Origin: Planctomycetota bacterium
Lineage (GTDB): Bacteria > Planctomycetota > PLA2 > JAEUHO01
Direction: 5' to 3'
Assembly: GCA_965222115.1 (NCBI GenBank)
Contig: CBDCTJ010000007.1
Span: forward strand, 1,600,001-1,664,000
DNA: 64,000 nucleotides
Shown here: piece after piece, positions 1 through 64,000 of the stretch
Position numbering within the stretch: the first letter of the stretch is position 1
Layout of the letters: every line of letters begins with the position of its first letter
The notes under the pieces: generated by a model
What the model was told of the DNA's origin: nothing
The model's input: only the letters and a program-made list of their open reading frames with translations
Database searches by the model: none
Made by a program: the position numbers and the translations under genes

Positions 1-1609
1 CTCGTGCTTCGCGAAGCACGTTCTTTGCATCTTCGCGACGACCCAAAATTGACAACACCTCCGATCGGTCCAGGCGCGCTTCCGTTCTACCTGAATCGAA
101 TTGTGTGGCCCGGCGAAAGGCCGCGTTGGCCTTGTCGAGTTCTGCGATTCGAGCAAAGGAAACGCCGCGAATGTAGTGTGCTTCTGCATTGTCGTTTCGC
201 GCCGCAAGCGCCTGATCGGCGCGTGCAATCCGCCGCCGTTCAATGTCGGCATAATCTTTGGACAACGTGTCGTCGTCGTGCGGCCCGCCGGTTTGACGGG
301 CGAGCATGACGTACCGATCGGAAACCATGTCTCGCTGGAGATGCCAGCCAACAAAGAACATTGCCGCCGCGGTACCCAACCAAAGTAGTCGTGGCGGAAA
401 TGGACAGTCCATCTCGCGATCGGGGTTACGCGTCCCCAGTCCAATCGCAACGGCTGCGCAAAGCGCGGGGGCCGGATCAATAAAGACGCCTTCGGAAAGT
501 GCAGCAGCGGCTAACGCGGCGAATGAACCAGTTGAAGCCACGCGAATCAATCTGCCGCCCGGCGACTTGGCGCCGTCCACGGCTTGTAGGAATCGAATCA
601 ACGCGATTACGACAAACAAGACGAGCGCAAGACCCGCCAACACGCCGCCTTCAGTAGCAACATGCATGTAGTCATTGTGCGCGTGAGTTGGGCGACGTCC
701 CGTTTCAAGGCGTGCTTCATTGAGATCTCGTACACGCAACACTTCTGGGGCGAATGATCCTAGGCCATGACCTGTAACGGGCGCCTCCGAAATCAGCCGC
801 GAACTCGCTCGCGCCAGTCCCGTTCGTACGTCCAACGTGTCGGTATCACCGGGAACCGGAATCTTGTGTAGGAACGCGAGCGTAGCAAGTACGCCTACCG
901 CGACGCCGAATCCCAAGACGGGTAGCCTCAATCGCTTTCGCAGGGACGGTGCGGCCATGGCGAAGAGCAATACGACGAATCCAATACACGTCGCCAGCCA
1001 CGCTGTTCGACTACCTGTGGCGATGAGTGCCAGTAGCAGTGGGAGCAAAAACAGCGCGCGTGTGAGTTGACGGCCCGGCGCGAACGCCATGGCCCATGGC
1101 ATGAAGCTCGCGATCACAACGCCGGCAACACCCGGACGTCCAAACGGACCTACGGGGGAGCGACCGCGTATTCCATCCGAGAAAATCCACGCGGCTGCTA
1201 CAACGCCCGCAAGCATCCAGATGCGCATGACGGCTGCGGCGTGCAGATCGCGCCGTATCAACTGCAGCAAGAGCCACGCCTGAATCGCAAGGGCGATCCA
1301 AACATATCCGTGTCGAATGGCGGCGGCGGCGGATTGCGGTCCCGCGAGCAGGCCTAGCAGCGCGACGAGAATCGGAAATGCGAGCCAAAATTGCCGACAA
1401 CAACTTCCGTGTGACGGCAACAGTCGAAAGGCGACGATGCTGGTCGTGATGAGCAGCGCAAGGCTCCATACGAATCCGCGCAGGACATAGCCACTCGTAA
1501 AGAAACCCGGTAGACCAACAAGGAGCACGAACGCAACTGCGAATCCAAGCCACGTGGGAAGCTTTGTATGGACATCCGCGCTCTCGTCGTAGTCGGCCAC
1601 GTCGTTCAT
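1..1609 (-). CDS. O-antigen ligase (WaaL/Wzy_C) family membrane protein, 3' end runs off the window
   Basis: Absent from the ORF track because it is open at the window edge. ATG at 1609 gives MNDVADYDESADVHTKLPTWLGFAVAFVLL..., with many hydrophobic segments. The in-frame motif RPTHAHNDYMHVATEGGVLAG (~640-695) is the H-N-x-Y/E-x-G signature of this family. Confidence 0.75.
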   Translation of the reverse strand, partial: MNDVADYDESADVHTKLPTWLGFAVAFVLLVGLPGFFTSGYVLRGFVWSLALLITTSIVAFRLLPSHGSCCRQFWLAFPILVALLGLLAGPQSAAAAIRHGYVWIALAIQAWLLLQLIRRDLHAAAVMRIWMLAGVVAAAWIFSDGIRGRSPVGPFGRPGVAGVVIASFMPWAMAFAPGRQLTRALFLLPLLLALIATGSRTAWLATCIGFVVLLFAMAAPSLRKRLRLPVLGFGVAVGVLATLAFLHKIPVPGDTDTLDVRTGLARASSRLISEAPVTGHGLGSFAPEVLRVRDLNEARLETGRRPTHAHNDYMHVATEGGVLAGLALVLFVVIALIRFLQAVDGAKSPGGRLIRVASTGSFAALAAAALSEGVFIDPAPALCAAVAIGLGTRNPDREMDCPFPPRLLWLGTAAAMFFVGWHLQRDMVSDRYVMLARQTGGPHDDDTLSKDYADIERRRIARADQALAARNDNAEAHYIRGVSFARIAELDKANAAFRRATQFDSGRTEARLDRSEVLSILGRREDAKNVLREAR

Positions 1610-1659
1610 GCCCGGCGCGAAACTCCTCGAATGGTTCAATCTGACTATAGAGGTTGAAA

Positions 1660-2571
1660 CTACTCGAACATTGCTTCGGCAAACGCGTCCGGATCGAACG
1701 GTTCAATATCGTCGATCCCTTCTCCCAGGCCGATGAACTTGACGGGGAGGCGTATCGTGTCGCCAATCGCCAGGACGGCGCCGCCCTTTGCGGTGCCATC
1801 GAGCTTCGTGATAAAGAGCCCCGTGACATTGGCGATGCCGTGAAAGAGCTCGGCTTGGCGGACGGCGTTTTGTCCTGTGGTGGCGTCAAGTACGAGCAAC
1901 ACTTCATGCGGGGCACCGGGAATCGCTTTCCCGGCCACGCGTCGAATTTTGCCGAGTTCCTGCATGAGGTTGTCTTGGGTATGCAGGCGCCCCGCCGTGT
2001 CGATAATCACATAGTCCGCATTGCGTGCCGTGCCCGCTTGGCAGGCATCAAAAGCAACCGCCGCAGGATCCGAACCGGTGGACTGCTTCACAATATCCAC
2101 GTTATTGCGCTCGCTCCAAATGGTGAGTTGCTCAACGGCGGCTGCGCGAAAGGTATCGGCGGCGCCAAGCACGACTTTGTTCCCCTGTTGACTCAGATAG
2201 CGCGTGAGTTTTCCAATTGACGTTGTCTTGCCCGCGCCATTGACGCCGCACACCAGGACAACCGTGGGCGAGTCATCGCTCCTGGCCAACTCGGTACCCT
2301 GCGAACGAAGTCGATCGGCGACGACCTTCTTGAGAAATCCTCGCACATCGTCGGCCGTTTTCAGGCGTCCCGCCTTTGCGCCTGCACGCACGTCATCGAG
2401 CAGCGTTGCGGTGGCCTGTGGGCCAACGTCGGATAGCAGTAAGACCTCTTCGAGCTCTTCGAGCAGTTTCTCGTCAACGGCGCGCCCTAGGGTCAATACG
2501 GTTTTCAGACCGCCCGAGAGCTTGCTGCGCGTCTTGCTCAGGCCCTTCTTGAACTTGCTAAACACACCCAT
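1660..2571 (-). CDS. ftsY: Signal recognition particle receptor FtsY
   Basis: Motifs GVNGAGKTTSIGKL, DTFRAAA, DTAGR, TKLDGTAKGG. Confidence 0.97.
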   Translation of the reverse strand: MGVFSKFKKGLSKTRSKLSGGLKTVLTLGRAVDEKLLEELEEVLLLSDVGPQATATLLDDVRAGAKAGRLKTADDVRGFLKKVVADRLRSQGTELARSDDSPTVVLVCGVNGAGKTTSIGKLTRYLSQQGNKVVLGAADTFRAAAVEQLTIWSERNNVDIVKQSTGSDPAAVAFDACQAGTARNADYVIIDTAGRLHTQDNLMQELGKIRRVAGKAIPGAPHEVLLVLDATTGQNAVRQAELFHGIANVTGLFITKLDGTAKGGAVLAIGDTIRLPVKFIGLGEGIDDIEPFDPDAFAEAMFE

Positions 2572-2618
2572 GGCCGTGCCACCCTATATCGTTGGAAACC
2601 GAAGCGAAACGATCCAGC

Positions 2619-3041
2619 TCACGATAGACCTCGATCTTTTCGAATCCGATCCAATATGCCGTTGATGAACGCACCCGACGCTTCGGATGAAAACTTCTTG
2701 CCCAAATTGATGGCTTCGTTGATGGCGACGCGCGTGGGAATGCTCTCATCGAATAGCATTTCGTAGCAGCCGATGCGCAGCGCATTGCGGTCCACCGCCG
2801 CCATACGGGCCACGCTCCAGTTGGATGCTGCCGACGCCAAGACCTTGTCGAGTTCGTCGCGGCGCTCATATACACCTTCCACCAGGGAGCGCGCGTAGCG
2901 CTTGGCTTCGTCCTCGCCCGAGCGGTCGCGCAGGTTTTCGTCGAGGAAGGCCTCCAACTCAAAGAGGTAGCCCTCGCCGTGGAAGTCGAGCTGAAAAAGA
3001 AACTGAAGCGCAAGTTCTCGCGCGTGGGTCCGGATGCGCAT
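2619..3041 (-). CDS. nusB: Transcription antitermination factor NusB
   Basis: Motifs RTHARELALQFLFQ, W..RMAAVDRNALR, VAINEAI, FINGILD; ribH-nusB synteny. Confidence 0.95.
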   Translation of the reverse strand: MRIRTHARELALQFLFQLDFHGEGYLFELEAFLDENLRDRSGEDEAKRYARSLVEGVYERRDELDKVLASAASNWSVARMAAVDRNALRIGCYEMLFDESIPTRVAINEAINLGKKFSSEASGAFINGILDRIRKDRGLS

Positions 3042-3053
3042 CGGATGAGCCTG

Positions 3054-3578
3054 CTACGTGGCCCGACGCTTGCGTTCGAGGTCGCGGTACAGCTTGATCA
3101 TGTCGAGCGCCGCTTCCATGGCCTCCACGCCTTTGTTGCCGCCTTTGCCGCCTTTGCCGCGCTTGTCCGACGAACGCGCTTCGGCTTGGGCCAACGTCTC
3201 GGCCGTGATCACGCCGAGCCCCACCGGTATGCCCGACTCGCTCGCCACGCGCGAAAGGCCGTCAACGCATGCACGTGCCACGTGATCGAAATGCGATGTC
3301 TCGCCGCGCACAATGCAGCCCAGGGCAACCACGGCGTCTACGCCTTCTCCACGTGCAAGCCAGCCGGCGGCTTGAGGAAGTTCAAACGCTCCCGGCACTT
3401 CCGCGCGAATGAATTGTGACTCGGTGATGCCCGCAGCCAACGCAGTCGCAACGGCAGCCGCTTCCAAACGCTTCGTAATCTCGGGATACCAACGCGACAC
3501 GACAATACCGATGTGTGTGTTGGCCCATTCGTGCGCGGCGTCGCGGGGTTCAGACGTGGCGGGTTGGAAAGGGGGCAT
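3054..3578 (-). CDS. ribH: 6,7-dimethyl-8-ribityllumazine synthase
   Basis: Motifs IGIVVSRW, VPGAFELP, ALGCIVRGETSHFD, NKGVEA. Start moved to ATG 3578, which has GAGG upstream. Confidence 0.95.
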   Translation of the reverse strand: MPPFQPATSEPRDAAHEWANTHIGIVVSRWYPEITKRLEAAAVATALAAGITESQFIRAEVPGAFELPQAAGWLARGEGVDAVVALGCIVRGETSHFDHVARACVDGLSRVASESGIPVGLGVITAETLAQAEARSSDKRGKGGKGGNKGVEAMEAALDMIKLYRDLERKRRAT

Positions 3579-3672
3579 GACACCTCGTCGGGCTACATGG
3601 GAAAGAACGGCGATCCACGGAATGCTACCCACGACGAAGCGACCCGGAGCAAGGAACGCACGCCACTTCCGC

Positions 3673-3678
3673 TACTAT
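3673..3678 (+). promoter_or_regulatory. Candidate -10 box (TACTAT) 6 nt before the moeA ATG; representative of a leaderless-type signal seen at about nine genes
   Basis: The same geometry occurs at tsaD, pabB, the VOC gene, ymdB, the hemY-like gene, xseB, nadK and the 55921 gene. Confidence 0.55.
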
Positions 3679-3684
3679 TCCTCG

Positions 3685-4926
3685 ATGATCTTGTTTGACG
3701 AGGCCATCGCGCGGATTGCATCCGCCTTCCCACGGCGAGTCGCCGCCACCGAACGCGTTGACCTCGCCGATGCCTCGGGACGCGTGTTGGCCGAGTCCAT
3801 CACCATGGATGCTGACATGCCGCCGTTTCGGCGCTCCACCATGGACGGGTTTGCGATACGTATCTCGGATCGCCGTGTGGGCGCTACGCTCGATGTCGAC
3901 GGGCGGATCACCGCGGGCGAAAACGTCAACGCGGCACTTACTCCCGGCCACGCCATTCGGGTGATGACGGGTGCGCCCGTCCCCGCCGAAGCCGAAGACG
4001 TGATTCCATTTGAGTGGACCAACGCATCGTCTACGGCGGGCCGCGTCGGTGAGCACGTGCGGATTGAACGTCTTCCGCGGGATGGTGCCAATATTGTCGA
4101 GCGCGGGTCGTTTTATAAAGCGGGCGCTGAAATCTTGACGCCGGGAACGAGTTTACGCGCAGCACATATGGGGATGTTGGCTTCTGTGGGACGTTCACAG
4201 ATTGACGTGTACGTGCGTCCGCGTGTTTCTATTCTTCCGACGGGCAACGAACTCATTCCCATCGATCAGCCGCCTGTGCCGGGCAAGATCCGAAACTCCA
4301 ATGCGTATGCGCTGCGTGCTCAGGTTACGCGTGAGGGCGCCATCGCCTCGGCGAGCGACCCTGTGGGTGACGATCGCGAGGCCTTGATTCGTGCAATACG
4401 TGCTGGTCTCGACAGCGAACTCTTGTTGCTGAGTGGCGGCGTGAGCAAAGGGGACTTGGACTTGGTCCCAAGCGCGCTCGAAGCGGCGGGTGTTCGATGT
4501 CTATTCCACGGCTGGGCACTTCAACCGGGCGGACCGATGTGGTGTGGTGTTACCGACACGACGCTGGTGTTGGGGTTGCCCGGCAATCCCGCGGCGACAT
4601 TCGTGGGCTTCGAACTGCTTGGCGTTCCAGCCCTCCGTGCGTGGATGGGTGCGCCGTTCTGTGCGCGCAAGACGCTCTCGTGTCGGCATCAACTGGAGGA
4701 CATTGGCATGTCGGCCCGTCGTCGGATTCGTCCCGTGCGCTTGATGGCCCGCGCTGCGAGGGGGCTGGAGGCTGTGCCGCTCCGGTGGCACGGCAGTGGT
4801 GACCCGCTCGCGTTTGGGGACGCAGACGCCCTGGCCGTCCTGCCTGCAAACACACCCCTCGGTGACCGGGTGGACGTCATTGTGCTCGGCCCCATGTCGG
4901 TCGATTCGATGGAGCAAGCCTCGTGA
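3685..4926 (+). CDS. moeA: Molybdopterin molybdenumtransferase MoeA
   Basis: Motifs PPFRRSTMDGFA, VMTGA, RNSN, SGGVSKGDLD, LPGNP. Start refined to ATG 3685. Confidence 0.93.
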   Translation: MILFDEAIARIASAFPRRVAATERVDLADASGRVLAESITMDADMPPFRRSTMDGFAIRISDRRVGATLDVDGRITAGENVNAALTPGHAIRVMTGAPVPAEAEDVIPFEWTNASSTAGRVGEHVRIERLPRDGANIVERGSFYKAGAEILTPGTSLRAAHMGMLASVGRSQIDVYVRPRVSILPTGNELIPIDQPPVPGKIRNSNAYALRAQVTREGAIASASDPVGDDREALIRAIRAGLDSELLLLSGGVSKGDLDLVPSALEAAGVRCLFHGWALQPGGPMWCGVTDTTLVLGLPGNPAATFVGFELLGVPALRAWMGAPFCARKTLSCRHQLEDIGMSARRRIRPVRLMARAARGLEAVPLRWHGSGDPLAFGDADALAVLPANTPLGDRVDVIVLGPMSVDSMEQAS

Positions 4927-6803
4927 ACGCGTCGCCCCGCAAGTCCGGTTCACGTTCTCCGCTTCGATTCATCCCGTGGATCCACCGGGGCGCCTCGATC
5001 TACATCATGTTCATCGCGTTGGGCATGACGCTGCTCGCATTGCATCTACCGCCCGGGCCGTTGCCCTACGCCGTGTTTATCGCCGACGCTCCCTTTCTTT
5101 GGCTGCTGTTTTTCTCCGGCGGTGGCGATCGATGGAAGCGCTGGGCACTTGTCTATGGCGCCGTTCACTTTGCCTTTGCCATGCGTTGGCTCTACGAAGT
5201 ACAGCCCATGCAAGTGCTTGCTTCGGCCGTGATCTTGGGACCCACATTTCTGGTTTGGGGCAGCGCACTTCGCATGCTTGTTCGTCGCGGCGTTCCCCTT
5301 GCGATTGCTACGGGCACTGTGGTTGTGCTCGAAGAGATCATGCGCACACGTTGGATGGGCGGCATGCCTTGGCCCGCGCGTTCCCTTGCCTTTGCTTCCG
5401 ATCAATCGATCGCGGCACCCATGGATGCGCTTGTGTCCTCCAGCGCCTTCTTCGGTTCCTATGCGCTGTCCTTTTTCGCTGGCGCGACGTCGGCTGTTGT
5501 CGCGCGAATTCCGTTTTGGCTCATGAGTCAAGGTGACGCGCGCACGGTTACGCGCCGTTCGGTGATTCGCGAGGCGGTATTCGTTCTCTGTGTTCTCGTC
5601 TTGCTGGGCGTACTAGGGAGTGTGCGTCGCAGTGGATTCCGCGAGCGTGTTGAAAACGGGCAGTGCCACAAGACTCAGCACGAGTTGTTGGTGATTCAGG
5701 CCGCCATTCCTCAGTCCCTCAAGAATGCGCGCGACGATTGGGATGGGCTCAAACAGATGTTTGCGCGCCACGAAGAGATTTCGAAACAGGCGCTCGGTGC
5801 CGCGCCCGGAGGGAACGCGCCCTATTTTGGCGTTTTATGGCCGGAAACGATGATTCCCTGGCCGTTTCTGTCTCCCGATCTCGCCGCGCGCTTTCCCCGC
5901 AAGTGGATGGACCAAGTCAATGTGATGCGTCGCATCAAGGCAATTCCGAGTGGCGAGGACCTGCATTGGCTGATTGGTGCCATTCAGTTGGTGCGCCGCG
6001 GGGATGAGCGTCACGAAAACATGTGGGCCTACGGCACGCGTGACAGCGTCTTCTACGTGCGTCCTCGTTATGCGCCCGGTCAAGGCGAGAAACCGCCACT
6101 TCCGGATCCACTCAATCCGCATTGGATTCCACCGTGGACCACCAAAAACGCGCGCCACGACAAAGTTCGACTCGTACCGGGTGGTGAATACACGCCGCTG
6201 GGTGATTGGATTCCGCCGCTCAAGCTCTTCCGCGAGTGGGTCGCGGGCATTCCCGAACTCGATCCTGGCGATGTCAATCAACCGCCGTTTCGACTCCACT
6301 TTGAAGGCGCACATCTTGAGCATCTCAATGACGGTTCTGACCTCGTCATGCCGGTGGGAACGGTGATCTGCTTTGAGATTGCGTTTCCCGCGCGTTGCCG
6401 CAAGTGGCGATCGCTTGGCGCGAAGGTGCTGCTCAACGCCGCCAACTATGGATGGTTTGGCAAGACTGATTTTCGCAGTCAGGTGCAGTCCATGGCGCGC
6501 CTGCGAAGTGCGGAGTGTGGTGTAACCACAGCCATGGCCGGCAATACGGGCCCCAGCGCGTTCTTCGATCCCATCGGGGGTCGCTATGGCACATTCGTGG
6601 ATGCCGAGACCGGTGAGAGCGAACCCTGTGGTCCACTTGAGACGACCCACCGTGCGGGGTGGGCAAGAGCACCGCTCTATCTAGATGCCAAGGTGCCGCT
6701 ATACGTGAAGATCGGTGACCTTCCCTGGTTCGCCCTTGGTGCGGCGCTGCTCGCTTGGGCCTTCCTCCGATCGAGACGCGTGAAAATTCGCGGCACCGGC
6801 TAG
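4923..6803 (+). CDS. lnt: Apolipoprotein N-acyltransferase
   Basis: N-terminal TM helices; nitrilase triad contexts WPET, KVRLVPGGEY and ICFE; C-terminal LYVKIGD. Confidence 0.9.
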   Translation: MNASPRKSGSRSPLRFIPWIHRGASIYIMFIALGMTLLALHLPPGPLPYAVFIADAPFLWLLFFSGGGDRWKRWALVYGAVHFAFAMRWLYEVQPMQVLASAVILGPTFLVWGSALRMLVRRGVPLAIATGTVVVLEEIMRTRWMGGMPWPARSLAFASDQSIAAPMDALVSSSAFFGSYALSFFAGATSAVVARIPFWLMSQGDARTVTRRSVIREAVFVLCVLVLLGVLGSVRRSGFRERVENGQCHKTQHELLVIQAAIPQSLKNARDDWDGLKQMFARHEEISKQALGAAPGGNAPYFGVLWPETMIPWPFLSPDLAARFPRKWMDQVNVMRRIKAIPSGEDLHWLIGAIQLVRRGDERHENMWAYGTRDSVFYVRPRYAPGQGEKPPLPDPLNPHWIPPWTTKNARHDKVRLVPGGEYTPLGDWIPPLKLFREWVAGIPELDPGDVNQPPFRLHFEGAHLEHLNDGSDLVMPVGTVICFEIAFPARCRKWRSLGAKVLLNAANYGWFGKTDFRSQVQSMARLRSAECGVTTAMAGNTGPSAFFDPIGGRYGTFVDAETGESEPCGPLETTHRAGWARAPLYLDAKVPLYVKIGDLPWFALGAALLAWAFLRSRRVKIRGTG

Positions 6804-7180
6804 CGGCACTCGCACTCTTTCCGATCCAGCTTGTGCTGGCATTGTTAGGCAGCACCCACCAATCCGCGAATTCATGAGTTCTGGAGGGGCTAGCGGAGCG
6901 CAAATCGTTTGACTCGACCGGGTAGTTTTGTCATAAAACGGCAACCACAGCGGTATCGCCGATCCTTGAGGGAGGGTCGTCGGGAGTCCCAGCGCGTCGA
7001 ATGGCCCCAAAAAATGCGGGCCGGGATGGCGCGCTGCGGGCGTGCAGGGAGGGCATCACGGTAGGATTGGATCGACGCGGCGTGGTGTCGCGGCGAATCC
7101 GTCGCCGAATGCGCGTTCTTAGTTACGAGCGCTCGTTATGGTTCGAGCCGTCGATGCGTTGACCGACAGGAGAGTTCTCA

Positions 7181-8020
7181 ATGAGTACCTTTGGCAAGAT
7201 TCTTGTCGTCGTGAACTTGGGCTTGGCAGCCGCCTTCTTGGGCAGCGCAGCCAACTACCTGGGTCACCAAGACACCGTGGCGCATAAGTTTGATGCGTTT
7301 AAGAAGAAGACCACCGACGAAAAGTCGTTGATGCAGGAAGAGATCGACAAGAAGAATCGCGACCTGCAAGCCGCCAACACCAACTTGCGCAAGGCGATTT
7401 CCGAACGCGATATCGCGCAGACGGCCGCCTCGCGTTCCGACGCACAGTCAAAGAATGACCAAGAGGCCTACAAGGTCCTTGCGGGCAATCTTTCCGTTGC
7501 GCAGCGCGCCGTGGACCGCATGTCGGCCACCGCCAATGCCGACAAGGCCATGATCAGTAGTCTTCGTCAAGATCGCGACCAGATGAAGACGGCTTGGGAC
7601 GACGCCAAGGAACGCTTGAATAGCGCCTTGAGCCGACTCGCCGCCGCCACACGCAACGTTGAGAAGCTTGAAAACATAGGCCAGATCACGGCCGCCAAGC
7701 TCGGTTCACTTGAGGAAGAGAACCGCCAGCTTCGCTTCCAACTCGAAGGCGTGGCCCGCAAGGCGCCCAGCCTCGTGAAGTTCAATCAGCCCGCCCAGCA
7801 AGGCCGTGTCGTAACGGCCGGTGGCGATCTCGTCACGATCTCGCTCGGCGAGGAAGATGGCGTCAAGCGCGGCTACCGCTACACCGTTGCGCGTGGTCGT
7901 GAATACATCGCCACCATTCAAATCGAAGACACGCAGGCCAAGCAGTCCTCGGGTGTTATCGTCCGCAACATGTCCAAGGGCGACGTCCAACAGGGCGACT
8001 CGGTCATTAACGCCAACTAG
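7181..8020 (+). CDS. Hypothetical membrane-anchored coiled-coil protein with C-terminal beta domain
   Basis: AGGAG RBS. N-terminal hydrophobic helix (KILVVVNLGLAAAFLG), long heptad-rich region, C-terminal VTISLGEEDGVKRGYRYTV. Confidence 0.85.
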   Translation: MSTFGKILVVVNLGLAAAFLGSAANYLGHQDTVAHKFDAFKKKTTDEKSLMQEEIDKKNRDLQAANTNLRKAISERDIAQTAASRSDAQSKNDQEAYKVLAGNLSVAQRAVDRMSATANADKAMISSLRQDRDQMKTAWDDAKERLNSALSRLAAATRNVEKLENIGQITAAKLGSLEEENRQLRFQLEGVARKAPSLVKFNQPAQQGRVVTAGGDLVTISLGEEDGVKRGYRYTVARGREYIATIQIEDTQAKQSSGVIVRNMSKGDVQQGDSVINAN

Positions 8021-8158
8021 GAACCCGGCTCGTTGCGTCGGGTCCCTCGGGATCCGGCAGACGAGAACCACAAAGGCAATAGCGGCGAAGCAGCCGTACC
8101 CGCTCGTTCCGAGAACTCCGGGCGGCAAGGCGCAGCGTCGAGAGAGGATTCTTGAGTT

Positions 8159-8356
8159 ATGGCACGCGGTAGAGATCGATTCGAAGATTACGATGAGCAC
8201 AGCCCCGAGCCCAAGCGCGACGGGCTGGCCACGGGACTCGTCTGCTTGACCACGCTGGTGTTGCTTGCAGCGGTCTTCTTTATGCAGAAGGCCCTGAAGG
8301 ACCACTTCAACGCGGGCATGTTCAAAGACAAGGGCGCCGCCACAGGCACCCCCTAA
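8159..8356 (+). CDS. Small single-pass membrane protein (65 aa)
   Basis: GAGG-like sequence upstream; acidic N-terminus and one TM helix (LATGLVCLTTLVLLAAVFF); GC3-rich codons. Confidence 0.65.
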   Translation: MARGRDRFEDYDEHSPEPKRDGLATGLVCLTTLVLLAAVFFMQKALKDHFNAGMFKDKGAATGTP

Positions 8357-8732
8357 CTCCTGAATGTAGCTTCTACGCACTCGTCCACGCATCCCTGCGA
8401 TGAGGCGATCAGCTTCAATTCCTGATTGAGGGCGGGCACGATGTCGATCGCGTCCGCCCCTTTTGCGTTTTGGGGTCTACCCCGAGAGCCCATCGAGACG
8501 AACGAAGGGCCAATTTGCCAACTTCGGACATGCGTGAGCACCGCCCCTGCCGATCTACCGTTCGTAGCGGCCCAGCCCGCGCCGCGACGCAAACCGCGCG
8601 ACCTGGTCGTCTTGGCGCTGCCGCGGCTGTCCGCCGTCCCCACGCGCCTGTATATGGTGGGCATTCTGCGGCCGCGAATCTAGGGATCGCTGCGCGGGGT
8701 GAGCATAGGTTCCAAGAAGAAGGCGGGCGTGC

Positions 8733-9785
8733 ATGGCCAAACTCTTTGAGTGGCTGATCGGCAAGTTTTCAGTCGACATGGGTATCGACTTGGGAACCGC
8801 GAACACGCTCGTTTGTGTTCAAGGTCGCGGCATCATTCTTAATGAGCCAAGCGTTGTGGCCGTAAAGAAGGGAACCAACAAGGTTCTGCTCGATGGTCGC
8901 GCCGTCGGTGACACCGCCAAGGAAATGCTTGGAAAAACACCGGGCAATATCGTGGCCATTCGTCCCTTGAAGGACGGCGTAATTGCCGACTTCGAGATCA
9001 CCGAAGCCATGTTGCGCTATTTTATCTACAAGGTACACGACCGCACCTGGGCGGTGCATCCCCGTGTGGTCATTGCCATTCCGTATGGCATTACACCGGT
9101 TGAAAAGCGCGCTGTGATCAACTCGGCCGAACGCGCGGGCGCACGCAAAGTCTACTTGATTGAAGAGCCCATGGCCGCTGGCATTGGCGTGGGGTTGCCC
9201 ATCACCGAACCGCAGGCCTCCATGATTGTTGACATTGGTGGCGGTACTACTGAGGTGGCCGTGATTTCGCTGGCCGGCATTGTCAAAGCCAACTCGCTGC
9301 GAACTGCCGGTGACTCGATGGACGAAGCCATCGTCACGCATATGCGCAACACCTACAACCTGCTCATCGGCGAGCAGACAGCGGAGAAGGTAAAGATCGG
9401 CATTGGCAGTGCGTATCCCCTCAAGCGTGAAATGACCATGGACGTGCGCGGGCGCGACGTGAAGCAGGGCTTGCCCCGCAAGGTCGTGGTCACCAGCGAA
9501 GAGATTCGCGAGGCGCTGCAAGATCCTGTGCGCGGCATTGTGGACACGGTCAAGAACACCCTCGAGCAGACGCCGCCCGAGTTGGCGGCCGATTTGATCG
9601 ACAGCGGCGTGGTGGTGGCGGGCGGCGGCGCGCTACTGCGAGGGCTCGATCGCGTGCTCGCCGAAGAAATCAACCTTCCGGTGCGCGTGGCCGAGGACCC
9701 ACTCACCGCGGTGGCCCGTGGCACAGGCGTATTCCTCGAGAAGATCAAAGACCTCAAAGTGGCCATGGACTCGGCGGAAGACTAG
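8733..9785 (+). CDS. mreB: Rod shape-determining protein MreB
   Basis: Motifs [47 protein letters not shown]. Confidence 0.98.
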
Positions 9786-10012
9786 CCGTTCCAGGCGGCG
9801 CGAAATCGTTGCACAGAGCTTGCAATCAGATGCGGCTCGAATGGCTAGACTGTCTAGCGGTTGGGGGATAATCGGGAAAGGTCCCCAAGGTCTGGTGTGA
9901 GGCGAATTCTCTGCGATTGCAGGGTCGTCATTACAGCCCACCACGCGGGGACGGGCGTGGCAATAGGTCATGAGTCGATTCGTTTTGAATCTTGGAGGCA
10001 CAACGGTTCTGC

Positions 10013-10918
10013 ATGCGACTCCATCGTCAACATGCCTGGGGTGCATTCTTGCTGGTGCTCTTCGCATTGCCGCTCATCAAGCCGAACGGACTCGAGCTTA
10101 TTGAGCGTCCGGTGGGGGCCGTGGACTCGTGGTTTGCGGAAGTGCCGGGTCTCAATCCGCGTTTGCTCAAGTCAACGGCCGAGTCAGCGGACGGTAATGA
10201 TCAACGTACCAAGACGCTTGAGCGCGCCTTGCAGCAGTTGTGGCATCACGTGCAGCGAGTGCGTGCGCAGGCCGCAAAGGCCAATGAACTTAGCCAAACG
10301 CTGTCGCGCAGCGAGTTGGATCGCCGTCCATTGGTTGTTCCGGCGCGTGTGCTTCGTGCTCATGATCCCGCACGGCGCCGGCGCTCGATTTTGATCGATG
10401 TGGGGGCCGACGATGGGGTGGTGGAGGGGCACCCAGTTGTATTTGGCAGTACCTATTTCGGTCGCGTGCGCGTTGTTCGCGCGCGTTCAGCACGCGTGCA
10501 GCTCATCACCGACCGCGACAGTCGCTTGGAGGTTCTGATCCCCACCACGAGCGGAGAAATGGTGCGTGGGTATGCGCGGCGCATGGGTCGGCGAGACGGC
10601 GCGGATGTGCTTTCCATCGACTTTGCGCGTATGAAGCGTTCCTATGGTTCGATTCCCGAATCAGCGCCCGTCTTTACGGCCAATTTCGATGAGCGCGTTC
10701 CTGCCCACCTGTTGGTGGGTCGCATTGTGGAGATGACCGACGCCGACGGCGACGGCATTCCATCCATTCTGGTCGAGCCCGCGATGGATTTGGACACCAC
10801 AACGGATGTGTTCGTGCTCAAGACGCGTTCGCCTCTGGCGGGGAGGGCCACGCGGAATACAAAGCCAGCGAAGCGCACCGAACCCGGTCTTCATCGCAAC
10901 GCGAAACGAAAGCAGTAG
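10013..10918 (+). CDS. mreC: Rod shape-determining protein MreC
   Basis: TM plus coiled coil; ARVL...ILIDVGADDGV, GRV...ARVQLITD, P..LLVGRI; located after mreB. Confidence 0.88.
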   Translation: MRLHRQHAWGAFLLVLFALPLIKPNGLELIERPVGAVDSWFAEVPGLNPRLLKSTAESADGNDQRTKTLERALQQLWHHVQRVRAQAAKANELSQTLSRSELDRRPLVVPARVLRAHDPARRRRSILIDVGADDGVVEGHPVVFGSTYFGRVRVVRARSARVQLITDRDSRLEVLIPTTSGEMVRGYARRMGRRDGADVLSIDFARMKRSYGSIPESAPVFTANFDERVPAHLLVGRIVEMTDADGDGIPSILVEPAMDLDTTTDVFVLKTRSPLAGRATRNTKPAKRTEPGLHRNAKRKQ

Positions 10919-10922
10919 CTCT

Positions 10923-11435
10923 GTGGGTGCGGTCATGCTTTTCATGCTGCTTCTCTTGGCGGCCGCCATTCCCGATGTAGCGCCCTCCTTCTTGGGGCTC
11001 GCGAGCTACCCCCCCGACGTTTGGCTCGCACTCACCATCTACTTGGCCGCGCGAGCCAAGGGCTTCCGCGCTGTGGGATGGGGCATCACCATCGGGCTCA
11101 TTCGCGACTGCCTCTCACTCGACCCGCTGGGCACCAACGGCTTTGTGCTTGGCGCCGTGGCGCTCATCTTCGCGGAGGGAGCGCGGTCGCGGGGGCGTAT
11201 GGACTCGGCGAGTCGCTTCGTTTCGCTGTTCGCGGCTTCCGTCTTGGCGAGCTGGATCTATGCACTGCGCGTGATTCCGCTAGAGGGGGCATGGCCCTCC
11301 TTTGCCACGTGGCTTGAAGCGTTTCCCGTTGCGCTGTGGACCACGCTTTTCGCGGGGTTGTTGTTGTATCCCTTGATGGATCGCTTTGCGCTCCTTGACG
11401 ACTTGTGTGGGAGGTCCCATGCGTTTTCGTCGTAG
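10923..11435 (+). CDS. mreD: Rod shape-determining protein MreD
   Basis: Hydrophobic protein with PD..L and GLIRD.LS..PLG; located between mreC and mrdA. Confidence 0.85.
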   Translation: MGAVMLFMLLLLAAAIPDVAPSFLGLASYPPDVWLALTIYLAARAKGFRAVGWGITIGLIRDCLSLDPLGTNGFVLGAVALIFAEGARSRGRMDSASRFVSLFAASVLASWIYALRVIPLEGAWPSFATWLEAFPVALWTTLFAGLLLYPLMDRFALLDDLCGRSHAFSS

Positions 11436-14055
11436 GTTGATGGTGCTCTATCTCGCCTTTGCGTGCGCGCTCAGCATCGTGTGGATTCGCGTGGCGCATA
11501 TGCAGTGGGTCGAAGGCGCCGCGTGGACCGAGAAGGCTGACAAAGCGCGGCAGACCGAACGCATGCTTGAGGCCCGGCGAGGCGCCATCGTGGATCGCCA
11601 AGGCGTGGTCCTGGCCGAAGATGAACCGGTGTTTCAGTTACTACTCATTGCGCGCGACTGGAAGCATCGCGATCGCGGTCGCAAACGATGCACGGCTTGC
11701 GGGGTTGTTCACTTCCCCGGCTACGGTGGGCGTTTCTCCAAGACGTGTTCATGCCAACGCTATCGATCCGGTAGCAAGAAGCCCTATCAACCCGAAGCCG
11801 GATCTCGGGGGCGCAAGGACACGCTGGTTGATCTGGCACCGGGCGATGTGTGGCCCATTGAGAAGGCGCTCGGTATGCCGCGCGGTGAACTCGAGGCGCG
11901 TGCCCAACGACGTTTGACAGAGATTGAGAAACTTGTCAAGGCCCATAAGCGCACGTGGATCGAGGCCGGAGCACGCGAGTTCGTTATCAAGGAAGCCGTT
12001 CGGCAACGACGCGACGACCTTTCGGCGCGGCCCCATGTGCTTGCCACGGATGTCGATGAATCGGTGGTGCGCCTGATTCAACTCGATGAAGAGGGGGGCT
12101 ATCGCGGACTGTCGGTGCGCGTTCAGCAGCGACGCCGCTATCCGAAGGGCGACTTTGCGCCGCACTTGCTTGGATTTACGAGCAAGGTGGCCACGTACGA
12201 CGAACTGGCCGAGCTCCGCCAGCGCTACGGACACGACATGGTCACACCCGATTCACGCGTGGGTCGCCGGGGTGTGGAGCGTGCGCAAAACGACCACTTG
12301 CATGGCAAGCCCGGTGTGCAGGTGCGCCAACTCGATGCGAATGGCAGTTTCGCCACCATCGTGCATGAATCGCCACCCGAGTCGGGCAACACAGTTCAGT
12401 TGGCGGTGGACTGGAAAAAGAGCGTGGCGGCGCAAAAGATCTTGGAAGAGATCGCCACACGCGACAAGTACTACCCCAAGGGTCGGCCGTCCGCGGCATT
12501 CGTCATGATCGACGCCGTTAGCGGTGAGATTCTGCTTTGGGCGGAGACGCCGCGCTTCAATCTTGATGAGGGACTCGACGAACTCTTTGCCACCGCCACG
12601 GGCAGTGCCAAAGCCAACATCGATGTGGGGCAGTGGTTTCCTGTCGATGCGAAAACGGCGAGTGGCATGGACTTGACGTTTTGGCGCGCCAACCTCGTTG
12701 TCCCGGCGCCGTTGTCGATGAGCCGAGTATCGCAAGTTGCGGTGGAACCCGGAAGCACGTTCAAGCCATTGATTGCTCTGGCGATGCTTGAAAGTGGAAC
12801 GCCGCTTCCCTTCCCGCATTACACATGCAGCCGAGGTGATCGTCGTAAGCCCGCGTGTCGCGGTTGCGGAACGATGGACTTGGCCAACGCCACCTGTGTG
12901 TCCTGCAATAAGTTCTTCGCACGAAACTTTCGTGCGGGCAAAGCGTGGTCGCGGTATCGCGCGTTTAGTGGAGGCTTCCTTCAGCGGTTGGGCATCGGTC
13001 AAACACCGAGTCCAGAACTTCGTGAAGCGGGCTCGGGGCGTTGGCTTCGTCGGGGATACGACTTTTCTATCGAGCGCGTCGTTCACAGCGTGGAGGAGCA
13101 GTTGCGCGACGAGCACGCCGCCGCGCTCGAACGCAAGTCCGAAGAAGAGACGATTCACACCGTAGCGCCCGACATCGTGTTTCAGCGCAGTCGCCACTGT
13201 CCGCCCACGGCGGGAGGGGACCCGAGTTACGTGCGCAAACGACTCGTGGAAATCGTGCGCTACGTTGCTCGTGAGAGCCTTTCTTCACGCGTCGAGGTGT
13301 CTGTAAAGCGACTTAAGGGCGGCAATCGACAGTTGCGCCTGCGCTTTGAAGTGCGCGCGTTGGATCCTCCGCGCTGGTATGTATTGCGCGGCGGTGCGCC
13401 GGCGATTCCCAAGTTGTGGCAGAAATACGTTCGTCGCAAGACGCTTGGCATTGAAGGGCACGTGGCCTACGGCGGACGCGTGTGGTTCGAAGACGGATTT
13501 GATCTCAAATTCGGACGCGCAACACCCCAGGCCCATCCCATGGTGCACAACGAGGACGGAAGCAATGTGGCGCTGGGGCAAGGCCCCGTGCTCGTTACGC
13601 CGCTGCAAATGGCGCGCGCCATGGCGGTGCTTGCCAATGGCGGTCGGCTCGTGAGCGCGCATGTGGCCCATGCGATCGGTGGGGAGCGCGTGCCGCATCG
13701 CTCCGAATCGTTGGGTTTGAGTGGGCACCATATCGAGCGTGTGCGAGGCGGTATGCGCATGGTGGTGAGTCATCCGCGAGGCACGGCCTACCACAAGGGC
13801 GCGTGGGCTGCGGTGCCCGCCACGGTGTATGGAAAGACCGGAACGGCTCAGTTGAGCAAGGCGTGGGCGCCGTGGACGCGCAGTGGCGAAAAGGCGCCCG
13901 CGTGGCACCACTGGTTTGTCGGCTTTGCAGAGCGCGCGGGGGCCAACCCCGTCGCATTCGCATGCGTTTTCCATTCACGCACTGAGAAATCGGGATCCGG
14001 ATCCACGGCGGGTGTCGCCGGTCGCAAGATTCTCGAAACCTGGTTTACGAAGTAA
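11419..14055 (+). CDS. mrdA: Class B penicillin-binding protein 2 with large insertions
   Basis: N-terminal TM; RGAIVDRQG, RRYPKG, GRRGVE; transpeptidase motifs STFK, SCN, KTGTAQ; GGAGG RBS before ATG 11419. Confidence 0.92.
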   Translation: MRFRRRLMVLYLAFACALSIVWIRVAHMQWVEGAAWTEKADKARQTERMLEARRGAIVDRQGVVLAEDEPVFQLLLIARDWKHRDRGRKRCTACGVVHFPGYGGRFSKTCSCQRYRSGSKKPYQPEAGSRGRKDTLVDLAPGDVWPIEKALGMPRGELEARAQRRLTEIEKLVKAHKRTWIEAGAREFVIKEAVRQRRDDLSARPHVLATDVDESVVRLIQLDEEGGYRGLSVRVQQRRRYPKGDFAPHLLGFTSKVATYDELAELRQRYGHDMVTPDSRVGRRGVERAQNDHLHGKPGVQVRQLDANGSFATIVHESPPESGNTVQLAVDWKKSVAAQKILEEIATRDKYYPKGRPSAAFVMIDAVSGEILLWAETPRFNLDEGLDELFATATGSAKANIDVGQWFPVDAKTASGMDLTFWRANLVVPAPLSMSRVSQVAVEPGSTFKPLIALAMLESGTPLPFPHYTCSRGDRRKPACRGCGTMDLANATCVSCNKFFARNFRAGKAWSRYRAFSGGFLQRLGIGQTPSPELREAGSGRWLRRGYDFSIERVVHSVEEQLRDEHAAALERKSEEETIHTVAPDIVFQRSRHCPPTAGGDPSYVRKRLVEIVRYVARESLSSRVEVSVKRLKGGNRQLRLRFEVRALDPPRWYVLRGGAPAIPKLWQKYVRRKTLGIEGHVAYGGRVWFEDGFDLKFGRATPQAHPMVHNEDGSNVALGQGPVLVTPLQMARAMAVLANGGRLVSAHVAHAIGGERVPHRSESLGLSGHHIERVRGGMRMVVSHPRGTAYHKGAWAAVPATVYGKTGTAQLSKAWAPWTRSGEKAPAWHHWFVGFAERAGANPVAFACVFHSRTEKSGSGSTAGVAGRKILETWFTK

Positions 14056-14121
14056 GTCGCGCGTCGCCTTTCGGCGATCGCCAAGAGTCGAAGACGGGCA
14101 GCAAGTCGCAAAGGAGAACTC

Positions 14122-15252
14122 GTGGATCGTGCCCTCGGCCTCGGAGACCGCATCAAGCGAGCCAACTGGTTCTTGCTTGGTTTGGGATGTCTGCTGGCCT
14201 TGGCGGGTGTGATCACCGTGGGGGCCGCGTCGCGCCAGGGCGGCGTTCAATTTGGCGCCGTGCAAATGAAGTGGTTTGCAGTGGGCGTCACGCTTTGCTT
14301 GTTAACCCTTTCGGTGCCGTACCGCCGCATCGTGGCGCTGCGCTATTTTTGGTATGCTGTGGGCCTCGTAGCGCTCGCACTGTGTCTGGTGATTGGCCGC
14401 GGACCCAACGTGGCACGGTGGATTCAAATCGGATCCTTCCGCGCGCAGCCCAGCGAGATCATGAAGGTTGTTATGGTGATCGTGCTGGCAGGGTACTTGC
14501 GCTACGGTCGTAGCTATCGCGAAGTCTCCGGACTCGTTCGACCTATCCTGCTCACGCTGATTCCCATCGCGCTTATCTTCAAGCAGCCCGACCTCGGTAC
14601 GGCCATGTTGTTGCTGCCCGTTTTGCTGGTCATGTTGTATGTGGCGGGGGCCCGTCGGCGTCATCTCATTGGCTTGGTGTTGATTGGCTTGCTGGGTGCC
14701 GCTGTGCTCGTGGCCACGGGCATGATCAAGGAGTATCAGCTTAAACGCGTGTACTCGTTCTTGATGCAGTCCAATGAGAACAAGGTGCTATTGCGTGGCG
14801 ACGGGCATCAGGTCTACCACAGCAAGATCGTCGTGGGTTCGTCGTCGCTCACGGGCAACGGTACGGGGGAAGCGGTTCGCGATGCCGTACGCTTCTTGCC
14901 CGAGCGGCACAGCGACTTCATCTTCCCCGTATTCGTTTCTGCGTTTGGCTTAGCCGGTGCGTCGCTTTTATTTCTGGGCTATCTGCTATTCATTGGACTC
15001 TTGCTACGAACGGCGATCCACGTGCGAGAACCTAGTGGACGGTTGCTGGCCGTGGGCGTCGCCACGCTCTTCGCCTGCCAATCCGTCATCAATCTCGCTA
15101 TGACCATCGGCCTCCTGCCCATCGTCGGCATGCCGCTCCCCTTCCTCAGTTACGGCGGCAGTTCCATGCTCACCTCCTTCGTCGCATTGGGCCTCGTCCT
15201 CAACGTCGGCGCCGACCACCCCGTCGAGTTCGGCCGCGGCGACTTCGATTGA
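14122..15252 (+). CDS. rodA: SEDS glycosyltransferase RodA
   Basis: Motifs RWI.IG...QPSE, QPDLGTA, LPERHSDFIF, GMPLPFLSYGGSS. Confidence 0.95.
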   Translation: MDRALGLGDRIKRANWFLLGLGCLLALAGVITVGAASRQGGVQFGAVQMKWFAVGVTLCLLTLSVPYRRIVALRYFWYAVGLVALALCLVIGRGPNVARWIQIGSFRAQPSEIMKVVMVIVLAGYLRYGRSYREVSGLVRPILLTLIPIALIFKQPDLGTAMLLLPVLLVMLYVAGARRRHLIGLVLIGLLGAAVLVATGMIKEYQLKRVYSFLMQSNENKVLLRGDGHQVYHSKIVVGSSSLTGNGTGEAVRDAVRFLPERHSDFIFPVFVSAFGLAGASLLFLGYLLFIGLLLRTAIHVREPSGRLLAVGVATLFACQSVINLAMTIGLLPIVGMPLPFLSYGGSSMLTSFVALGLVLNVGADHPVEFGRGDFD

Positions 15253-15332
15253 TCCAATTCGATGGATCCGAAATGCGCGTTATGCTTGAGGATCGCATAG
15301 ACCGAAACGCAATCACCCGCAGGAGCGCCTCC

Positions 15333-16690
15333 ATGAAAGCAAGTACTGCGCTTTTGATTACGGTGGCGATGATTACATTGCTCGCGGCCTTCTTGATCGC
15401 GACGAAGCGGGCGGGCGCGCGTGTTTGGGGCGACGATCAGTGGGATGAAACGGTTGAGGAGTTCGTGCGCAATCGTGTGGCGGCGACGTATGTGGATCGC
15501 TTGGATCCCGAACGTGGGCGCGAAGCGTTCTATCGGGCCATGGATGCCTATGTCGACTTCGACCAATACTGCGATTTCATTCCGCCCGAAGAGCTAAACG
15601 AGTGGCGCGAAGATACGCAGGGTCGTTACGCCGGCCTCGGCATCAAGATCAATGAGGTTCCGGAGGGGTTGGAGATCATTGGTGTGTTGCCCGGTGGTCC
15701 GGCGTCACGTGCGGGCCTTGTGATTGGGCAGACAATTGTGCGTGCCGATGGCGTGTCGCTCGCGGGCAAAGATGCGATGGAAATCACGCGCATGCTGAAA
15801 GGGCCCGCCGACTCAACGGTGCGCGTAGGCATCATGCCCGGTCCGCGACCGGAGAGTGGCCCGCCGATGGGACCCGAACAAGAAATCGTTGTCACTCGTG
15901 GGCATGTCACACCGCCTACCGTGTTTACGAAACGCGTTGGGCCCCGCAAAGACATTGGCTTGATACGACTCAAGGACTTTAGCGATGAGTCGGCCGATGC
16001 CTTTGACCGAGGCATTACGCAACTCGTTTCGACCACGCCACCCGTGCAGGCATTGATCCTGGACTTGCGTCACAACGGTGGCGGCGTGTTGGAAGCCGCC
16101 ATTCGCGTGGCCGATCGCTTTCTTGATACCGGCGACATTGTTCGCATGGAGGGTCGCGTGGCGGCCACCAATCGTCGCCGCGGTGCCGCTCGCGATGACA
16201 ACGACGTATTGCATGTCCCGCTGGTCGTACTCGTGGATGGCCACAGCGCGAGTGCAAGCGAAGTCGTTGCCGGTGCACTGCAGGATCACCGACGTGCGGT
16301 CATAGTGGGTTCGCGCACGTACGGGAAGTTCTTGGTGCATCGATTACCGAGATTCCTTCGCGCGGCGTAGCCGTCAAGCTCACAACATCGCGTTACTACA
16401 CCCCCTTGGGCCGCTCGTATCAGGCCAAGAAAACGCGACCGGGTGTGCGTCCCAAGCCCGCAGGTCTCTTGCCCGACGTAATTGTCGCTCTGGACAAGGA
16501 ACAGACCAAGAAGCTTGAAGAACACTGGGAAGACGAAGAATCGCAATCTTGGGGGCGCAACGACGTTCTCGACGATCCTGTAACCAGTGGCGTCGATCCC
16601 CAGTTGGCGCGTGCCATCAAGCTCCTTCGCGGCGAACTCGCCCTTCAGCGCATTCGCAAGAGCCGCCGAACCGTTCCCCGAAACGGGTAG
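15333..16690 (+). pseudogene. ctpA: S41 C-terminal processing protease (CtpA/Prc), split by an apparent 1-nt deletion at ~16339; true pseudogene or assembly error
   Basis: PDZ domain (GLGI...GGPASRAGL), ILDLRHNGGG, SASASE, RTYGK. Homology continues in another frame as SITEIPSRGVAVKLTTSRYYTPLGRSYQ...GLLPDV...DPQLARA up to the stop at 16690. Confidence 0.88.
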
Positions 16691-16734
16691 CTAGCCAACG
16701 ATCCATACGTTGTCAGAGCGCAAAACCGAATTGT

Positions 16735-17763
16735 CTACCCGGCTCCATCGGGCGAGCTGGCGAATACATCGATTTCTAGGTCCCCGCGTTGTCCGGCCTC
16801 GTAAAGTTGGGCGCCGCGCAGCGCGATCATGGCGCCGTTGTCGCAACACAGCGGCATGCTGGGCACGTGCACGCGCAGGTGTTCTGGCGCGCGCTCCGCA
16901 AGCAACCGTCGCAGTTCGTTGTTGGCGGCCACGCCTCCACCAATGGCAACGTCCGAGATGCCCAATTGTTCTGCCGCGTTCAACGTGCGATCGCAAAGTA
17001 CGTCAACCACTGCGCGTTGAAACGAAGCCGCGACGTCGGCGTAGCTACATTCCAAGTCGTCTCGTGTGGGGGCGTTGCGTTTGCCACCCGGGCCTTTGAG
17101 GAAGTACAGCACCGACGTCTTGACGCCCGAGAACGAGAAATCTAAGGGACGTCTCTTCACGCGCGCCCGCGGAAAGCGCACGGCCTTCGGATTGCCCGTT
17201 TCTGCAAGGCGGCTGATTGCGGGGCCGCCCGGTTGGGAAAGCCCGAGCATCACAGCCACCTTGTCGAAACATTCGCCCGCTGCGTCGTCGATGGTGGAGC
17301 TCACAAGCACTACGGTTGTCGGATCGTGGCACGCATAGATGGCGGTATGCCCGCCCGATGCAACCAACGAAAGAAAGGGAAACGACAGCGTTGGCACGTC
17401 GGCCATGGCCGACACGCAGTGGGCCTCAATGTGGTGCACGCCGAGTATGGGAATGTCGTGTACCCACGCCAACGACTTCGCGGCGGCAACGCCCACCATG
17501 AGAGAGCCAATCAGACCGGGTCGATTGGTAACCGCGATGAGGTCGATGTCGCCCATCGTCGCGTTGGCGTCGCTCAGGGCGCGATCGATGATCCACGTCA
17601 TGCGTTCAGCGTGGGCGCGGCTCGCAATCTCGGGCACCACGCCACCAAAGGCCGCGTGCAAATCGTGTTGACTGGCGATGACATTGCTTCTCACATGTCG
17701 CGGCGTCTCCAGCACGGCTGCCGCGGTGTCGTCGCAGGAAGTGTCGATACCCAGAACCAGCAT
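16735..17763 (-). CDS. tsaD: tRNA N6-adenosine threonylcarbamoyltransferase TsaD
   Basis: Motifs LGIDTSCDDT, GGVVPEIASRAH, HHIEAH, SGGHT, DDAAGECFDK, FSFSG, DNGAMI. Confidence 0.97.
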   Translation of the reverse strand: MLVLGIDTSCDDTAAAVLETPRHVRSNVIASQHDLHAAFGGVVPEIASRAHAERMTWIIDRALSDANATMGDIDLIAVTNRPGLIGSLMVGVAAAKSLAWVHDIPILGVHHIEAHCVSAMADVPTLSFPFLSLVASGGHTAIYACHDPTTVVLVSSTIDDAAGECFDKVAVMLGLSQPGGPAISRLAETGNPKAVRFPRARVKRRPLDFSFSGVKTSVLYFLKGPGGKRNAPTRDDLECSYADVAASFQRAVVDVLCDRTLNAAEQLGISDVAIGGGVAANNELRRLLAERAPEHLRVHVPSMPLCCDNGAMIALRGAQLYEAGQRGDLEIDVFASSPDGAG

Positions 17764-17848
17764 GCGATAAGCGTACTCGACGCGCGCTTCATGAATAATC
17801 CAGGGTACGCGGGTTGCGCCGCGTTGGCTTCCGTGGTCCGATTGCACC

Positions 17849-18859
17849 ATGCCGCGCAACGCACGATTTGCGAGTTATCTGACGGGGATGGTCCTCATGT
17901 GCTGCGCGTTCCGCGCAGTATCGATGCCCGCTATGGCAAAGGAGCCGGCTCCCGAAGGCAGCGCAGCGTGCGAACTCTCCGCCCTAATGTTGCGGTCGTC
18001 CCACGCGTGGCGTGCCGCCTACGACGGTGTGCGAGCCGGCCTCGAACGTGCCCGTCTCCCGCGCATTTGTTTGGACGCCGTGGACACGCCTGATGCGCGC
18101 ACGGCGTTGGAGAAACGGCTGCGGGATTCCGGCGATGAACGCAAGGCGCACGGCAAATCGCGATTCCCAGTCTTCTTGGTTGGTAATGGGACGGTTCGCG
18201 AACTCTCGACGTTCGCCTCGCGCGAGCCGCGAATTGCCATTGTTGAGCGCTATGCGGCCGGCGATTCGCTTATGGAGCCCCTTCCCACACTCTCAGCGGA
18301 CACCGCCATCGTTTTCGCCCGTCGCGATGCGGCGCGCGTCGGACGTGTATTGCGACTCTTGGCAAGTCAGCAAAGCCGTGCCGCCGTGCCGGTGTACATG
18401 GACGCGACGTCTGCGTCAGCGCGCAAACAGGCCTCGACATTTCTGCATGCTGCGGGCGCGCGTTTGGTGGGTGCCGGTGAACGTCCATTGGCTGTTCTTC
18501 ATGTGCGACTCACCGATCAACCGCGCGAGTCCGTAGATCGGTCCTACGAACGTGCAAAGGCACGAGCCACGTCGTGGCGCGTGCCGCTCATTGCTGATGA
18601 GCGCGAGCGCTGGAATCAAGGGGCAAGCATTGTGCTCATGCCCGACTACGAGCTGGTGGGACGAATTGCCGCCAATGTTGGTCGACTATTGACTGCTGGG
18701 AACCCTCCCCCCAAACAACCCACCGCGGTGCACGGCCTGTTGATGTGGATCAACTTGGCCGAGGCTGACCGCGCGGGACTCACGTTGCCAATGGTGTTGC
18801 TTGCGCAGGCCGATCGAATTCGCAAAGGGCTGGCGCATACACGAAAGCCCAAGCGATGA
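17849..18859 (+). CDS. Exported protein, ABC_sub_bind/YfiR-like periplasmic ligand-binding protein
   Basis: Signal peptide. The C-terminus DYELVGRIAA...LMWINLAEADRAGLTLPMVLLAQADRI resembles the INLKTAxxLGLxIPxxLLxxAD tail of these families. Confidence 0.6.
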   Translation: MPRNARFASYLTGMVLMCCAFRAVSMPAMAKEPAPEGSAACELSALMLRSSHAWRAAYDGVRAGLERARLPRICLDAVDTPDARTALEKRLRDSGDERKAHGKSRFPVFLVGNGTVRELSTFASREPRIAIVERYAAGDSLMEPLPTLSADTAIVFARRDAARVGRVLRLLASQQSRAAVPVYMDATSASARKQASTFLHAAGARLVGAGERPLAVLHVRLTDQPRESVDRSYERAKARATSWRVPLIADERERWNQGASIVLMPDYELVGRIAANVGRLLTAGNPPPKQPTAVHGLLMWINLAEADRAGLTLPMVLLAQADRIRKGLAHTRKPKR

Positions 18860-20361
18860 GTCGCTCGCTCGTCATTCTCACGTGCGTGCTCGTGGGGGGC
18901 GTTGTGTTGGTGTTGGGCGCATTGATTCTTCAATGGATCGCCGCCGATGATCGCGCCATGGATCTTCGCCAAGCCGAACGCATTCAACAGTCAACCGAAA
19001 GCGAGATGAAAGTGCTCGCGAAGCGACTCGTGGAGGAGTCGAGCGAGCTTGCCAAGGGCGTGAGTCGCCATCGCGATGAGGCGCTTCGGGAGTGGCTGGA
19101 GCAGGAACCCCTGGCGCTGTACCGCGAGGCGAGCAATCCGGATGTTGTTGATGTAGAGGCATTGATCAATGACCTGATTCCGCGGCTGCGTCTGTGGGGA
19201 CGCGACGAGCAAGATCGCGTGGCGCTCTTGGTGGACCGGCTGGAATTGGTTGGGGACCGCCGCATTGAGACGGCGATGTCGGAGCTTAGTGCGCAGGCCG
19301 CTGCGGATCGCGGACGCGCTCGTGAGCAACGAAGCCGTCGATTGACGTCGCGATTGCTCTGGCTGTTGCTGGGGATGGCCACGCTACTGGCGCTTGCACT
19401 GTGGCGACTGGTGGCGCGCCCGGTTGAACAGACCCGTCGATCCGTGAGACGCATTGCCAGTGGCGACTTGAGTACGCCCGTGGACGTGCCCACGCACGGT
19501 GCGCGTGAGTTTCAGTCGCTTGCCACGGATGTTGAGTCGATGCGTACGCAACTCAAGGCAAGTACCGAGGGTCTCGAACAAGAAGTCGCGCGCAAGACCG
19601 CCTCGCTACAACAGAGTCTTGAGGCGCGCACCAAGACGTTGGATGAACTGAAAGAGACGCAACAACGACTTGTTCAAGCCGCAAAGATGGCAGGGCTTGG
19701 CACCCTGGCCGGAGGGTTGGCCCACGAGTTCAACAACCTGATCGGCGGCGTTCTCGGTTGCATAGAGAATGCCATGGCAGAAACCACGCAATCCGATGTG
19801 AAAGAAGATTTGGTTGTGGCCAAGCGCACTGCGCAGCGAGCCACGAAGTTGGTTCAGGCATTACTTGATGTTGCGCGACCCGGCGACCGCGAGATGACGG
19901 CGGTGTCGCTGCGCGAAATTGCCGATGACGTGGTGCGCGCCGCGCGTCCCACCGCAGCACGCGACGGAAAATCGATCGAGTGGGAGACGCAGGATGAGGC
20001 CGTTGTGCTCGGTGATGCGGGCCAACTCCACCAAGTCACCCTCAATCTGCTTACAAATGCCCTGCAGCACGCCCAACCCGGTGGACGTGTCGTCGTCTCC
20101 ACGATGACGTCTGGCGGTGACGCCGTGGTGCGCGTTCAGGATGATGGCCCGGGCATCCCCGTGGAGCTTCGCGAGCGCATATTCGAGCCCTTCTATACGA
20201 CTCGGCCGGAGGGTACCGGCTTGGGTCTTTTTGTGTCGTATGGCATCGCAGAGCGCCACGGAGGCGCTATTTCGGTCATCGAGGTGCCCATCGGCGCGTG
20301 CGTGGAACTCCGAATCCCGCGCCACCAGCAGTCCACGCGGCCGTCCGACTCCGGAGATTGA
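18856..20361 (+). CDS. HAMP-domain sensor histidine kinase (NtrB-like)
   Basis: Two TM helices, HAMP, H-box LAHEFNN, N-box NLLTNA, DDGPGI, IFEPFYTT, GTGLGL. Confidence 0.93.
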   Translation: MSRSLVILTCVLVGGVVLVLGALILQWIAADDRAMDLRQAERIQQSTESEMKVLAKRLVEESSELAKGVSRHRDEALREWLEQEPLALYREASNPDVVDVEALINDLIPRLRLWGRDEQDRVALLVDRLELVGDRRIETAMSELSAQAAADRGRAREQRSRRLTSRLLWLLLGMATLLALALWRLVARPVEQTRRSVRRIASGDLSTPVDVPTHGAREFQSLATDVESMRTQLKASTEGLEQEVARKTASLQQSLEARTKTLDELKETQQRLVQAAKMAGLGTLAGGLAHEFNNLIGGVLGCIENAMAETTQSDVKEDLVVAKRTAQRATKLVQALLDVARPGDREMTAVSLREIADDVVRAARPTAARDGKSIEWETQDEAVVLGDAGQLHQVTLNLLTNALQHAQPGGRVVVSTMTSGGDAVVRVQDDGPGIPVELRERIFEPFYTTRPEGTGLGLFVSYGIAERHGGAISVIEVPIGACVELRIPRHQQSTRPSDSGD

Positions 20362-20443
20362 CTGGCTACAACAGGTGTCTGGCGCGGCAGTTGCGTTTCC
20401 CTCGGCTGACCTCTCCCTCAGCTGACCAAGGCAAGGAGTCCCC

Positions 20444-21355
20444 ATGGAACCGGCACGCTCCCGTCCTCCCGCACCCTCATCCAGCTACGATCAACCCACG
20501 CTGAGTCGATTGGGGCAGCCCACGGTACTGGTAATCGACGATGAGGAGTCGATGCGTTACTCGCTTGCGCGCGGCCTTCGGCGTGAGGGCTTTACGTGCG
20601 TCACGTCTGAGACGGGTCGCGCGGGTGTTGATCGGTTCATGGATGGCGGCATCGACGCGGTGCTCACCGACGTTCGGCTGCCCGACCTGTCGGGGATCGA
20701 TATTGTCTCTGTGTTGGGCGAAATCAATCCCGATGTGCCGGTCATTGTTATGACCGGTTACGGCACGATGGACACGGCCCTTGAAGTCATGCGTCGCGGT
20801 GCCGTGGACTTTGTCGCCAAGCCCCTCGTCGTGGAAGATGTCATTCGCACCATTTCGCGCGCCATCGAAGAACGGCGCAGTAAACACGAGAATCGCCGAT
20901 TGCGCGCAATCGTTGAGCGCACCATGTCGCCCGAGAAGTTCCGCGCCGTGCAAGACGAACTGGCGGCCCGCGATGTCTCCGCCACCCACAATGTGCCGCC
21001 GACACATATCAACCGGGCGATATCACAGAATGGCTACTCTGCATCTCCATCACAAGGGACCGATGCCCAGACACCTACGCGGCGTGAAGTCGATGCCAAG
21101 ATTACGGAGCGCACGTTTCGCGCCGCCATGCCGGTGACGCCGTCGGGTCAGCCCTGGCCCCTTCGAGATGCCGTGCGACTCTTTGAAACGGCCTATGTGA
21201 AGGACTTGCTTCGACGTGCCGAAGGCAATATTGCCGCTGCGTCCCGTCTGGCGGGCATTAGCCGCCCCAACTTTCACAAGAAGCTAAAGAACCTGGATGT
21301 GGATGCACAGCCGTTCAAAGATGCCGCAAAACGTGGACGGTCGCAGTCCATGTAG
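20444..21355 (+). CDS. Response regulator with receiver domain and Fis-type HTH, no AAA+ domain
   Basis: Receiver motifs VLVIDDE, LTDVRLP, MTGYG, FVAKP; C-terminal FETAYVKDLL...GNIAAASRLAGISRPNFHKKL. Confidence 0.9.
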   Translation: MEPARSRPPAPSSSYDQPTLSRLGQPTVLVIDDEESMRYSLARGLRREGFTCVTSETGRAGVDRFMDGGIDAVLTDVRLPDLSGIDIVSVLGEINPDVPVIVMTGYGTMDTALEVMRRGAVDFVAKPLVVEDVIRTISRAIEERRSKHENRRLRAIVERTMSPEKFRAVQDELAARDVSATHNVPPTHINRAISQNGYSASPSQGTDAQTPTRREVDAKITERTFRAAMPVTPSGQPWPLRDAVRLFETAYVKDLLRRAEGNIAAASRLAGISRPNFHKKLKNLDVDAQPFKDAAKRGRSQSM

Positions 21356-21458
21356 TCATCTCAGAGACGCCCCGTACCCTTTCTGCTGACGTTGCGGGGT
21401 GTCCACGGCGTTACCCAGTGGATACGTTTTCGCTGACTGAGATTGCGCGGAGGGCTCA

Positions 21459-22535
21459 ATGCGCGGACTGATTGTTTTGCTCCTTTTGGCGCTCGTGGGA
21501 TGCGGGCTGTGGCTTTTGCTTGCGGAGGATGGGAGCGACGTCGTGCTCTACTGCGGCGTGGACCAAGATCAAAGTCGACCGATGGTCATGAGCTACGAAA
21601 AAGCCACCGGAACAAGCGTTGATTACGTCGGCGAAACCGAAGCGATGCGCAGTGTGGGTTTGCCCCAAAAGCTGCTTCTTGAAAAAGATCGCCCGCACGC
21701 CGATGTGTACTGGTCCAACGAGATCATGCACATGGTGCATCTCGCCGATGTTGGCGTGATCGACGCATTGCCGGATGGATTGGCATCTCAGTTTCCCGAA
21801 GCCTGGCGCGATCCCAAGGGTCGTTTCATTCAGTTTGGCGCGCGAGCGCGCGTGCTCATGATCAATACCGAACTGTTGCCCGATCCTAAGGATCATCCAA
21901 CGTCGATCCGCGATCTGTTGAATCCTAAATACGCCGAGATGGGGCTCGTTACGTGCATGGCGCGACCCACAACCGGTACGTCCTACACGCATGCGGTCGC
22001 ACTTCTCACGAACGATGAACAAGGCACGCGCGCGTTTTACAAAGACATCATGGCGCACGCGTCCAAGGGGCACCTAAAGCTCGTGGAGTCCAACGGCCAA
22101 GTCATGCGCATGGTGCGTGAGTCGGGTCCCGACAGCCAAACCAAGGTGGCCTTTGGATTGACCGACACCGATGATGCGTGGATTGCATTGTCCGAGCTCG
22201 GCGCGAAGGCGGTTATCGTGTATCCGGATCAGGCGGACGAAGAATTTGGCGCGGTGCTGATACCCAATACGGCGGGACTCATCCGCGGGAGCGCAAACCG
22301 CGCGACCGGTGAGAAGCTCCTTCGTTGGCTTGCAAGCGAGGACGTCGAGGCCCAACTTGCCGCAAGTCGGTCCGCCCAAATTCCCGTACGTCCCGGCGTG
22401 TCCGTGCCGAAGGATGGTCACGTCAAACGCCCCGGCATCGATTTTCGTGCCGCGCGAATCGACTGGTACGCCGTAGGGGCCAATGTGGACCGCTGGCGCG
22501 ACGAACTCACCCGCACGTTTCGTCCGGCGAAGTAG
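21459..22535 (+). CDS. ABC transporter substrate-binding protein, Fe(III)/AfuA-FutA-like
   Basis: N-terminal hydrophobic anchor; EKDRPHADVYWSNE, RARVL.INT, GLTDTDD, LIPNTAGLI. Confidence 0.8.
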   Translation: MRGLIVLLLLALVGCGLWLLLAEDGSDVVLYCGVDQDQSRPMVMSYEKATGTSVDYVGETEAMRSVGLPQKLLLEKDRPHADVYWSNEIMHMVHLADVGVIDALPDGLASQFPEAWRDPKGRFIQFGARARVLMINTELLPDPKDHPTSIRDLLNPKYAEMGLVTCMARPTTGTSYTHAVALLTNDEQGTRAFYKDIMAHASKGHLKLVESNGQVMRMVRESGPDSQTKVAFGLTDTDDAWIALSELGAKAVIVYPDQADEEFGAVLIPNTAGLIRGSANRATGEKLLRWLASEDVEAQLAASRSAQIPVRPGVSVPKDGHVKRPGIDFRAARIDWYAVGANVDRWRDELTRTFRPAK

Positions 22536-22629
22536 ATTTCGAGCACACGCTGCTGCGCGTAACTTCGCTTGCGGCCCATGAAACATGGGGAAATCCCGTG
22601 GCGTCGAGTACCGTGTGCGCCGCAACTGC

Positions 22630-22702
22630 GCCCCCATCGTCCAGTGGTCTAGGACACCGGCCTTTCAAGCCGGAGACACGGGTTCGAACCCCGTTGGGGG
22701 TA
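22630..22702 (+). tRNA. tRNA-Glu (anticodon TTC), CCA not encoded
   Basis: Acceptor stem GCCCCCA/TGGGGGT, D-loop AGTGGTCTAGGAC, anticodon arm CCGGC-CTTTCAA-GCCGG, T-loop GGTTCGAAC. Confidence 0.97.
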
Positions 22703-23012
22703 TTTCGAGTGTGGATGGTTTCTGTTTCGGTCGGAAGTGCGGACCGATGGATGCTCGGTCCTGCACGCACTCGTCAAGGCTCGCGTGACAAAGCCACGCC
22801 ACGCTTTCCTCATGCGCACATTACCTTCGCCCCAACGATCCGATTGCGAGCGGACGGTGCTTAAGACTTGCAGCGGCGAATCACAAGACCCGGGACGCTT
22901 CAGTCGCCGCGGCTTGGGTGAGTAGAACGGTTGGTAGTGTTAAGCGGATAGGCGTGACGGACGGTGCTACGCGCTACATATTCTAAGGGGAGCGCGTGCT
23001 CGCGAATTCTTG

Positions 23013-23065
23013 CTCCCCCTTCTCCCGAAGGGAGAGAGTAGACACGACTTTGGGAGAGGGGGGAG
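23013..23065. repeat. REP-like palindrome CTCCCCCTTCTCCC...GGGAGAGGGGGGAG
   Basis: 14-nt arms with one mismatch; TGGGAGAGGGGGG recurs at 59411-59423. Confidence 0.6.
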
Positions 23066-23131
23066 TAGGAGAAGACGCGCTTTACCCGACCTCACCAAGT
23101 AACCGGCGTCAAGTCACGCCAAAGATTCAGA

Positions 23132-23827
23132 TCAACTTTGAGGCAGCGTACGCACACGCATCCCATGCTCTTCTTGCGAACTGATGACGTGCAGCTCGTG
23201 GCGGAGGCGGCGGCCGAGGGTTCGGGCGGAGAGGGGGTGGTGGGCGCAAATGAGGACGCGGTTTTCCCAGGCGTCGAGGGTGAGGACGACGGCGTGGGGG
23301 AAAGGTGTGCGGAGGGTGTGGAGGAGGTCGGTCCAGGGGATGCCGGGTACGGGCAATACGTTGGTGACGCAAACGCCGTCTGGAGTGAGTTGGGTTGCCA
23401 TGCATGCGGGCAGTGCGTCTATGGAAACCGGCGGCTTGGTGAGTTCGCCGTTTACGTCGGCGGAGAGATCTTCAAGGATCAAGTCGAAGGGCTGCGTTTC
23501 TTTGCGAAGCCACTTGAGTGCATCGGCTTGAACGAGCGAAACCTCGCCACACCACGCGTCACACAGTTCGCGAAAGATGGGCTCGCCTTCAAGTGACAGA
23601 TCAACGCCGTGAATTGCGTGCCAACAGCCCATCGCTCGTAGGGGCGCGATCAGTCCGCCTCCGGCAAATCCCAGCATGGCCACGCGCGGTCCCGGCGAAA
23701 GACCGGCAATCGTGGCGGCCAACACATCGAAGAGTGAGTGGGTTGGACCGGGGCGGCTGCGAATCTCGCTGAGGACACAGCCGCCTTCTTCCATGCGCAC
23801 GCCGTGGCGCGTTTTGACGACCCTCAT
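23132..23827 (-). CDS. Class I SAM-dependent methyltransferase, spermidine synthase-like
   Basis: Motifs VAMLGFAGGG, GVDLS, ADALKWL, FDLILEDL. ATG 23827 overlaps the upstream stop (ATGA). Confidence 0.8.
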   Translation of the reverse strand: MRVVKTRHGVRMEEGGCVLSEIRSRPGPTHSLFDVLAATIAGLSPGPRVAMLGFAGGGLIAPLRAMGCWHAIHGVDLSLEGEPIFRELCDAWCGEVSLVQADALKWLRKETQPFDLILEDLSADVNGELTKPPVSIDALPACMATQLTPDGVCVTNVLPVPGIPWTDLLHTLRTPFPHAVVLTLDAWENRVLICAHHPLSARTLGRRLRHELHVISSQEEHGMRVRTLPQS

Positions 23828-24912
23828 TCGCCCGCTCGTTTCCAAAACCACTGGTGCGGCGGTCGGGGACGTAGTCCAACGCGCGCACGGGCATCGGTTT
23901 CGAAGCCATCCATCCATGCTTTTTGTGCGCGTTGCAACCGGACTCGCACGCCGTCGGGATCGGGCATTTTGCCGTAGATCATCGGGTCCATTCGTTTGAC
24001 ATATGCCTTCAGGAGTACGACGGCGTCATTGTCTCCTTCCAAGAACTTGTGATTGGGAATCGTATCTACGCGTCGCTTAAGTTCATTCGCGTCGCGCGGC
24101 TTGCCATGCCAAAGGGATAGAGCGAGCTTTTCCGTCGCAATCAATTCATCGAAAAACTGATCCGCCGCCGACTGTGCTCCGGCCGATGCCATGACTGGCA
24201 CCTGCTTGGCCAAACAGAATCCTGCACCGAGTACCGCGAGAACGGCGAGTCCCGTTGCGACTCCGTTCAGTTGATCTCGCGCCGGAAGTAGGAATACCAA
24301 AGTGCCGCCGCCGGCGGCCGCCACCACCATGGGCCATGGGTCACTTAGTGCGTTGGCTTCATCCGAGTCGGGCAAGTTGTGGGTGAACGCCCAATGGAGG
24401 ATGGCAAATATGACAAACGTCACGAAACACGATCGACGTACGGCCTTTCCGTCGGGCCCTGCGCGGATGCCCCACGCAAAGAGACCGCCCAACAAGGCAA
24501 CCACGGTTAAGAACCCGTGTGTTTGAGAAAAGACAGAATCGGGATGGCGATAGGCATGAAATGCCGCCGCGGCAGCGCCTCCAACCAACAGTACGACAAG
24601 CGTACGTGCCGCTCCTACGCGCATGAGCAACTGCGATCCCACGCTCCATGCGATCCACAGGGCAAAGATGAACCCTAACAACGATTGGAATAGCCAAATC
24701 GACGAGCCGATGCGCCACCACGCGCCTTCACCAACGACGCGATCCGGTATGGACGCGCCAAAACGGCTAAGCACCGACGCATCGGGCGTACCGGTTGCAA
24801 GCAACGGTCGGCCCGAAAATGGCTGACCGCTTTGCAGCAACATCCAGCCGTAGAGCGCGGCCCACACCAGGCAAATCACGACAAGAGGAAGACGAGGTTT
24901 GGTGCCAATCAT
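23824..24912 (-). CDS. Rhomboid-like membrane protein, probably non-catalytic, with a C-terminal soluble domain
   Basis: L.RFGA...V..GAWWRI L1-loop signature and G..L....GAAR pattern, about 6-7 TM helices. HxxxN and GxSG motifs are not recognisable. Confidence 0.65.
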   Translation of the reverse strand: MIGTKPRLPLVVICLVWAALYGWMLLQSGQPFSGRPLLATGTPDASVLSRFGASIPDRVVGEGAWWRIGSSIWLFQSLLGFIFALWIAWSVGSQLLMRVGAARTLVVLLVGGAAAAAFHAYRHPDSVFSQTHGFLTVVALLGGLFAWGIRAGPDGKAVRRSCFVTFVIFAILHWAFTHNLPDSDEANALSDPWPMVVAAAGGGTLVFLLPARDQLNGVATGLAVLAVLGAGFCLAKQVPVMASAGAQSAADQFFDELIATEKLALSLWHGKPRDANELKRRVDTIPNHKFLEGDNDAVVLLKAYVKRMDPMIYGKMPDPDGVRVRLQRAQKAWMDGFETDARARVGLRPRPPHQWFWKRAGE

Positions 24913-25817
24913 GATGCAGCTCGCGGATGGGCTTGCTTGTACACCGTCATCAAGTGATCCAATGTGAGATGCGTATATACCTGTGTGCTTGCCACACTCT
25001 TGTGTCCGAGTAGTTCCTGCACTTCGCGCAGATTGGCGCCAGCTTCAAGTAAATGCGTCGCAAAGCTGTGACGCAGCGTGTGGGGGCTGATGGAACGCGT
25101 CAATCCGGACACGCGCACGCGCTTTTCAAGCAAACGCGCAATGCCACGTGTACTCAAGCGTTTCCCGAAGCGATTGAGAAAAACGGGGCGAGGTGCAACA
25201 CGAATGCCACTCTTCTTGATCGCCTTGAAATAGTGATCCAGTGCCTCGAGGCAGGGACGACCGAGTCCTGCTAGGCGCTCCTTGCGTCCCTTGCCGCGCA
25301 GCAGCACCGTGCCGTCGTGGGTGTCTAGGTCGCCCATGTCCATCGCTGCCAGTTCAGCGAGACGCGCACCTGACGAGTAGAACGTCTCCAGCACTGCACG
25401 ATCTCTACAGCCTTGCCATGTGTCGGAGGTTGGCGCGCTGAGCAACTGATTGATTTCCTCTCGCGTTAACACGTCCGGTAGCGTGCGTCGTTTTCGAGGT
25501 TGCCGCAATCCCTCTGCGGGATTGGACCCAATGTGGCCCTCGCTCGACAGCCAACCAAAAAACGCGCGAATTGCGCTCACTTTTCGCGCGATGGTTCGCG
25601 GCGCCAGCTTGCGTTCACCAAGGGTTACGACGAACTTGCGCAGTGCGAATAGGTCCACCGCATCAACCGACGTAGCACCGAAGGTCGCGAGCCCGCGCGC
25701 AAGTTCATGCAAGTCACCCTGATATGCCCGCACAGTGTGAGACGAGAGATTTCGAACGCCCTCGATATAGACAAGAAAATCGTGTACAGCGTCCGTTGTG
25801 GATGATGCGCGGCTCAT
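24909..25817 (-). CDS. xerC: Tyrosine recombinase XerC/XerD
   Basis: Motifs SSHTVRAY..DL, RKVSAIRAFF, RDRAVLETFYSSGARLAEL, GKGRKER, HTLRHSFATHLL, VQELLGH, TQVYTH. Confidence 0.9.
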   Translation of the reverse strand: MSRASSTTDAVHDFLVYIEGVRNLSSHTVRAYQGDLHELARGLATFGATSVDAVDLFALRKFVVTLGERKLAPRTIARKVSAIRAFFGWLSSEGHIGSNPAEGLRQPRKRRTLPDVLTREEINQLLSAPTSDTWQGCRDRAVLETFYSSGARLAELAAMDMGDLDTHDGTVLLRGKGRKERLAGLGRPCLEALDHYFKAIKKSGIRVAPRPVFLNRFGKRLSTRGIARLLEKRVRVSGLTRSISPHTLRHSFATHLLEAGANLREVQELLGHKSVASTQVYTHLTLDHLMTVYKQAHPRAAS

Positions 25818-27310
25818 GTGGGATCCTCGCGACCCGCCAGCGCCGCAAATAGCCCCTTGCCTTTGTCCAGTGTTTCGCGCCACTCGTCGACTGGATCGCT
25901 GGCAAGGGTGATGCCGCCGCCAACGCGGTACGTTGCGCGAGATCCCGATACGAGAATCGTTCGAATCGCCACACTTAGATCCATGCCACCCGCGGCATCC
26001 AGCCAACCGAGCGCACCGCAATACGGTCCGCGTCCTTCGCCTTCCAGCTCGTCAATGATCTCCATGGCGCGCACTTTGGGCGCACCCGTGACGCTACCTG
26101 GCGGAAACGCTGCAATCAACGCATCGATACGATCCAGTCCTTTACGCAGGCGTCCTTGTACGACGCCTATCGCTTGATGCACACGGGCGAAACGAATCAG
26201 CTTACGCGCCTGCAACACACGAATCGTGCCCGATGTGCAACTTCGTGCGAGATCATTGCGAGACAGATCAACAATCATGGCCAGTTCCGCGCGGTCCTTT
26301 TCGCTCATCTCTAACGCGCGTCGAAGTTCGCGATCTTCCTTGCGTGTCTTGCCGCGCGGGCGCGTGCCCTTCATGGGATCCGTCTCGACTGTGCGTCCGC
26401 GCACACGCAAAAAGCGTTCGGGACTGGCCGAGAGAATCGCGCGGTCGTCACCGAGCTCGAGGTAGGTCATGTACGGCGCCGGTTGCGACTCGGCGAGTCG
26501 TTCGAACAACACATGGGGTGGCGCGTGCACACGGGCGTCAAAGCGTTGGGAGATGTTGGACTGGAAAATGTCGCCTCGCAGCACAGCTTGCTTGGCCGCA
26601 CGAATCAGTGAGGTGTACTCGTTCCGTGGCACCGCGGGTTGGGGCGACGTGTTTGGTGGAGATGCTGCGTCCATCGACTTGCCGTGAGTTTTGGCTTTTG
26701 CAACGCGTTTTGCGATGCGTCGGAGACGTTGGGCAGCATCTCGCTCGTTGGCTCCCAATGTGCAAACGAACGCAACGTTTGAGCGATGATTCCACGCCAC
26801 AACATGTTGATAGAATCCGAACCATAGCGCCGGAAACCCCAGCGGACTTCGACGCACCTTTGGTTTGCTCTCAATACCTGAACGGGCCTCATAGCCGAGC
26901 ACACCAGCCCAGCCGCCAATAAATGGCACGCCCTTTCGATCGCCCTTCATGTTGTCCGGGCGGAGTGGATCCAACGCGCGTTCAAGTGTGCGCCTGGAAC
27001 GAATGGTCCTGACCGTGGTAACGTCCGTGGGCCCCCAGCTTAGGAATGACCACGGCGTTCCCCGCGCGCCCCCGCCTGACGCGTGTCGGAGAAATACATG
27101 GGCTTCGGACGCGACCGCACGAAACACGTCAAGCGGAGGCGGGCAGTCACGGAGGGGCTCGACGGCGCAGTGCCATGCCCGCGAATTCGCATGTGGTTGG
27201 TTCACGGCGCTTTGCGCCGCCACGCGCGACATGTCAGGCCGACCGCGGGTGGTGCGCACACCTTTCGCCGTCGCTTGCGGGGACTTGAGGTTGCGAGTCG
27301 AGCGAGGCAC
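25814..27310 (-). CDS. pabB: Aminodeoxychorismate synthase component I (PabB/TrpE family)
   Basis: Motifs PFIGGWAG.LGYE, GDIFQ.N, SASPERFL, PMKGTRPRG, EL.MIVDL.RNDL, FPPGSVTGAPKVRAM, SVAIRT, GGGI. Confidence 0.88.
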   Translation of the reverse strand: MPRSTRNLKSPQATAKGVRTTRGRPDMSRVAAQSAVNQPHANSRAWHCAVEPLRDCPPPLDVFRAVASEAHVFLRHASGGGARGTPWSFLSWGPTDVTTVRTIRSRRTLERALDPLRPDNMKGDRKGVPFIGGWAGVLGYEARSGIESKPKVRRSPLGFPALWFGFYQHVVAWNHRSNVAFVCTLGANERDAAQRLRRIAKRVAKAKTHGKSMDAASPPNTSPQPAVPRNEYTSLIRAAKQAVLRGDIFQSNISQRFDARVHAPPHVLFERLAESQPAPYMTYLELGDDRAILSASPERFLRVRGRTVETDPMKGTRPRGKTRKEDRELRRALEMSEKDRAELAMIVDLSRNDLARSCTSGTIRVLQARKLIRFARVHQAIGVVQGRLRKGLDRIDALIAAFPPGSVTGAPKVRAMEIIDELEGEGRGPYCGALGWLDAAGGMDLSVAIRTILVSGSRATYRVGGGITLASDPVDEWRETLDKGKGLFAALAGREDPT

Positions 27311-27560
27311 ACGGCGGATTGTAGGTGTCTACATGCAGTACCCCGCGAGCTCCGTGTCTCGTTGGCGCAATTGACTATCAATACACAAACAAGTGGATCG
27401 GCTTGCCCATAGTTTTGGGGACTGACGGCCACCTACGTGGCCAGCGAATCGTCTAGGATAGGCGCGCCGGCTGCGTGAGCCGCCGGAGGCAGTTCCGGAC
27501 TGCCCCATTGCCATGGCGCGTGTTTGTGTCACGGCAAAGTCAGCAACGTTGGAGGTTCCC

Positions 27561-28586
27561 ATGAACCGCGCCGCATCCCTTCTCCTCCGAGTCACCCGCC
27601 ATGACGTGGCATTGCTCTCCCTGCGTGGGCTTGCGCTGTGTGCGTTCGCCATGCTGGTCGCACTTCCCTCGGCCTACGCCAAGGAAGAAAAGAAGAGTCA
27701 AGAACCCGCCGTGTTGATTGCCGACGCGATGAACGACCTCAACGAACTCAAGGGGTTGATCAAGAAAAAGAAGTCGAAGAACGACGAGATTATCACCTAC
27801 TTGGATTTGCTGGGCAAAGCGTACGGAAATCTACAAAAGCCTGAGGCACCCGCCGAAGACGCCGACGAAGAGTTTAAGAAGGTCTATAAGAAGGCTATGG
27901 GCGATTACGAGAAAGACGCCGCAAAGTTTCGTGGTGATGCCGTGAAACAACTCAAGTCCGCCCTCAAGCTCACGAAGGTGAAAGGCTCGGTCAACGAACG
28001 CAACGATGTCAACATCAAGGCGGCACAAGTGCTTGGTTCCTTGGCACCGACGCTGGATGAAAAGGGTCGTAAATCGATCTCCAAGACCGTTCGAACGACT
28101 ATCGAGAAAAGCTTCCAAAAGGCCAAGCACGACATGGATACGGACCTACTCAACGCTGCGTTCGGCGCGTTGGGCAGTTTGGGCGACATCGATAGCCTCA
28201 TGTGGATGGCCGACAACTTCACGCACTCCAATGAGGTCGAGAAGGAGTTTTTGATTGCGGCGCAGTCTGCGATGCGAAAGTACCCCGCGAAGGACGTGCC
28301 TGGGAAGGTTCGCTACGCCATTTGCAAGCAGATGATCACAACCTATGCGGGTGTTGAAGCCCAGGCCGAACAGAACTCCACCGATCAAAAGGTTCAAGCA
28401 AAGAAGCGCTTCTGGGACGACATCAAGACCTACACCATTCCTGCGGTGCAGCACTTCACCAATAACCCGTTGGATGAGGAAGACGAACCCATCGCCTCGA
28501 TGGCCGGATTCCAAAAGTGGTGGCGCGCACACAAGCGGCCGGGCGATGCCGTTTGGAAGGGTGAGAAGAAGAAAAAGAAGAAGTAG
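27561..28586 (+). CDS. Hypothetical exported helical (HEAT-like) Lys-rich protein
   Basis: GGAGG RBS, signal peptide (LCAFAMLVALPSAYA), helical repeats, C-terminal KWWRAHK...EKKKKKK. Confidence 0.85.
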   Translation: MNRAASLLLRVTRHDVALLSLRGLALCAFAMLVALPSAYAKEEKKSQEPAVLIADAMNDLNELKGLIKKKKSKNDEIITYLDLLGKAYGNLQKPEAPAEDADEEFKKVYKKAMGDYEKDAAKFRGDAVKQLKSALKLTKVKGSVNERNDVNIKAAQVLGSLAPTLDEKGRKSISKTVRTTIEKSFQKAKHDMDTDLLNAAFGALGSLGDIDSLMWMADNFTHSNEVEKEFLIAAQSAMRKYPAKDVPGKVRYAICKQMITTYAGVEAQAEQNSTDQKVQAKKRFWDDIKTYTIPAVQHFTNNPLDEEDEPIASMAGFQKWWRAHKRPGDAVWKGEKKKKKK

Positions 28587-28687
28587 TAGTCGTTGCGCCT
28601 CGTTCGCGAAGGCCTCGTCCCAAGAAGGGCGCGCGTACGAATCACATTCCGCCTTCGGGGCACGCCCAGGGGCATCAAAGGGAATCC

Positions 28688-29347
28688 ATGGCAGCACGCG
28701 ATTGGACGCCCTCCGTCATCATCACTGCCATGGCATCGCTGGCGACTGTGCTTGTGGTGTGGGTCGCTGCGCCCGATGGCGCGAGCTTCGATGCCCGGCG
28801 ACCCAATCGCCCGCGACGGCACGCACCCACTGAAGTCGCGGTGTGGGTTGGCGACATTGCGCCCGACGTACGCGCCGTTTTGGCGCCCGTGTGGGGTGAT
28901 CCCGGTGCGGATCGCGATCACGATGCGGCACTCAACAAGCGTTTGGGTCTAGGCGGTGACCAATCGCTGACATTTTTCCGATTGATGCTGTTCAACGTGG
29001 GTGGGGGTCCGCACCGATTCAAGATGGGAGAGGGTCTTGTGACCGTCGATGTCGGTGAGACGCGGGCGTTGCGCTCCGTCTGGGACATGGTCGAGCGCGG
29101 GTCACTCACGCTCACGGACGATCTTCGCTTCTCCCTGAAGGGATTGGGGCTGCTCGCCCGTGACGTTGAGATTCCTCCTTCGCAGATGGTCAACCTCGTC
29201 GTCGCTTTCGATGCGGGAACGTCGCTTGGAAAGGCGACATCCGTCCATACCGTGAAGGGCGGCGCCCTCCGGCGTCGTCAGATGACTCGGGAGCGTCTTC
29301 ACGCATTGATGGAGCGACCCGACGAAGAGCGAATTCGAAACCTCTGA
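28688..29347 (+). CDS. Hypothetical membrane-anchored protein
   Basis: N-terminal TM; 219-aa ORF co-oriented with its neighbours. Confidence 0.7.
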   Translation: MAARDWTPSVIITAMASLATVLVVWVAAPDGASFDARRPNRPRRHAPTEVAVWVGDIAPDVRAVLAPVWGDPGADRDHDAALNKRLGLGGDQSLTFFRLMLFNVGGGPHRFKMGEGLVTVDVGETRALRSVWDMVERGSLTLTDDLRFSLKGLGLLARDVEIPPSQMVNLVVAFDAGTSLGKATSVHTVKGGALRRRQMTRERLHALMERPDEERIRNL

Positions 29348-29473
29348 TCGCGCCGTCGCGGGAGAGGCCTCGAAGACGCCCACCCCGAACTTACCCCTTG
29401 TTGTTTCGTTGCGGACGCGTCTAGGGAGGCGCCCAAGACAAGCACACGCCGGGGATCAACGGAACCAAACGTC

Positions 29474-31225
29474 ATGATTCACCCCGAAGGTGCCCAGCCT
29501 CCCGAAGGGACGCCGGTTGACCCCTATATCGGTCGACGCGGATTCGACAGCGAGCGCGGGCAGGCGCCAACCGAAGTCGTGCTTGCCGGAGGCGAACGTG
29601 GCTCGAGTACGGGTATGCCGGTGCCAACTGAGGGCGGCCGGGGTCTCCATCCCCGCGAGGTTCACGCAAAGGAAATGGCCCAAGCGTTTCGCATGAACGC
29701 AGAGGCCCTGAGTCGTCTGCAGAAGATGCAGGAAGATCTCGCCAAGTCGGTACGCCGCTCCGATCGATCCGAAATGGTGCTCCAGTCCACCGAGGCGCTC
29801 AATGACACGTTTCGAAATCTCACGTATGTGCAAAAGGAACTGCTAGATCGTATTGACGAAGGCAAAAGGGCACGCGCACGCTCTCCGTTGATTCCGCTCA
29901 TGATTCTGGGTGTCTTGGCTGCAGTTATCGGTTGTACCTACGCGATCATAAAACGCATCGAGAGCGCCGCCGGCACGCGGGAAGACACAGAGTTAACGGC
30001 TGAACGATTGATGGAGTCGTTTCAGGATGGTCGTCGCGATGCGATGACACTGAGTGAGACGCGACTCGAGTCACTGAAGTCGGAGTTGGACGAAGAGCGC
30101 CGTCGACGCCAGGAACGCGTGGACGAATTTGAAGAGCAGTTGGCTAAGAAAAAGTCCGAGAGCGAAGAGCTTCGTCGCCAGAACGACCGTCTGCAAATCG
30201 AGCAGGCCGAGATGGCACAACAAGTCAAGCGCGGACATCATCTTGCAGTTGAGAAACAGGTGCTCGAAGACCAGCTCAAGCAAGTGGCAACGAAACAAGC
30301 TACGGTGGATAACGTAATAGGTCGCCTTCAAGCCGATCTTGCGCGGGCGAAGCGCGACAACACGGAGCTCCGTTCACGATTTGCTGCGCATGGCCTCGGC
30401 CTACCCCCCGATCCGAACTATGGCGATGAGGCCGACAATTATCCGCCGCCGCCGTCCACCCTTGACTTGCGAACAGGCAAGAATCGTTCGGTGGGCGACG
30501 ATGTGCCCGCTGCCAACCGTTCGTCGAACCGTTCCCGCGAGGACAAGATTCGAGAGGCGAAGAACATTTTGCGAGATATGGAACGTCGCGGTGACCCGCG
30601 CGTCTCACGTTCGAATACTCCGCTGCGCTCGCCCAGAGCAGGAGCCGTGGCGCCGGTTGCCCCATCGTCGGGAAGGGCAGCCAGCACAAAGCGCGACACC
30701 CCCGTGTCTCGTCCCGCAGCAGCACGTGTCGTTGGTTCCGGGGATCTTGATTCGCCGCCTGGACTCGCGAGCCGTTCGTCATCCCGCGCTGGGCCCCGCC
30801 AACCCATCATGAATGCACCGCGCGTCGATCGCGCGCGTGCGGGGTCGTCCGTTCAGGCCGCCGAATCCACGCGCATCAAAAAAATGCTGAATCGCTTGCT
30901 CGCCGCAAGTACGACGTCGCGAACCGGCGAATTTTGGCAACTCAAACAAGTACGTTCGCTGCGCGCAGATTGTTTTGAGGGTATCGAAGCTTGGCGTTAC
31001 GACGAGTCCGGACACGTGGTTGAGAAAATCAATGCTGGGGAGATGCGCGTGTTCGTTGACCGATCCCGTCACGTCGTCGAGTTCGTTTTCCGCGCCGGCC
31101 AGCGCACGATGGGCCCCCGTCGCGAAGCACTAAACGTTCGCGGCCACACGGCGCTCATAGCTGAGGGCAAAGATCAGGCGCAGTCGTGGGTGTCTTCCGG
31201 CCTAAAGATGATCCGCGTTCGCTAG
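29474..31225 (+). CDS. Hypothetical single-pass membrane protein with coiled coil, disordered linker and C-terminal beta domain
   Basis: TM LIPLMILGVLAAVIGCTYAII, long E/K/R/Q heptads, P/S/R-rich linker. Confidence 0.82.
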   Translation: MIHPEGAQPPEGTPVDPYIGRRGFDSERGQAPTEVVLAGGERGSSTGMPVPTEGGRGLHPREVHAKEMAQAFRMNAEALSRLQKMQEDLAKSVRRSDRSEMVLQSTEALNDTFRNLTYVQKELLDRIDEGKRARARSPLIPLMILGVLAAVIGCTYAIIKRIESAAGTREDTELTAERLMESFQDGRRDAMTLSETRLESLKSELDEERRRRQERVDEFEEQLAKKKSESEELRRQNDRLQIEQAEMAQQVKRGHHLAVEKQVLEDQLKQVATKQATVDNVIGRLQADLARAKRDNTELRSRFAAHGLGLPPDPNYGDEADNYPPPPSTLDLRTGKNRSVGDDVPAANRSSNRSREDKIREAKNILRDMERRGDPRVSRSNTPLRSPRAGAVAPVAPSSGRAASTKRDTPVSRPAAARVVGSGDLDSPPGLASRSSSRAGPRQPIMNAPRVDRARAGSSVQAAESTRIKKMLNRLLAASTTSRTGEFWQLKQVRSLRADCFEGIEAWRYDESGHVVEKINAGEMRVFVDRSRHVVEFVFRAGQRTMGPRREALNVRGHTALIAEGKDQAQSWVSSGLKMIRVR

Positions 31226-31279
31226 TCACCTCGTCCGACTACTCAGCGGCCGCGCACACTCACGTAGCACTCCGCGCAC

Positions 31280-31466
31280 TTCCCCAATCTGAAACCGAAT
31301 CTTAATCTGTTTCCTGACCCGGTTCTTACGCCGCCTTGCCCTCACACAGGTTCATGCTGACTTGACGATTGAAGGCGTTTGGAACAAGGTTAGGTGAAAA
31401 GTTCAGATTCGGAGAAGGATACGGGCGCAAGCGAAGAGGATTGGGGCATATTGTCGGATTGGGGAA
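31280..31466. repeat. Hexamer-periodic hairpin element, copy A
   Basis: Terminal inverted repeat TTCCCCAATCTGA (31280-31292) / TCGGATTGGGGAA (31454-31466) with one mismatch. Shares 19-nt and 20-nt exact blocks, inverted, with copy B. Confidence 0.8.
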
Positions 31467-31500
31467 TAGCGTCGGGCTTTGTATTCAGGAACAGCCCTCG

Positions 31501-31851
31501 CTACATATCGTTCGGATTCACCAACTGAAACCAGTACCCGTCCGGGTCGCGGAATGTGAGACATTTGGGGGAGCCGTCGGTGCCGTCCATGGTGACACCG
31601 TGCGCTTCTAATGCTGCGCGAGTTGCGGCAAGGTCGTCCGTGTAAAGCACCAGCGCGTGACCGCCGACGCCGTAGCTGGATCCCGTGGGTGGGGATGTGC
31701 CCGGTCGCAGGAGCAGTTCCGTTTCGCCAAGCGAAATCCATGCAACGCCTCCCTGCATGGGGACAGCGTCCTTAAAGCCAAGCGCGCCTATGTAGAACTC
31801 GCGAGCGGCTACGACGTCGCGAACAAAGCGTTCAATGTGTCCTAGTTTCAC
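31501..31851 (-). CDS. VOC/glyoxalase family protein
   Basis: Motifs LGHIERFVRDVVAAREFY...LGF and FRDPDGYWFQL; GTG start at 31851. Confidence 0.88.
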   Translation of the reverse strand: MKLGHIERFVRDVVAAREFYIGALGFKDAVPMQGGVAWISLGETELLLRPGTSPPTGSSYGVGGHALVLYTDDLAATRAALEAHGVTMDGTDGSPKCLTFRDPDGYWFQLVNPNDM

Positions 31852-32009
31852 GGGTCGGATTCTAGTTCGAACTCGACGCCCAGAGCATCTATTCGGCAAC
31901 GCACTCAGTGCACAAGTTTCGCTGGCCAAACATCCTGATAGTGACGTGCAAGTTTGGTCCACGATGCGTCCCTGCTTTCGGTCACCTTACGACCAGGTAT
32001 CCTGTGCCC

Positions 32010-32813
32010 ATGTTTCAGGTCCTTGCTGTTGGTGATGTTGTTGGGCGCCCCGGTAGGCGTGCGCTTGCCTATTGGCTTCCGCGTCTACGCGAGGAGCGCG
32101 CGATCGACTTCGTGGTCATCAATGGTGAGAACGCCGCATCGGGCAGCGGCATCACCCCCAAGATCTACGAGCAGATTCGCGCACTTGGCGTGGACGTGAT
32201 CACCATGGGCGACCACGCCTACCGGCAGAAGACATCGATGCCGCTCTACGAGAACGAATCGAATCTCCTTCGTCCCGCGAACTGGCCTGCCGAGTCGCCC
32301 GGTCGCGGCGCGTGTGTTGTCGAGGGACCGCGCGGTGTGCGGGTGGGGGTGATTCATCTACAGGGGCGCGTGTTCATGAGCGCACAGGGCGACTTTCTTG
32401 CCGAGGCCGATCGTCAACTCGAATCCATGCAAGGTGACGCACACATCGTCCTTGTCGATATGCACGCCGAGGCCACCAGCGAAAAGATTGCGCTGTCTTG
32501 GCATCTCGACGGTCGTGCATCGCTCGTATTTGGTACGCATACGCACGTGCCCACGGCCGATGCGGTGATTCGCCCCAAAGGGACTGCCTACATCACCGAC
32601 GTGGGCATGACGGGGCCCTACAACGGTGTGATCGGTCGCATTAAAGACGCGGTGATTCGCAAGATGCGCACCAATGTGCATCATCCGTTCACAGTTGCTG
32701 AGGGCGATGAACGCCTGGGTGCCGTGCACGTATCGATTGATGAAGCCACCGGGCGTGCGACGTCGATCGAAGGGCTATGGCTCGAAGTGCCAGACGGTGA
32801 TGCAACGACATGA
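32010..32813 (+). CDS. ymdB: YmdB-like metallophosphoesterase (TIGR00282)
   Basis: Motifs GDVVG.PG, NGENAA.G.G, DMHAEATSEK, GTHTHV, DVGMTGP. Confidence 0.93.
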   Translation: MFQVLAVGDVVGRPGRRALAYWLPRLREERAIDFVVINGENAASGSGITPKIYEQIRALGVDVITMGDHAYRQKTSMPLYENESNLLRPANWPAESPGRGACVVEGPRGVRVGVIHLQGRVFMSAQGDFLAEADRQLESMQGDAHIVLVDMHAEATSEKIALSWHLDGRASLVFGTHTHVPTADAVIRPKGTAYITDVGMTGPYNGVIGRIKDAVIRKMRTNVHHPFTVAEGDERLGAVHVSIDEATGRATSIEGLWLEVPDGDATT

Positions 32814-34174
32814 TCGATCCGGAACAACTGAATTACGACGTATTGAGCGTTACTGCGATTACTGAGCAAGTGCAGGGCGTGTTGCGCGTCACGTTTGATG
32901 ACGTGTGGGTGCGCGGTGAAGTGTCGCAACCGCGCACACCACGTTCCGGGCATATGTATCTAACACTCAAGGACGAGGATGCCGTACTTCCGGCTGTTGT
33001 GTGGCGGTCCACGCTCGTTCGTTTGCCATTTCAACCCGATGAAGGCGATGACGTACTCGTGCGTGGCTACATCGACGTCTATCCACCGCACGGCCGCTAT
33101 CAGTTTATCGTTCGTCACATGGAGCCCTTGGGTGCGGGCGCGCTCCAGCGAAAATTTGCACAGCTCAAGGCCAAGCTTTCTGCGGAAGGCCTGTTTGCAT
33201 TGGAAGCCAAGCAGCAGCTTCCATCATTTCCACGTCGCATTGCCTTGATCACGAGCAAGACCGGCGCTGCCGTGCGCGACATGATCAAAGTCATTCATCG
33301 TCGATTTCCCCCCGTCACGCTCGTTCTGATTCCGGTTCGCGTGCAGGGAGCCATGGCCTCCGGCGAGATCGCGCGCGCTATCCACCGTGCCGATCGACTC
33401 AAGAATTTCGACGCCATCATTGTTGGTCGTGGGGGCGGATCGATTGAAGACCTCTGGGCCTTCAACGAAGAGGTGGTTGTGCGGGCCATATTCGATTGCA
33501 ACACGCCCATCATCTCTGCCGTTGGGCATGAGAGCGACGTCACGATTGCAGATCTCGTGGCCGACGTTCGAGCCGCGACGCCATCGCACGCCGGCGAGTT
33601 GGCCGTTCCCGATTGGGAGGAGATCGTTTCTTGCATCGAGAACGCGGGAAGACGAATGGCGCGCGGGCTGCGTTACATCGTAGACGTGGCGTGGCAACGC
33701 ATTGAAGCACTTGGGGAGCGTCCGGTGCTGCGGGATCCTCGGCGATTTACGTATGCACGGCGAGACCGATTGAACGCGCTTGGTCATCGTCTTCGAAGTC
33801 AGAGCCCCAAGCGGCGCGTTATTGAGCGTGCGTCGCGCGTTGAAGATCTCGCGTCGCGGCTCGCCTTACCCCTTCGTCGCCGCTTAGCGTACGAACGAGA
33901 ATCGTTGGCGCATCTGCAGCATCGCCTGGACGTACTCGCCCAGCAATCGTTACCACGCAAGCTTGAACGGCTGGAACACATGAAGCGTCGCCTCACCTCG
34001 CTGTCACCAACCGCGATCCTGAAGCGGGGCTACAGTATTACATCGCGCGTGGATTCGTCGGGCGCGCAGCACGTGGTGCGAGGCACAGAGGATGTGTCAC
34101 CCGGCGACTCGTTGATTACCCGACTCGGTGATGGGTCCGCTGTGCCCAGCCGCGTCGAAGATCAAGCCTCGTAG
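32810..34174 (+). CDS. xseA: Exodeoxyribonuclease VII large subunit
   Basis: Motifs VWVRGEVS, SGH.Y.TLKD, RGGGSIEDLWAFNEE, SAVGHE.D, TPS, LKRGYS. Confidence 0.96.
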   Translation: MIDPEQLNYDVLSVTAITEQVQGVLRVTFDDVWVRGEVSQPRTPRSGHMYLTLKDEDAVLPAVVWRSTLVRLPFQPDEGDDVLVRGYIDVYPPHGRYQFIVRHMEPLGAGALQRKFAQLKAKLSAEGLFALEAKQQLPSFPRRIALITSKTGAAVRDMIKVIHRRFPPVTLVLIPVRVQGAMASGEIARAIHRADRLKNFDAIIVGRGGGSIEDLWAFNEEVVVRAIFDCNTPIISAVGHESDVTIADLVADVRAATPSHAGELAVPDWEEIVSCIENAGRRMARGLRYIVDVAWQRIEALGERPVLRDPRRFTYARRDRLNALGHRLRSQSPKRRVIERASRVEDLASRLALPLRRRLAYERESLAHLQHRLDVLAQQSLPRKLERLEHMKRRLTSLSPTAILKRGYSITSRVDSSGAQHVVRGTEDVSPGDSLITRLGDGSAVPSRVEDQAS

Positions 34175-34210
34175 TCATTTGCCTCCAATCAAAACCATTA
34201 GGAGCCCATC

Positions 34211-34726
34211 ATGAATTGGACCGAGTACCTCACTGCTGAGATGGAAGCTGCCTATCACGCGGTATCGGGATTACTAAAGTTCGTTGACAATGACAAGCTC
34301 GATTGGAAGCCGAGCCAAGGCACCAACTGGATGACTACGGGCCAGTTGCTCAAGCATCTAGAGACCGCGTGCGGTTTCTGCTGCAATGCGTTCATCACCG
34401 GCGACTGGGGAACGCCCGAGGGCACCGATGGCGGCGACGCCATGCCCAGCGCGGCCTCCATGCCAACCACACCATCCGTTGCCGCAACCCGCGCAGCACT
34501 TGAAAGCGACAAGAAGTTGGCATTGGATGCAGTTGCACAATTGGGTGAACAAGGACTCGCGACGAAAAAGGTCGCCGCGCCGTGGAATCCCGAACCGCGC
34601 TTGTTCGGCCATCAGTTCAGTCACATGATTGAACATTTGCAGCAACACAAGGCGCAGCTCTTTTACTATTTGAAGATGCAGGGGCATGAGGTGAATACGG
34701 GGCATATGTATGGAATGGCGCCGTAA
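34211..34726 (+). CDS. DinB-family protein
   Basis: AGGAG RBS; LDWKP...TTGQLLKHL, HLQQHKAQLFYYLKMQG. Confidence 0.88.
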   Translation: MNWTEYLTAEMEAAYHAVSGLLKFVDNDKLDWKPSQGTNWMTTGQLLKHLETACGFCCNAFITGDWGTPEGTDGGDAMPSAASMPTTPSVAATRAALESDKKLALDAVAQLGEQGLATKKVAAPWNPEPRLFGHQFSHMIEHLQQHKAQLFYYLKMQGHEVNTGHMYGMAP

Positions 34727-34775
34727 CGCATCCGTGCGTCCCTTCTAAGCGAGCCTCCGATCGACACGGTCATCG

Positions 34776-34934
34776 ATCCTCTTCGCTTGCGCCCGAATCC
34801 TTCTCTGAATCTGAATCCTTTGCCTAGTCCTATTCCTGGCTCTTTCGATGGTCCAGGCGTCGTGAACTCCTCCTGGGGGAACGGCTTAAGAGGCGGGTTA
34901 GGAAACAGATTAAGATTCAGGAGCGGAGAAGGGG
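34776..34934. repeat. Hexamer-periodic hairpin element, copy B (inverted relative to copy A)
   Basis: ATCCTCTTCGCTTGCGCCCG (34776-34795) is the reverse complement of 31422-31441. AGGAAACAGATTAAGATTC (34900-34918) is the reverse complement of 31297-31315. Confidence 0.8.
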
Positions 34935-34960
34935 CGTCCATTTTGATTGGCGCAGCTGGG

Positions 34961-36322
34961 CTACACTCGCACCACCCCCTCAGGCAACCCCGCCCGAAGC
35001 GGTGCATCAACACGTACACGATCTTCTACTCCCGGTCCCGTGATATGACGCCCACGCAGCGTCAATCCTCGAGCCTCAAGTCGCGCCGCGAGGGGCCGCG
35101 CGCGCTCCAGATGCCCGACGGCATAGTGCGGCACGGCGAGTTCATCTCGATGCAAGCTCATGCGCGTCGGCCGCAATGAACAAGCAAAGACATTGCAGAG
35201 TTCATGACGAATGGCATCCAGGAGCGCGTCGTCTGCTGGCGGAGGGGGCACCGGCAGCAGTCGAATCGAAAGGAGTCCGTGATCCGGAGGCACCACGCTG
35301 GGATCAATCGCATGATCAAAACGAATACCGGCAAGTCGTGTGCGGGGGATTACCGCCGTCCACGCTTCACGGCCTCGAGGGAGCTTCTCCGTGTCACGGG
35401 CATCCAGCACGACGCTGCATGAAATTTCTTCGTGGTACGGCAACGCGTGAAGTGTGTCGGCTACGAATGGGTCAGCGTCTCGTAGGAGTCGCGATTGTTC
35501 ACGCGCATTGATGGCAAGCGTTACGTGAGGCGCTGAATACGAATCTCCATCAGCCGTCTCGGCAATCCAGTCGCCCGTATCCATTTGGTATAGACGCTCG
35601 ACGTGGCGGTCACAGTGGACGCGACTTGGTAGTGCCCTTGCCACGCACTGCAAGAATGTTTGTAGTCCACCTGCCGGTACATAGGAACCTTTGCTGTAGT
35701 TAGATTCGATTCGTGATTCAAGGTCAAGCAGTGCCCCGCGTTTGTGTTCACGAGTAACCCACGGCGCCATCGTGGCGGCGGCATCTACACGATGCGGTGG
35801 CGCGCCGAACCTGTAGCCCGTGAACGCGCGCAGCCATGGATCGATCGCATGCCGTCCGTATGTGCGTCGCACAAATTCAGATAACGATTCAGCGTAGTCG
35901 CTTGAGGTTCTTGGCTTTCGGAGCGCTCGTCGCCACATTGTCCATCGTGTCTTAGAGCCCGGTGGCCAACTTGCGAGCGGGGTAAGTGTGGGTGGCACTG
36001 GAATAAGGCCCGACGGACGCCGCAGATACACCACACGAGCATCTTCGGATACTCGGGAGAGTGCCGGTGCTTCGGGCACCGTGTCGTGCCAACGCAGGAA
36101 GGCTTCACTCATGGGGTCGATCGCGAGCGTCGCCCGTGCATTTGACACGTGAGCGCCCTCCTCAGTTGCCCGACGAGTTTCATCACTCCCGACGACCGGT
36201 TCCCTCTCAAGCAGACCAACATCCGCACCGCGCCCGCTGAGCCACCACGCGTGCGCGAGCCCAGACACACCGCCGCCAACTACCAATCGCTCGTATTGCC
36301 GGCCGTGAGATGTGGCGCCCAT
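34961..36322 (-). CDS. FAD-dependent oxidoreductase, divergent protoporphyrinogen/coproporphyrinogen oxidase (HemY)-like
   Basis: Motifs VVGGGVSGLAHAW, ESLSEFVRR.YG, GGLQ, AVPHYAVGH, G.GV.D; start refined to ATG 36322. Confidence 0.7.
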   Translation of the reverse strand: MGATSHGRQYERLVVGGGVSGLAHAWWLSGRGADVGLLEREPVVGSDETRRATEEGAHVSNARATLAIDPMSEAFLRWHDTVPEAPALSRVSEDARVVYLRRPSGLIPVPPTLTPLASWPPGSKTRWTMWRRALRKPRTSSDYAESLSEFVRRTYGRHAIDPWLRAFTGYRFGAPPHRVDAAATMAPWVTREHKRGALLDLESRIESNYSKGSYVPAGGLQTFLQCVARALPSRVHCDRHVERLYQMDTGDWIAETADGDSYSAPHVTLAINAREQSRLLRDADPFVADTLHALPYHEEISCSVVLDARDTEKLPRGREAWTAVIPRTRLAGIRFDHAIDPSVVPPDHGLLSIRLLPVPPPPADDALLDAIRHELCNVFACSLRPTRMSLHRDELAVPHYAVGHLERARPLAARLEARGLTLRGRHITGPGVEDRVRVDAPLRAGLPEGVVRV

Positions 36323-36388
36323 TCGTGCGATTGTGACAGCGTTCCCGCATTTTCGAGAGGGGCGGCGGGACTGCGCTATGCTGCGGAC

Positions 36389-36679
36389 ATGGCCGCGAAA
36401 AAGAAGTCTCGCTCGTCCAAAGGTTCCAAGCCGCTCTCCTTCGAGCAACGGCTCGGAGCGTTGGAAGCCGTGGTCGAGGATCTCGAAGGCGACGAGTTGA
36501 GCCTGGAAGATGCGCTCGCGCGTTACAAGGTGGGCATGGAGCACCTCAAGGCGTGTCGGACCTTGCTGGATGAAGCCGAGAAAAAGCTCGTCGAACTTTC
36601 TGAGGACAGCACCGAGCGTCCTCTGGACTTTGACGGAGACGACAAACCCACGCCCGCACCGGGTGGTGGGGTGGCGTAG
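36389..36679 (+). CDS. xseB: Exodeoxyribonuclease VII small subunit
   Basis: SFEQRLGALEAVVEDLE...LSLEDALARYKVGM...C..LLDEAE. Confidence 0.93.
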   Translation: MAAKKKSRSSKGSKPLSFEQRLGALEAVVEDLEGDELSLEDALARYKVGMEHLKACRTLLDEAEKKLVELSEDSTERPLDFDGDDKPTPAPGGGVA

Positions 36680-36684
36680 CGAAC

Positions 36685-37137
36685 GTGACGCCAATCGACG
36701 ATAGCCCCGTCGCCGATACGACTCGCCGCGTTCCCTGGGTGTGGGTGGCACTCTTTGCGGCCATGTTCATCGCGCTGCTTGCGAGCATTTTTTGGCACTT
36801 AACCACCGACTACTTGCCCGCCTCGGCCCTTGATTTGTCGGCCTCACGCTACGCTCAGATCGACGACAAGACGGCTGTCCTTTCGTTGGTTGTAAAGAAC
36901 GTGCCCGATCAAGGTGAGGTGCATCATCAAGTCCGTCCTGCGTTTGGGGATGACAAGGCGCTCACCGTATTGATCGAGCCGTCGTCATCGCAAGACGACA
37001 CGCGCAAACACAAAGGGACGGTCAAGTTAAGAATCAAACTTCCGGTTCGCGACTTTGTACGCGTGCTCGACTATCGCTGGCATCGCGGCAGCGGTAATCC
37101 TGAGGGCACCGAGATTCAGCTCGAACGACTTCCTTAG
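36685..37137 (+). CDS. Hypothetical membrane-anchored protein
   Basis: TM WVWVALFAAMFIALLASIFW; starts immediately after xseB. Confidence 0.65.
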   Translation: MTPIDDSPVADTTRRVPWVWVALFAAMFIALLASIFWHLTTDYLPASALDLSASRYAQIDDKTAVLSLVVKNVPDQGEVHHQVRPAFGDDKALTVLIEPSSSQDDTRKHKGTVKLRIKLPVRDFVRVLDYRWHRGSGNPEGTEIQLERLP

Positions 37138-37150
37138 TCCGATACGCTCT

Positions 37151-38056
37151 CTACGCGCGGCGGGACGTGACGAAATGTGCAAGCGAGGCGAGCACATCTG
37201 CGCCCGGTATCGAGCGGATTGCTTCGAGCGCACGTGATCGCGCGAGCGCGGCCTTGCGCGTGGCCTCTTTCACGCCGTAGAGCGCAACGTACGTCATTTT
37301 ATTGGTCGCATCGTCCTTGCCCGCGGTCTTGCCGAGTTCATTCGTGGACGCCGTGGCATCCAGAACGTCGTCCACAATTTGAAACGCGAGACCCAATTGC
37401 TCGCCGTAGGTGCGCAGTGCTCCGTAGTCACTCGGCGACGCGTCGGCACAAATCGCACCGCCTTGCACTGCGGCAGAGATGAGGGCTCCCGTTTTCAAGC
37501 GGTGAATCGACCGCAAGGTGTCGGCATCCGGCGTCGTACCTCCGGCTGCTAAATCGCGAACTTGTCCGGCAACCATGCCATCGCTGCCCGCGGCCTTTGC
37601 GAGTTCCGAGGAGAGCCGCCGCGCGCGTGTGTCGTTCATCGTGCTTTCGAGCAACACACGAAACGCGTGCGTATGCAGAGCATCGCCAGCGAGGATCGCC
37701 AGCGCCTCGCCGAACACCTTGTGGCACGTGGGCTTTCCTCGACGCAAGTCATCGTCGTCCATCGCCGGCAAGTCGTCGTGAATCAGGCTGTAGGTATGAA
37801 TCATCTCCACGGCGCAGCCAAACGTGAGCGTGTGTTCTTCGTTACCGCCCAAGCAGCGCGTCGTGGCGAGCGATAGCGCAGGACGTAGTCGCTTGCCACC
37901 GGCGAACAGTGAATAGCGCATGGCTTCGTTCAGGCGATCGTCGGGCCGAGGTGCCACCAACGTATCGAGGCGTTGATCGACGAGCGTGCACGTTTCGGCG
38001 AGAAACGCGCGGGCTCTTGATGGATCGGCTTCGTGGGGGATTGGGACGGTGGACAT
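37151..38056 (-). CDS. ispA: Polyprenyl (farnesyl/geranylgeranyl) diphosphate synthase
   Basis: Motifs GGKRLRP, HTYSLIHDDLPAMDDDDLRRG, KTG, AFQIVDDVLD, GKD. Confidence 0.95.
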   Translation of the reverse strand: MSTVPIPHEADPSRARAFLAETCTLVDQRLDTLVAPRPDDRLNEAMRYSLFAGGKRLRPALSLATTRCLGGNEEHTLTFGCAVEMIHTYSLIHDDLPAMDDDDLRRGKPTCHKVFGEALAILAGDALHTHAFRVLLESTMNDTRARRLSSELAKAAGSDGMVAGQVRDLAAGGTTPDADTLRSIHRLKTGALISAAVQGGAICADASPSDYGALRTYGEQLGLAFQIVDDVLDATASTNELGKTAGKDDATNKMTYVALYGVKEATRKAALARSRALEAIRSIPGADVLASLAHFVTSRRA

Positions 38057-38226
38057 CTGCTTGGGATTATGCACCCATGCAGCATCCCGCGTTCCATTCG
38101 CCGCTCCTGCGATGCGCGAACGACGGGCGAACCCCGCTCGGATTCCCATGCATGACCGCCGAATTTGGCGAGTTGACTCTTGGATCGGCCTCGCCCAGCG
38201 AGTCCCGGCGGTATTGTGGGGCCGTC

Positions 38227-40158
38227 ATGAGCTTGCTCGACCGCGTGCAGTCCCCGGAAGACCTCAAGTCCCTCACCCAGGAGGAGACAACGGCGTATTG
38301 CGACGAGCTCCGGGCGTTCCTGATTGAGTCGGTTACATCAACCGGGGGGCACCTGGGCAGCAACCTCGGCGTCGTTGAGCTGACGGTTGCCCTGCATCGT
38401 GTGTTTGACTTCAAGCACGACCGGTTGGTGCTCGACACCAGCCATCAGGTGTATCCGCACAAAGTGATTACTGGCCGCCGCGAGCGCTTCCCAACGCTTC
38501 GACAGACGGACGGTCTCTCAGGATTCATGCACCGAGGTGAGAGTCCCTACGACACGTTTACGTCCGGTCATGCCGGCACGGCGGTTTCAACCGCCGTAGG
38601 TATGGCGATCGCCGATCGTTTGCGTGGTATTGAGGATCGACGTGCGATTGCCATTGTTGGTGACGCGGCTTCCGCGGCGGGCGCCACCTTCGAAGCACTC
38701 AATCATGCCGGCGCCAACGACGCCAACGTGTTGGTCATTTTGAATGACAATCAGTGGTCGATCGCGCGCACCGTGGGCGCCATGCGCAAATACCTCAATC
38801 GCATTCGCACGCTGCCCGCCTATCGCGAGGGCAAGACCGAAGTGCTCGACGCGTTGAATCACTTGCCCTTGGTCGGCGGTCCACTCAGTCGTTGGGCGGG
38901 CAATGTCAAGGAAGCCATTGCCAACTACATCAATCCCGGTCACTTGTTCCGCGAGTTGGGTTGGACCTATTTCGGACCAGAGAATGGACACGACGCCGAG
39001 AGTCTTGAGCGACTTCTGCGCGATCTCAAACGAGTAAGCGGACCGGTGCTACTCCATGTAGTCACCGAAAAGGGGCGTGGTGCGCCGGAGCAGGGCAATG
39101 ATGCCGCGCACGCCGTGAGTGGGCGCAAGCCCGCGCCCGCGACCGACGTGGGGGCAAAGGTAGAGGCGCCAAAGGATTGCGCACCTTCGATCATCAAGTA
39201 CCAAGATGCGTTTGCGCGTTCTGTCGAGCGTGTCATGGAACACGATCCGCGTGTCGTTGCGATAACGGCGGCGATGCCCGGTGGTACAGGGCTGTCCAAG
39301 ATCCCTGCGTCGCTTCAAAAGCGCGTCATCGACGTTGGGATTTGCGAGCAACACGGTGTGGCCGTAGCTGCCGGCATGGCCGACCTCGGCATGAAACCGA
39401 TTGTGGCCATCTACTCAACGTTCTTGCAGCGCGCCTACGACCAAGTGTGGCAGGAAATTGTCGTTCAAGACTTACCGGTCGTGTTGGCCATGGACCGTGC
39501 GGGCATCGTTGGTGGTGACGGCGTCACACACCAAGGCCTTTACGACATCGCGTACTTGCGCACGTTTCCGGGCGTGATGTTGATGGCCCCTGCCGACCCG
39601 CCTGAGCTCGACGCTATGCTTCGACACGCACTCAGGCAGTCGGGACCCACCGCCATTCGCTATCCACGCGGTGGTCACGAAGACCATTCACTCGATGGCA
39701 ATGAACCCGAGATCCAGACAGGTCGCGGCGTGACACTTCGTCGCGGCAAAGATGTTGCCTTCTTCGCCTACGGCACTGCTGTTCGCGAGTGTTTACGCGC
39801 GGCGGAGCTCCTCACGCGAGACGGCATCGAGGCCACCGTATTCAACGCGCGCTTCGCTCGTCCGCTCGACACACGCGCGCTTGAACGCATCGTCGATACC
39901 CATCCACTCGTGCTCACGGTTGAAGAACACGCACGCAATGGCGGCTTCGGTGCCGCCGTACTCGAACACCTGAGTGAATGCGACCCACAACCCGCATGCA
40001 CCGTTCGCGTAATTGGCACGCCCGACCGCCTAGTACCTCACGGCGAAGCGTCCGACTGGCGCGCTCGCTTCGATATGGACGCGGCGGGATTGGTGCGACG
40101 GGTGAAGTTGGAACGTTCACGCGCTAGGGCGCGTACGCCGTCACGTTCTTCGGAATGA
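38227..40158 (+). CDS. dxs: 1-deoxy-D-xylulose-5-phosphate synthase
   Basis: Motifs GGHLGSNLGVVELT, GHAGT, GD...EALNH, LNDN, GICEQH, YSTFLQRAYDQ, DRAG, IRYPRG. Confidence 0.97.
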   Translation: MSLLDRVQSPEDLKSLTQEETTAYCDELRAFLIESVTSTGGHLGSNLGVVELTVALHRVFDFKHDRLVLDTSHQVYPHKVITGRRERFPTLRQTDGLSGFMHRGESPYDTFTSGHAGTAVSTAVGMAIADRLRGIEDRRAIAIVGDAASAAGATFEALNHAGANDANVLVILNDNQWSIARTVGAMRKYLNRIRTLPAYREGKTEVLDALNHLPLVGGPLSRWAGNVKEAIANYINPGHLFRELGWTYFGPENGHDAESLERLLRDLKRVSGPVLLHVVTEKGRGAPEQGNDAAHAVSGRKPAPATDVGAKVEAPKDCAPSIIKYQDAFARSVERVMEHDPRVVAITAAMPGGTGLSKIPASLQKRVIDVGICEQHGVAVAAGMADLGMKPIVAIYSTFLQRAYDQVWQEIVVQDLPVVLAMDRAGIVGGDGVTHQGLYDIAYLRTFPGVMLMAPADPPELDAMLRHALRQSGPTAIRYPRGGHEDHSLDGNEPEIQTGRGVTLRRGKDVAFFAYGTAVRECLRAAELLTRDGIEATVFNARFARPLDTRALERIVDTHPLVLTVEEHARNGGFGAAVLEHLSECDPQPACTVRVIGTPDRLVPHGEASDWRARFDMDAAGLVRRVKLERSRARARTPSRSSE

Positions 40159-40168
40159 GGAAAACGCG

Positions 40169-41176
40169 CTACGCCGCCGCCTGCTTGCCGCGATCAATGG
40201 CGCGGCCCTGTTCCAGAATGCGTTTCGGGGGGCTTTTGAGGTCTTTGATGATTCGTAGGAACGCCAGTACGCGCAGCATGTAGTAGCTGATATCGACTTC
40301 CCACCAGTAGAACCCTTGGCGTGTGGAAGCGGGGTAATAGTGATGGTTGTTGTGCCAGCCTTCACCCAATGTAATGAGCGCGAGACCAAAGTGATTGCGG
40401 CTTTCGTCGCCCGTGGGGAAGCGTTTCTTGCCAATCACGTGGGCGAGCGAGTTGATGGTGCACGTACCGTGAAAGAGCACCACCGTGGATACGAAGAATC
40501 CCCAGATCAGCATTTGTGGACCGTTGGTGCCCAAGTGGGGTGCCGCATGCTCTAGCCACACGCCCAGGTAATACACGCCCACAGCGAGGAGAACGGGAAC
40601 CAACACATGAAAGCGGTCGAGGAAGCGCAGCTCGGGAAACTTGGCGAAGTCTTTGATGTTGTCTTTGTTTGAGCCCTTACTGGACTTGCCCATGACCCAG
40701 CCCATGTGACTCCAAAAGAAACCGTGTTGAACCGGTGAGTGAATGTCGCCTTCCTTGTCGGAATAGCGATGATGATCTCGATGATGGGCTGCCCACCACA
40801 GTGGACCACGCTGCACACATGAGTTGCCCGCAGCCGCGAAGATGAACTGCCAAAACCGATTGGTCTTGAATGTGCGATGCGAAAAATAGCGGTGATAAAA
40901 TGATGTGAGTGAGAACATTCGAAGGAAGTAAAGCAGGGCCGCCACGCCTACCGCGATCCAGCTCGTTCCCACCCATATGATGCCAAAGCACATAAGATGC
41001 AGGCCAATGAATGGCGCCGTGCGTACCCAGTCAATCGCATACGACTCTTGGCCTTTGTCATAGCTGGCCTGGTGTGAATCGGCACTGGAGTCGAACCAAC
41101 GCAAGATGGAGCGCGCAAACCAACGGATGGGTCGAAACGAGGACGCAGTGTGAACTGGTTTCACCGATTCAGGCAT
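40169..41176 (-). CDS. Acyl-CoA (delta-9-like) fatty acid desaturase
   Basis: His boxes HRYFSH, HHRDHH and GEGWHNNHH; INSLAH. Confidence 0.93.
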   Translation of the reverse strand: MPESVKPVHTASSFRPIRWFARSILRWFDSSADSHQASYDKGQESYAIDWVRTAPFIGLHLMCFGIIWVGTSWIAVGVAALLYFLRMFSLTSFYHRYFSHRTFKTNRFWQFIFAAAGNSCVQRGPLWWAAHHRDHHRYSDKEGDIHSPVQHGFFWSHMGWVMGKSSKGSNKDNIKDFAKFPELRFLDRFHVLVPVLLAVGVYYLGVWLEHAAPHLGTNGPQMLIWGFFVSTVVLFHGTCTINSLAHVIGKKRFPTGDESRNHFGLALITLGEGWHNNHHYYPASTRQGFYWWEVDISYYMLRVLAFLRIIKDLKSPPKRILEQGRAIDRGKQAAA

Positions 41177-41424
41177 GGGGGCTCCTCCGCCATGAGGCGT
41201 GGGTAGCCTCACTAGCGATGGATGATGCCCGATTCCCCCGCGGACTCCGCGCGGATTCCCGGCGACCACCACGTCCACGGCTGGGAATCGACCTTCGTGC
41301 ACCATTCACCGAACATTTGTTCAATTGCCAGTGCCCGGCTGCTCCCCTAGTTTGGTCCATGGAAGATCGATTCAGTGCGGCAAGCGTCCTGGGGCCGAAA
41401 ACGTTAATGTGGACACCCCAGGCG

Positions 41425-41574
41425 ATGAAGAGGAAGCGGCTTCAAGGCTCATTCGGTGATTACGAGGTCGGCGAACAGCGTGCCACGGGCGGCATGGGCG
41501 CGGTCTTTGCCGGGAGAGATCCACACCTGGACCACCGGGTTGTGATCAACGTTCCGCGTCGCCATCGCGTTTGA
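41425..41574 (+). pseudogene. N-terminal remnant of a Ser/Thr protein kinase
   Basis: FGDYEVGEQRATGGMGAVFAGRDPHLDHRVVINV followed by a stop matches Hanks kinase subdomains I-II (GxGGMGxVYxAxDxxLxRxVAIK), with Asn in place of the Lys. Confidence 0.7.
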
Positions 41575-41608
41575 CGACGACGCGGATGCCAAGCGCTAGA
41601 TTCTTGCG

Positions 41609-42931
41609 TTAGTAGCGATACAAGTCCGGCTTGTAGGGCCCTTTGACCGGAATGCCGAGGTACTCCGATTGCTCCTCGGACAACGTAGTTAGCTTCACGC
41701 CGAGCTTGTCAAGGTGCAGACGCGCAACCTCTTCGTCGAGCGTCTTGGGCAATGTGTAGACCTTGCCAGCCTCGTATTCGCCGGCCTTTGCCTGCCACAG
41801 CGCTATTTGCGCGAGCACTTGATTGGAAAAGCTGTTGGACATCACGAACGAGGGATGGCCTGTGGCGCAACCCAGGTTCACAAGCCGTCCGCGCGCCAAC
41901 ACGATTAGCTTGTTGCCATTGGGTAGTGAGAACAGGTCCACTTGGTCCTTGATGTTGATCTCGGACACATCGGGACTCTGTTCGAGCCATGCCATGTCGA
42001 TTTCGTGATCGAAGTGGCCAATGTTGCAGAGAATGGCATTGTCCTTCATCGCCATCATGTGCTTGCCCGTAACGACCTTGCAGCAGCCGGTGGCCGTTAC
42101 GAAGATATCGCCAACCGCTGCGGCTTCTTCCATGGTCGTGACTTCGAAGCCTTCCATGGCGGCCTGAAGTGCGCAGATCGGGTCAATCTCGGTGATCAAC
42201 ACGCGCGCGCCAAGCCCACGCATTGACTGCGCGCTGCCTTTGCCCACATCGCCGTAGCCACATACGACAACAACCTTGCCGGCCACCATGACTCCCGTTG
42301 CGCGCTTGAGTCCGTCGGCGAGCGACTCACGGCAGCCATAGAGGTTGTCGAACTTCGACTTCGTGACCGAGTCGTTCACATTGATGGCGGGCAACTTGAG
42401 TTCACCGTTTTCCGAAGCGCGATAAAGACGAGCAACGCCGGTCGTAGTCTCTTCGCTCAAGCCGCGAATGTCGCCAAGCAGTTCAGGATGCTTTTCGTGC
42501 ACGACCCACGTGAGGTCGCCGCCATCGTCGAGCAAGATGTTGGGACCGGAACCGTCGGGCCAACGAAGTGTTTGCTCGATGCACCACTCGTATTCTTCTT
42601 CGGTTTCACCCTTCCAGGCAAACACCGGAACACCGGCCTTTGCAACGGCAGCCGCGGCGTGATCTTCCGTGCTGTAAATGTTGCACGACGACCAACGAAC
42701 AGAAGCCCCGAGTTCCACCAACGTCTCAATAAGAATGGCCGTCTCAACGGTCATGTGAAGACAGCCCGCGACCTTCGCACCTGCGAGTGGCTTGGACGAT
42801 CCGTAGCGCTCACGTAGCGCCATCAATCCCGGCATTTCGGGCTCAGAAATCTGAATGTCTTTGCGCCCGTCTTCGGCCAGACCGATGTCCTTGACTTTGT
42901 AGTCCTTTACGGTGTCTACGGCGGCATTCAT
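41609..42931 (-). CDS. ahcY: Adenosylhomocysteinase
   Basis: Motifs [58 protein letters not shown]-terminal YRY. Confidence 0.98.
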
Positions 42932-43126
42932 AGTGCGTACTCTCCGATTGCAAGGGATGCGGTTGGTCACCTCATGGACGCCGCAGTGAATAAGGCAAAT
43001 AGTAGGCGAGGGTCCGACGCTTGGCTTGCTTGAAGACGAGCCGAAAGGAAACGCCCGTGTCCGAAAGTGCTCGCGTCGCCTTGGAAGGGGGCCCGATCGC
43101 CCCGTCGGTTCGCTACCCTACGGGTC

Positions 43127-44074
43127 ATGGGCAAGCCGAGTGTCGTCATTGTTGGAGATCGCCGCCGCAAGGGAGTGAAAGAGGGCGTTGAAGCCCATCT
43201 ACCCACGCTTCGCAAGCTTGTGACGATCGCCGCCGTCGATTTGGATGGGAACGAGGACCTCGCCCACACCCAGGCCGATCTCTGCCTCGTCTTCGGTGGC
43301 GACGGTTCGATTCTGCATGTGGCACGCCGATTGGGATCCAATCCCGTGCCGGTGCTCGGGGTCAACTACGGTCGCTTTGGCTTCCTGGCCGACCTCGCGC
43401 CGGACGAACTCGACGCGGGCATCCAACGTTGGTTGGCGGGCGATTTTTTGGTGGGTGAGCGCGCGCGCATGTCCATCATGCAAACGCGCCACGGCGTCGA
43501 GATCGGTCGCTGGCTGGCGCTCAACGATGTCGTGTTTGGCCGCGAAGACATTGGCGGCATGGTCGATGTTGACGTGGAGATTAGCGGCGACGACGCGGTT
43601 AGTTATGCGGGGGATGGTCTGATTCTGGCAACGCCCACCGGTTCAAGTGCCCATGCGCTCGCCGCTGGCGGGCCCCTGTTGGATCCCACTGTAGACGCCA
43701 TGGTCATGGTGCCGATTGCGCCTCACTCACTCGCAACGCGTCCTGTGGTCCTCAGTGGGCGGCAGCGGATTGAAGTGACAACGTCACGTGTGCGGGGTCC
43801 GGTTCGATTTACGGTGGATGGTGGGCCATCTAGCGCCCTGACCGTGGGCTGCACAGTTGCGGTGGAACTCTCCGACGCACCGCTACGCATGATTCGCGTT
43901 TGCGGTGGACCCTTCTTTGAAACCTTGCGCGACAAACTGGGGTGGCGTGGTCGCCCCTACTACCGAGGTGAAACACCAGCTCCCGAGACTTCGGCCCCTG
44001 AGAGCTCGAGTGAAGCGGTGCTGCCATCGACAGAGGATCCAGGCCGCGCTGCGTCCAAGAGGGCGCGTGAGTAA
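43127..44074 (+). CDS. nadK: NAD kinase
   Basis: Motifs GGDGS, GVNYGRFGFL, ALNDV, DGLILATPTGS.AHALAAGGP. Confidence 0.94.
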   Translation: MGKPSVVIVGDRRRKGVKEGVEAHLPTLRKLVTIAAVDLDGNEDLAHTQADLCLVFGGDGSILHVARRLGSNPVPVLGVNYGRFGFLADLAPDELDAGIQRWLAGDFLVGERARMSIMQTRHGVEIGRWLALNDVVFGREDIGGMVDVDVEISGDDAVSYAGDGLILATPTGSSAHALAAGGPLLDPTVDAMVMVPIAPHSLATRPVVLSGRQRIEVTTSRVRGPVRFTVDGGPSSALTVGCTVAVELSDAPLRMIRVCGGPFFETLRDKLGWRGRPYYRGETPAPETSAPESSSEAVLPSTEDPGRAASKRARE

Positions 44075-44975
44075 GCGACGCCAACCGTCGGCAGATGCGC
44101 GCAACGCCACAATCGATGCGGCGCTCTTTCCGCCCTCGTTTTTGCGCCTGCTGGCATTGGTTCCCAGCGCTGTGCGCCGTTTGCATGCCGGTGTGGCTGA
44201 TGGCCACCGCGTGCAACGTGGCGAAGGGGGTCGATTCTTTTTCCGTGGTCATCGTGAGTATCGGCCAGGCGATGATCTAAAGCGCATCGACTGGAATGTG
44301 GCCGCACGTTCAGGCCGCACGCTCGTTCGACAGTACGACGCGGAGAAAGACGTCTCGACCGAGGTTTGGCTTGATGGAAGCGCGTCGATGGTCCCCGGTG
44401 GCGGACACGTCACAACGGTTCGGACCGTCGCGCTCTGTTGTGCCATTGGCCTTGCCAGCGGTGGCCGCGTGCGGCTGGGGCGTCTTCAGGAGGGTGCGGT
44501 TCGCAAGCTCTTTGATGCGCGCGACGGCAAGGGTATGCGAACCGTGCTTGAGATCTTGAGCGCGCACACGTTCGAAGGTCGTGCCGACTTGGCGCGTGCC
44601 TTGCCGCTTCTCCAGCGACAAACAAAGCGCGGCGCACGCCTCATGTTGATTTCAGACCTGCTTACCCGCACGCATCCCGGCGTCTTGCAGGGCTTTGCTG
44701 CACGTTCCCTAAGAGGCGCTGTCATTCACCTACGGACACCGGTCGTGGCTGAGGCGATGCTCGGACAAACCGTTATGGCGAGTGACGTGGAGAACGGCGT
44801 GCAGCGGCGCGTGCGCATGGACGCTGCCACGGTGGCACGCATTGCAGAACGAAGTCGCACGCATGCTGATTTGTGGGCACGTCATGTGCGGTCGATCGGA
44901 CTTCACTACGTTCCCGTTTCGCCGGATCAGCCATCGGAAGACGTGCTGCGACGACTTGTATTGGAAGTGCCGTGA
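44067..44975 (+). CDS. DUF58 (vWA-like) protein
   Basis: F.GHREYRPGDDLKRIDWNV.AR, VWLDGSASM, LISD. Confidence 0.9.
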   Translation: MSKRRQPSADARNATIDAALFPPSFLRLLALVPSAVRRLHAGVADGHRVQRGEGGRFFFRGHREYRPGDDLKRIDWNVAARSGRTLVRQYDAEKDVSTEVWLDGSASMVPGGGHVTTVRTVALCCAIGLASGGRVRLGRLQEGAVRKLFDARDGKGMRTVLEILSAHTFEGRADLARALPLLQRQTKRGARLMLISDLLTRTHPGVLQGFAARSLRGAVIHLRTPVVAEAMLGQTVMASDVENGVQRRVRMDAATVARIAERSRTHADLWARHVRSIGLHYVPVSPDQPSEDVLRRLVLEVP

Positions 44976-46603
44976 CCTTTGCGGTGCCCCTTGCATTGTT
45001 AGGACTGCTTTCGCTGCCCGTTTTGTGGTGGTTGCATCGGCGCATGCGGCGTCCACCAACGGTCACGATGCCTTCGCTCATGTTCCTCATGGATGAAGAC
45101 GATGCGCGTTCACTCCCCAAGGGCCGGCGCATCGATCTGTCGCTGTTGGCTACACTCGGCGCGGCGGCATTGCTGTCAATTGCAGCGGCGGGACCACACG
45201 TGAAACGCCAGACGACCGGTCGCGTAGTGCGTATTGTGGTGGATCGCGGTGCCATGGACCCGTCGAGTGCCTATCGGCAACGCGTTGACGCCTACCTCAG
45301 AACGCTGCGCAAGTCGCTTGGCGACGAAGATCGCGTCGTACGTGTAAATCTGCCGAATCGCACAGGTGATTCGAACTATGCGGCCTATGCACGCGCACGG
45401 CGCGCGTCCGTAGAGGCACTTCGAGGCGTTGCACTCGCAGGCAAGGCCGATGTACGCGTTGTTATCTCCGATGCGTTTCCATTCGACGTGAATGCAGACG
45501 AGTCGTCGTCAGGCAGCATTCGCTGGATCGCACTTGGAAGTGACGACGATGAGAACGTAAGCATCGTTTCGGTGAATGCGCGGACAGAGTCGACCAGCAC
45601 GTCCGTATTTGTGAATGTGCGCAACCAAGGAGACGCGCCTCGGTCGGTCCAAGTCGTAGCGACTTCAGGCAGTGCGGGTGACGTCAAGCACACGACGACT
45701 GAGGTTCTGGTCAAACCTGGTGCCCATACCACCACGACAATGGATCTACCGCCGGGATTGGATCGCGTTCGCCTGCGTTTGGTACAAGTGTCGGGTGAGC
45801 CTCTGGCCGATGCACTCGCCGTGGATGACGATGTATGGCTACTCTCGAGAGAACCACTGCGTGTGTCGATCGCGTCAACGTTGCCGAAGGTGTTGAACAC
45901 GGCGATTCGCGACGCGCTTACAGCCAGTCTTGGATCCGATGGGTGGCAAGAGGGCGGTGTTGATCGAGTGGCAGATATCAGCTTTGGTGACTCAGCAAGT
46001 TCCGGGCAGGGTGACGTGAGATTGCGAGTTGCATTTGTCGTACTGCCCAAAGACGAGCAAGTTGCTATTCGTCGCCGCGCTCGTTTTTCTCAGCTCGATC
46101 ACCCGTTACTTCGCGATGTGTTGCTACGCGAACTGCCGGCACACGTATGGGCGCCGCCGAAGAGTGAAGCCAACCATGGACTGGCGTTGGCGTCGTGGCA
46201 AGAGCGGCAGAACGCATATCCAGTTATTGTGCTCGGCGATGACAGTACGTTGGCGATGTACCTAGACGCGTCGCAACTCACATCACAGTTGCTGCAACGT
46301 CCTTGGTTCCCTCTGTGGATCGACAACTGTGTGGTTCACGTCCGCGGCGATCGACGCACCGGGCCCTATCGCATCGAAGGACTGCTTGACATCAAGAGTT
46401 CAACGTTGGGACGTTCGCGGTTGGGTCCGTCAGCCGAATCGGTTGCGACTGCCGTCGCTCGGGTTCGAACAGAGCGTATTTCCCTGCGCACCCCTTGCAT
46501 CTTTGCCGCGCTGGCGTTGCTTCTTCTGTTGTGGGCAGTACCGGTAGTCGTTGCCGGGAAGCGCCGAGCCTCAAGCTCGGGTCTGCGGATCGCGTATCCA
46601 TAG
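44972..46603 (+). CDS. BatA N-terminal domain membrane protein
   Basis: TFAVPLALLGLLSLPVLWWLH...PSLMFL, N.SIVSV, WFPLW, C-terminal TM. Confidence 0.82.
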   Translation: MTFAVPLALLGLLSLPVLWWLHRRMRRPPTVTMPSLMFLMDEDDARSLPKGRRIDLSLLATLGAAALLSIAAAGPHVKRQTTGRVVRIVVDRGAMDPSSAYRQRVDAYLRTLRKSLGDEDRVVRVNLPNRTGDSNYAAYARARRASVEALRGVALAGKADVRVVISDAFPFDVNADESSSGSIRWIALGSDDDENVSIVSVNARTESTSTSVFVNVRNQGDAPRSVQVVATSGSAGDVKHTTTEVLVKPGAHTTTTMDLPPGLDRVRLRLVQVSGEPLADALAVDDDVWLLSREPLRVSIASTLPKVLNTAIRDALTASLGSDGWQEGGVDRVADISFGDSASSGQGDVRLRVAFVVLPKDEQVAIRRRARFSQLDHPLLRDVLLRELPAHVWAPPKSEANHGLALASWQERQNAYPVIVLGDDSTLAMYLDASQLTSQLLQRPWFPLWIDNCVVHVRGDRRTGPYRIEGLLDIKSSTLGRSRLGPSAESVATAVARVRTERISLRTPCIFAALALLLLLWAVPVVVAGKRRASSSGLRIAYP

Positions 46604-46651
46604 CCCGCTTTTCATGGCCAGTCCCGGCTAGACATCGAAAGTCGAGATTCG

Positions 46652-49600
46652 ATGATGATCCCAAGCAGATCCGATAGGGAGTCTCCAGTGCCGCGCATAT
46701 ACCGCACCTTAGCAGTTGCCCATGTGGTGTTGATCTTGCTCATTGCTGGCCCTCCGTTGGCCAATGCGAAAGATGCTGCGCCTGCGACGCCTGCTGAAGC
46801 CGCTAAGCAGGTCATCGACGCTCACCGCAAAAAAAATGGCGATGCGCTGAAAGCAGCAGCAAAAAGCAGCCGACCCAGCCCCTGGCAAGTCGTAGATGCG
46901 CTAGTGCGCCAGGGTGCCGTCGATGCAGCCATAGCCTTGGCGAACGCGTGCCAAGGCAGTGCCTATGCGAAACTCAAGGACTACATTGAACGTGCCACGA
47001 AGGCAGGCAGCTTAGATAAGGTTCGTAGACTTTTGTCAGAAGCGCGAACGAGCGCAGAGAATAAGGCGTGGAAGGCCATCATCGCTCAACCTGAAGAGGA
47101 CGGTGACCCGTCTGTCCCGTCGATCGAGAGGCTCCGCTTGCTCGCTAAGGCCCATGCTGCACTGGGCAATCAGGATACTGCCAAGGCAACGCGTGAGCGA
47201 GTTGTCCGGGATGCCTTGACGCTTGGTTGGATCCGAGCGGCCACAAACGTGTACGCCGAAGACGCCATGCGTCATCGCGCAAAGGGAAAAGTACCGGACG
47301 CTATAGCTTCGATGCTGAAAGCGCTACGCGTAGCCGAAGACACCGACGATAAGAAGAACGCAGGTCGTATCCTTGGCAACTTGGCTCTTCTTCACGAATC
47401 GATTCGAGCACCAAAGAAGGTCATTGAATATCATAGGCGTTCATTGGCGATGTTTCGCGCTATCAACGATCGCGAAAACGAGACGATCGCACTGCTCAAC
47501 ATGACGCGCGCGTATGAGTCGCAAGGCCATGTCAAGCATGCGCTCACTCACGCCAAGCTCGGGCTCGAGATTGCGCGCGAACTTCAAGGCTCAGAATTGT
47601 TGCTCGATGCAGTTCACGTAGCGGCGAAGGCTGAAGATGACGCCGGAAACACGGAACGCGCGCTCAAGTTGCTCGACGAGTTGCACGCGGTTGCGGCGAA
47701 ACATGGGAGCCTTTCCTACCTCTCGCTCGCGGCGGGCAGGCGAGGATCGATTGCGCAGGCGCAGGGGAAGTTTGACAAGGCCGAGGCCTTTTATGCCTCG
47801 GCGAGAGACTTGGCGATGAAAGTTGGCGACACGCACCGCGCGGCCAAAATCGGCTATAACCTTGCAACGCTGAAGAAGAATCGCGGCGATTATGACGGCG
47901 CGATTGCGGGCTTTGAGGCGTGCAAAGTGGCATTTAGGCGCGCAGGCGATCGCTACGGCATTGCTACGGTCGAGTATGGAATGGGGACTATCTATTCCGT
48001 TACGGGGCGCTACGCGCTATCTATTCCTCGATTTAAGCGCGCGCTTGCTGGTTTTCGAGACACCGGCAATCGCGGGGCTGAGTTGCAAGGGCTTATTGCG
48101 TTAGGTACTGCGCTTTCTCAGATCGGCGAGGCATCTACATCGCGCTCACTTGTGCAGGAAGCGCTTGAACTTGCGAAGAAGCTTGGAAGTCCTGGTCACG
48201 TTGCTCATGCACAGTCGATGATGGCATCGATCGATCAAGCGGAAGGAAGGTTTGATCAGGCGCGTGACCGGCTTGCAAAGGCCAAAGCGGTCTACGAACG
48301 AATGCGGCAAAGGCCGCGAGTCGCCATGACGGTCAATCAGATGGCGTCTGTGGCGCTCAGGAAGGCGGACTTTGCAACGGCTCTAGCCGAGTTTTCGCAG
48401 GCGGAAGCTACATTTCGTGAACTTGGGATGCGCACGCGAGTTCTAAGTCTGCTATTGGACCGAGGGTTCTTGTTAATGCGCATTGGTCGTGCAGACGAGG
48501 GACTTCGATGCGTGGACGAAGCGCTTGGGATCAGCGCTTCGCTAGACGGGAAGCCACACGAGGGCCACATTCACGGCGTACGCTCCGTATTGCTACGTCA
48601 GCTCGGTCGACTGAAAGAGGCTGAAGAAGCTGGAGTGCGTTCGGTATCGCTCTTGGAGGCCGCCAAGGATCATCTTCGTCACGCACGGGCGCTCCAGAAT
48701 CTCGGGCTCGTATATCAGGCACAGCAATTGCCAAGAAAGGCACTTGACGTGTTTCAGCGGGCTGTTGCGTTAAAAGAAGCACGCGGAAATTGGGCGGGCG
48801 CTGCTCACACATTGTTCAACGTAGGCAACGTGTCCGAAGAACTGGGGACGTGGGATGAGACACGTGCGGCCTATGAGAAAGGCATGCGGTATCTCGAACG
48901 TTCCCCTTCGCCGCAGACGCGTACTCGTCTTCAGTTCGGATTGGCGAAAGCGGCATATTCTGCTGGTCAAATGGCCAAGGCAATTGCCTACGCGAAGGAG
49001 AGCATATCGGGTTCCACCGCGTACGCATCCGGGCTGGTGGGTCGAGATTTTGCCGAGGTGAAAGAGTCGCATTTCCCGGCATACAACGTGGGATACGCGG
49101 CGTCCGCAGCGTTGAATAGTTCCGCCGACATGCTTTGGTTTCTTGAACGCGGCCGCGCCAATGTATTCCGTGCGGATCGCGATGTCGAGTCGAGCATCGA
49201 GAACAAGTTCTTGAAACAAGCAACGCGGACGGCCCTTGCTCGTGCACAGGCGGAGGAACGCCGACGGTTGTCTGCGCTCAAAAGCCCGGGCCCGAAGCGC
49301 CCCACCCGCGCGGCACGTGCCCAGCTGCTCGGCGAGTGGGAGAAGGCTCGCGAAGCCCATGCCAATCTTCGCCTCAAAGTGCAGCGTGAACTGTCTGCGC
49401 TCCATCCACTAAGCAACGCACGCGTCACAACTACGAAGGATCTTCAATCCATTCTCGGCAAGAACGAAGCGATCGTTTTCTATGCCGTCACTCCAGAGCG
49501 AGCGTTTGCCTTCGTCGTAACCAAAGAGTCGACTCGCATCGTAACCCTGGGTGAAACCTCAAAGGTGCTCACGCCACTTGTTGAAATTCTGACCAAGCGT

Positions 49601-50461
49601 CAAGGATGGCTTACCGCCGCCGATATCGGCCAGATGCGCGCGGTACTCGTTGAGCCGTTGGCATTGCCCAAATCCACCAAACGCGTGATCATCTCGCCCA
49701 TGGCAGAGATTGGGTACATGCCATTGGGCGCAACGTTTACAGGACTGGATGTCGTCTCGGTGCCTTCGGGCACAGTATATCAAGCGCTCCTGGCAAAGAA
49801 GGACCATGGCCCCACGGCTCCCGTGTTGGGAATTGGAGACCCCAACTATCGCGCCGAGTCGCGCCCGCAATCGGTAACGCGCGCCGCGCGTGCGTGGAAG
49901 CTCACATCACTTCCGAATACCCGTCGGGAGATTGAGAAGATTGCCGATACTAAGTTGCTTGGCAATGATGCATCCGAATCGTCGTTCCTGAGTGCACTTG
50001 CGAAGGAGAAGGTGTGGCGTTCCGTTCATTTTGCATGTCATGGACTTGTCGATAGTGAACGCCCCCTGCATTCGGCGCTGGCACTTTCTGTTGACGATAA
50101 GCACGATGGACTATTGTCGGCCTTTGAAGTTCTTGGGCTTCGTATGTCAACGGATTTGTGCGTGCTCTCGGCCTGTGAGTCTGGTTTGGGGCGTGTGTAC
50201 CGAACGGAGGGCATACTTGGACTCACCCGCGCGTTCTTTTCTGCGGGTGCTTCGCGCGTACTCTGTTCGCTGTGGAAGGTTGATGATGCGGCGACTGCCG
50301 CACTCATGGCCGAGTTTTACACCCGTTGGAATCCCAAGGATGGATCAAGGGGTGTGGATGCTGCTGTCGCCCTTAGGCAGGCACAAAGTGTCATTAGATC
50401 CAAAAAGAAATGGTCTGAACCGCACTTTTGGGCGGCGTGGGTCCTGTGGGGCAAGCCTTAG
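46652..50461 (+). CDS. TPR-repeat and CHAT (caspase-like, clan CD) protease
   Basis: N-terminal hydrophobic signal, many TPR_12-like repeats; CHAT motifs VHFACHG, VLSACESGLG, SLWKVDD, ALRQAQ, PHFWAAW. Confidence 0.93.
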   Translation: MMIPSRSDRESPVPRIYRTLAVAHVVLILLIAGPPLANAKDAAPATPAEAAKQVIDAHRKKNGDALKAAAKSSRPSPWQVVDALVRQGAVDAAIALANACQGSAYAKLKDYIERATKAGSLDKVRRLLSEARTSAENKAWKAIIAQPEEDGDPSVPSIERLRLLAKAHAALGNQDTAKATRERVVRDALTLGWIRAATNVYAEDAMRHRAKGKVPDAIASMLKALRVAEDTDDKKNAGRILGNLALLHESIRAPKKVIEYHRRSLAMFRAINDRENETIALLNMTRAYESQGHVKHALTHAKLGLEIARELQGSELLLDAVHVAAKAEDDAGNTERALKLLDELHAVAAKHGSLSYLSLAAGRRGSIAQAQGKFDKAEAFYASARDLAMKVGDTHRAAKIGYNLATLKKNRGDYDGAIAGFEACKVAFRRAGDRYGIATVEYGMGTIYSVTGRYALSIPRFKRALAGFRDTGNRGAELQGLIALGTALSQIGEASTSRSLVQEALELAKKLGSPGHVAHAQSMMASIDQAEGRFDQARDRLAKAKAVYERMRQRPRVAMTVNQMASVALRKADFATALAEFSQAEATFRELGMRTRVLSLLLDRGFLLMRIGRADEGLRCVDEALGISASLDGKPHEGHIHGVRSVLLRQLGRLKEAEEAGVRSVSLLEAAKDHLRHARALQNLGLVYQAQQLPRKALDVFQRAVALKEARGNWAGAAHTLFNVGNVSEELGTWDETRAAYEKGMRYLERSPSPQTRTRLQFGLAKAAYSAGQMAKAIAYAKESISGSTAYASGLVGRDFAEVKESHFPAYNVGYAASAALNSSADMLWFLERGRANVFRADRDVESSIENKFLKQATRTALARAQAEERRRLSALKSPGPKRPTRAARAQLLGEWEKAREAHANLRLKVQRELSALHPLSNARVTTTKDLQSILGKNEAIVFYAVTPERAFAFVVTKESTRIVTLGETSKVLTPLVEILTKRQGWLTAADIGQMRAVLVEPLALPKSTKRVIISPMAEIGYMPLGATFTGLDVVSVPSGTVYQALLAKKDHGPTAPVLGIGDPNYRAESRPQSVTRAARAWKLTSLPNTRREIEKIADTKLLGNDASESSFLSALAKEKVWRSVHFACHGLVDSERPLHSALALSVDDKHDGLLSAFEVLGLRMSTDLCVLSACESGLGRVYRTEGILGLTRAFFSAGASRVLCSLWKVDDAATAALMAEFYTRWNPKDGSRGVDAAVALRQAQSVIRSKKKWSEPHFWAAWVLWGKP

Positions 50462-50490
50462 TCCACGTGGCCAGTAGAAACGAATCTTTA

Positions 50491-51783
50491 ATGTCACGCA
50501 TCCTTACCGCTCTCGGCGTCGCGTGGAGGCGCATTCGGCGCAGGCCGGTGCGTTCGTTTCTGCTACTGCAAGGCACCGTATGGGGGGTGGCGGTTGCGAT
50601 CTTTCCGTCTGCGGTATTGCAAGGTACGCGGGAGGCAATGCGTGTACAGGGAGAACGACTCGGTGTCGATCGATTTTCAGTTGCGGCCGATACCACGGCA
50701 TCGTCATTCAAGCCGTTGCGCGTGAGTGACCTTGAAACGGTTCGTTCTGCGCCACGTGACGCAACAACAACTGCAACTGTTCGTGGCGCTGTGGGTTTGT
50801 CGGTGCTCGGTTCGCTACATAGGGATGCAGGACCACCAATCACCGTGTTGGGCGCAACGGACGGTCCAATAAAGGCACGGGGATTTACGCTAGCGGCGGG
50901 TCGCGATTTGCGTGCAGAGGATGACGCGACTGTATGCGTGATTGAGGCGGGCGTTGTGTCTGTGCTTTTTGGATCAGAAGCACGCGCGCCCGATGCTCTT
51001 GGAAAGACGGTCACGCTGCCACCCAATGCCCGAGCGGCGACGATTGTCGGTGTTGCCGCACCTCGCACGAAGGAGATGTTGCGCAGCAATGACCTTGGAT
51101 TCGACGTAGAGCATGATGTCTACAAGAAGGTCCTTGGGAACCTATTGATTGCCATGGGCATGCCCGCGCTCGATGACGACTGGAAGCGCAACGATCGCTG
51201 TATCTATCGTTCGCTGCGTGCGGTCACAACGGATGCCGATCCGAAGGTCGAGTGGATCATGGGACGTGCCCGGCAAGATGGCGAGCCGGTGGCTCACGAA
51301 CTGCGCGAACGGCTGCGTCGCCGTGGCAAGGATGCGCTCGTGCTCACGCCGTTGATATTGCCCGGACTCATGAGCGAGCGCGTGGATCGCTTTGCCGCTG
51401 TTCCCTTTGCCATGTTTCTCGCGTGTCTCGTGATGGGCGCGGTGGTGATGGCCAACCTCGGGCTACTCAATACGCTCAGCCGCCGCGAGGAGATCGCTGT
51501 ACAGCGCGTCGAGGGAGCCACGCGTCGAGACATTGCATGGCAGTTCCTTTTCGAGGGGGTGATCCTCTCGGCCCTGGGCTGCGCGTTGGGCTGTCTATTG
51601 GGCATGGCACTGGCTCAGCTACGTGTATCGCTGGAGCCCGTTACAGGCTTTGCATGGCGCTTTCCGTGGCGCGAGGCCGGTATTGCGGTGGGGGTGGCGA
51701 TGCTCATCGGATTGCTCGCGTCCTGGATTCCCGCTCTTCGCGCAAGTCGGCAAGAGCCCGTATCGGGACTTCACGATGCTTGA
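50491..51783 (+). CDS. ABC transporter permease, MacB/FtsX family
   Basis: RPVRSFL.L.G...GVA, periplasmic domain, RREEIAVQRVEGATRRDI..QFL.E, PA.RAS. Confidence 0.9.
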   Translation: MSRILTALGVAWRRIRRRPVRSFLLLQGTVWGVAVAIFPSAVLQGTREAMRVQGERLGVDRFSVAADTTASSFKPLRVSDLETVRSAPRDATTTATVRGAVGLSVLGSLHRDAGPPITVLGATDGPIKARGFTLAAGRDLRAEDDATVCVIEAGVVSVLFGSEARAPDALGKTVTLPPNARAATIVGVAAPRTKEMLRSNDLGFDVEHDVYKKVLGNLLIAMGMPALDDDWKRNDRCIYRSLRAVTTDADPKVEWIMGRARQDGEPVAHELRERLRRRGKDALVLTPLILPGLMSERVDRFAAVPFAMFLACLVMGAVVMANLGLLNTLSRREEIAVQRVEGATRRDIAWQFLFEGVILSALGCALGCLLGMALAQLRVSLEPVTGFAWRFPWREAGIAVGVAMLIGLLASWIPALRASRQEPVSGLHDA

Positions 51784-53080
51784 TCGCGCCACGTCCATCA
51801 TGCGCGAAGCGGTCCACGCGCTTGTGAAGCATCCGTTGCGTGCGTTCCTTAGTGCCATCACCTGCGCGGTTGCGATCGCCGTTACGGTCAATGTGATCTC
51901 ACTCACATTCGGCCTTGACGAAGATATGCGCACCGACGTGGGCAAGTTTGGTCGGCGTACGATCGACATTGGCCGATTGCCCGTCTTTGGAAGACGCGAA
52001 GCACCGGCAACGATTACAGCAAGCGACGTGCAGCGACTACGAGACACGCTCGCGCCCTACAAGCCACAGCTTGTACCACGGCGACAACTGGGCGTTCCGA
52101 TGCTCGGTACGTCGAACGAAGAGTCGCCCACGAATGTCGATCAAGCGCCTCGGCAATCACTCGTCATTGTCCCCAGCAGCTATCAAGACACGCTCGACGT
52201 CGAGATTATTGCGGGTCGCTGGTTTCGAGCTGATGAACAAGACGCCTGTGTCCTCGACCGCGCACTAGCCAAGGCGCTGGCGCTCATTGATGACGACGGT
52301 CGATCTCGTAGCGAAACGCTTGGATGGGTGCATGCGGAAGTGGGAGGTACACTACGGGCGTTCAAGGTGGTAGGCATTCTCGAAGATCCCATGACCTATC
52401 GCGCGTTGTTTGAGGAGTTTGACTGGGGCCGCAATGCTCGCTCGGTAACGAGTAGCTTGCTTTCGTTTCAAAATGTCTACGTGGCACCGCGACCCAACGA
52501 ACCGATTGATGTATCGGCGATAAGCATCGTGTTCCCAACCGATAAGGCGTGTGCGCAGGCGGCCTCGCTTGTGCGAGACATCTATCCCGCCAGTTTTGAG
52601 AATATCTTTGAGATGATCGGCAAGGGCGAACGCATGGGTCACTTTGTGCGCGCGGAGTGGATGGACGCGCTCGGGAGCACGAGTCAGCAGGGTGTGCTCG
52701 TAGGCAACCTCGTCTGGGTGATCATTGTCTTGGTGGCGGCAATTATGATTGCCACGCTCAACATGGTTGGCATTCGAGAGCGTTATAGCGAATTTGCGAT
52801 CCGTCGCGTGGAGGGCGCGAGACGTAGAGACGTTGCCACCCAAGTACTCTATGAGAATGTTCTCGTTTCATTGGCGGGCGGATTGATGGGATTGCCCCTG
52901 GGATATGGCGGAGCCGCCGTCTTGAGTCGCCTGGTGGGATTCCCGTTCCGCTTCGAACCGCTCTATGCATTGGCAGCCACGGGCATCGCTGTTCTGCTGG
53001 GCATACTTGCCGCGGTGTGGCCTGCCTGGCATGCCGCAAACATTGAACCTGCGCGTGTGCTCTCGAGGAGACTTCGTTGA
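51776..53080 (+). CDS. ABC transporter permease, MacB/FtsX family
   Basis: HPLRAFLS, ER..EFAIRRVEGARRRDV, WPAWHAA..EP. Confidence 0.9.
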   Translation: MLDRATSIMREAVHALVKHPLRAFLSAITCAVAIAVTVNVISLTFGLDEDMRTDVGKFGRRTIDIGRLPVFGRREAPATITASDVQRLRDTLAPYKPQLVPRRQLGVPMLGTSNEESPTNVDQAPRQSLVIVPSSYQDTLDVEIIAGRWFRADEQDACVLDRALAKALALIDDDGRSRSETLGWVHAEVGGTLRAFKVVGILEDPMTYRALFEEFDWGRNARSVTSSLLSFQNVYVAPRPNEPIDVSAISIVFPTDKACAQAASLVRDIYPASFENIFEMIGKGERMGHFVRAEWMDALGSTSQQGVLVGNLVWVIIVLVAAIMIATLNMVGIRERYSEFAIRRVEGARRRDVATQVLYENVLVSLAGGLMGLPLGYGGAAVLSRLVGFPFRFEPLYALAATGIAVLLGILAAVWPAWHAANIEPARVLSRRLR

Positions 53081-53784
53081 CTCACACCGACGACGCCACC
53101 TCACACGCCGTCGCGCTTGAGGGTGCTTCACGAACGTACGGAAGCGGTTCGCTGAAAGTGCATGCCCTTCGACCCACCGATCTAGTCATTAATCGCGGTG
53201 AGTACATGGCCATCACCGGCCCATCGGGCTCTGGTAAGTCCACACTGTTGCACATTCTCGGCTGCCTTGACCGTCCAACCACGGGCCGCTACTTGTTCGA
53301 CGGTCGCGACGTGTCGGCACTAAGCGACTTAGAACTCGCCGCGATTCGCAATCAAACGATTGGGTTTGTGTTTCAACGATTCCACCTCCTGCGCGACGAG
53401 AGCGCGAGACGAAACGTTGAACTGCCATTGCTCTATGGCGGCCTCCTGCGCCGCGAACGCAGATCACGCGCACTCGCTGCATTGGATCAAGTTGGTCTTG
53501 CTCCACGCGCTACACACACCCCCGGCAAACTCAGCGGCGGCGAACAACAACGCGTCGCCCTCGCTCGCGCGCTCGTCAAGAACCCAAGCCTCCTCCTGGC
53601 CGACGAACCCACCGGCAATCTCGACCTCGCCTCCGGCAATGCTGTCTTGGATCTCATTGATCGTGCCAACGAATCGGGCACCACCGTTGTCATCATTACC
53701 CACGCCGAAGATGTCGCCGCGCGCGCCAAGCGTCGAGTGTGGATAAGGGATGGGGTGGTGTCGGAGGATGCGCCTCATCCTTGA
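53077..53784 (+). CDS. ABC transporter ATP-binding protein (LolD/MacB-type)
   Basis: Motifs GPSGSGKST, IGFVFQ.F.L, LSGGEQQRVALARAL, LLADEPTGNLD, ITH. Confidence 0.96.
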   Translation: MTHTDDATSHAVALEGASRTYGSGSLKVHALRPTDLVINRGEYMAITGPSGSGKSTLLHILGCLDRPTTGRYLFDGRDVSALSDLELAAIRNQTIGFVFQRFHLLRDESARRNVELPLLYGGLLRRERRSRALAALDQVGLAPRATHTPGKLSGGEQQRVALARALVKNPSLLLADEPTGNLDLASGNAVLDLIDRANESGTTVVIITHAEDVAARAKRRVWIRDGVVSEDAPHP

Positions 53785-54098
53785 CGTGTGTCGCGCGGGC
53801 TAGTTGTTACTTGGAAGAATGACCGTCGTGTTCTCGTTCGGCCATCCCAATACCGCTGAAGTGCCGCAGCCACATCGCGAACGGGTGCCACGCCGCGAAC
53901 CAGCGCGACGTCGGCCACCAGCAGTTGTCGAAAGGTTACGAGCCGAGCACGGGTCCTTCTCACGTGTTTGTCGCTGAGCGACATTTGTTCACATCGAAGT
54001 CGATGCACGACGGATTTTACCCCATCGAGTCTTGGTCTCCACATCTCCGCACCCATCCAATGACCCGAACATGACTCCTCGTTGCGACGATTGGCCCA

Positions 54099-55859
54099 AT
54101 GAGGCTGTCGGCTATCCTTCTTCTCGTTTTTGTATTTGTGCTTGCGATGATGTGGGAGCATTCTGCGCCCGCTACGCGTGATGTCGAGCCTTCCACGGTA
54201 ACCGATGATCTAGGTATCTGGGTACCGAGCCAGTCCACCTCGCATTCTCCAACTCTAAGTAGTTCGTTCGTGCCGGAACATGAGCCGTTTGATCCGTGGG
54301 TGGATTCGTCAAGCGCGAACTCAAAGGAGGGTATGGCCAGTTCTGACGTCGTTCGTCATGAATCGAGTCGCAAGGCTCCGACGCTTCCGAACGTGTCAAG
54401 CCGAAATGATGTGATCGCTCGTAAGCACAACGATGGAATAATTCTATATGCGCCGGCTACGCGTCGCGCCACTACAAGGAAACAGCACGGCCTCCTCTAC
54501 GGCCTTCCAAAGGACGAGTACCCGGAGAATGCTTATCCGGTGGTCGTCTATGACGTGTCAGCGTTCGCGCCGCGAATCTACTCGGGCGTGGCCGGTGACT
54601 TTACGGAATACGTCTCTAGTGAGGCGCAGCACCGACCAAGTGAACCGTCGGTTTTGATGTCGATGCTTGAAGCGTTCGTATCACAGTCCGATGATTCCGC
54701 GTGGGATCCAGAGCTCACGCTACTGGCATTCGAGGAGCAGGAGGGGCGAGTTTGGATCCGTCAATCTGAAGCGCTGGTTCAAGAGTTTGAGGCCTATCTC
54801 GATCGCCTCGATCAGCGTGACGTGCGGGCGATCCACGTTGAGTTCGTACCGAATGTGCGCGACGGTATGGCACCCGAGACATTGCGCGTCGCCGTACCGT
54901 GGCAAGCGACTGCGGTGGCCACTTCAGGATTGTATGAGACGTACATCTATGACTACGACGTGGAGATAAGTACGGGTGGCCCGAAATTGGGAAACATGTT
55001 CGTCGCCACCGCGGGTCGCGGCACGACATTGCGTGCGACATGGACGGCCCCCGAAACCCTGCACATTTGCATTAAGACGTTGCCTGAGATGCCGGAGCTT
55101 AAACCTCTTCGAATCGCGTCGAGTAACAAGCCGATTGCCGACAACGTGACCATGCCTGTCCACATAGACCTTGAGACGCCGGAGCCAAAGCCTATGGAGT
55201 GGCGGGCAACCATCTCACTCAAGCGAGATGCCAAGCAGGTCGTTCGCGTCGGCGACCGAGACTTGGGGATGCTTCGAGTAATGATCGATCGATGCGAGTC
55301 GCGACGAAACTGGCGTCGTGTCTCTCCTTACTTGCAAGTGCGCGTAGGAAGGGCGTTTAGGAACTCATTCAATCTTGAACTCATACTGCGGGGAACTCGC
55401 TCGGGATTCCTGGGAACTTGTACGGAGTCTTTTTTATTGGGTCAAAACCGGACAAGTCAGTGTTTTAGGAAGGCAAGTCCTGGCGGGACGTCCTTGAGCG
55501 GACTCAAAGACGCCGAGTGGTTGGGCGCCTATTCCGGCGCCGATGTGAGTCAGCCCGAGGCGGGTCGAATCGCCTTTGACCTGTGTTGCTTCGATCGGCG
55601 CGCCGCGAGTGCGCGCATCGAGTTTCTGCTTTCCGCAACGCAGTGGACCGGAACGTCTCGATCTGCTCAGGTGCGTTATCCGGGCTCAACATGGCGCGAG
55701 ATGGAGACTGTGGATTTTCCGACGAACTATGTTTGTGCCGCGTCTCGCGTCTTTGAGATTCGCGACGGCGAGACACGTGAGCTCACGTTCGATGCGAATC
55801 TGGGGTTGGGCCCCGAAGAGCTTCGGCTCACCGTTCGTCGGATACCGGAGATCAAGTAG
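54099..55859 (+). CDS. Hypothetical exported protein with secretin-like motifs
   Basis: Signal/TM segment; VVVYDVS, VWIRQSEALVQEFEAYLDRL, YIYDYDVEI. Confidence 0.7.
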   Translation: MRLSAILLLVFVFVLAMMWEHSAPATRDVEPSTVTDDLGIWVPSQSTSHSPTLSSSFVPEHEPFDPWVDSSSANSKEGMASSDVVRHESSRKAPTLPNVSSRNDVIARKHNDGIILYAPATRRATTRKQHGLLYGLPKDEYPENAYPVVVYDVSAFAPRIYSGVAGDFTEYVSSEAQHRPSEPSVLMSMLEAFVSQSDDSAWDPELTLLAFEEQEGRVWIRQSEALVQEFEAYLDRLDQRDVRAIHVEFVPNVRDGMAPETLRVAVPWQATAVATSGLYETYIYDYDVEISTGGPKLGNMFVATAGRGTTLRATWTAPETLHICIKTLPEMPELKPLRIASSNKPIADNVTMPVHIDLETPEPKPMEWRATISLKRDAKQVVRVGDRDLGMLRVMIDRCESRRNWRRVSPYLQVRVGRAFRNSFNLELILRGTRSGFLGTCTESFLLGQNRTSQCFRKASPGGTSLSGLKDAEWLGAYSGADVSQPEAGRIAFDLCCFDRRAASARIEFLLSATQWTGTSRSAQVRYPGSTWREMETVDFPTNYVCAASRVFEIRDGETRELTFDANLGLGPEELRLTVRRIPEIK

Positions 55860-55920
55860 CTTCGCCATTGATTGAATAAGAGTCTGACGAGATACCTGCT
55901 TGCGACCCTACACTGTCTGG

Positions 55921-56454
55921 GTGCTTGAAGTGCTCGCCATTCTTGTGCTACTGGCTGCGATTGGCTTGGGCATCATTGCGTTTCGGGGGTGGCGGGCCAC
56001 GCTCAATCTTGCGCGGGAGATGATTCAGATTCGGCAGCGCATCATCGCGTTGGAGGATGGCTTGCGAGCCATGCGTGCGAATCGCGAGGAAGATGAAATC
56101 GACCTTGTGGAACAGCGCGGCATCGATGCGTCGCTTGGCATCCTTCGCGAGCGGCTCGACGTCGTGGAGGGGCGGCTGGCCGAGGTGGCTCGCCGCGTTG
56201 CCGGTGGCACTGCGGTCTCGCTCGACGTGGAAGAACCGCTGCCGCAAGAAGCCTCGCCCCTGGAACGGGCGGTTCGGCGCCATCTTCGAGCGCAGGGCTA
56301 TGAGCGCATTGTCGTCTTAGATCTGGATGAAGACTACGAAACAGCCTGGATCGAGGCGGAGCGCGGCGGCGTGACCGCCAAAGGCACCGCTTCCCGTGGT
56401 GCCGACGGCCGCATTGAGCTCTCGACCGAGAGCACCGTCCGTTCGTTTCCGTAG
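55921..56454 (+). CDS. Hypothetical membrane-anchored coiled-coil protein
   Basis: N-terminal TM and coiled coil; GTG 55921 is preceded by a TACACT box. Confidence 0.75.
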   Translation: MLEVLAILVLLAAIGLGIIAFRGWRATLNLAREMIQIRQRIIALEDGLRAMRANREEDEIDLVEQRGIDASLGILRERLDVVEGRLAEVARRVAGGTAVSLDVEEPLPQEASPLERAVRRHLRAQGYERIVVLDLDEDYETAWIEAERGGVTAKGTASRGADGRIELSTESTVRSFP

Positions 56455-56520
56455 TCTCGTCCAGCGTGCGGGCGGCGAAACGCCAGATCACGCGACAGTC
56501 TGCACTGGGAGCTTCCGACA

Positions 56521-59271
56521 ATGGAACGGTCAACGCTGATCTATGTGCTTGCGTTCCTTCTGCTGCTCGGGGGTGGGGCCGCACTGATTGTGCCGATGTT
56601 GCAGGGGCCTAGGATATTCAATGGTCCGCCGATTGAATCTCGTCCACGTGATCAAGTGTCGCCAGACAAAGACGCGGATAGTAAAACGACAAGCGAGACC
56701 AACGCTACAAGTGTTGATGTTCCGAAGCATACATGGCCCGAGATTGACGTCACGATCAAGCGTCCTGGTTCCGATGCGAGCGGTAAGCTGCAAGTGTTTG
56801 GCGCTGATCTCATCGGCGACGCCGTTCCGAATAGCGAGGGGTGGACAGCGCGACTTCAACCAAGGGATGAACCTGTTTGGATAGCGGCGCCATCGGCGGC
56901 ATGGACGTTGGTAGAACTCGATGAACTCACTCGCGAACAGCCAGTTGTGCTCAAACCCGCGTCAAAGCCCATCACCGTTTCGTTGGTCGAGGCCGACGGC
57001 ACGCCCGCAGCCGATACGCCGTTTTTCGTCCGACCAGGTCCGGCCGAAAACACGTATCGCACCAATGAAACGGGCGTCGCGAAGCTAGACCATATGCCGC
57101 GAGGCCTCATTTGGATTGGCGCGTCGACGATGGAACGGTCCGGCGCTTCGCTTCGTATCGACACGACAAAGACAACGAGTGTGACGTTAGCTTTAGAACC
57201 CGCCTGGCACATTCGTGGTAAGGCCGTGGATGAAGCGGGAAATCCAATTTCTGGCGCTGCAGTCCGCGTAATGGTTCCCGGTGCCGAATCGGGACGGTCC
57301 GTAACGACCGACAAAGCGGGGATGTTTCATTGGAAGGGTCCTGCTGCTGCACGGGTTGCCCTTGAAGTGAAACGCAACGGATTTGTAGGACATCGCATCG
57401 CAGTGACGCCGCCGGCGGTGGGGGCGATGGAAACCGATGTAGGAACGCTACACATTGTTGAGCGAGGATTTCGGCTGGAAGGGCGTGTGGCCGGCCTCGA
57501 CGAGATTGCCGACGCACGTCCGCGCATTGAAATCGAGCCCGCCGCCGCGGCCGTCGTCGCCGACATGTTTGGCGCGGGCCATGTCGTTTCGGTACCAACG
57601 ATCGTGGACGTCGCTGTCGATGGAACATTCGCGGCTGACGATCTTCCCGCCGATTTGCCCCTACGCATTTCGCTGCGCGGCGCAGGCGTGGATGTGGATG
57701 TGCGCATCTTAGGTGCTGAAGGTGCTACAAAGTCTCTGGAACTTGTTGCCGCTGCGGGTGAGACCCTTTCCGGCGCCGTGCTTGGCCCCAATGGAGAACC
57801 TGCCGCGGGACAAGTGCTATTGTTTTCACACGAGCCGCGCGATGGCAATGCGATGCAGTCCGACGACTTGCGCGTAGTTACCGATGCCGAAGGGCGTTTT
57901 CATCTATCTGGAGTCGTTGACCCGCGTCTCTTCGTGCGTGGCTATCGCGAAGGCTGCCGGAGTTTGCTTGAGACGATCGACCTGCCTCAAGAAACGCCGG
58001 CACAATTTCGCATGGAGTCCGCACTCACCGATGCCACACGGCGCGTAACGGGTACCGTGCGCGATGACGAAGGCAAACCGCTCGGTGGCGTCCGTGTGCA
58101 AGCCGCAGGCGTGAGCACCGTATCCAAGAACGACGGAACCTATGTGCTCGAAGGCGTTGAATCTCTGGCGCCTCAGATTTCGCTCTCGGCTGCGTTTCCT
58201 CTTGCACACGAAACACCGGCGGGGATTGAAGCAGCCTCGTTCTCTCCCGCCGCGGTTCGCATGAAGCCCGGTACCAATCCGGTCGACCTCAAACTCGCGC
58301 GCAGTGCAACGCTTAAGCTGCGTTTGTTGGACGGCATCGACGACGCGCCGATTCGCTTTGTGCATGTCGTTGCCCAAGCAACCAAAGGTGGTGCTGTACT
58401 GATTGATCGCGGCGTAGCAACTGCCGATGGCTCCGTTACGTTGGCCGGACTCTCGCCCGTGGCGATGAACCTCTCGCTCATGACCCACAATCGCCGGCTC
58501 ACCAAGTCGATTACGTTGCGCAGCGGAAAGACCCTAGATCTGGGTGACGTGTTGATGCCGCACGGCTTTCGCGTGACGGGCACCGTGACTGACGAGGCGG
58601 GCAAGCCATTGGCAGGCGCCACCGTGGGGGCACTTGATTCGGCATGGCAAACCCGCGGCAGCGACATCAGCAAAGAGCGCGAACTTCTCTTCCGCAGCAC
58701 CGTGACCGACAAGCAGGGACGCTACTCTCTGGAAGGGCTTGACCCTTCCGAGCCCGCGCAGATCGCCTATTGCGCGCTCGACTTTGCACCGCGCGCCAAG
58801 AAAGTGAATCCACCCAAAGACATCGCCTCGGGAATCAACGTAACGACCGACGTCAAGTTGAGCAAAGGTGCTTTCCTTGTCTTGGAACTGCTCCACGAAA
58901 CCGCCGAAGGCAGTGGCGACGGCGTGTTCGGCGCGCTCATCGATCTCGAGTACGCACGCGACGGCAGCGACTACCTCGACGTCGTTCACTGGGGCGCCCT
59001 CGGAGGACCCGTGTGCTCCGGCGATGGCTGGCGCCGTGCAAGCGACTTGTTGCTTATGGAGCAAGAACAAGACGGTCTTTATATTGCGGGCCCCTTGCTT
59101 CCCGGACCGTACGACTTGTTGGTGAGCCGCCCCGGGTTCAAGCGTATGCATCGCCGGCTTACGGTGATGAAGCCGGGTGCGGTGATCATGCGAAGCTCGC
59201 TTGAGATGGATAATCCGAGGTTGTTTGGGCGGTCGACGAAGTTTCGGTTTGAATTGACGCCGTGGAAGTAA
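56521..59271 (+). CDS. Carboxypeptidase regulatory-like (transthyretin-like beta-sandwich) repeat protein
   Basis: N-terminal TM; repeats IRGKAVDEAGNPISGA, LSGAVLGPNGEPAAG, VTGTVRDDEGKPLGG, VTGTVTDEAGKPLAGA with TDxxGRF/Y. Confidence 0.88.
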   Translation: MERSTLIYVLAFLLLLGGGAALIVPMLQGPRIFNGPPIESRPRDQVSPDKDADSKTTSETNATSVDVPKHTWPEIDVTIKRPGSDASGKLQVFGADLIGDAVPNSEGWTARLQPRDEPVWIAAPSAAWTLVELDELTREQPVVLKPASKPITVSLVEADGTPAADTPFFVRPGPAENTYRTNETGVAKLDHMPRGLIWIGASTMERSGASLRIDTTKTTSVTLALEPAWHIRGKAVDEAGNPISGAAVRVMVPGAESGRSVTTDKAGMFHWKGPAAARVALEVKRNGFVGHRIAVTPPAVGAMETDVGTLHIVERGFRLEGRVAGLDEIADARPRIEIEPAAAAVVADMFGAGHVVSVPTIVDVAVDGTFAADDLPADLPLRISLRGAGVDVDVRILGAEGATKSLELVAAAGETLSGAVLGPNGEPAAGQVLLFSHEPRDGNAMQSDDLRVVTDAEGRFHLSGVVDPRLFVRGYREGCRSLLETIDLPQETPAQFRMESALTDATRRVTGTVRDDEGKPLGGVRVQAAGVSTVSKNDGTYVLEGVESLAPQISLSAAFPLAHETPAGIEAASFSPAAVRMKPGTNPVDLKLARSATLKLRLLDGIDDAPIRFVHVVAQATKGGAVLIDRGVATADGSVTLAGLSPVAMNLSLMTHNRRLTKSITLRSGKTLDLGDVLMPHGFRVTGTVTDEAGKPLAGATVGALDSAWQTRGSDISKERELLFRSTVTDKQGRYSLEGLDPSEPAQIAYCALDFAPRAKKVNPPKDIASGINVTTDVKLSKGAFLVLELLHETAEGSGDGVFGALIDLEYARDGSDYLDVVHWGALGGPVCSGDGWRRASDLLLMEQEQDGLYIAGPLLPGPYDLLVSRPGFKRMHRRLTVMKPGAVIMRSSLEMDNPRLFGRSTKFRFELTPWK

Positions 59272-59299
59272 CCGTTCCTCTTCGGAAGTTCCACTGAAG

Positions 59300-59521
59300 C
59301 TGAACCTGAATCTTTCGCCGGATCTTGACCCTGATGGATGGGGGCTTGTGGCTGCTTGAAGGCGGCGCGGACTTCGGGGGCGGGGAAACCGAGACTCCCC
59401 CCTCTACCTCTGGGAGAGGGGGGCTTTGGAGCCGCGTACTGCTCTCAATTCACTCACGGCCTCCCCATATGACGCGACATCAGATTCAAAAGATAGGGTC
59501 AGGCCAAAGATTCAGGTTCAG
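59300..59521. repeat. Hexamer-periodic hairpin element, copy C, with a nested REP-like palindrome at 59395-59423
   Basis: Perfect 16-nt inverted repeat CTGAACCTGAATCTTT (59300-59315) / AAAGATTCAGGTTCAG (59506-59521). Confidence 0.7.
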
Positions 59522-59555
59522 AAACGGGAGCAACCGTCAAGCTCGAACACCTACC

Positions 59556-61052
59556 TCATCCCTCCACACATTCCCGTTTCGTCACATTTCTGGACGCGCG
59601 ACTTCTCTCCGACTCAATCGACGACAATACCGATTCATCCACATCCCCGGTCGGATAGTCGCCATCCATACACGCTCTGCAAAACCGGCTGACTCTGGCG
59701 ACCGGACCGCGCACGGCTTCAACCATGGCATCGAGCGGCAAATACACAATCGCGTCGGCGCCGAGGATCTTGGCGATGTCTTCGTCGGAGCGCTCGTCTT
59801 TGGCGAGGAACTCGTCGCGGGTTTGCATGTCTACGCCGTACACGCATGGGTGCTTGATGCGCGGTGAGGCGACGCCAATGTAGACGGCAGTGGCGCCGGC
59901 CTTGCGGACCATGTCCACCACGGATTTCGTCGTGGTGCCGCGGACGACGGAGTCGTCGATGAGCAGGACGCCCTTGCCGTCGAGTTCCATGGGGAGCGTG
60001 GTGAGTTTGGCGCGCACGTTCTTTTTGCGGTTGGCTTGGCCGGGCATGATGAAGGTGCGACCGACATAGCGATTCTTGAGTAGTCCTTCGCGGTAGTGGA
60101 CGCGGAGTTTCCAAGCGCACTCAAGTGCTGCGGGACGGGCGGAGTCGGGCACGGGGACAACTACATCGGGCTCGATACCGCGCGCTTTAATGTGCCTGGC
60201 GAGTTCCGCACCAAGACGGAGGCGCGCTTTGTAGACCGAGATGTCGTCAATCACGCTGTCGGGGCGCGCGAAATAGATGAACTCGAATACGCAAGGGCGG
60301 TGTTCGGTGGCGCCGTTCTTTTGAAGCACCTGGGACCGCATGCCGAGTGCGTCGATAAGCACAACTTCGCCGGGCTTTAGGTCACGCACCGGTTCAAAGC
60401 CAATCACCGTGAGCGCCACGCTTTCGCTGGCCACGGCGAATGACTCGCGACCGTCGATTTCACGCTTGCCAAGAATGGCGGGCTTGATGCCGAACGGGTC
60501 GCGGAAGGCAACAAGACCGCGTCCACCAACCATTGCTACGCCACTGTAGGAACCGCGCACGCGAGAGAAGACCTCCTGCATGCTGTTCATCACCGTGTCG
60601 TCCCAGGAGCGCTTTTCGTTTCCCGTCTCTCGTGCAAGCGCGGCGGCGAATACGTTTAGAATCGCTTCCACGTCACACGTAGTGCTCAGTCGTCGGCAGT
60701 CGTCGTCGAGCAGGCTCTGTTTGAGTTCGGGAAAGTTGGTGACGTTGCCGTTGTGAGCCATGGCAATGCCATAGGGCGTATTGGTATAGAGCGGTTGCGC
60801 GTCCATGGCGGTGCCGCCGCCCACGGTTGGATAGCGCGTGTGTCCGAGTGCCATCGAACCGGGCAAGCGCAACATGTCGCCTTCGCGAAAGACGTCGCGC
60901 ACCATGCCCGTACCGCGGCGATGATGAAAGCGATCGCCATCAAATGACGATATGCCCGCCGCATCCTGGCCGCGGTGCTGCAAAACGAGCAGCGAGTCGG
61001 CAAGTTCGCCGGCCGCATGTCTGCTACCAATCAGTCCGATAAAACCGCACAT
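59556..61052 (-). CDS. purF: Amidophosphoribosyltransferase
   Basis: N-terminal MCG, LQHRGQDAAG, GHTRY, AHNGN, FE.IYFARPDS, PVPDS, LIDDSVVRGTT. Confidence 0.97.
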   Translation of the reverse strand: MCGFIGLIGSRHAAGELADSLLVLQHRGQDAAGISSFDGDRFHHRRGTGMVRDVFREGDMLRLPGSMALGHTRYPTVGGGTAMDAQPLYTNTPYGIAMAHNGNVTNFPELKQSLLDDDCRRLSTTCDVEAILNVFAAALARETGNEKRSWDDTVMNSMQEVFSRVRGSYSGVAMVGGRGLVAFRDPFGIKPAILGKREIDGRESFAVASESVALTVIGFEPVRDLKPGEVVLIDALGMRSQVLQKNGATEHRPCVFEFIYFARPDSVIDDISVYKARLRLGAELARHIKARGIEPDVVVPVPDSARPAALECAWKLRVHYREGLLKNRYVGRTFIMPGQANRKKNVRAKLTTLPMELDGKGVLLIDDSVVRGTTTKSVVDMVRKAGATAVYIGVASPRIKHPCVYGVDMQTRDEFLAKDERSDEDIAKILGADAIVYLPLDAMVEAVRGPVARVSRFCRACMDGDYPTGDVDESVLSSIESERSRASRNVTKRECVEG

Positions 61053-61272
61053 CGCGTTTCGGCACTCCAGCCCACTCGGCGAGCCCAGTCCTCTAGACAA
61101 ACACTTTGTCACGACACGGTCGCCTTGGAGTCGGCGCGGGAAGTCTACCCCAAAGGTCCAACGCTTACGGGTGTGAAACTCGTCGGGCCCAAGATGTTCA
61201 GCCGTCCGCGGCTCCCAAATCGTGGCTACAATTTCGCGCGCGCAGCCGGCGCGGCCCTCGGATGGAGACGCT

Positions 61273-62895
61273 ATGCCACGCAGGTTCACGCTCGCATTCC
61301 CTTTGCCGGCTCAGGCACGGGCCTTCGTTTTCTTGTTTGGTCTTCTTGCCGTATCTGGCTGCGGCGGTGGGGGAGGCGGCGGCGGTAACCCGCCCGGTCC
61401 GGCACCTGCGTCCGGCGGGTTCGCGTTCGGCGTTGAGTACATGGAGGCCGGGTTGGGTGCCACCTACGCGGCCACCGGCGTCACGTGGGCAAAGACGCGC
61501 CTTGAAGCGTTCGCTTGGGGGCAGATCGAACCCAGCGAACCTGTTGGCGGCGTGCCAACGTATTCATGGGACTGCACCGATGCCGCCGTCGCCGAGTACC
61601 AGGCAGCGGGCATTGTGAATATGCAGTCCTACCTCACGCCCAAGTCGTCGTGGGCGAGTGAGGGCGCGCTCGACATTATGCCTAAGGCGCAATACATGGA
61701 TGCGTGGCGCCGCTTTGTCGCCGATCTCTTCGAGCGCTACGACGGCGACGGTGTGGACGACATGCCGGGACTTGTGCGGGGTATTACCCACTGGGTCATC
61801 GGTCCCGAATGGACTGGGTTCTGGCCCTCAGGCGATGCCGACGACTACATCGCACTCTTGGAGGCCACGCGCGACGCGGCCAAGGCTGTGTTTCCCGACT
61901 GCCAGCTCGGCACGATTCCGTTCATGTTGGAAGACGTCTTCCATGGCAATGAACCCACCGCGCAAGAGATTGCCGATCGCCTCGCGGATCCCAATCCGGT
62001 AGGGCGCAACCTTGCGGCGGGCATCTACACGATCTTGGATCGCCCTGATCTATTCGATGCCGTGTGTATCCACAGTCTCGGGCACTACACAGAGATCCCA
62101 GTCACCCTGCGCTGGTTCCGTCAACAGATGAGCGATCGCGGTTATACGAAACCGATCTGGTTTGATGACGCCTTCCCCATGCCACTGCTCGCCAACGCAT
62201 TTTGGCCGAGTCGTTACCCGATTCAGAGTCAGCAGCAACGCGACGACGTATTTGAAATCTTGCGCGACGTGGGGCGATTGCAAGAGCCCGACTACAGCAT
62301 TGCGCGTGCATGGGTCGATGCCGAAGTGGCCAAGGGCGTCGTACAGAAGGTGATCGTTGCCGCCGCCGAAGGCGCTCGCGGCATCCACATTGGCAATACC
62401 GAAGACTGGATGCACGACACAAGCGCTCCATCGCGCGACATATTCATAGGCGCTTCGGGAGCAGCCGTCATGATGGGCGCCATTAACGTGACCCACAACG
62501 ATGTCCCCGATCCCTACGAAGCTTGCAAAGTTCGCACACCCGGCGCCCCGCGCGCTTCGTATCGCAACATGGCGCTCGTCGCCGAGCGCATAGGGGATGG
62601 CACATTCGACAGTATCACCAAGTTGTCGCTTGGTGGTGGCGTGTGGGCGTATCGCTTTGAAGACGGGACCGACACTTGGTTCTGCCTATGGAGCGAAGAC
62701 GATGTACTTCAACTCATAGGCGAAGTCGAGCCGCTTGTTCCGGTGACGTTGCCACTTCCCGCGGGCACCACGCAGGTCGAGACCTTCGTTGCTGCCACAA
62801 CGGCGGCGGTGCCGACGGGAACGCTTGTGCCTGTAGTCGGCGACGCGATCGATTTGCAGCTCAGTTCGGTGCCGGTATTCGTCCACGTTCGCTAG
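61273..62895 (+). CDS. Lipoprotein with a clan GH-A-like (GH5/GH39-like) TIM barrel
   Basis: Lipobox LAVSGC plus Gly linker; W..IEP, Y.W...D, ERYDGDG.DDMPGL, WVIGPE, FDAVCIH, KPIWFDD. Confidence 0.72.
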   Translation: MPRRFTLAFPLPAQARAFVFLFGLLAVSGCGGGGGGGGNPPGPAPASGGFAFGVEYMEAGLGATYAATGVTWAKTRLEAFAWGQIEPSEPVGGVPTYSWDCTDAAVAEYQAAGIVNMQSYLTPKSSWASEGALDIMPKAQYMDAWRRFVADLFERYDGDGVDDMPGLVRGITHWVIGPEWTGFWPSGDADDYIALLEATRDAAKAVFPDCQLGTIPFMLEDVFHGNEPTAQEIADRLADPNPVGRNLAAGIYTILDRPDLFDAVCIHSLGHYTEIPVTLRWFRQQMSDRGYTKPIWFDDAFPMPLLANAFWPSRYPIQSQQQRDDVFEILRDVGRLQEPDYSIARAWVDAEVAKGVVQKVIVAAAEGARGIHIGNTEDWMHDTSAPSRDIFIGASGAAVMMGAINVTHNDVPDPYEACKVRTPGAPRASYRNMALVAERIGDGTFDSITKLSLGGGVWAYRFEDGTDTWFCLWSEDDVLQLIGEVEPLVPVTLPLPAGTTQVETFVAATTAAVPTGTLVPVVGDAIDLQLSSVPVFVHVR

Positions 62896-64000
62896 GCGGA
62901 CTCTCTGGGACTCGCGATGACGCGCATGCCCAGATGCTCCGCGCATGCCGCGTAGAGAGTGGGAATCACAAAGAGCGTGAGCACTGTGGATACGGCCAAT
63001 CCTCCGATGACGGCCCAGGCCATGCCTGCCCAGAGAGGGCCTGCGAAGAGTGCCAATGGAAGCATGCCGCCAATGGTGGTGAGCGTCGTTAGCACAATGG
63101 GTTTCATGCGGAGGCGCCCGGCCTGGGCCACAGCATCTCGAAGCTCCATCCCGTCGCTGCACCCTTGCTGAATGAAATCAATTAAGATAATCGCGTTGTT
63201 GATCACCACGCCTGCTAGCGAGATGATGCCGAGCATGGGCATGAAGCCGAGTGCCCACCCGGTAAGGAACAACGCCAGGAACGCACCTACGAGCGAGAGG
63301 GGTACCGCAGCAAGAACAATGAGCGGTTTGGCGAACGAGTTGTACTGGGTGACCAAGACCAAGAGAATGAGCACAGCGCTTAGCAAGAATGCTCCTGCCA
63401 GTTTCGCTTGACTCTCCGTGGCCTCGGCAGCCGCGCCGCCAACTTCATATCGCGTGCTAGGCGACATGCTGGCGACGAGTTCTTCCACACGATCCCGCAT
63501 ACTCTCAGTCACAGCGTTCGCCAAGAAGCCCGGGGCCACCTGGCACCCGACGGTGAGTGTTCGACTCTGCTCGCGGCGCGCGATGACGGATGGCTGCCAT
63601 GAGGAGCGCAGCGTTGCGATTGACGTAAGCGGCACCTTCGACAACCGACCATTGACGTGGACGTTGCGAAGACGCGCGAGTCGTTGACGCTCTACTGGAT
63701 CCAAACGCAAGATCACCGGCACTTGGTGGTCGCCATCGCGGTAGACCGTGAGTTGGCGTCCCGAGATCAGGCCGCTCATCGTGCTGGCCACGTCGATGTT
63801 GGTGACGCCGGCCAAGTTGGCGCGGCTGGCATCGACATCGACTTCCACTTGATAGCTTGGGTTCTTCCAGTCGCTCATCGGGGCAAGCGTGCCGGGCGTC
63901 TCGCGGAAGATCTGAATTAACGCCTCTGCGCTCTCGCGCAGCTCATCGGAATCATCGTTGATGAGACGATACTCCACGGGGTACTTCACAGCCGGGCCCA
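62892..64000 (-). CDS. RND efflux transporter permease (AcrB/CusA family), C-terminal part; 5' end lies outside the window
   Basis: QYNSF.KPL.VL.AVPLS..G, GII.LAGVVINNAIILIDF, R.KPI.LTTLTT.GG.LPL, VIGGL..ST.LTL..IP. Confidence 0.93.
   Translation of the reverse strand, partial: GPAVKYPVEYRLINDDSDELRESAEALIQIFRETPGTLAPMSDWKNPSYQVEVDVDASRANLAGVTNIDVASTMSGLISGRQLTVYRDGDHQVPVILRLDPVERQRLARLRNVHVNGRLSKVPLTSIATLRSSWQPSVIARREQSRTLTVGCQVAPGFLANAVTESMRDRVEELVASMSPSTRYEVGGAAAEATESQAKLAGAFLLSAVLILLVLVTQYNSFAKPLIVLAAVPLSLVGAFLALFLTGWALGFMPMLGIISLAGVVINNAIILIDFIQQGCSDGMELRDAVAQAGRLRMKPIVLTTLTTIGGMLPLALFAGPLWAGMAWAVIGGLAVSTVLTLFVIPTLYAACAEHLGMRVIASPRESA

Follow-up and report, generated by a model that had tools for sequence, protein, structure and literature searches.

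A kinase-like segment inside a cell wall synthase

The penicillin-binding protein encoded at positions 11419 to 14055 (+) of a 64,000-nucleotide stretch of DNA from an uncultured planctomycete (the window) has a transpeptidase domain that is interrupted by 154 residues, raising the question of what this additional segment is, whether it belongs there, and what it might do. The original prediction, made by eye, aligned the segment with the CA domain of hybrid histidine kinases and placed it in the periplasm. GHKL-type kinase domains normally work on ATP, in the cytoplasm.

The window encodes a Rod-complex PBP2 with intact catalytic motifs

The gene encodes the class B penicillin-binding protein PBP2, the transpeptidase of the Rod complex, and lies in an operon with the order mreB-mreC-mreD-mrdA-rodA, as known for PBP2/MrdA.

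8733..9785 (+): mreB (NF010539 MreB, 501.5 bits; cut-off, 293)
9992..10918 (+): mreC (PF04085 MreC, E 9.4e-22)
10806..11435 (+): mreD, a borderline match (TIGR03426, 34.4 bits; cut-off, 34.85)
11419..14055 (+): mrdA, encoding PBP2, a class B penicillin-binding protein of 878 aa from the ATG at 11419 (PF03717, PF00905, TIGR03423, and model)
14122..15252 (+): rodA (PF01098, E 1.1e-76)

The mrdA frame is free of stop codons throughout 11386-14055 (+) and is also open from a TTG at 11386; the database form begins at M12 of this longer frame, which is position 11419 of the window. Pfam identified PBP_dimer (PF03717; E 9.5e-24, 85.2 bits; cut-off, 24.4) and Transpeptidase (PF00905; E 4.5e-31, 108.6 bits; cut-off, 22.1), with the latter match cut in two by the insert. 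The best NCBIfam model was TIGR03423, at 256 bits, which is under its equivalog cut-off of 455, a score reached by none of 40 genomes of the same order. In a protein atlas the whole protein matched PBP2 clusters only (0.97). The full-length model (pLDDT 85.7) had PBP2 of 6pl5_B as its best fold match (E 2.8e-29, target TM 0.68), with target TM values of 0.74 to 0.78 against the E. coli and Yersinia proteins. Antisense and overlapping open reading frames within 12253-13974 had no family matches and were taken as products of the high G+C content.

Landmarks outside the insert are as follows.

11437..11493 (+): single N-terminal membrane anchor, residues 7-25 (Kyte-Doolittle hydropathy)
11689..11757 (+): CxxC...CxC cluster (C91, C94, C110, C112), a zinc-ribbon-like insert in the N-terminal noncatalytic part
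12754..12765 (+): SxxK motif, S446-T-F-K449 (S446 and K449 unchanged throughout 29 aligned sequences)
12820..12909 (+): Cys cluster C470, C480, and C483 with the S495-C496-N497 motif, a possible zinc site
13564..13587 (+): NVALGQGP, resumption of the transpeptidase fold (G720 and Q721 invariant, 29 sequences)
13834..13845 (+): KTGT motif (K806, G808, and T809 invariant, 29 sequences)

STFK, SCN, and KTG had been predicted to be intact, and all three are present and invariant across the 29 aligned sequences. C470 and C480 are likewise invariant, together with the complete SCN motif (12901-12909). In Acinetobacter baumannii PBP2 the Cys of the SxN/D motif coordinates zinc, as reported in PMC9974482, and the C470/C480/C483 cluster with SCN could possibly be a zinc site as well. 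The cysteines of the zinc-ribbon-like cluster are invariant (C112) or nearly so (C91, C94, and C110), and the cluster is found in PBP2s of the family both with and without the kinase-like insert.

The interruption is a true insertion

13057..13518 (+): 154-residue insert, residues 547-700, a degenerate histidine-kinase CA domain (profile matches, model, and fold searches)

The insert is a true insertion into a surface loop of the transpeptidase domain. Among 25 PBP2s of the same family, the spacing between SCN and GQG is 215 to 229 residues in 15 and 64 to 77 residues in 10, and the alignment gap of the insert-less proteins falls at one single position. Mapped onto solved PBP2s, the site falls between residues 425 and 442 of 7kis_A, 404 and 426 of 6pl5_B, and 387 and 402 of 8zpc_A, where the interrupted loop is 15 to 22 residues long, in keeping with the short loop anticipated there; HMMER alignments to 7kis, 6pl5, and 8zpc pick up again at NVALGQGP. 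The residues originally quoted and the start at 13057 proved right, while the end, placed at 13510, needs moving 8 nt downstream to the conserved ...FGR boundary at 13518.

Such an arrangement could also be an artefact, arising from chimeric assembly or present in a gene that is dead. The genome, 90% complete, comes in 7 contigs, and one low-depth contig from run X3 diverges at 13504. However, four runs of one study (X1 to X4) had each been assembled on their own, and in their contigs both junctions are bridged without a difference: 13057 is crossed by X3 record 7 and X4 record 11, and 13518 by X2 record 5 and X3 record 8. The X1 contig covers all of it, although it may itself be the source. 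The search for orthologues found the same insert at the identical site in 15 other genomes, and in the window the frame is open with all catalytic motifs intact. As relatives carry the insert at the same site and separate contigs bridge the junctions, an artefact is refuted and retains a negligible probability.

The insert is related to histidine-kinase CA domains

Curated family models gave no indication of a kinase. Pfam and NCBIfam had no match to the window's insert alone, and PF02518 (HATPase_c) had none at E <= 10 to this insert or to 11 orthologous inserts, for which Pfam returned just three unrelated single-member matches (E 0.017 to 0.085). The insert was not among the 32 kinase matches in a PF02518 scan of the genome, an HMM of eight CA domains from the same genome matched none of 25 PBP2s, and the window's protein scored only 16.2 bits against a hybrid-kinase HMM. 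In the protein atlas the insert gave uninformative scores (0.85 to 0.86) against Transpeptidase fragments.

A profile built from 11 insert sequences and no kinases (A1) was searched against 1.84e9 proteins, giving 5,820 matches at E <= 1e-3. Among the best 150 of these, 135 had a kinase CA domain under the match and 11 were insert-bearing PBP2s, the remainder being three Ig/fn3 repeat proteins and one fragment. Because 13 of 15 kinase matches checked with Pfam also contain a receiver domain, these are hybrid kinases. None of 142 sequences scored in a reversed-sequence control, and within the genome itself (16,837 six-frame open reading frames, E <= 10) the insert profile matched nothing but this PBP2 and a single kinase CA domain. 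The top-ranking solved structure was GacS (7z8n_A), with E values of 2.4e-4 (A1) and 6.1e-6 (A4), followed by RetS (E 0.003). The register was the same when hhalign was run against the eight CA domains of this genome (E 1.6e-4, probability 50.6%). In a MAFFT alignment the insert ran collinear, over 141 shared columns, to 16 hybrid-kinase CA domains, beginning at DFxL and ending at FWFT, and the hydropathy correlation in this register (r = 0.69) compared with -0.28 to 0.32 in shifted ones. The motifs DFxL, vPxxvGGDPxRL, LRFeVR, and GxxxWF are common to the insert and the kinases in the same order. The register of the by-eye alignment was thus borne out by both the insert profile and the collinear MAFFT alignment.

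The discrete alpha/beta sandwich that had been expected is present in the AlphaFold2 model of the insert alone, which is confident (pLDDT 90.0, pTM 0.85) and of kinase type, with the element order b-a-b-b-a-b-b-loop-a-b-b; the full-length model has the same elements. VIA-align of the insert model against 48,161 chains gave 43 matches at Z >= 8, headed by 7z8n_A (Z 12.7, 3.2 A, 135 residues), and among the 50 matches listed, all are kinase-type CA domains. Foldseek returned 107 matches at E <= 1e-3; among the matches listed, all are kinase CA domains, with RetS, ETR1, and GacS at E 2-6e-6. Of the comparison with HATPase_c that had been proposed, the PF02518 part was therefore negative and the Foldseek part positive. 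As the kinship is visible by family profile and fold only, the PF02518 check alone would have looked negative.

The insert almost certainly has its origin and fold from a kinase CA domain. Judged from the model, it would comprise one whole CA domain, from the first strand after the dimerization helix to the last strand, and appears to retain the kinase-type (Bergerat-type) sandwich. A chance or convergent resemblance, in which an unrelated alpha/beta sandwich merely looks kinase-like, would account for the silent HATPase_c model, the Ig/fn3 proteins among the best profile matches, and the identity of 5 to 22% to kinases in the VIA-align alignments. Against this, searches by sequence and by structure independently gave the same top match, kinases dominate the best profile matches in one register across the whole domain, the four motifs recur in the same order, and the reversed control was empty; coincidence is accordingly very improbable.

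The ATP site is degenerate in all 15 aligned inserts

To locate what has been kept and lost, 15 inserts were scored at the columns of the 16 aligned hybrid-kinase CA domains.

13213..13245 (+): GGDPSYVRKRL, counterpart of kinase GDPxRLxQ, start of helix 2 (aligned to GacS GDPQRL)
13246..13278 (+): degenerate N box, VEIVRYVARES for NLxxNAxKFT (column counts)
13333..13365 (+): LRLRFEVRALD, conserved strand and then the lost G1 box (DxGxG) (column counts)
13366..13431 (+): short remnant replacing the F box, ATP lid, and G2 box, then a short helix (alignment and model)
13468..13494 (+): YGGRVWFED, counterpart of the kinase GxGSTFWFT terminal hairpin (column counts and model)

Several kinase-consensus positions persist, including G (15/15), D (9/15), and R (11/15) in GGDPSYVRKRL, F (13/15) and R (10/15) in the LRLRFEVRALD strand, and W (11/15) followed by F (12/15) or Y (2/15) in YGGRVWFED, which forms a strand at residues 141-149 of the insert model. 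The nucleotide-binding positions do not: Asn is found in no insert at either of the two N-box columns that hold Asn in 15 of 16 kinases, the G1 Asp is found in none, and the two G1 Gly columns retain Gly in three and zero inserts. F-box columns are gapped in 14 of 15 inserts, the G2 Gly columns retain Gly in zero and one, and the segment spanning F box, lid, and G2 box is approximately 13 to 15 residues shorter than in kinases. In the model this region is a loop (residues 102-118) with lower pLDDT, followed by a helix (119-126). The predicted loss of the N-box Asn, DxGxG, and G2 box was confirmed in all 15 inserts.

Mutants of the GacS G2 box have been reported to abolish ATP binding, and RetS to have lost it (PMC8498467). 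From the motif losses and the GacS G2 mutants, we infer that the insert has lost ATP binding and hydrolysis, and judging by these sequence features it very probably does not bind ATP.

The anchor is the only part of PBP2 with 19-residue windows of mean Kyte-Doolittle hydropathy of at least 1.6 (best elsewhere, 1.34); within the insert the maximum is 0.38, and no hydrophobic segment lies near it. Because PBP2 has a single N-terminal anchor, the kinase-derived domain is predicted to lie outside the cytoplasmic membrane, as had been proposed.

In the genomes sampled, the insert is confined to one family, and it evolves faster than its host domain

Sixteen of the 29 genomes from a single Planctomycetota family carry the insert, in frame and with 140 to 154 residues in every case, and these represent nine genera; 11 genomes of the family are insert-less, and the rest of a 401-genome Planctomycetota sample yielded no example. 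A homologue search with the insert region returned, besides the query protein, a single relative with 75% identity, and a related-locus search with the single protein gave just matches to the PBP flanks in unrelated metagenome-assembled genomes. One further protein resembling part of the insert (P0022, 147 aa) was set aside as a singleton on a 603-nt contig.

PBP2s of insert-bearing genera are only 35 to 45% identical overall. In six pairs the dN/dS of the insert was 0.47 to 0.71, compared with 0.18 to 0.45 in the rest of the transpeptidase domain, i.e., 1.3 to 2.6 times higher in every pair, with dS near saturation, so that the ratios are rough. In the best tree, three insert-less PBP2s (genera g4 and g5) are nested within the insert-bearing clade (100/100 support), which would mean one clean loss and hence dispensability. 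Genera g2, g3, and g15 show additional decay of the GGD and WF motifs. Residues conserved among the inserts are mostly those conserved in kinases, i.e., fold-core positions, and no insert-specific conserved surface stands out among the aligned inserts. Other lineages of the same family have unrelated inserts elsewhere in PBP2.

An accessory domain, a passenger, or a sensor

Because the insert presumably can neither bind nor hydrolyze ATP, it is best regarded as a noncatalytic accessory domain of PBP2, and it is probably a docking/regulatory or steric module. In the proposed course of events, a kinase CA domain would have landed whole in the surface loop of the transpeptidase domain and kept its fold, while the N-box Asn and G1 Asp were lost and the F box, G2 box, and ATP lid were deleted. 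The insert would then most likely offer a lineage-specific docking/regulatory surface or a steric bulk, and may modulate cross-linking by the RodA-PBP2 synthase in the manner of the ODD and UB2H domains of class A PBPs. Some function is, on balance, likely to have kept it under selection. That it docks a partner specifically, an idea drawn from the same analogy, is less likely than not, and that it serves as a platform coupling RodA-PBP2 to a clade-specific periplasmic or outer-membrane regulator is a speculative and rather unlikely extension. No candidate for a cognate partner emerged, the one neighbor examined being a coiled-coil open reading frame upstream of mreB (7181-8017); it was rejected, as 25 of 29 family genomes have it regardless of the insert. 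A complex prediction with two copies of the insert gave a score of 0.00 and returned no answer, which counts neither way.

The main alternative is that the insert is a tolerated passenger, whereby a CA-coding segment entered a permissive loop, decayed as an ATPase, and persists without a function of its own only because a well-folded domain at that place is harmless and clean excision is rare. The elevated dN/dS in all six pairs, conservation centered on the fold core common to kinases, the further decay in three genera, the unrelated inserts tolerated elsewhere in PBP2, and the insert-less proteins within the same supported clade are all consistent with this. However, dN/dS is below 1 in all six pairs, and the segment has stayed in frame at near-constant length across nine genera whose PBP2s have diverged widely, which argues for retention, as does the confident model of the insert, which implies a well-packed conserved core. 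A mere passenger is hence possible, though doubtful. Far less probable is a ligand sensor, in which the remodeled former ATP pocket would bind a periplasmic small molecule (muropeptide or nucleotide-like) and tune transpeptidation. The versatility of the GHKL pocket as a ligand site offers a lead only, along with two almost invariant residues of the insert, W107 and P118, at the former lid, but every nucleotide-contacting motif is gone with the lid itself, the model is at its least confident in the remnant loop, and no conserved polar pocket residues were seen in the insert alignment. The noncatalytic accessory domain remains our preferred reading.

Comparison with known systems

With solved PBP2/MrdA proteins (6pl5_B, T. 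thermophilus RodA-PBP2; 7kis_A; 6g9p and 8tj3, E. coli) the window's PBP2 has in common the anchor, the PBP_dimer and Transpeptidase domains, the SxxK/SxN/KTG motifs, the mreBCD-mrdA-rodA order, and the overall fold. It differs in having the kinase-derived domain in place of their short loop and, near the N terminus, the Cys4 zinc-ribbon-like insert. With the CA domain of the Pseudomonas aeruginosa hybrid kinase GacS (7z8n), the insert shares fold, element order, and a collinear sequence; in contrast to it, the insert is without the N-box Asn, G1 Asp, F box, G2 box, and ATP lid, has no adjacent DHp/HisKA, is predicted to be extracytoplasmic, and is invisible to PF02518. The kinase region of RetS (6dk7 and 6dk8), itself no longer active as a kinase, is the top Foldseek match (E 2.3e-6) and shares GGDPxRL, and DivL (4q20), which is catalytically inactive, also matches the fold (Z 9.6). 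Both RetS and DivL are cytoplasmic and sit beside DHp in a kinase architecture, and RetS keeps the lid loop; the insert, unlike either, has been removed from the kinase context and embedded in a cell wall enzyme.

Both parts are textbook families, and it is the combination and the compartment that are unusual. In listings and abstracts, the literature yielded no account of a PBP with a kinase-like domain or of a GHKL pseudo-domain in the periplasm. Neither Pfam nor NCBIfam has a curated model that picks up the domain, so that standard annotation overlooks the architecture. What emerges is a GHKL-type domain, in all likelihood blind to ATP, inside the extracytoplasmic catalytic domain of an essential cell wall synthase, and a clear natural example of an entire domain that entered an enzyme loop and was repurposed there, if not simply tolerated; the insert-less sister PBP2s are natural controls. 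FtsZ was not found in this genome (90% complete), and the planctomycete clade carrying the insert appears to lack it. Should the insert dock a regulator, it would represent a novel means of Rod-complex control in a phylum with atypical cell biology.

The nearest functional parallel may be ODD of PBP1A and UB2H of PBP1B, newly acquired, lineage-restricted, noncatalytic inserts that dock the coevolved LpoA and LpoB and thereby stimulate transpeptidation, as described in PMC3060616, whose authors expect unrelated analogues in other phyla. Like these, the insert would be a noncatalytic, lineage-restricted domain within a peptidoglycan synthase; ODD and UB2H have other folds, reside in class A PBPs, and have a known partner, and the likeness would be one of mechanism only. 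If the platform proposal were true, the insert would be an independently evolved counterpart of LpoA-ODD and LpoB-UB2H control, derived from a cytoplasmic signaling domain that was moved across the membrane.

The PBP2 of the Rod operon

The window holds an mreB-mreC-mreD-mrdA-rodA operon. Its genes, together with an upstream neighbor and the features of the mrdA product (PBP2), are as follows.

7181-8020: 279-aa protein just upstream of mreB, without a Pfam family; N-terminal hydrophobic segment and long coiled coil
8733-9785, +: mreB, first gene of the operon
9992-10918, +: mreC
10806-11435, +: mreD
11419-14055, +: mrdA (PBP2), 878 aa from ATG 11419; frame also open from TTG 11386
11689-11757: CxxC...CxC cluster (PBP2 residues 91-112), a zinc-ribbon-like insert near the N-terminus, in the non-catalytic part
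12820-12909: C470, C480, C483 and S495-C496-N497 of PBP2; invariant cysteines of a beta-hairpin region, with Cys as x of SxN
14122-15252, +: rodA, last gene of the operon

In Pfam, the mrdA product matches Transpeptidase in two separate stretches (E 4.5e-31) as well as PBP_dimer (E 9.5e-24). Among NCBIfam models it fits the PBP2 equivalog TIGR03423 best, with 256 bits (cut-off 455). The nearest solved relatives by sequence are PBP2/MrdA chains (first 6pl5_B, E 5.1e-25), and PBP2s were also the best fold matches of a full-length AlphaFold2 model with pLDDT 85.7 and pTM 0.80 (6pl5_B, E 2.8e-29; E. coli and Yersinia PBP2, target TM 0.74-0.78). STFK, SCN and KTGT are all present, and their residues are invariant across 29 aligned sequences, in agreement with the original prediction of intact transpeptidase motifs. 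A hydropathy scan found a single hydrophobic segment, residues 7-25, preceded by MRFRRR; the protein downstream of residue 25 is therefore predicted to be extracytoplasmic, including the insert described below, within which hydropathy reaches at most 0.38. The periplasmic location originally proposed for the kinase-like module thus held.

The CxxC...CxC cluster is found in all members of the family of this genome (f1), with or without the kinase-like insert, and lies in a region of low model confidence (pLDDT 48-62 around residues 101-130). The cysteines of the hairpin and of SCN resemble a zinc site in the PBP2 of A. baumannii; there, in excerpts of PMC9974482, zinc is bound by Cys384 of SxD with D350, D365 and H371. 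CRGC in the window PBP2 is CHxC in most relatives.

Among the neighboring genes, the 279-aa coiled-coil protein is found with conserved synteny in 25 of 29 f1 genomes and may be a lineage-specific Rod-complex component. Directly after rodA lies an S41 (Ctp/Prc-type) peptidase gene with a PDZ domain (15249-16690), with orthologues in all 29 f1 genomes. It has an apparent frameshift near 16346: the Pfam match covers only positions 1-130 of 165, similarity ends at residue ~366, and the remainder of the peptidase domain continues in another frame (16406-16690), reflecting either a sequencing error or a pseudogene. Elsewhere in this genome (G000, 90% complete), no insert of any kind is present in either a second class B PBP (664-aa frame, C7:2051533-2053284) or a third Transpeptidase-domain protein (772-aa frame on C1), and FtsZ was not found with TIGR00065, a model positive in 13 of 14 control genomes.

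The insertion is real and restricted to one clade

In HMMER alignments, similarity to solved PBP2s is interrupted past the LGxG...G segment and picks up again at ...NVALGQG. Between these points the window protein has 154 extra residues (547-700; 13057-13518, + strand), compared with 15 to 22 in 7kis_A, 6pl5_B and 8zpc_A. From the 29 f1 genomes, own genome counted, 25 PBP2 sequences were recovered; the spacing from SCN to GQG is 215 to 229 residues in 15 of them and 64 to 77 in the other 10, the difference being one clean gap at one position, as expected of a true insertion between SCN and NVALGQG. Four genomes fall outside this alignment: in G018 the contig ends within the gene, with the insert nevertheless there; in G006 the gene is split over two frames, with a 24-nt gap between flanking matches and hence no insert; G025 has only a C-terminal fragment; and in G010 (75% complete) no PBP2 match was found. 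Orthologues with the insert, which the original prediction had suggested seeking in related genomes, thus occur in 16 f1 genomes, with 11 lacking it and 2 undetermined. Both junctions are spanned, without any differences, by contigs assembled separately in four runs of the same study, which rules out the chimeric assembly that the original prediction had raised against itself. One low-depth contig of run X3 is the same as the window to 13504 and then has 131 unlike letters, which may represent a strain variant or an assembly-graph branch within the insert.

The order and class of this genome comprise the same 40 genomes. In f2, the second family of the order, class B PBPs have a contiguous TIGR03423 match in frames of 640 to 710 aa and therefore lack the insert. 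In a phylum sample of 401 genomes, the insert profile was matched over its full length (E <= 1e-26) in 11 genomes, all f1, the next best match (4.6e-14) being in a kinase-sized frame; one orthologue, P0005, is Planctomycetota by its source label. A maximum-likelihood tree of the 25 PBP2s with the insert taken out placed all 15 insert-bearing proteins and three insert-less ones (genera g4 and g5) in one clade with 100/100 support. The insert history requires two changes on the best tree and one on 11% of bootstrap trees, pointing to a single gain plus an unresolved branch or one clean loss. Other inserts occur in f1 PBP2s (loci L043-L054): g7, g9, g11 and g16 have ~30-45 extra residues within the non-catalytic part, in its helical region, and g4 and g5 have ~40 ahead of the SxxK motif.

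The insert is a degenerate histidine kinase CA domain by sequence and predicted fold

The original prediction of a GHKL fold was borne out by insert-only profiles and structure comparison, but not by curated models: neither Pfam nor NCBIfam gave a CA-domain signal from the insert, and a PF02518 scan of the genome likewise missed it. Against sequences of solved structures, a profile of 11 orthologous inserts (A1) matched the histidine kinase GacS first (7z8n_A, E 2.4e-4; 7Z8N is described in excerpts of PMC12148439 as the GacS kinase homodimer), followed by RetS; a 15-insert profile (A4) gave E 6.1e-6 for GacS and 0.003 for RetS. Searching 1.84 billion representative proteins with A1 yielded 5820 matches at E <= 1e-3. 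The best 150 comprised 135 proteins with a CA domain overlapping the best profile match (called with an independent HMM from the PF02518 domains of this genome), 11 insert-carrying PBP2s, three Ig/fn3 repeat proteins matched over many short stretches, and a 147-aa singleton. In Pfam, HATPase_c lay under the profile match in 15 of 15 kinases scanned, 13 of which also have a receiver domain and are thus hybrid kinases. None of 142 reversed sequences scored. The insert is equivalent to exactly one CA domain: the match in kinases opens a few residues past the end of HisKA, ~40 residues ahead of PF02518, and shares its end with PF02518.

Among 16,837 six-frame ORFs of this genome, the profile had just two matches at E <= 10, namely the window PBP2 and a single kinase CA domain. 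Using hhalign, eight CA domains from this genome aligned in the same register (E 1.6e-4, probability just 50.6%). In the reciprocal direction, an HMM built from 16 hybrid-kinase CA domains matched the insert in 13 of the 15 PBP2s that carry it and matched none of the 10 without it, the window PBP2 scoring only 16.2 bits; this test is non-independent, as its kinases were chosen among the matches of the profile. Hydropathy of insert and kinase correlated at r = 0.69 over 141 shared columns versus -0.28 to 0.32 in shifted registers, which is supportive only, because the alignment was optimized.

The singleton (P0022, 603-nt contig) resembles the middle of the insert in its C-terminal half (profile positions 52-125, E 2.7e-10), has an unrelated N-terminus and probably represents either a fragment or a short chimeric contig. 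A canonical two-component pair (HAMP-HisKA-HATPase_c kinase and receiver-HTH_8 regulator) lies ~5 kb downstream (18856-21355); the profile had no match to its CA domain at E <= 10.

The AlphaFold2 model of the insert, from the 15-sequence alignment, had a mean pLDDT of 90.0 and pTM of 0.85. Its elements are strand 2-4, helix 5-26, strands 39-44 and 51-53, helix 56-74, strands 78-86 and 92-101, a loop, helix 119-126 and strands 130-133 and 141-149. The same elements occupy residues 547-695 of the full-length model, where confidence is lower only at 571-580, a window-specific extension, and 651-660, the lid remnant. When the model was aligned without Foldseek to 48,161 representative chains, 43 reached Z >= 8, the top one, 7z8n_A, aligning over 135 residues with Z 12.7 and rmsd 3.2 A; each of the 50 chains among the matches listed is a kinase-type CA domain, including ETR1, NtrB, HK853, RetS, DivL, CheA and PDK2. 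With Foldseek there were 107 matches at E <= 1e-3, with RetS, ETR1 and GacS at the top (E 2-6e-6). Sequence and predicted fold indicate the same proteins.

Loss of the ATP site

Aligning the 15 inserts with 16 hybrid-kinase CA domains showed that the ATP-site motifs are gone, as originally predicted. Asn is absent from both N-box columns (0/15 each) and Asp from the G1 box (0/15), where Gly survives at its two columns in 3/15 and 0/15 inserts. Gaps take up the F-box columns in 14/15, the G2 Gly columns keep Gly in 0/15 and 1/15, and ~13-15 lid residues are missing. Kept kinase positions are the DF start (F 14/15), P ahead of GGD (14/15), G (15/15), LRF (F 13/15), Gly ahead of the last hairpin (15/15) and WF (W 11/15, F 12/15). 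By analogy with established kinase biochemistry, in which G2-box mutants of GacS are unable to bind ATP and RetS no longer binds it (excerpts of PMC8498467), the insert would be unable to bind ATP, and we infer that the domain is non-catalytic.

Possible roles and comparison with known systems

A functional-looking PBP2 carries an extracytoplasmic domain with a predicted kinase CA fold devoid of ATP motifs. One explanation is that the insert is a tolerated passenger without a function of its own. The domain has no known partner, its conservation is mainly that of the fold core, and constraint on it is relaxed (dN/dS 0.47 to 0.71, versus 0.18 to 0.45 in the rest of the transpeptidase domain; Nei-Gojobori, six pairs, dS near saturation). 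PBP2 of f1 also takes other inserts, and the domain was possibly lost in g4 and g5. For these reasons a passenger remains a serious, if less likely, explanation. The reading preferred here, by analogy, is that the insert is a selected accessory module, which would serve the RodA-PBP2 synthase as a steric element or as a surface for docking or regulation.

Searches of literature listings and abstracts turned up no account of a PBP with a kinase-like domain or of a GHKL pseudo-domain in the periplasm. Two known families are combined in this protein, in an architecture and a compartment not described before, confined to one clade of uncultured Planctomycetota. A precedent for the insert is RetS, described as having a CA domain that is blind to ATP yet works via protein contacts. 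The analogy is with ODD and UB2H, which are inserted in class A PBPs of restricted lineages and dock LpoA and LpoB; in excerpts of PMC3060616, the authors who discovered these domains anticipated unrelated counterparts in other phyla.
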